Shown here piece after piece: positions 1-20,000 of a DNA stretch of 20,000 nt. Source of the stretch: an uncultured virus (IMG/VR IMGVR_UViG_3300032462_001943) (lineage: Duplodnaviria > Heunggongvirae > Uroviricota > Caudoviricetes). The notes beneath the pieces were generated by a model. It did no database searches. It worked only from the letters and a program-made list of their open reading frames with translations, and was not told where the DNA came from. Numbering within the stretch: the first letter of the stretch is position 1; each line of letters opens with the position of its first letter. The stretch lies in the IMG/VR virus record IMGVR_UViG_3300032462_001943, one strand, 5' to 3'. Both the position numbers and the translations under genes were made by a program.

Positions 1-1188
1 GTCTATCTCGACCGGCTTTTTCGTTCTCTTCAAGAACAGACATATTCAAATTGGGAATGGATAATTGTTCCCAACAATGGGGCAGAGGTAGAGCCAATTG
101 ATGATGAACGTGTCAAAATATTTCCTTGCAATGATTCTGACAATATCGGATTTCTGAAGCGATATGCCGCTGGTAAAGCCACAGGCGAAGTCGTCGTGGA
201 AGTCGATCACGACGACGAGCTTTTCCCAACTGCTATCGAAGAGTGTGCCAAAGCCTTCGAGGACACAACTGTTGATTTTGCTTATTCAAATTGTTGCGAC
301 GTTCGAGAGAATTATGTTCCTCGGTGTTTCGGCCCAGATTGGGGTTGGATTAACCGAGTTTGCAAGTTCAAAGAACACGATTTGATCGAAACAGTATCAT
401 TTCCTCCCAATCCGGCTTCGATCAGCAAAATATGGTATTCTCCCAATCATTTTCGAGCATGGCGTAAAGAATTTTACGACCGCATTGGTGGACATGACGC
501 CTCGCTGGACGTGCTTGACGATCAGGATATTTTATGCCGCACATATATTCAGGGAAACATGAAGCACATCGACAAGCCTCTTTATGTTTATCATCTACAC
601 CAGGAAAACACTTGTTACGGAGAAAAGAACGCCAAGATTCAAGAAGGCACTTTGATTCTTCACGACAAGTACATCTACCAACTCGTTGAGCGATGGAGCG
701 ATTTGAATGGTTTGCGCAAAATCGACTTATGTGGTGGTCATAGCAAGCCCGAAGGTTATGAAAGCACTGATCTTGAACGTGGCGATATTCTGGCTGACCT
801 GGATGGTCGCTGGCCATTTGAAGATGGTTCTGTTGGCGTGTTTCGTGCGCATGACGCCATTGAGCATCTGAAGAACCCCATCAACACAATGAAGGAAGCA
901 TATCGCTGTCTGGCACCAGATGGTTGGTTCTTAACTCAAACGCCATCTACCGATGGTCGTGGAGCTTTTCAAGACCCGACGCATGTTAGTTTCTGGAATA
1001 GCAACAGTTTTTGGTATTACACTCGTGCAGAGCAGGCGAAGTACATCAATACGCCGGTTCGTTTTCAAATGAATCGCATCAAAAACTTTTTTCCAAGTGA
1101 TTGGCATCAACTTCACAACATCATTTATGTTAAAGCTGATTTGATGAAACTCACCGACACACGGGTTCCAGGTGCGGTAGAAATCTGA
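1..1188 (+). CDS. Glycosyltransferase family 2 fused to a C-terminal class I SAM-methyltransferase-like domain (5'-truncated by the window edge)
   Basis: Frame 1 is open from base 1 (VYLDRLFRSLQEQTYSNWEWIIV...KATGEVVVEVDHDD), a GT-A N-terminus with a DxDD motif. The C-terminal half has IDLCGG, DLDGRWPFEDGSV, HDAIEHL, EAYRCLAPDGW and DPTHVSFW, typical of Methyltransf_11-like domains. Confidence 0.85.
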   Translation, partial: VYLDRLFRSLQEQTYSNWEWIIVPNNGAEVEPIDDERVKIFPCNDSDNIGFLKRYAAGKATGEVVVEVDHDDELFPTAIEECAKAFEDTTVDFAYSNCCDVRENYVPRCFGPDWGWINRVCKFKEHDLIETVSFPPNPASISKIWYSPNHFRAWRKEFYDRIGGHDASLDVLDDQDILCRTYIQGNMKHIDKPLYVYHLHQENTCYGEKNAKIQEGTLILHDKYIYQLVERWSDLNGLRKIDLCGGHSKPEGYESTDLERGDILADLDGRWPFEDGSVGVFRAHDAIEHLKNPINTMKEAYRCLAPDGWFLTQTPSTDGRGAFQDPTHVSFWNSNSFWYYTRAEQAKYINTPVRFQMNRIKNFFPSDWHQLHNIIYVKADLMKLTDTRVPGAVEI

Positions 1189-1282
1189 TTGTAAAGCAAA
1201 ACAAATGCTTATTGCACGTCTTGGCCTTTATCTAATCTTTGACTTGGCCTATAATCCTTGAACCTCAGACAAGGAGTTATGA

Positions 1283-2359
1283 ATGTCACAAACCGACAGC
1301 CAAGAGTTGAACGAAATTTTGAAGAATGCTCCCGAACCTACGTCTTACGATTCAGACGACGACGGGAGCTTTGTCATTTGCGGAGAGTCAGCCACGCCAG
1401 CCCCGCCATCATTTGATCGTGGCATGGGTGGATATTGCCAATGGTCCACATCGGACGGCAAGCGATATATCCCTTCCAGCAAGACAGCCAAGAAGCTCAC
1501 ACCGGGCGTTTACGATATTCTCCACAGCAACACAATCGGTCTTTATTTTGAGCAGATTCCTGTGCTTACGACCGGATTGATTCGGTTTCCAGAAACCAAT
1601 TCTGACAAGGTTGTATCTGAAATTCAGAAGTTCTGGAAAAAAGAAAATATCTTCCGCAGTTACAATCTGACCTATAAGCGTGGAATCATTCTTTGGGGTC
1701 CACCAGGATCGGGCAAATCTTGTACGATTCAGTTGATTATGCGTGACGTTGTGGAGCGTGGCGGCGTCGTCATCAAGTTTACTCATCCAACTTTATTTCT
1801 CGAAGGCATTCGCAAGTTTCGAGAAATCCAACCAGACACACCAGTTGTCGTGTTGATGGAGGATATTGATAGCATCTTGGAGATGTACTCTGAGAGCGAA
1901 GTCCTCAATATTCTTGATGGTGTCAATCAAATCGAGAAGGTTGTCTTTTTGGCGACCACCAACTATCCAGAGAAGTTGGGCGCTCGCATTGTCAATCGAC
2001 CTTCGAGATTCGACAAGCGATTCAAGATCGGCCATCCCAATGCCGAGAGTCGTCGTATTTATTTCGAGTACATTATTGGTAAAGACAAGGTGAAGTCCCT
2101 CAAGATCAACTTGAATAAATGGGTTGAAGATACTGCTGAGTTCAGCATCGCTCACTTGAAGGAATTGTTTACTGCCGTCGTTATTCTCGGCGATGAATAT
2201 GATGACGCAATTGAATCTCTATCTTTGATGAAAGAGGGCAAGCCAGATTCATCTAAGGACGAAGCCCGAAAAGCAATGGGCTTTGGCACCAACAAGAAGT
2301 CTCGACGACATCTACCATCAGATTATAAATTCATGAAAGAATTAGAGGAGATGGAATGA
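1283..2359 (+). CDS. AAA+ ATPase (single AAA module, BCS1/FtsH-ATPase-like, no protease domain)
   Basis: Walker A GPPGSGKS, Walker B VVLMEDID, SRH ATTNYPEKL...NRPSRFD; AAGGAG SD at about 1271-1276. Confidence 0.9.
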   Translation: MSQTDSQELNEILKNAPEPTSYDSDDDGSFVICGESATPAPPSFDRGMGGYCQWSTSDGKRYIPSSKTAKKLTPGVYDILHSNTIGLYFEQIPVLTTGLIRFPETNSDKVVSEIQKFWKKENIFRSYNLTYKRGIILWGPPGSGKSCTIQLIMRDVVERGGVVIKFTHPTLFLEGIRKFREIQPDTPVVVLMEDIDSILEMYSESEVLNILDGVNQIEKVVFLATTNYPEKLGARIVNRPSRFDKRFKIGHPNAESRRIYFEYIIGKDKVKSLKINLNKWVEDTAEFSIAHLKELFTAVVILGDEYDDAIESLSLMKEGKPDSSKDEARKAMGFGTNKKSRRHLPSDYKFMKELEEME

Positions 2360-2898
2360 GTGAGCCAATTCTGATCTCGACTGAATATATTCTGGTCATT
2401 GATACAGATGGATTCTCCGATGCCTTTGCCAAGAAGCTCTGTGCGTATTGCACGGGTTTTGTGGACGAAACCGAGAGCGACTTGGAATTCTCTGATCTAT
2501 ATTTTCTGGAAGAAGGCATTGAAGACGACGAGTCCCCAAGAGGGAAGGTTGCTGATGAAAAGAATCCATTTTATGGCTTTGTTGGTCAGCGGCTTGATGA
2601 AGATCAAATTTATTCGCCATGTTGCGTATGGTTGAATAAAGCGTATGGCTATAACGCCAATGGCGAATACGCTCTCCTGACAGAAAAGAACTTCGATGAG
2701 TACAATTTTCCTGCTCCTTTGAGTGTTGGTATTTTTTTTGATGCCGCTCCTGAATCGGAACATATATTGAAGATCAAGGAACGGTCTGTGAAATTCTTCG
2801 AGACTGTCTGGCCAAAGATCAAAGACGGCATTAAGGTCGGTGTCAAAGATTTCCGTTTGGTGATTCACACCAAATATGGAGAAGAAAAGGAAATTTAG
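2356..2898 (+). CDS. Hypothetical acidic protein
   Basis: 180-aa ORF, ATGA overlap with the upstream stop, GAGGAG SD upstream; no recognised motif. Confidence 0.75.
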   Translation: MSEPILISTEYILVIDTDGFSDAFAKKLCAYCTGFVDETESDLEFSDLYFLEEGIEDDESPRGKVADEKNPFYGFVGQRLDEDQIYSPCCVWLNKAYGYNANGEYALLTEKNFDEYNFPAPLSVGIFFDAAPESEHILKIKERSVKFFETVWPKIKDGIKVGVKDFRLVIHTKYGEEKEI

Positions 2899-2970
2899 CT
2901 TCCACTAATACGGTTAAGAAATGTGCCTTCCATTGGCACGCACATACCTCACAGCGGGTAGGAAGTTGTT

Positions 2971-5900
2971 ATGTCACAAGAATTATTGTTCGATGCTTGT
3001 CAGAAAAGTCTTCAATTGCGGGGACTAGATTCTGATCCAAAATACAAGAAGCGGTTGAAGTGGGAAATAGAAGAAATTGCTGCTCGTAGCAAATCCAGTT
3101 ATTTCTGGAGCCTATACAACAACCGAACTCGTTATCCTCAAAATCAAAATAACCTGTTGATCTGTTGGCTTTTGGGGATCGCTCCCGATCACAACATTGA
3201 CCAAGAGCCAAAATGCGAATACGGTGAATATCCCGACATTGACGTGGATTATTTGCCTATTGTGCGTGACTATCTGAAAACAGTGTGGGCCAAAGATACT
3301 TTTGGTTCTGAGTATGTCTGCAATATCGGCAATTACACTACGTTCGGCATCAAGTCCGCTTTGATTGACATGGCTCGTGTCCACGGGGAAAGCCGAGAAG
3401 AGGTTCAGGCTCTTACCAAGAATCTCGACGCCAAGGACGATGAAGGCAAAGTTATGACATGGGACGCAGCGATGAAGCTGTATCCTGAGTTAAAGAAGTA
3501 TTGTGAATTGGACGACAATCACAAGCGTATTGCCGACGCAGCCAAACGATTGCTTCACCGCAATAGAGGCATGGGCGTTCACGCTGGCGGTTTGATTATT
3601 GCCAATGCTCCTTTGTCCGATCTGGTGCCTTTGGTCAAGAGAAAAGACAGTCCTCAAGCGTCTGCTTGGGTAGAAGGTCTTCACGGTCAGGACTTAGGCC
3701 CTATGGGTCTGGTCAAGTTTGACTTGTTGGTTATTGCTAATCTGCTTCAGATTGCTCGTTGTTGCGAGATGGTCAAGAAGCGTCATGGTCTGAATGGCAT
3801 TTGCAATAAGCCGGGCGAACCAGACTGGACTGATGTTGCTGCTTGGCGTGACGACCCTACGTCGTTGGCTATGGCGAATATCGGTGACTTGAAGTGTATT
3901 TTCCAGTTCGATTCAGAAGGTATGCGTGGACTCGTTCGTGCGGGTGGCGTGGATCGCTTTGAAGACTTGGTGGCATATACGGCATTGTTCCGTCCAGGTC
4001 CGCTCGGCATGAAGATGCAGGAGCGATACGTTGAGCGTAAGCGTGGTCGTGAAAAATACACGTTACATCCGTTGGTACATCCTATTCTTGATAAGACTTA
4101 TGGAGTTTTGACTTATCAAGAACAAATCATGCGTATTCTCAACGTGGTTGGCGAGATTCCGTTAAAGGATTGCGAGTTGGTTCGCAAGGCTATCAGCAAG
4201 AAAAAGGTTGAAGGCTTCATCAAATACAAAGAGATGTTCGTTCTCAACGGTCAGAAGAACCTGGGCTGTAATGAGACGGAAATCAATCACTTGTGGAATC
4301 AGATTGAAGCGTTTGCCGAATATGGTTTCAATCTAAGTATGACCATTGGAACATTAGTACCTGTAAGGGTTTGCGGCGAAACTAAGACCAAGCGGATCGA
4401 GGAATTCGTTCCTGGCGACGTAGTATTGTGCGTCAATCAGGCTGGCGACACGGTGGAGACGCAAGTGGTTGCCTTGCACGATCATGGCGTGTTGCCCGGA
4501 TACGAGGTCGCATTCGACGACGGATACAAAGTGACGTGTACTCTCGACCATAAATTTTTGACTCAAAAAGGTCAGAAATCTCTTCGGGAAATTATCAGAA
4601 CTAACTCTTCTATTTTGTGTGACCCAAAACACAAAATGGAGAGTGAAAATGCCGAAGAAAAATACGGATGGTTGGAAGGCTCGATGCGGGATGAGCTTGC
4701 CGTCACGGGCTGCGATGTGGACACACACGAAGGAGTGTGCGACTTGTCAAGAGAAGTCGTTTACGACGGGGGAATGGGAGGAATGGCTGCTGGACACGCT
4801 GAAATCCGTGACACCGGGCGTCTGGTGTGTCGGCGGATTGTACGGGTCATGCCCGTGGGTGAGCGACAGATGTACGATCTTGAAGTCGCCAATTCCACTC
4901 ACAACTTCCTCTTGCCCAATGGCGTTGTGACGAGTAACAGCCACGCTGTTGCTTACACCTATATTTCGGCGTGGCTGTTGTATCTGAAGGCTCATTTTCC
5001 ACATGAGTTTTATGTTTCGATGCTGAGTTGCGAAACTCTCAGTGAGAAGATCAAAGAATACAAGATGGAAGCCAAGATTCACGGTGTCGATATGAACCGC
5101 CTGGACATCAACAAGTCGGATGTAAACTTTGACCTTCAAGGCGATATTGTTTATTTCGGACTCAGCAACATCAAAGGTTTAGGTGAGGCTCCAGCCAAGC
5201 GGATTGTTGCTTCTCAACCATACAAGTCTTTTGAGGATTTTGTGACTCGGTTCGGCACAGACGCCAGTGTGTTGAAGCCCATCTTGGGGCTGAGATGTTT
5301 CCGTGATCGTGACCCTGTGTCTTTGTGGAAGTTCGCTGAACATTTCAAGGACTGCGCCAGTAAGATCGAAGAGAAGAAGAAACGTTATCATGTGGCAATG
5401 ATTAAGTACGATGCAGAGTTCAAGAAACTCTTGCCGTTGGAGATTCGCACGCTGTCTCAATTGGAAAATGGATTGGAAAATGGATTGGAAAACGTATTCG
5501 ACAGTGAAGGATGGAAACTTCAGTGCTACAAGGACGAACAGATTGAAGTCGATAAGGAAATTCAATGCAAAAAGGACTCTCCAGGTGCTACTGAGCGAAT
5601 AGTGGTCGAGGATATTGAGGTCGAAGGAACCGGATTGTATCTCCAACGTGAAATCATTCAGTATTATCATATCGGCAAAGTCAAAAAGACGTGGAATTTA
5701 TGGAAAGAATTGAGGAAGTTGTGGCAGCGTAGAAAAAAGAGCATCGAGCGATATAAGAATATCGAGCGAAGTAGTTTGCCTACGTTGCTCGATTTTGACG
5801 CCAATGCTTGGGATATTAACGAAGAATTGATGAAAGAATTCCGTGATTCTGTTGCTTGTGAAGAAAAGTATTACGGATTTGCTTGGATTCACGATCTGGA

Positions 5901-6387
5901 ACGTAGCCCGGATTACAAGGGAAATCTTACTTTTACTGATCTAAAGAACAGCATGGACGCAGTTTGTGGGCCGGTGGAGCTTCGTGTCAAGAAGGTGATT
6001 AAAACAGCAAGTAAAAAACGGAAAGAATTCATTTACTACCAAGTTTTAGCAGAAGATGTGACTGGACAGGAAAACAGGATCAACGTCTGGCCCGATGATT
6101 GGGAGTGGTGGCACAGGGAGTTCGGCTGGGAAGAAGTCGGTGAGAAATCGAAATTCACTGCCGGTAACTTACTTAGAGTACGGCTCCAGCCTCCAACTGG
6201 CGGCTTCAATACTTTTACTCTGGAAAGCAATCAGGTTGGAAAGTGGCGAAGTCAAAAGCGTTATCACGATAAAGCTGACGATCCACGAGTGATGGTTATG
6301 CAGAAGGGTCAGAAAGAAGAGGAAAAATTTCTGAGTGATGACGAGGCGATGGAGCAGTTCACCAACTGCATTATGGGACAACAATGA
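2971..6387 (+). CDS. dnaE: DNA polymerase III alpha subunit (family C), lacking the N-terminal PHP domain, intein-containing
   Basis: PDIDVD, GVHAGG, GLVKFDLL, IFQFDS, ALFRPGP, YGVLTYQEQIM, FAEYGFN/SHAVAY, LKAHFPHEF, FGLSNIKGLG (HhH), and a C-terminal OB-like region. Confidence 0.93.
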   Translation: MSQELLFDACQKSLQLRGLDSDPKYKKRLKWEIEEIAARSKSSYFWSLYNNRTRYPQNQNNLLICWLLGIAPDHNIDQEPKCEYGEYPDIDVDYLPIVRDYLKTVWAKDTFGSEYVCNIGNYTTFGIKSALIDMARVHGESREEVQALTKNLDAKDDEGKVMTWDAAMKLYPELKKYCELDDNHKRIADAAKRLLHRNRGMGVHAGGLIIANAPLSDLVPLVKRKDSPQASAWVEGLHGQDLGPMGLVKFDLLVIANLLQIARCCEMVKKRHGLNGICNKPGEPDWTDVAAWRDDPTSLAMANIGDLKCIFQFDSEGMRGLVRAGGVDRFEDLVAYTALFRPGPLGMKMQERYVERKRGREKYTLHPLVHPILDKTYGVLTYQEQIMRILNVVGEIPLKDCELVRKAISKKKVEGFIKYKEMFVLNGQKNLGCNETEINHLWNQIEAFAEYGFNLSMTIGTLVPVRVCGETKTKRIEEFVPGDVVLCVNQAGDTVETQVVALHDHGVLPGYEVAFDDGYKVTCTLDHKFLTQKGQKSLREIIRTNSSILCDPKHKMESENAEEKYGWLEGSMRDELAVTGCDVDTHEGVCDLSREVVYDGGMGGMAAGHAEIRDTGRLVCRRIVRVMPVGERQMYDLEVANSTHNFLLPNGVVTSNSHAVAYTYISAWLLYLKAHFPHEFYVSMLSCETLSEKIKEYKMEAKIHGVDMNRLDINKSDVNFDLQGDIVYFGLSNIKGLGEAPAKRIVASQPYKSFEDFVTRFGTDASVLKPILGLRCFRDRDPVSLWKFAEHFKDCASKIEEKKKRYHVAMIKYDAEFKKLLPLEIRTLSQLENGLENGLENVFDSEGWKLQCYKDEQIEVDKEIQCKKDSPGATERIVVEDIEVEGTGLYLQREIIQYYHIGKVKKTWNLWKELRKLWQRRKKSIERYKNIERSSLPTLLDFDANAWDINEELMKEFRDSVACEEKYYGFAWIHDLERSPDYKGNLTFTDLKNSMDAVCGPVELRVKKVIKTASKKRKEFIYYQVLAEDVTGQENRINVWPDDWEWWHREFGWEEVGEKSKFTAGNLLRVRLQPPTGGFNTFTLESNQVGKWRSQKRYHDKADDPRVMVMQKGQKEEEKFLSDDEAMEQFTNCIMGQQ
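4336..4938 (+). mobile_element. Mini-intein (201 aa, DnaE residues 456-656) inserted in the GFN(K/L)|SH motif
   Basis: It interrupts YGFNL|SHAVAY. It begins SMTIGTLV (block A with Ser1), has block B VTCTLDHKFLT and block F MYDLEV...HNFLLPNG, and ends VVTSN followed by +1 Ser. No in-frame LAGLIDADG motif. Confidence 0.9.
4649..4930 (+). CDS. Candidate ORF nested in the +1 frame inside the intein (93 aa; Cys/His Zn-binding N-terminus, possible truncated endonuclease)
   Basis: GGAG at 4638-4641, 7 nt before the ATG at 4649. Reads MPKKNTDGWKARCGMSLPSRAAMWTHTKECATCQEKSFTTGEWEEWLLDTLKS. The intein frame over the same bases is odd-looking (GGMGGMAAG). Confidence 0.45.
   Translation: MPKKNTDGWKARCGMSLPSRAAMWTHTKECATCQEKSFTTGEWEEWLLDTLKSVTPGVWCVGGLYGSCPWVSDRCTILKSPIPLTTSSCPMAL
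5461..5493 (+). repeat. In-frame 12-bp tandem repeat (TTGGAAAATGGA x about 2.7) encoding LENG-LENG-LEN within dnaE
   Basis: ttggaaaatgga ttggaaaatgga ttggaaaac read directly. Confidence 0.85.
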
Positions 6388-6893
6388 ACGATACAAACGC
6401 AGAGTTAATTATTGATGAGTCTAATTTCTCGCAATACTTTAGGGATTGTCGAATCTCCAAGCCTGAGCGTGGAGATATTATGGCTCGGTATTCTGCACGA
6501 GCGGAATTCCTTGATGGCCAAATGAAGCGAGATATTATTGACTTGGTACATAACCGGGACAAGGCTTTTGCTGCGACCCAGGTTATGAAGAAATTGGGTT
6601 GCGCCACCCAATTAGATTCAGTCAGAATTTGCAAAGAGATTTGCAGAGACTTGGCTGCTGGAATGACCCTGAAAGAAGTGGAACAGAAAGTCTATACATA
6701 TGACATTGAACTGTTCTACTATACCAAGAAAGAATACATCCCTATTGACGATCCGCATTGGATGCCTATCGGCATAGCTAATCTGGATCAATTCTTGGAT
6801 AAATCAGGCGCTCGGCTTACTATCAAATCGAAAATCATCGATAAAGAAAAGGAGCCGGAAACAGAGGAAATTGATGACGAGCAAATTCGGTGA
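6384..6893 (+). CDS. Hypothetical protein
   Basis: 169-aa ORF, ATGA overlap with the dnaE stop; acidic C-terminal tail. Confidence 0.75.
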   Translation: MNDTNAELIIDESNFSQYFRDCRISKPERGDIMARYSARAEFLDGQMKRDIIDLVHNRDKAFAATQVMKKLGCATQLDSVRICKEICRDLAAGMTLKEVEQKVYTYDIELFYYTKKEYIPIDDPHWMPIGIANLDQFLDKSGARLTIKSKIIDKEKEPETEEIDDEQIR

Positions 6894-7434
6894 TGTTGTA
6901 TATATCGACACGCCATATAGACCCGAAGCTGGCAGCTTTTGCAAGCCCAAGGATATTGTTGGTGATAGATATAAAGTTGGACAGTGGTATTATTGTCGAG
7001 ACTTATTTCACCGCCAACTATACAATCTGAGTTTGTTTTTCTTTTCTCATGATTCAGCCAAGGGGCATTGCGTTGCCGACTTTATGCGTAAAGTCGAAGA
7101 GAAGTTGAATGTCGAGCCACGTTCGACATTTGGACCAACTCAGAGAAAGACAATTATGTGGATAGAACCGTCTCGATGGTGGACGGTTCGAGCAATGAGG
7201 CGATCATTGTTCACTATATTGTTGCGGGCTGGATGTCAATATTCACCCAATAAGGACAATTTTGAAGAGGCACTTTTCAGTGATCCTTATACTATGAGTA
7301 CCAAATATGCTGTGAAAAGATTTTTTGCAGGCAATACAGCATACACTGGAAGAAAGCGTGGTTGGCACAAGCAATTTTGTGAAGGCAAGCCTACCGATCA
7401 AGAAGTGGACTCTTTGTTAGTTGCACCTTATTGA
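6874..7434 (+). CDS. Hypothetical protein (aromatic and basic residue rich)
   Basis: About 186-aa ORF overlapping the previous gene end, GAGGA SD upstream (TTG 6871 or ATG 6874 start). Confidence 0.7.
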   Translation: MTSKFGDVVYIDTPYRPEAGSFCKPKDIVGDRYKVGQWYYCRDLFHRQLYNLSLFFFSHDSAKGHCVADFMRKVEEKLNVEPRSTFGPTQRKTIMWIEPSRWWTVRAMRRSLFTILLRAGCQYSPNKDNFEEALFSDPYTMSTKYAVKRFFAGNTAYTGRKRGWHKQFCEGKPTDQEVDSLLVAPY

Positions 7435-7938
7435 TGGCTTGCGTGCGAACCATACGCCATTTTGATCTTCTTTGAATTCTTTTGCGCCTAATTTTTCGAT
7501 GATTGTTCTTGTTGCTTGTGTGGCCGGGCTATATCCAGCAATGATTCCTCCTGGTTTGATTTTTGGATACCAATTATTTATGTCTTTGATTTCTCCGTTG
7601 TCTATGAACACAGCAAAAAATGCTTGATTTCCTACGTTGTAGGAAGCGATTTCTGATGTCATGGTCATTATGCTGATATATTCGACGACCCCAGCCCTGG
7701 TCGCATTCTCGATGAACTGCTGGATTCCCTTACTAAAAGTATCCACGCAAATGATTTTAACGCATTTGCCGGACATTTTTGCTCTGGACGCCAAATAACA
7801 TGACGATTTTCCCAGCCAAGTTCCGATCTCGATAATCGTATCGTTTTTGCTGGCTTCTCTTATTATTTGGTCGTAGATGCGGGAATGACCAAACCATCCC
7901 TCGATGTCCTGCCAGCCGAATTTGTTGTTTAAGTCCAT
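7417..7938 (-). CDS. Class I SAM-dependent methyltransferase (Methyltransf_24-like), possibly degenerate
   Basis: IEGWF, IIEIGTWLGKS (motif I), ICVDTF, VFIDN, WYPKIKPGGIIAG. The usual D-x-x-H after FID and the acidic HD after GG-h-h-h-G are missing. Confidence 0.8.
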   Translation of the reverse strand: MDLNNKFGWQDIEGWFGHSRIYDQIIREASKNDTIIEIGTWLGKSSCYLASRAKMSGKCVKIICVDTFSKGIQQFIENATRAGVVEYISIMTMTSEIASYNVGNQAFFAVFIDNGEIKDINNWYPKIKPGGIIAGYSPATQATRTIIEKLGAKEFKEDQNGVWFARKPSIRCN

Positions 7939-8014
7939 GTGTTTCTTTCATATTTTGTTGAGTAGCTCTATATAAGAGAGGGGAGATTGCCCTAAATTGG
8001 AGAGGAAACAAAAT

Positions 8015-8596
8015 ATGAGCGACATGATGGACGACATCAACAAATACGCTGCGATATGGGATGCTGCCCAAGAAAAGGGAATTTTCAAGGATGCCCCCAA
8101 GCCACCGCAGCCTCGTAGCCAGGACGAAGAAGATTCGTTCTTTGGTGCGGATTTCTTTGGACAGAACCGATCTGCCGAATACGATATTGACGAGCCAATC
8201 AACGAAGTAGATTCAAAGTATTGGGCCAAAGTATCTCGCATGGCTGATCCTATTGGTAAATACGTTGATCCTTTGAATGAGGAATCTGTTCCTTCCAAAG
8301 AAAACACAAAGAAAGCTGCCGAGAAAATGGCGGGTTCGCACAATCCTCTATATCCAACCAGTGTTGGAAAAGACCAGGATATGAATGTGACCCAAAATTG
8401 GGGAACGGGCGGCAAAGAACATTTTCAGCTTGAAGATTTGAAGGTTCGTCTGGAAAAATTGGAAAGCAAGCTGAATGGCTTTGAAGCCAAAGGCGAATCT
8501 GGAAAAGGCACACAGGACAAAATCGACAGCCTCAAGAAGCAAATTGATGAATTAAGCGATTCTCTCAATGGCGACCGATTTAGTTCAGATGGCTAA
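8015..8596 (+). CDS. Hypothetical acidic protein with C-terminal coiled coil
   Basis: GGAGAGGA SD before the ATG at 8015; heptads LEDLKVRLEKLESKL and IDSLKKQIDELSDSL. Confidence 0.75.
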   Translation: MSDMMDDINKYAAIWDAAQEKGIFKDAPKPPQPRSQDEEDSFFGADFFGQNRSAEYDIDEPINEVDSKYWAKVSRMADPIGKYVDPLNEESVPSKENTKKAAEKMAGSHNPLYPTSVGKDQDMNVTQNWGTGGKEHFQLEDLKVRLEKLESKLNGFEAKGESGKGTQDKIDSLKKQIDELSDSLNGDRFSSDG

Positions 8597-9152
8597 TTTG
8601 ATGATCGCATATCAATTTACACCATTTGATGAATTGGTCTTCTTTAAGACAATTCTTCATCATATTTACATCTTTATGAACCCATTGGATATTTCCTGTT
8701 TTGTAAGGTATGTTCGAGTCAATTCTGTCTAATGATGCGGTGTTTTTTTCACTTGCTTTATTTTGGATGGCTTTTGGAGCAAATGTAATTTCAACGCCAC
8801 TGATTGCACACTTGCCTTTTTGCTTTTGGAATAAACGCCATGCTTCTTCTATGGTGATTTCAAAAGCAATTTTTCTTTTGCTTGCTGATCTTTTGGCCGT
8901 TGACCAAAATTGACCTGATATGCAACCATGTCCAGTCCACAATGGATGGCTTTTGTTTGTCATTTTATTTTTTAGACAACCACATGATTTTTTGTGACCA
9001 TTTTTAAGATACATCGCCAATGTGACAATTTCTTCCCCGCAATCACATGCACATTTACACACCGTTTCTTTGGATTTTCTGTTTATTTTTTCTGTCCAAG
9101 TTTGTGTTACGGTCAAAAGCCCGAACTTATCCCCAGCTTTGCATTTTTCCAT
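8580..9152 (-). CDS. Free-standing HNH-type homing endonuclease
   Basis: GDKFGLLTV, CKCACDCG, LKNGHKKSCGC (phage HNH-associated Zn domain), QKGKCAISG, SLDRIDSNIPYKTGNIQWVHKDVNMMK (beta-beta-alpha-Me core); antisense to its neighbours. Confidence 0.85.
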   Translation of the reverse strand: MEKCKAGDKFGLLTVTQTWTEKINRKSKETVCKCACDCGEEIVTLAMYLKNGHKKSCGCLKNKMTNKSHPLWTGHGCISGQFWSTAKRSASKRKIAFEITIEEAWRLFQKQKGKCAISGVEITFAPKAIQNKASEKNTASLDRIDSNIPYKTGNIQWVHKDVNMMKNCLKEDQFIKWCKLICDHQISHLN

Positions 9153-9182
9153 TTTATTGCCCTTGTCTATAAAAGCGATTCG

Positions 9183-9201
9183 TGATACATATCTTGTATC
9201 A
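9183..9201. promoter_or_regulatory. Perfect inverted repeat TGATACA-N5-TGTATCA in a divergent intergenic region (candidate operator)
   Basis: Read directly between the HNH start (9152, minus) and the start at 9233 (plus). Confidence 0.45.
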
Positions 9202-9232
9202 TTTAATGAATCATTTTATTTAGGAGAATGCG

Positions 9233-9781
9233 ATGGCTGTGAATCCTTGGAAGGCTCCTTCCGAAATTGTCGAACTGCTCAATCAAATTAAAGACAAGCA
9301 TCACGCAAGGCTTACTAATGCGTCCATTGGAATTGCTATGGATGATAGTAAGCCTTTTTTGCGTAATAAGCTCAATCTTGGAAAGGTGTCGAAATTCAGT
9401 CCGTTGGCAAGGCTCTGGCAAGGCCAACAGCATGATTTTTGTTTATCAATCCCGATGGACTTGTGGCACTCTGTCCTCAAGGGAAATCAACGTGAAGCGT
9501 ATCTTGATTTACAACTGTCTCGGTGTGGGGTAGAATATCTCCCGGAAGAAATCGAGGAGAACGGCAAGAAGAAGCCTATCAAGGATGAATGGGGTCGTGT
9601 ACAGTACACACAAGAGCCAAAACTTGATGATGAAGGGAACCCGAAGTGGAAAGTTGTTCCCCTTGATCTTGAGGTTTTCGCCGATAATGTGCGTAGATAT
9701 GGATTATGGTATGACGATTTAATGGAGTTGAAAGACGCCATTATCGCAGCGCCAGATGCCGGAGGGGTGAATGGATCGTAG
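9233..9781 (+). CDS. Phage metallopeptidase-like protein with the HExxH motif substituted
   Basis: Family-like pattern LGKVSK...HDFCLSI...W..L...QREAYLDLQLSRC...PLDLEVFADNVRRYGLW, where active members usually have DHELxH and HDxEEF; TAGGAG SD. Confidence 0.65.
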   Translation: MAVNPWKAPSEIVELLNQIKDKHHARLTNASIGIAMDDSKPFLRNKLNLGKVSKFSPLARLWQGQQHDFCLSIPMDLWHSVLKGNQREAYLDLQLSRCGVEYLPEEIEENGKKKPIKDEWGRVQYTQEPKLDDEGNPKWKVVPLDLEVFADNVRRYGLWYDDLMELKDAIIAAPDAGGVNGS

Positions 9782-10208
9782 GCGAATAATAGAACTGGTT
9801 ATCGTGGGCCTGTGGCTGACTATAGCTGTAGTGCTGTTTATTCACTACCAAAAGGACACCAATAAGGCTGTTCCTATTCCTGACAAGTTGGTTGCCCCAA
9901 CTGTGCCAGAATCAGAAAAGGGCAAGCGATTTGATGTTAGCAGGGTAATTGTTTTGCGTGGAGATTCTTTCGACATGACTATGAAGGATGAGGGGAGTAC
10001 CCGAATCTTGGGCAAGTTGCCCGTTATGGCCACTGAGAATGCGAAAGAAAAAGTGCTGGACCTGTTGAACCACAGTACGAATCCGAAAGTTGTTTTGCGT
10101 GAGAAGCAGCCGGATGGCCGCTGGACTATTGATTTCTTTTTCACGAATAATGAAAAAGAGCAAAACTTGGTCGAGTGGTTGAGTTCCAATAATCTGGTAT
10201 ACAAATGA
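9771..10208 (+). CDS. Membrane-anchored protein with a degenerate thermonuclease (SNase) OB-fold-like domain
   Basis: N-terminal TM helix IIELVIVGLWLTIAVVLFI; VSRVIVLRGDSF (cf. V-x-DGDT), AKEKVLDLL, DGRWTIDFF (cf. YGR-x-LA), NLVEWLSSNNL. Confidence 0.55.
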   Translation: MDRRRIIELVIVGLWLTIAVVLFIHYQKDTNKAVPIPDKLVAPTVPESEKGKRFDVSRVIVLRGDSFDMTMKDEGSTRILGKLPVMATENAKEKVLDLLNHSTNPKVVLREKQPDGRWTIDFFFTNNEKEQNLVEWLSSNNLVYK

Positions 10209-11395
10209 ACGAACAAGAGGTTGTAGTGACCGAACAAAGGCGTCGTCGGCCCTCAGATGATCTGGCAATAGAAGCAGCAGAAGAGGATAGTAGTAGACAG
10301 GAGCCTCCCAAGCGTGGGCGAGAAAGTGTTCTCGCCAAAACCCAAAGGCTCTTGGCAGACAGGATCAAAACTGCTCTGACCGAAAAGGGTGTGGCTAAGG
10401 TTGCCATTTTTACGCATCCATGTCCCGATCCTGACGCTATCGGATCGCAGATGGGCTTTGCTTGGTTGCTTCATAAAGCATACGAAGGCATAGAAGTTGA
10501 TTGCTTTTATGACGGGCATATTTCTCACCCTCAAAATCAGAGAATGTGCAATTTGCTGGACCCGGAGTTAAAGCTCTATACAGATTGCCAACCAGAAGAA
10601 TACGACCTGCGGGTTTCTGTTGACACAATTCCAGCCCATGCTTGCTGTCCCGATAACACAAATTTTGATTTGGTTATCGACCACCATAGAGAAATACCAA
10701 ACGGTGGCTTCAAAGGGTTATTTTTGAATCTCAAAGGCGGCAGTTGTTGTGCCACCATCTATCAACTCATCAAGGCTCACGGCCTGAGCTTCGAGGAAGA
10801 CAATGATGCTGATTCCAAGGTGGCCACGGCTTTGCTGGTAGGTATTATCACCGATACAGAATATCAAACCTCGGACGACACCACGGATATAGAACATGAA
10901 GCCTATCGTGAGTTGTTTGAGTTTCGCAATTCAGCACATTTGAAAGAAATCACTCGATATAAACAGCCCCGTGAATGGGTTCAGGCTCGTGCGTGTGTGG
11001 CCCAGAAGGCGCATGATCGAATCAAAGACGGTGTATTGATTCATGGGATTGGATTCATCACTGGTGGTAATCGTGACTTGATCGCCGCAGTAGCAGACGA
11101 AATGTTATCTTGGGAGAATGTCGAAACTGCTGTGGCTTTTGCAGTGGTCGATGGTGAGCGAATTGAAGGTTCGGTTCGCAGCATGAATTCCGCCCTTGCT
11201 GTTCCTGGACTTTGTAAAGAATTGGGACATGCTCTTGGAGGTTCGGGTGGCGGTAAATTAGGCAAAGGTGCATACGCCTACGCTTTGGGTAGTTGTGCCA
11301 ACGACGGTGAAATGGACGAGAGCATTAAAGAGAAGTTGTGGGAGTTCATCAACGAAAGAGAACTCAAAAGATTGCACAAGATCATCAAGAAGTAA
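10205..11395 (+). CDS. DHH/DHHA1 phosphoesterase (NrnA/oligoribonuclease-pAp phosphatase-like)
   Basis: HPCPDPDAIGS, SVDT, VIDHH, GIITDT, GSVRS, GGSGGGK. Confidence 0.88.
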   Translation: MNEQEVVVTEQRRRRPSDDLAIEAAEEDSSRQEPPKRGRESVLAKTQRLLADRIKTALTEKGVAKVAIFTHPCPDPDAIGSQMGFAWLLHKAYEGIEVDCFYDGHISHPQNQRMCNLLDPELKLYTDCQPEEYDLRVSVDTIPAHACCPDNTNFDLVIDHHREIPNGGFKGLFLNLKGGSCCATIYQLIKAHGLSFEEDNDADSKVATALLVGIITDTEYQTSDDTTDIEHEAYRELFEFRNSAHLKEITRYKQPREWVQARACVAQKAHDRIKDGVLIHGIGFITGGNRDLIAAVADEMLSWENVETAVAFAVVDGERIEGSVRSMNSALAVPGLCKELGHALGGSGGGKLGKGAYAYALGSCANDGEMDESIKEKLWEFINERELKRLHKIIKK

Positions 11396-11398
11396 GCA

Positions 11399-11590
11399 AT
11401 GAGAACTTATAGTGAAGTTCAAATTTTATTGAATACATTTATGGTTGGATTTTTGTTCAATGCCTTAGTGCGGCGATTGAGTGACACTCCAAGACCGCTA
11501 GATACGATCTATCCAGCCATAGCAATGGGATTGTGCTTATTCATGTACGTTCCTTTGTTTCTTATTCGTTATCAAACATTCAAAAAGTAA
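11399..11590 (+). CDS. Small two-TM membrane protein
   Basis: 63 aa with two hydrophobic stretches and a basic C-terminus; fills the gap between flanking genes exactly. Confidence 0.6.
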   Translation: MRTYSEVQILLNTFMVGFLFNALVRRLSDTPRPLDTIYPAIAMGLCLFMYVPLFLIRYQTFKK

Positions 11591-11594
11591 AAAT

Positions 11595-11891
11595 ATGAAT
11601 TTCGAGGAATATTACCAGCACTATCTCAGCTTGCATCAAAACAAGATATGTCGTCGGTTGCACGTTCTAGGGCAACTGGCAACTATTTCGTTTTTGGCCT
11701 TCATTATTTACATGGGAAGCTGGTTCTGGTTTTTGTTGCCGCTGTTGCCGTTTGTAGTTTATCCGTTTGCCTGGGGCGGTCATTTCTTTTTTGAACACAA
11801 TAAGCCAGCCGCATTCAAAAACCCTATTTGGGCAAAGCTATGTGACTGGCGCATGTTGTTTGATATTCTGAGAGGTAAGATTTCCCTATAA
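11595..11891 (+). CDS. DUF962 / Mpo1-like membrane protein
   Basis: FEEYYQHYLSLHQNKICRRLHVLG, AWGGHFFFEHNKPAAFKNP, DWRM motifs. Confidence 0.88.
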   Translation: MNFEEYYQHYLSLHQNKICRRLHVLGQLATISFLAFIIYMGSWFWFLLPLLPFVVYPFAWGGHFFFEHNKPAAFKNPIWAKLCDWRMLFDILRGKISL

Positions 11892-12686
11892 AACGGGAAT
11901 CTTCTCTAACTGACGTTCCTCGGCCCAAGCCTTAGAAAACTTTGGATGAGGATGCGGGATTACATCAAGCATTTCTCTGGTTTTCATGACTTCCCATTCA
12001 AAGCGTGGATTTTCTTTCTTTGACATTTCCACGACTCTGTGATCGGGCTGGCTTCCTGGTCCCCAAAACCAACTTTGCATACTGATTGTTTTGTCGATCA
12101 TGTTTGCATCACGTCGAACGAATCCGTAGTGATAGATGATGATTTCATCTACTTGACGACTTGTGTATCTTGGGTCGCATTGTAACACTTCGGCGTCACC
12201 ATACGCAGGGCAGTCCAGAGTGGCTAGTCTTATGACTTCATCGCTGACAGGTTTGTGTTCCTGGGCTATATCATATCGCAAATAATGATTGCAGTCGCCC
12301 CAAAGGTTACAACGACGAATCATATACGAACGATTTGTTGGATGTTGGATGGCCTTTCTGATTGCCGCAAAACTTCGTTCGTGAATTACCTCATCAGCTT
12401 GAAGCATGAAGTGCCAGTCTGTATTGAGGTATGACTTGGCAATATCAGCCAAGATTCTGAGTCGCTCGAATTTTTCGTGACACTCCCAATTGGCTCCAGA
12501 AATCACTCGTAGCTTCGGCTGGCGAGCTTGAACTTGGGCGAGAAGGTCGAGTGTGCCATCTGTGCTGCTTGCGTCTACGACAACTACGTCGTCACATACA
12601 GCACAAAGGCTATCGAGGGCTTCGGCAACGCAATAGTCAAATTGAATAGCGTTGCGGATAAACATTGAACCGCCGAGCGTGGGCAT
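11886..12686 (-). CDS. Glycosyltransferase family 2 (GT-A)
   Basis: Likely start MPTLGG at 12686; DDVVVVDASSTDGT, DWHFMLQADEVI, IYHYGFVR. Confidence 0.85.
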   Translation of the reverse strand: MPTLGGSMFIRNAIQFDYCVAEALDSLCAVCDDVVVVDASSTDGTLDLLAQVQARQPKLRVISGANWECHEKFERLRILADIAKSYLNTDWHFMLQADEVIHERSFAAIRKAIQHPTNRSYMIRRCNLWGDCNHYLRYDIAQEHKPVSDEVIRLATLDCPAYGDAEVLQCDPRYTSRQVDEIIIYHYGFVRRDANMIDKTISMQSWFWGPGSQPDHRVVEMSKKENPRFEWEVMKTREMLDVIPHPHPKFSKAWAEERQLEKIPVL

Positions 12687-12703
12687 TTGTTTTCTCTCTC
12701 TGC

Positions 12704-13327
12704 TTATTTTTTGAGTAGGCTTATGAATAATCCGTTCCACCATCCTTGGTCTAGCTCCTTTTCAAACAGTGTCTTCAGGTTTAATTCCTGTATTGCTTGG
12801 CGAGTTCCCCTTTGAGGATCAGGCCAATTCCAATCATCAACTAAAAACAGAAAAGTATCATCCAACATTGGATAAAAATAGGTTAGTGCTTTGAGTTGAG
12901 ATTCATAGCTGTGGCACCCATCATAAAGAAAGAAGTTGACAGGTTTAGGCAGTTGTTCTTTTGTTAAAGAAAAACAATCTTGTTCGTAAAATTTGTAGCT
13001 ATTTGGTGTCAGGAGATTGTCGGTGTATTTAATGAATTCTTTTTTTGTCTCGCCGTCCTGGGCAAATTCCGACCAATTGTCTACAGCAATAGAAGAAAGC
13101 AGCTTATTTTTGAAATTAGTTGCAACGAAGGTCGCTCCTTTATGGACGCCAACTTCCAGATAATGTGATCCTGGAAGCTCGCCAAGATTATTCAATAAAT
13201 GTCTTATTTTAGGACTGGTGAAACCAGGAGCTTCAAAAGCCTCTTTGGTGAGTTTGGATTGTTCCGTTTCTGCCTTCTGGATGGCTTCTTCGATAAACTT
13301 TACGACGGAATCTTCTAGTCTTTGCAT
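12704..13327 (-). CDS. Class I SAM-dependent methyltransferase (Methyltransf_24-like)
   Basis: YLEVGVHKGAT, IAVDNWSEF, FLYDGCH, FLVDDWNW. Confidence 0.85.
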   Translation of the reverse strand: MQRLEDSVVKFIEEAIQKAETEQSKLTKEAFEAPGFTSPKIRHLLNNLGELPGSHYLEVGVHKGATFVATNFKNKLLSSIAVDNWSEFAQDGETKKEFIKYTDNLLTPNSYKFYEQDCFSLTKEQLPKPVNFFLYDGCHSYESQLKALTYFYPMLDDTFLFLVDDWNWPDPQRGTRQAIQELNLKTLFEKELDQGWWNGLFISLLKK

Positions 13328-13378
13328 GGGATTATATACCTCGCTTTTAGCTTTTTCTCTCGGCTACTCTAATACAGT

Positions 13379-13564
13379 ATGGACAAAAACTTTATCATTA
13401 GATGCCCTAAGTGTCGCTGGGCTAGAATGTCTACAGGTATTTCGGAAGACCTCAAAGACCTCAAGGAAATTGTGACCTGTTCAAATTGCGGTAAGCCTCG
13501 GACATTCCGTTGCCCCCAATGTGGACAAATTGCCAAGCAAACCAGAATAAAGAGCAATAGTTAA
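13379..13564 (+). CDS. Small zinc-ribbon protein
   Basis: CPKC, CSNC and CPQC in 61 aa; TAATG overlap with the next gene. Confidence 0.75.
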   Translation: MDKNFIIRCPKCRWARMSTGISEDLKDLKEIVTCSNCGKPRTFRCPQCGQIAKQTRIKSNS

Positions 13565-14730
13565 TGAAACTCGTTAAGGCTCATTGTCGTAATCCCGGTG
13601 ATGGAAAACCTGTTGCTAAAGAAGAGTTGATCCCAGAGATCAAGTTTCATAAGCACAAGTTCAACAACCGTCCTCAGCCTAAAGACAATCGCCGAATTCT
13701 ATTCATTACTTGTTTTAGTGAATTTGGTTGTGAGTCCTTGGGGTTGATGTATTGCATACCCAAGATTATTCAACAGAACCCAGGCACTTACGTCATTTGT
13801 GTAGGTTGGTTTGGCAGAGAGTATCTCTATCGGCATTTGGCCGATGAATATTGGGAGATGCACGAAGAGTTTCAGTGGCTTCGAGAGCATACCCAGGCTT
13901 TTCAGCATACATCCAAGAATTTGTCCAAGCTCGAAGAATCGCTAAAGGACATGGGACAGGTTTATAAAGGTGCCAGCATGGGGCAGATTTGTCTCGGCAA
14001 TACCTGTCTCGATTGTCGTCATTTTTGGGGTGACGAAAGTGAATCTGCCAAATGTAAAAAGTGTGGCTCAGACAATATTGATCGTGCGTTGTTGGCAAAT
14101 ATTCCATATTACAAGAAGTTCGCCGTCCACATACCACAACCTAGTTCCAAGATACAAGTTCAAGCAAGATCGTATTTGAAGCCAAATTCAGTAGGGGTAT
14201 TTGCTCGTGGGCGAGTTTGTTATGGCCGCAATTTGCGACCTGAGTTCTATGAGCAATTGATCGCTAATTTAGAAGAACATGGATACAACCCTATTTGGCT
14301 TGGAGAAAAACAAAGTGTGTTGCCATGTCCTGTTCCTCATATCACTGACTTCAGCCGCCTGCCAGAGTCACGCAATTTGGAATTGACCTTGGCAATCATT
14401 AGTCAGCTAAAGTTTACAGTCCAGTTTTGGACGGCAAGCACGAGGTTGTCATCTATGATGAATGTGCCGTGGATATTGTTTGAGTCGCCCGATCAGATTG
14501 TTGGTATGGGACAGGAAGGCAAGCGAATTGCCTTGAGCACAAATAATGACAAGAAGAAGCTGGTGCTTTCGCAATATCACAACGTAGTGGAAAAGGAAGA
14601 TGAAGCTCTGGCACTGGTTAACTTGGCTATATCAGAGATGAATCAAAACAATTGGGATGACATTATTGGTTTGGTCGATCAACCGGAAATCATCAAAATG
14701 ATGCTACTCAGACAGAGTATGTGGAGATAA
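13564..14730 (+). CDS. Divergent GT-B glycosyltransferase (family 9 / heptosyltransferase-like) with an internal Zn ribbon
   Basis: FSEFG, LADEYW, FYEQLIANL...YNPIWLG, LELTLAIISQLKFTVQFWTASTRLSSMMNVPWI (GT9 C-terminal pattern); CLDC...CKKCGS insertion. Confidence 0.6.
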   Translation: MKLVKAHCRNPGDGKPVAKEELIPEIKFHKHKFNNRPQPKDNRRILFITCFSEFGCESLGLMYCIPKIIQQNPGTYVICVGWFGREYLYRHLADEYWEMHEEFQWLREHTQAFQHTSKNLSKLEESLKDMGQVYKGASMGQICLGNTCLDCRHFWGDESESAKCKKCGSDNIDRALLANIPYYKKFAVHIPQPSSKIQVQARSYLKPNSVGVFARGRVCYGRNLRPEFYEQLIANLEEHGYNPIWLGEKQSVLPCPVPHITDFSRLPESRNLELTLAIISQLKFTVQFWTASTRLSSMMNVPWILFESPDQIVGMGQEGKRIALSTNNDKKKLVLSQYHNVVEKEDEALALVNLAISEMNQNNWDDIIGLVDQPEIIKMMLLRQSMWR

Positions 14731-14732
14731 AT

Positions 14733-15875
14733 ATGAGTTCCGTTGTAGAATTTCTAAAGCGGTCTGCCGAACGTAACGGATTTATTCGTGAGCGGTTCGA
14801 GGAACGTAAAATACCCACAGATCATAGCAACCTGATCGTCATGCCATTCTTTGGCGATCTGAGAAGCACTATGGTCATGTCCAGCTTATTGCTTCAGCGA
14901 TATAGACAAGAGGTTAAAAACTCTAAGTATTTCATTCTTGCATCATGGCCTGGGTTCCAGGGATTGTTCCCCTATGTTGATGAATATTGGGCTGTCAACG
15001 ATGATTCGATCATCAAGAAATTTTATGAACAGTCTGATGGATTCAGGAACAAGTCTGACTTAACAACGATCTACACTCGCAATCTCAATGAGTTCTTTCG
15101 TGACGTTGTTGATTACAAAGAACTCGTGCCATATTACCAGAATGGTTTTACGAACGGCTTCTTTGAAAAGTTCAGTACGACGAAGCGGTTTTTGCCATTT
15201 GTACCTTCATCTACAGCATTAGGCAAAGACTTCAATCGAGACTTGTCAACGAAGGCAGGCTACAAAGTATTCATTCATCCTTCGATTTTTGCCAAGCAAT
15301 GGCATGTAGGTAAAAGTCAAAATATTCGCACTAAGCGAGAGTTTTGGACTGAATTGGTCGAGAAGCTGCTGGCAAACAATTATGTCCCTGTAATTTGGCA
15401 AAATTATCTTTCCTATGATATTTCGCAAGAATTCGTAGGTCGATGCCTATTTATAGGAGAGACAGATGTGGTGCGTGTTTTGGCGGCAATGCGAACCACG
15501 GGTTGTGTGTTGGACGTATTCAATGGTTTGTCACGTCTGGCGATATTAGCCCGATGTCCATTTGTAGCCGTCGATGAGCGTTCTAGGTATACGAACCTCA
15601 AGGAATACGAGATTGACGATTTGTGTGCCTCGGATATTCCGAAGGAATATATTTTCACTTTTTCCACTATAATATCAGACGGCAACCCATACAACTGGAG
15701 CCTGGATATTTTCCAGTCTATATTGAAAAAGTTGGATAACTTCCTTCCCGAATTGAATAGGGACGAGTGGCCTTCGACTGGCGAAACCACTGAGATCGTA
15801 CCGTATAAAGAGTATGTGCGAACCAACGAGCGTATCAAGCTCGGCACACGACTTTTGAAAATAACTAGAGATTGA
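14733..15875 (+). CDS. Divergent GT-B glycosyltransferase (family 9-like), paralogue of the upstream gene
   Basis: GGAG SD before the ATG at 14733; FFGDL, PYVDEYW, FWTELVEKL...YVPVIW, VLAAMRTTGCVLDVFNGLSRLAILARCPFV. Confidence 0.6.
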   Translation: MSSVVEFLKRSAERNGFIRERFEERKIPTDHSNLIVMPFFGDLRSTMVMSSLLLQRYRQEVKNSKYFILASWPGFQGLFPYVDEYWAVNDDSIIKKFYEQSDGFRNKSDLTTIYTRNLNEFFRDVVDYKELVPYYQNGFTNGFFEKFSTTKRFLPFVPSSTALGKDFNRDLSTKAGYKVFIHPSIFAKQWHVGKSQNIRTKREFWTELVEKLLANNYVPVIWQNYLSYDISQEFVGRCLFIGETDVVRVLAAMRTTGCVLDVFNGLSRLAILARCPFVAVDERSRYTNLKEYEIDDLCASDIPKEYIFTFSTIISDGNPYNWSLDIFQSILKKLDNFLPELNRDEWPSTGETTEIVPYKEYVRTNERIKLGTRLLKITRD

Positions 15876-15890
15876 TTAAGGAGCCTAAAA

Positions 15891-16166
15891 ATGGCGTGCA
15901 AAGTTGAACTGCGTGACCTGCCAAATAACGCAAGCTGGCAGGAAAGAGATATTGCCTTCAAGAAGATGTTTTCAATTTTCAAGAAACAAGTAGCTGAGGC
16001 AGGCATATTGCAACAGTGTAAGAAGCACGAATTTTACGAGAGTCCTGGCGAAAAGAAACGTCGCAAGAAGAAGGAATCTCACAATGCTCGTCTCAAGGCA
16101 ACGCTCAGGGAGAATTTCCCAGAGCGTAAGCCTAAGAAAGAATTCAAAAACAAAGGTGATAAATGA
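15891..16166 (+). CDS. rpsU: Ribosomal protein bS21 homologue
   Basis: FKKMFSIFKKQVAEAGILQQCKKHEFYESPGEKKRRKKKES matches the bS21 pattern (FKR...GI..E.R.RE.YEKP...R.RK); AAGGAG SD. Confidence 0.85.
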   Translation: MACKVELRDLPNNASWQERDIAFKKMFSIFKKQVAEAGILQQCKKHEFYESPGEKKRRKKKESHNARLKATLRENFPERKPKKEFKNKGDK

Positions 16167-16447
16167 CAGCCAAAAAATCTAATATCATGAGCTTGTCGGT
16201 CGATCTTGAAATTCAAGATCGGCTGAAGCAGGTTGCAAAGAAAAGAAACGTCAGCGTATCTAAGCTGGTGCGTGATATGGTTGAAAAGAACCTATCTGCA
16301 ACAGAAGAAGATGTAGATACGGTTATTTTCAAGATTCCCAATAGCGCTAAGGTCACAGAGATCGAACTACGCAAGTGGTTGGCACCAAGGATTGAAAATA
16401 TCGTTAGAGCCTTGGCAATGGACATTGCCAAGCCAGAAACCGTCTGA
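16163..16447 (+). CDS. Ribbon-helix-helix (CopG-like) DNA-binding protein
   Basis: IMSLSVDLEIQDRLKQVAKKRNVSVSKLVRDMVEKNL. Confidence 0.8.
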   Translation: MTAKKSNIMSLSVDLEIQDRLKQVAKKRNVSVSKLVRDMVEKNLSATEEDVDTVIFKIPNSAKVTEIELRKWLAPRIENIVRALAMDIAKPETV

Positions 16448-16453
16448 TATAAT
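16425..16453 (+). promoter_or_regulatory. Sigma70-type promoter for def (predicted leaderless transcript)
   Basis: TTGCCA (16425-16430), 17-bp spacer, TGnTATAAT (-10 at 16448-16453); ATG at 16460. Confidence 0.7.
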
Positions 16454-16459
16454 TTTTCA

Positions 16460-16966
16460 ATGAAGCCAAAATCCGAACCTCTTGCGATAGTTCCTATAGC
16501 AGACATTCCACAGGCTGTGGATGTTCCTGTCGATAATCTACTAGCCATATTTCGTTCCATCACGCAGATGGAACAACTTTGCACGGCCCAACAAGGAATT
16601 GGATTATCGGCAGTTCAAGTAGGCATTCCTTGGAAGCTCTTTATCGTTCAAAGAGGCATCGGCTACGAATATTACATCAATTGTGAGTATAATGGCATTG
16701 GTGAAAAGCAGATGTCCATTGAAGGCTGTTTGTCCTTGAGGGATTCTCAGGGTGAATTGCGACGGTTCGAGGTTGAACGATATTCCTCGATTCTTGTGAA
16801 GGGAAAACAATTGAAAATATCCGAGTCTTCCTCTTTGGTTTTGGAAGACGTGAATCGGGTAGAGCATGATCTATATGCAGTTGTTTTCCAACATGAGATA
16901 GATCATTTTTTTAGACGGGAAAAAATGATCGACGTAATTGGAGCGGAAATTGAGTTTTCAACATGA
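16460..16966 (+). CDS. def: Peptide deformylase
   Basis: All three PDF motifs present: GIGLSAVQVG, EGCLS, QHEIDH. Confidence 0.95.
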   Translation: MKPKSEPLAIVPIADIPQAVDVPVDNLLAIFRSITQMEQLCTAQQGIGLSAVQVGIPWKLFIVQRGIGYEYYINCEYNGIGEKQMSIEGCLSLRDSQGELRRFEVERYSSILVKGKQLKISESSSLVLEDVNRVEHDLYAVVFQHEIDHFFRREKMIDVIGAEIEFST

Positions 16967-17040
16967 AATATGATGAAGATGGATTTAGACCAAAACCTTT
17001 TTATATCATTTTGCGAACACATTCCTAAAAAAGGAAGAAT

Positions 17041-17316
17041 ATGCTCAGTCAGAAACAATTGAAAGATGTTTGTTTGGTGTATGACACCACATTCCAGAAG
17101 TGTAGATATTTGTCGCAAGACGAAAACGATTACACCAAGTTCTACTGTCTCAAAAAGACAGCCAGAGCAAATGATATTGATGTTGAGTTAGACGACTTTG
17201 TTCGTGATGCTCGCAAAAAAGGAAAAGACCCACGCAAAGAAAATGTCCCATTGGGAGATAATTGCGGAGGGTATCCGCTTTTGCGGCACTTAGAGCAAGG
17301 TTACGACAAGCCATAA
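17041..17316 (+). CDS. Hypothetical Cys-containing protein
   Basis: 91 aa, AAGGA SD, four spaced Cys (DVCL, KCRYL, FYCLKK, DNCGG). Confidence 0.75.
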   Translation: MLSQKQLKDVCLVYDTTFQKCRYLSQDENDYTKFYCLKKTARANDIDVELDDFVRDARKKGKDPRKENVPLGDNCGGYPLLRHLEQGYDKP

Positions 17317-17350
17317 AAAAAGGCCCGCATTTCTGCGGGCCTTTTCGTTT
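17315..17350. terminator. Bidirectional intrinsic terminator
   Basis: AAAAGGCCCGCA-TTTC-TGCGGGCCTTTT hairpin (17318-17345) with A-run and T-run flanks, between convergent genes. Confidence 0.9.
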
Positions 17351-17352
17351 AC

Positions 17353-17859
17353 TTACTTGCTTGTTGATTTCCGATGTCTGGTCAGCATGTGATATACATG
17401 GCCTTCCGACTCTGTATTCATTGCTGCTCTCAACACATTGTCGTTCAACACTGGATCATTGAAGCGGGCAATTTCTTTTGCCATAATTTCAGCGGTCTTT
17501 TCACTTTTGACCGCACGATCACGATACCAGTAAAGCAACATCCCGATAACAGCCAGAGAGAACACGAGAATCAAAGCTCCGTCTCCCTGGAGAATCTGAA
17601 CGCCACTATTCTCGTTTCGAGATAACGATGCGTTCAAGTTAAGAAGTCCATTCTGAACTTCCTTCAGTTGACTGTTTTGTATTTCGGCTGATTGCTTCAA
17701 CTTTCCAATTTCGGCCATCACGCCGTTTTGGTTATTGCGAATTTCATCAATCCTACCGTTGTTGTTGTCTATAGGTGAGTTGTTCCGTGGGTTCAGGTTT
17801 GCGCATCCGCTCATTCCGACCGACAGAGTAATCACCAGAATTGTAAGAATCCTTCTCAT
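17353..17859 (-). CDS. Lipoprotein with coiled coil and an internal TM helix (u-spanin-like topology)
   Basis: AGGAGG SD; MRRILTILVITLSVGMSG|C signal and lipobox; N/Q-rich heptads; TM GALILVFSLAVIGMLLYWY followed by RDR. Confidence 0.75.
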   Translation of the reverse strand: MRRILTILVITLSVGMSGCANLNPRNNSPIDNNNGRIDEIRNNQNGVMAEIGKLKQSAEIQNSQLKEVQNGLLNLNASLSRNENSGVQILQGDGALILVFSLAVIGMLLYWYRDRAVKSEKTAEIMAKEIARFNDPVLNDNVLRAAMNTESEGHVYHMLTRHRKSTSK

Positions 17860-17884
17860 GGTGTAAATCCTCCTACAGTATGTA

Positions 17885-17913
17885 TTGACAACCCAAACTT
17901 TTTCTCTTATATT
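17885..17913 (+). promoter_or_regulatory. Near-consensus sigma70 promoter
   Basis: TTGACA (17885-17890), 17 bp, TATATT (17908-17913); AAGGAGG SD and ATG at 17958 downstream. Confidence 0.8.
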
Positions 17914-17957
17914 CTCACCAACCACCCCCTCTCGCCAGACCAAAAAGGAGGTTGCAC

Positions 17958-18458
17958 ATGGCGCAACAACAACAACAACAACAATGGCACGAAGCAGACC
18001 TAGATGACGAAGACCTCGAAGTTCAGGGTGGCGATGAATCGCCGGAAGAATATTCATCAGAGCAAGAACGTGTCATCAAGGTCTTTGCTCAGGACTTCTA
18101 TAGTGATGTGAAGGCGTTGGCTCGACAATATGTCGAACAGTTTTTCGCAGACAAGATGCTCCATTGCGGCGGCAAAATTCCCAAGTCGCTTCTATTTTCC
18201 GAACGTCGCATGTCGATGGTTTTGAATTACGATATAATCAAGGGCGTCGAGAGAGCATACAAATATCTTGAACCGATGCTGAATAGTCGTGACGTAGAGT
18301 CTGCAAAGCACTCAGGTGAGGCCACCGACGATATTAAGCTAGTCAACGAAACACTCAGTTTGCTCGCTCGATCAGGCGTTCCCCAGCAATTTGCAGGTGG
18401 TATGATGTGCCTGTATCTGGAGTTCATTGAGGGCGTCAATATTGGCACAGAACCATGA
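17958..18458 (+). CDS. Hypothetical protein with poly-Gln and a highly acidic N-terminus
   Basis: AAGGAGG SD; MA-polyQ-WHEADLDDEDLE...; helical C-terminal domain. Confidence 0.8.
   Translation: MAQQQQQQQWHEADLDDEDLEVQGGDESPEEYSSEQERVIKVFAQDFYSDVKALARQYVEQFFADKMLHCGGKIPKSLLFSERRMSMVLNYDIIKGVERAYKYLEPMLNSRDVESAKHSGEATDDIKLVNETLSLLARSGVPQQFAGGMMCLYLEFIEGVNIGTEP
17964..17984 (+). repeat. (CAA)7 trinucleotide microsatellite
   Basis: Seven uninterrupted CAA codons directly after ATG GCG. Confidence 0.9.
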
Positions 18459-18744
18459 TCTTAATTTCTTAGCTAGACGCTGGGAAACTGTCGAGTTGCC
18501 TAAAGATAAAAAGTACCTTCTCAGGTACTTCGACACGCCTATCCAAACGGCGTTCTTGAAATACGTATATATTTTTGATGACTACGCCAATTTTGTAGAT
18601 CATACTGGACTGGCGTGCAGCCCTCGATGGCTCGCAATTCTATACAATAGATTGCGGAAGTTGCAAACACTACATCGTGAAGCTAGAGCCAATATGGACA
18701 TGACGGCCCTGGCTCACATTGAATCAGGGAATTACAAATTATGA
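18442..18744 (+). CDS. Hypothetical protein
   Basis: Open frame from 18427. The TTG at 18442 has GAGGG 8 nt upstream and is the preferred start; ATGA overlap with the next gene. Confidence 0.65.
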   Translation: MAQNHDLNFLARRWETVELPKDKKYLLRYFDTPIQTAFLKYVYIFDDYANFVDHTGLACSPRWLAILYNRLRKLQTLHREARANMDMTALAHIESGNYKL

Positions 18745-19916
18745 GCATGTGGGATATTGCGGATCGTGGTTTTTTAGGTGTCGCTGATCCACTCACCTGC
18801 ATTACCGCAAAAAATGAAAAATATATTCCTGCCGCCGTTAGGTTGGAGAACATTGCTTCGGTTTTGCCGTATTGGATTGAAGAAAGATGTGTTCGAGAAG
18901 AACTCGTGCATGGACTGAGGGAAATAGCCCCTCTCATTGATGGAGAGTTTTTACTCAACCAAGATGAAGTAAAAACTGAACGGTTGATGCACCTGTATTC
19001 GTACATGGCTAGTGCTTATGTCTTTGCAAGACACGAGAGTCCAGCCACTCGAATGCCGTCTGAGATCGCCGTTCCTTTAACTATGGTCGCCGAAAAGCTA
19101 GATCGTAAACCAATTTTGTCGTATGCCTCATATTGTTTAACCAATTGGGAGCGCATTGACCATAATGAAGAGATTAAGTTGGGCAATATAAAATTGCTTA
19201 CAAATTTCTCTTCACCAGAGTCAGGCAAATCAGATGAAGATTGGTTCATTTTGGTTCATGTCGATATTGAAAACTGTGCCGCTGATGGCGTGAGTGCCTG
19301 TAAACAGCTTTTGGAAAATCCCTGGAAACAAGGCGATGTTGTCACAGCCAACGATATTCTTACCAAGATTTTAGTCAGCTTGGCGAAAATGAATAAGACG
19401 ATGGCAAAGATGCCGGAAGGATGCAGTCCAGACAATTATTTTAGATGGGTGAGGCCGTATATTTTCTCATTCAACAACATGCTGTATCAGGGTTGTTTTC
19501 AGGATCAACCCATTACTTGTCGAGGCGAAACCGGGGCGCAAAGCAGCATCATTCCAGCATTTTTGGCAGCACTCGAAATAAACCATCAAGATTCCATGCT
19601 CACGCATCACCTTATGGAGATGCGTGACTACATGCCAGCCCCGCATCGACGATTTCTTTCAAATCTCGTGATCCGAACAGCGAACAATTCCGTTGAAGGG
19701 GTAGGTCTACGAGATTTTGCTCGCCGTGACCCGGTGTTGAAGGGCATCTACAATGAGTGCGTCAACGAGATCATCGCCTTCCGAAACAAGCATTTTGATT
19801 ACGCAGTCAACTATATCTCCAAGAAGGTCGAAAACCCTTCTGGAACGGGCGGTACGCCCTATGTCCCTTGGCTTAAACAACTTAGGGAAGAAACCGAGGC
19901 TCACCTGATCTCTTGA
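18741..19916 (+). CDS. Indoleamine 2,3-dioxygenase (IDO/PrnB heme dioxygenase superfamily)
   Basis: DRGFL, SYMASAYV, RKPILSYASYCLTNW, DEDWFILVHVDIE, VRPYI, RGETGAQSS, EMRDYMPAPHRRFL, FRNKH (proximal His), GTGGTPY. Confidence 0.92.
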   Translation: MSMWDIADRGFLGVADPLTCITAKNEKYIPAAVRLENIASVLPYWIEERCVREELVHGLREIAPLIDGEFLLNQDEVKTERLMHLYSYMASAYVFARHESPATRMPSEIAVPLTMVAEKLDRKPILSYASYCLTNWERIDHNEEIKLGNIKLLTNFSSPESGKSDEDWFILVHVDIENCAADGVSACKQLLENPWKQGDVVTANDILTKILVSLAKMNKTMAKMPEGCSPDNYFRWVRPYIFSFNNMLYQGCFQDQPITCRGETGAQSSIIPAFLAALEINHQDSMLTHHLMEMRDYMPAPHRRFLSNLVIRTANNSVEGVGLRDFARRDPVLKGIYNECVNEIIAFRNKHFDYAVNYISKKVENPSGTGGTPYVPWLKQLREETEAHLIS

Positions 19917-20000
19917 ATCTGCTTTACAGCACAGCACGGCAAAATCAGGGTAGAATAATCACGTTGACTTGCGACACGGAAAACAAAGACGGAAAACAAA

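Follow-up and report, generated by a model that had tools for sequence, protein, structure and literature searches.

In inteins, endonuclease domains in the same frame as the splicing domains are the rule. Non-canonical inteins with an out-of-frame or antisense endonuclease have been reported for cyanobacterial dnaX (bioRxiv 10.64898/2026.09.14.751524), and inteins of actinobacteriophages with out-of-frame or antisense endonuclease genes have been presented in a second preprint (bioRxiv 10.1101/2025.01.02.630785); both preprints, in the portions drawn on here, cite Gorbalenya 1998 for a related layout. In fractured genes, a free-standing Vsr-like homing endonuclease gene lies between the halves of a split intein (Dassa et al. 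2009, PMC2677866). A Vsr-like homing endonuclease, I-Bth0305I, is also known from a recA group I intron (PDB 3R3P; Taylor et al. 2011, PMC3239194), and phage methylase genes carry in-frame insertions that hide an out-of-frame HNH endonuclease (the ShiLan domain; PMC11855218). Here, a small out-of-frame ORF in the DnaE intein of an uncultured virus was analyzed within the window, that is, the whole 20,000-nucleotide stretch of record IMGVR_UViG_3300032462_001943. This ORF is very probably the freshly gutted stump of a homing endonuclease gene nested in the +1 frame and, as such, a very young pseudogene.

The host gene (2971-6387, plus strand) encodes a DnaE-like DNA polymerase III alpha of 1138 aa, as judged from its ORF and from Pfam matches to DNA_pol3_finger (3.8e-36), DNA_pol3_alpha (7.3e-26), and HHH_6 (9.1e-13); a Pfam match to an N-terminal PHP domain is absent. 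The initial annotation had called an intein in this gene, and the call is supported by Pfam, with Intein_splicing matching 4345-4935 at 36.4 bits, above the cut-off of 35.8. HMMs of relatives set the boundaries of a mini-intein of 201 aa at 4336-4938 on the plus strand (GFN(L)/S...VVTSN/SH), with Ser at position 1, block B as CTLDHKFLT, a terminal Asn, and Ser as the +1 residue of the extein. With splicing-domain HMMs derived from relatives (intN and intC), the N-terminal splicing domain was located at 4336-4638 (plus strand; E 1.7e-41, model positions 1-97) and the C-terminal splicing domain, containing blocks F and G, at 4804-4938 (plus strand; E 5.5e-28), where it is overlapped by the tail of the +1 ORF. 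Every invariant column in a 61-sequence alignment of related inteins is present in that of the window, and the penultimate residue is Ser rather than His, as it is throughout the family. The retention of these family-invariant splicing residues suggests that the intein is probably still splicing-competent. The host frame remains open through the intein linker, where the peptide described initially as odd is indeed present in the translation (VVYDGGMGGMAAGH). Two minus-strand ORFs over the intein region (4354-4728 and 4747-5139) matched no PHROG family.

The relic ORF occupies 4649-4930 on the plus strand, comprising 93 codons and a TGA, and lies in the +1 frame relative to the DnaE-like ORF, since (4649-2971) mod 3 = 1. 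It begins at ATG 4649-4651, although the ORF as listed extends from GTG 4619, and a Shine-Dalgarno-like GGAG (4638-4641, plus strand) is located 7 nt upstream of this ATG, separated from it by the spacer agtgaaa (4642-4648). The TGA stop (4928-4930, plus strand) falls within the block G codons GTT GTG ACG, and the equivalent stop region marks the end of most full-length relatives. The claim of an out-of-frame ORF with GGAG-N7-ATG at 4649 and a TGA at 4930 can therefore be read directly in the sequence. The encoded 93-aa peptide begins with MPKKNTDGWKARCG and has the Cys/His pattern C13-x12-H26-x3-C30-x2-C33; the candidate zinc site noted earlier is thus present in its C/H/C/C residues, while its spacing is C-x12-H rather than C-x13-H. 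The pattern C-x12-H-x3-C-x2-C is not that of a C2H2 finger, and its four residues are presumed Zn ligands. It belongs to a predicted beta-beta-alpha Zn-finger module (module 1, GWKARCG-x11-H-x3-C-x2-C; 4670-4747, plus strand), which aligns with the finger modules of full-length relatives and is supported by an AlphaFold2 (AF2) model. Pfam assigned no family to the peptide, and comparison with intein-bearing host proteins gave only weak matches (E>=0.78).

Judged from the window alone, the +1 frame is only moderately more open than chance would give. No stop-to-stop +1 run in the DnaE-like gene is longer than that at 4562-4927 (122 codons), which has a probability of ~0.008 at the +1 stop density of the exteins (36 stops in 936 codons), but the 55 codons of the linker stay open in the +1 frame in 17.6% of 5000 synonymous resamplings, and the tail of the ORF is dictated by conserved intein blocks, as expected for a chance shadow of the intein frame that was never a gene. 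Homology decides against such a shadow. An exhaustive phmmer search with the 93-aa peptide retrieved 31 proteins at E<=1e-3, 12 of them at E<=1e-10, with part of these scores coming from the tail that mirrors the intein blocks; however, the N-terminal finger alone matches the finger modules of the full-length proteins P0132 and P0142 over residues 1-43/44 in phmmer, and an HMM detects it as a domain at i-E 3.4e-5. Because the finger matches by itself and full-length relatives exist in the +1 frame, the ORF is not a chance shadow. With near-identical contigs holding the undeleted gene at exactly this junction and a complete +1-frame gene present in most related inteins (both described below), a chance origin is hardly conceivable.

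In total, 49 unique related inteins were gathered, including 35 of full length (349-436 aa), 3 split forms, and 11 mini-inteins. The initial annotation had named longer alleles with a full +1-frame endonuclease as the support to look for, and such alleles were found: in 35 of the 49 unique inteins the nested gene is complete, spans 270-380 codons of the +1 frame, and has a similarly placed start. All 35 contiguous full-length inteins lack host-frame stops, and the +1 ORF in each is a match to the endonuclease HMM (E<=1e-57). These contiguous alleles all have an assignable start (35/35), and GGAG, GAGG, or AGGA stands upstream of the assigned start in 28 of 43 unique alleles, so that the site is mostly of the GGAG type. 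The nested products combine one to four CHCC beta-beta-alpha Zn fingers with a helical region and a nuclease of the Vsr-like kind. Pfam returned nothing above cut-off for 29 relatives of the +1 product, no PHROG family covers a full-length nested protein, and full-length nested genes are reported only sporadically by gene callers.

The offset is +1 in every contiguous full-length locus checked (12 distinct alleles plus further loci), while in the three split forms the N and C parts lie in different frames. A frame-swap reading of weak host-frame matches, seen over one spacer region in several long alleles, was considered and rejected, as the DNA loci are +1 in all contiguous alleles. The host-frame translation of the spacer is rich in R, S, G, and Q and poorly conserved. 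When the nested gene was resampled synonymously, 7.7-33.6 host-frame stops were expected versus none observed in 12 of 12 full-length loci, and a stop-free host frame was reached in 0 of 2000 trials at these loci. By comparison, the split forms L021, L106, and L111 have 30, 9, and 32 stops, respectively, in the frame that is stop-free in contiguous alleles. In all of the 16 allele pairs compared, which are not independent of one another, identity is higher in the nested frame than in the host frame, and substitutions between paired alleles fall on nested-frame codon positions 1, 2, and 3 in the numbers 844, 554, and 1703. At the sequence level, selection is indicated on both frames: on the nested gene and for a stop-free host frame.

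The prevalence of in-frame endonuclease domains among inteins lends some weight to a different history, in which the endonuclease was once an in-frame domain and the offset arose by a frameshift mutation or through an error of sequencing or assembly. This scenario is very improbable, as it conflicts with the uniform +1 offset, the starts assigned in all contiguous alleles, the frequency of strong Shine-Dalgarno-like motifs before them, the host frame held stop-free by selection, and the character of its translation across the nested stretch. Moreover, none of the 49 unique inteins has the nuclease joined in frame to its splicing domains, and a second record (G001) has the same sequence as the window. 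This record, an 18-kb fragment that is the nearest record and represents the same allele, has the same deletion junction and differs by 1 mismatch in 3156 nt.

The junction itself is an 11-nt direct repeat, GGAATGGGAGG, at 4771-4781 (plus strand), which is common to both sides of the undeleted allele. What is known of this parent comes in pieces, namely Logan contigs and loose ends of 30 letters; contigs of runs X5-X8 cover parts of the stretch, and only the covered parts were interpreted. None of the sequencing runs listed as carrying the sequence derives from RNA. N-side contigs of X5, X6, and X7, which come from three studies, fit the window from 4457, 4548, and 4664, respectively, to 4781 with 5, 2, and 2 differences, being 98.5-99% identical up to the junction and then unlike the window. 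On the other side, the X5 C-side contig fits the window from 4771 and has other letters before it, and the X6 C-side contig begins there. Since near-identical contigs continue past the junction, the deletion can be placed at the 11-nt repeat and is recent. Translated by hand in the +1 frame, the loose ends read ARCGQKFKTN, belonging to finger 2, and FASSTGAMKL, belonging to the end of the nuclease domain. The C part of the intein differs from the contigs of relatives at 1 site, whereas the next 160 nt of extein differ by ~14%; a near-identical intein part beside a diverged extein suggests recent homing and is an indirect hint of site-specific cleavage at the intein-free allele. P0059, which has the closest exteins (75%), was considered as the parent allele, but its own intein differs. 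Among phage GenBank records, blastn with 4300-5000 and tblastn with the intein gave no match.

Alignment of the +1 products delineates what the deletion left behind. In the window copy, finger 1 is followed by six residues of finger 2, after which come the last helix and the tail; the columns of the nuclease core are all gaps. FTTGEW (4760-4777, plus strand) represents the opening six residues of finger 2, which is otherwise lost, as supported by the alignment and the parent contigs, with counterparts in L083 (FTTGEW followed by TSRCG) and in P0132 and P0142 (FTTG.W.ARCG). It is followed by EEWLLDTLKSV (4778-4810, plus strand), which is what remains of the final helix in the Vsr-like nuclease domain and aligns with ...EWLEWLLKMLQSP of full-length proteins, equivalent to helix 275-286 in the AF2 model of a full-length product. 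The helix in TTGEWEEWLLDTLKS had been taken for the first helix of the nuclease; it is instead the start of finger 2 (FTTGEW) joined to the last nuclease helix. The tail, PGVWCxGxLYxSxPW, is conserved in 26 of 26 aligned +1 products. In the AF2 model of the 93-aa remnant, pLDDT averaged over 10-residue blocks is 94-95 over the finger and drops to 47 at the C end, so finger 1 is the sole part predicted as an autonomous fold.

The nature of the lost domain was examined using an AF2 model of the product of the full-length relative L005 (mean pLDDT 90.7). Foldseek with the whole model returned nothing at E<=1e-3, finger arrays and 1vsr appearing weakly, and its N-terminal part matched C2H2 finger arrays (8ssq_A, E 1.6e-3). 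After this weak result, the Vsr match became clear only with VIA-align: residues 164-312 align with Vsr (1cw0_A) at Z 10.3 (rmsd 4.3, 132 aligned), and also with I-Bth0305I (3r3p_B; Z 8.0, rmsd 3.0, 90 of 98 residues) and 3hrl_A (Z 7.7). A PDB profile search gave no match to Vsr or I-Bth0305I and listed AbaSI at E 0.1. Residues D206, E215, D217, H221, and D243 (VDF...EVDGxxHF...RD) are near-invariant in relatives and are candidate counterparts of Asp51, His69, and Asp97 of Vsr. Pfam DUF559 was hit below cut-off in 1 of 29 relatives (E 0.0072), and zf-C2H2 was sub-threshold, in a relative only (16.9 versus 25.2 bits). A Vsr-like catalytic fold is thus predicted for L005 only, by modeling, and the domain is absent from the window copy. 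The initial proposal of a Zn finger combined with an internally deleted Vsr/DUF559-type nuclease is borne out by the alignments, the AF2 model, and the VIA-align results.

The same remnant could be read as a live gene, namely, a small Zn-finger protein kept by selection, such as a homing-site binder that hinders the endonucleases of relatives. In line with this, GGAG-N7-ATG is intact, the frame is open to the ancestral stop, C13, H26, C30, and C33 are retained in a confidently modeled finger of a kind that can fold alone, and start and ORF are kept in 4 of the 11 mini alleles (window, L001, L009, and L064), breakpoints being all different. However, these four stumps have no common product: L064 has no finger, L001 has only a finger fragment, and L009 has a premature stop in the tail. 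The other 7 of the 11 have +1 stops or no start, and the remnant is decaying in these alleles. Because the deletion is recent, the open +1 frame is uninformative on selection, an intact frame being the default state. The C-terminal 50 residues are orphaned pieces of the deleted domain, modeled with low confidence, and no profile match to any small-protein family was obtained in Pfam or PHROGs. A live product is accordingly judged unlikely, although the 93-aa peptide may still be translated. The initial annotation had viewed the intein as a carrier of either a small live Zn protein or the relic of an out-of-frame endonuclease; the relic stands, while the live protein is unsupported, given that only the finger is confidently predicted, the deletion is recent, and the remnants of other mini-inteins are decaying. 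It would be a long shot that the stump is translated and that its single-finger peptide binds the site of the parent endonuclease, acting as a dominant-negative or "immunity" factor against the endonucleases of co-infecting relatives. If so, microhomology deletions would be a route from a selfish nuclease to a small DNA-binding protein retained by the phage.

The stump of a nested endonuclease gene, in contrast to a live protein, fits a model in which this intein family encodes its homing endonuclease not as an in-frame domain but in a gene of its own, nested in the +1 frame. In complete alleles, the ribosome would read the polymerase frame through a stop-free spacer of ~300 codons, which would leave with the intein through protein splicing, and a second start, formed by a GGAG-type site and an ATG right after the N-terminal splicing domain, would give rise to a protein of 270-380 aa ending within the block G codons. 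If it acts as other Vsr-like homing endonucleases do, the nested protein would cut intein-free polymerase genes, driving copying of the intein, which was plausibly invaded by a free-standing gene. In the window, deletion between the copies of the 11-nt repeat removed all fingers from the second on, together with the helical region and the entire catalytic core. The polymerase would survive only deletions of a multiple of three, and because these also keep the +1 frame, the stump can still be read between the former start and stop and resembles a small gene. The window intein, in which a complete endonuclease ORF is absent, is a derivative of an out-of-frame-endonuclease intein and not a working member of the group.

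The locus captures a rare stage of the homing cycle, with a selfish endonuclease gene just gutted, a junction readable to the base, and the intact parent allele still circulating in other samples. It also illustrates a property of the overlapping layout: frame-preserving deletions alone survive, so the old start and stop stay linked. For annotation, the odd low-complexity "linkers" of phage mini-inteins can be the read-through of a nested endonuclease, live or dead. For engineering, the intact relatives are candidate Zn-finger-plus-Vsr nucleases, as predicted from sequence and models, and show an intein tolerating a spacer of ~300 residues of arbitrary sequence.

The layout is rare and already described in outline, related layouts being in print (1998, as cited by a preprint, and the 2025-26 preprints). 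In the literature surveyed, no description was found of a same-strand +1 Vsr-like gene in DnaE inteins, a question on which the supplements of the preprints may bear. As far as the preprint text drawn on here goes, the printed non-canonical inteins resemble the present family in having host-frame splicing domains, a stop-free and poorly conserved spacer, an overlapping endonuclease ORF with its own ribosome-binding site, purifying selection on the nested frame, and mini-inteins that arise by endonuclease loss. The cases given there comprise a +2-frame LAGLIDADG endonuclease (dnaX), a frame-3 endonuclease VII-like gene, and antisense LAGLIDADG or VSR-like genes. Unlike these, the present family has a same-strand +1 Vsr-like gene with N-terminal Zn-finger arrays, is found in several genes of uncultured large phages, DnaE among them, and is represented in the window by a deleted stump only.

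Fractured genes, in the parts of their description considered, share the association of a Vsr-like nuclease with inteins that lie in replication genes, DnaE included, of environmental phages, as well as the overlap of the endonuclease 3' end with the start of the C-terminal intein part. Our own set contains split relatives (L021, L106, and L111), together with two fractured DnaE loci of the classical type, L043 and L054. The nested gene resembles the endonucleases of fractured genes only weakly in sequence, the endonuclease HMM matching that of L054 at E 1.5e-4 and that of L043 at E 1.4e-3. In fractured genes the host gene is divided into two ORFs and trans-spliced, whereas here the host frame is continuous and the intein contiguous. 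The ShiLan insertions, as far as described in the text used, likewise keep the host frame stop-free across an insert that hides a nuclease in another frame, but involve no intein and an HNH-type nuclease. I-Bth0305I has a catalytic-domain fold that matches the model of the full-length relative; according to the sections of its report used here, however, it is encoded in an intron rather than nested in an intein, and the window copy is without a catalytic domain.

The DnaE-like polymerase gene of the window (2971-6387, plus strand; 1138 aa; Pfam DNA_pol3_finger, DNA_pol3_alpha, and HHH_6) is interrupted by an intein, a 201-aa insert between GFNL and SHAVAYT (4336-4938, plus strand) that scores 36.4 bits against Pfam Intein_splicing (cut-off 35.8) and carries Ser at position 1, the block B motif CTLDHKFLT, and a terminal VVTSN followed by Ser. 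HMMs from relatives delimit an N-terminal (4336-4638) and a C-terminal (4804-4938) splicing domain, both on the plus strand, separated by a linker of ~55 codons whose host-frame translation is an odd peptide (...VVYDGGMGGMAAGH...). Position 1 is Ser in the window (4336) and many relatives and Thr in others (GFNKT followed by LTEDT...); the preceding residue varies among relatives (K, R, A, or L), and the penultimate intein residue is Ser family-wide, not the usual His. Since the surrounding ORFs match phage families (ATPase, methyltransferases, peptide deformylase, and a free-standing HNH/endonuclease VII-like gene), the window's contig (L060) spans 462,616 bases, and the closest record is classed as viral, the host is most probably an uncultured phage of very large size. 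The 190-aa HNH/endonuclease VII-like gene (8580-9152, minus strand; PHROG endonuclease families, E 5.5e-18 to 6.4e-17) sits 2 kb downstream of the polymerase gene.

The initial annotation had proposed a second gene hidden out of frame in this intein, encoding either a live Zn protein or a relic endonuclease. Its start signals (GGAG at 4638-4641, a seven-base spacer, and ATG at 4649) and its 93-codon +1 ORF, ending at TGA 4928-4930, can be read directly from the sequence; the Cys/His motif is also present, with the spacing C-x12-H-x3-C-x2-C, one residue fewer than originally counted. The +1 frame stays free of stops here for 122 codons, longer than anywhere else in the gene (P ~0.008 from the +1 stop density of the exteins), and when the 55 linker codons were resampled synonymously, it remained open in 17.6% of 5000 trials; for the window alone, the excess over chance is only moderate. 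Used as query in an exhaustive phmmer search, the 93-aa peptide retrieved 31 proteins at E<=1e-3, mostly of 250-360 aa, whose C-terminal 50 residues align with window residues 40-92 and whose N-termini contain the window finger module in repeated form. Window residues 1-43/44 also align with P0132 and P0142, two N-terminal fragments that run on via FTTG.W.ARCG into a second finger. It is homology that decides between a chance and a real reading frame.

A word-indexed search with the intein region yielded 160 intein-bearing proteins, mostly DnaE-like and in two size classes, the longer of which have a ~300-residue R/S/G/Q/K/E-rich stretch between the splicing domains that does not resemble a folded domain. 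DNA of relatives, obtained from three viral-contig scans and one metagenome scan, was searched in six frames with an HMM of the 250-360-aa proteins and splicing-domain HMMs, giving 49 unique family inteins. The longer alleles with a full +1 endonuclease envisaged by the initial annotation make up 35 of them: these inteins (349-436 aa) have zero host-frame stops and contain a 270-380-codon ORF matching the endonuclease HMM at E<=1e-57, which lies in +1 in every full-length locus examined for frame offset. Three more (L021, L106, and L111), with host N and C halves in different frames and a complete endonuclease gene between them, appear to be genuine split-intein ("fractured") members of this family, suggesting that both layouts interconvert; in L021 (576-1737), an ATG (MDTISY...) stands ahead of the C-terminal intein part. 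The other 11 are minis of 136-223 aa. Outside the 49, L043 and L054 show the classical fractured form of DnaE, with a split intein that has Cys at position 1, and their free-standing Vsr-like gene matches the endonuclease HMM weakly. Close relatives of the window intein (P0081, P0097, P0103, and P0120; E 1e-33 to 1e-38) occur in other host proteins; among the precomputed Pfam labels of these are PIF1/AAA_30-type helicases, a GGDEF protein, and a PI3/4-kinase-like protein. Host genes have thus been switched repeatedly by the intein element.

An AlphaFold2 model of the nested protein from the full-length locus L005, built on a 26-row alignment with L005 as first row, has a mean pLDDT of 90.7 and comprises three beta-beta-alpha units, a helical region, and an alpha/beta domain. 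Comparison with 48,161 PDB representatives using VIA-align placed E. coli Vsr first (1cw0_A; Z 10.3, rmsd 4.3 over 132 residues, model 164-312), followed by the I-Bth0305I catalytic domain (3r3p_B; Z 8.0, rmsd 3.0, 90/98 residues) and a putative endonuclease-like protein of Neisseria gonorrhoeae (3hrl_A; Z 7.7), with remaining rows at Z <=6.8. Foldseek aligned C2H2 finger arrays (8ssq_A, E 1.6e-3) with the N-terminal part. The family is barely visible to sequence libraries; its alignment has near-invariant D206, E215, D217, H221, and D243 (VDF...EVDGxxHF...RD). The last ~45 residues share bases with intein blocks F and G (window 4804-4930; L005 3179-4123, model residues ~270-312). This tail is kept in all aligned products with invariant G, C, G, Y, and W, has pLDDT 75-95 in L005, and is included in the Vsr alignment, which extends to residue 312; either the stretch serves both proteins, or its +1 conservation is a mere shadow of the intein. 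In the 459-kb viral contig containing L005, an AAA-type ATPase gene upstream of the DnaE homologue (L005 1-1482) is interrupted by an apparent canonical in-frame intein (LAGLIDADG-like motif LAGIIDTDG, ending in HN followed by S), placing both intein layouts side by side in one genome.

Several patterns indicate that host and nested frames are both under selection. Synonymous resampling of the nested gene predicted 7.7-33.6 host-frame stops in each of 12 full-length loci, where none is observed, and 0 of 2000 trials gave zero stops; none of the 60-127 codons per nested gene starting with AA, AG, or GA is preceded by a T-ending codon. The split loci L021, L106, and L111 provide a natural control, with 30, 9, and 32 stops, respectively, in the frame kept open by contiguous alleles. 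Protein identity is higher in the nested than in the host frame (for example, 0.80 versus 0.53) in all 16 allele pairs, which share 70-98.5% DNA identity and are not independent, and substitutions on nested-frame codon positions 1/2/3 number 844/554/1703 in these 16 non-independent pairs. A start was assignable in 43 of 45 unique alleles with an HMM match, and GGAG, GAGG, or AGGA lies a few bases upstream in 28 of the 43, typically followed by ATG CCN AAR (MPK...).

In the alignment, the window's nested ORF retains finger 1 and FTTGEW, with which finger 2 begins; immediately after FTTGEW come EEWLLDTLKS, the nuclease domain's final helix, and the tail. Public runs confirm this arrangement: sampled words of 4300-5000 were all found in four runs and to 29-54% in runs of three other studies. 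Placed on window 4200-5100, X5, X6, and X7 contigs match the window over 4457-4781, 4548-4781, and 4664-4781 (5, 2, and 2 differences); past 4781 they agree with one another and differ from the window. Another X5 contig matches from 4771 on, preceded by different letters, and the X6 C-side contig begins at 4771. Hand translation in +1 gives ARCGQKFKTN, the body of finger 2, for the N-side loose end and, for the C-side one, the nuclease-domain end FASSTGAMKL running into EWEEWLL. Both sides of the undeleted allele share the 11 bases 4771-4781 (GGAATGGGAGG), so the deletion ran between two copies of this short repeat, probably through slippage or microhomology-mediated joining; comparison with L083 puts the loss at ~230 codons. 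The deleted allele is also present in a second record, G001, which departs from the window by 1 mismatch in 3156 nt. Within 4769-4789 (GGGGAATGGGAGGAATGG), GGAATGG occurs twice, two bases apart, and yields EWEEW in +1 and GGMGGM in the host frame, hence the odd peptide first seen. The window holds a decayed nested-endonuclease intein; the full +1 gene in relatives and the junction in X5-X7 contigs support the relic branch of the initial proposal.

Nothing suggests that the stump is alive, although it may conceivably still be translated from its intact GGAG-ATG. AlphaFold2 gives the 93-aa product pLDDT 94-95 in the finger block and 78 falling to 47 over the rest, and the residues beyond the finger are orphaned pieces of a lost domain. 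The host needs a deletion of a multiple of three, and this preserves the +1 frame as well; with too little time for stops to arise, an open frame is the default. A start and ORF persist in 4 of 11 minis, in four different architectures (L064 is without the finger, L009 has a stop in the tail), and the remaining seven lack a start or contain +1 stops, as gradual decay following independent deletions would give.

Over the C part of the intein (4771-4938), X5 and X6 differ from the window at one site, 4828, and over the next 160 nt of extein (4939-5099) at 23-25 sites (~14%), many at third positions and spaced by three. The identity boundary is sharp, <=9 nt from the downstream splice junction; on the N side, the resemblance between X5 contig and window ends 45 nt ahead of the intein. 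The pattern agrees with a recent intein transfer between diverged polymerase genes, short of proof of homing, and a boundary at the splice junction would be expected of recent homing with a short co-conversion tract. Both differences within the retained nested ORF (4723 and 4828) are synonymous in +1 and non-synonymous in the host frame, which at n=2 is only a hint.

A literature search found no account of contiguous DnaE inteins with a Vsr-like gene that bears Zn fingers and lies on the same strand in +1. The nested out-of-frame endonuclease layout is already published in outline. A cyanobacterial dnaX intein contains an out-of-frame LAGLIDADG gene, for which the preprint credits Gorbalenya 1998 (bioRxiv 10.64898/2026.09.14.751524); actinobacteriophage inteins contain frame-3 endonuclease VII-like genes and antisense LAGLIDADG or VSR-like genes (bioRxiv 10.1101/2025.01.02.630785); and Vsr-like homing endonucleases were first reported between split-intein halves, DnaE included (PMC2677866). 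The window case is of particular value in that parent allele and deletion junction are both visible.
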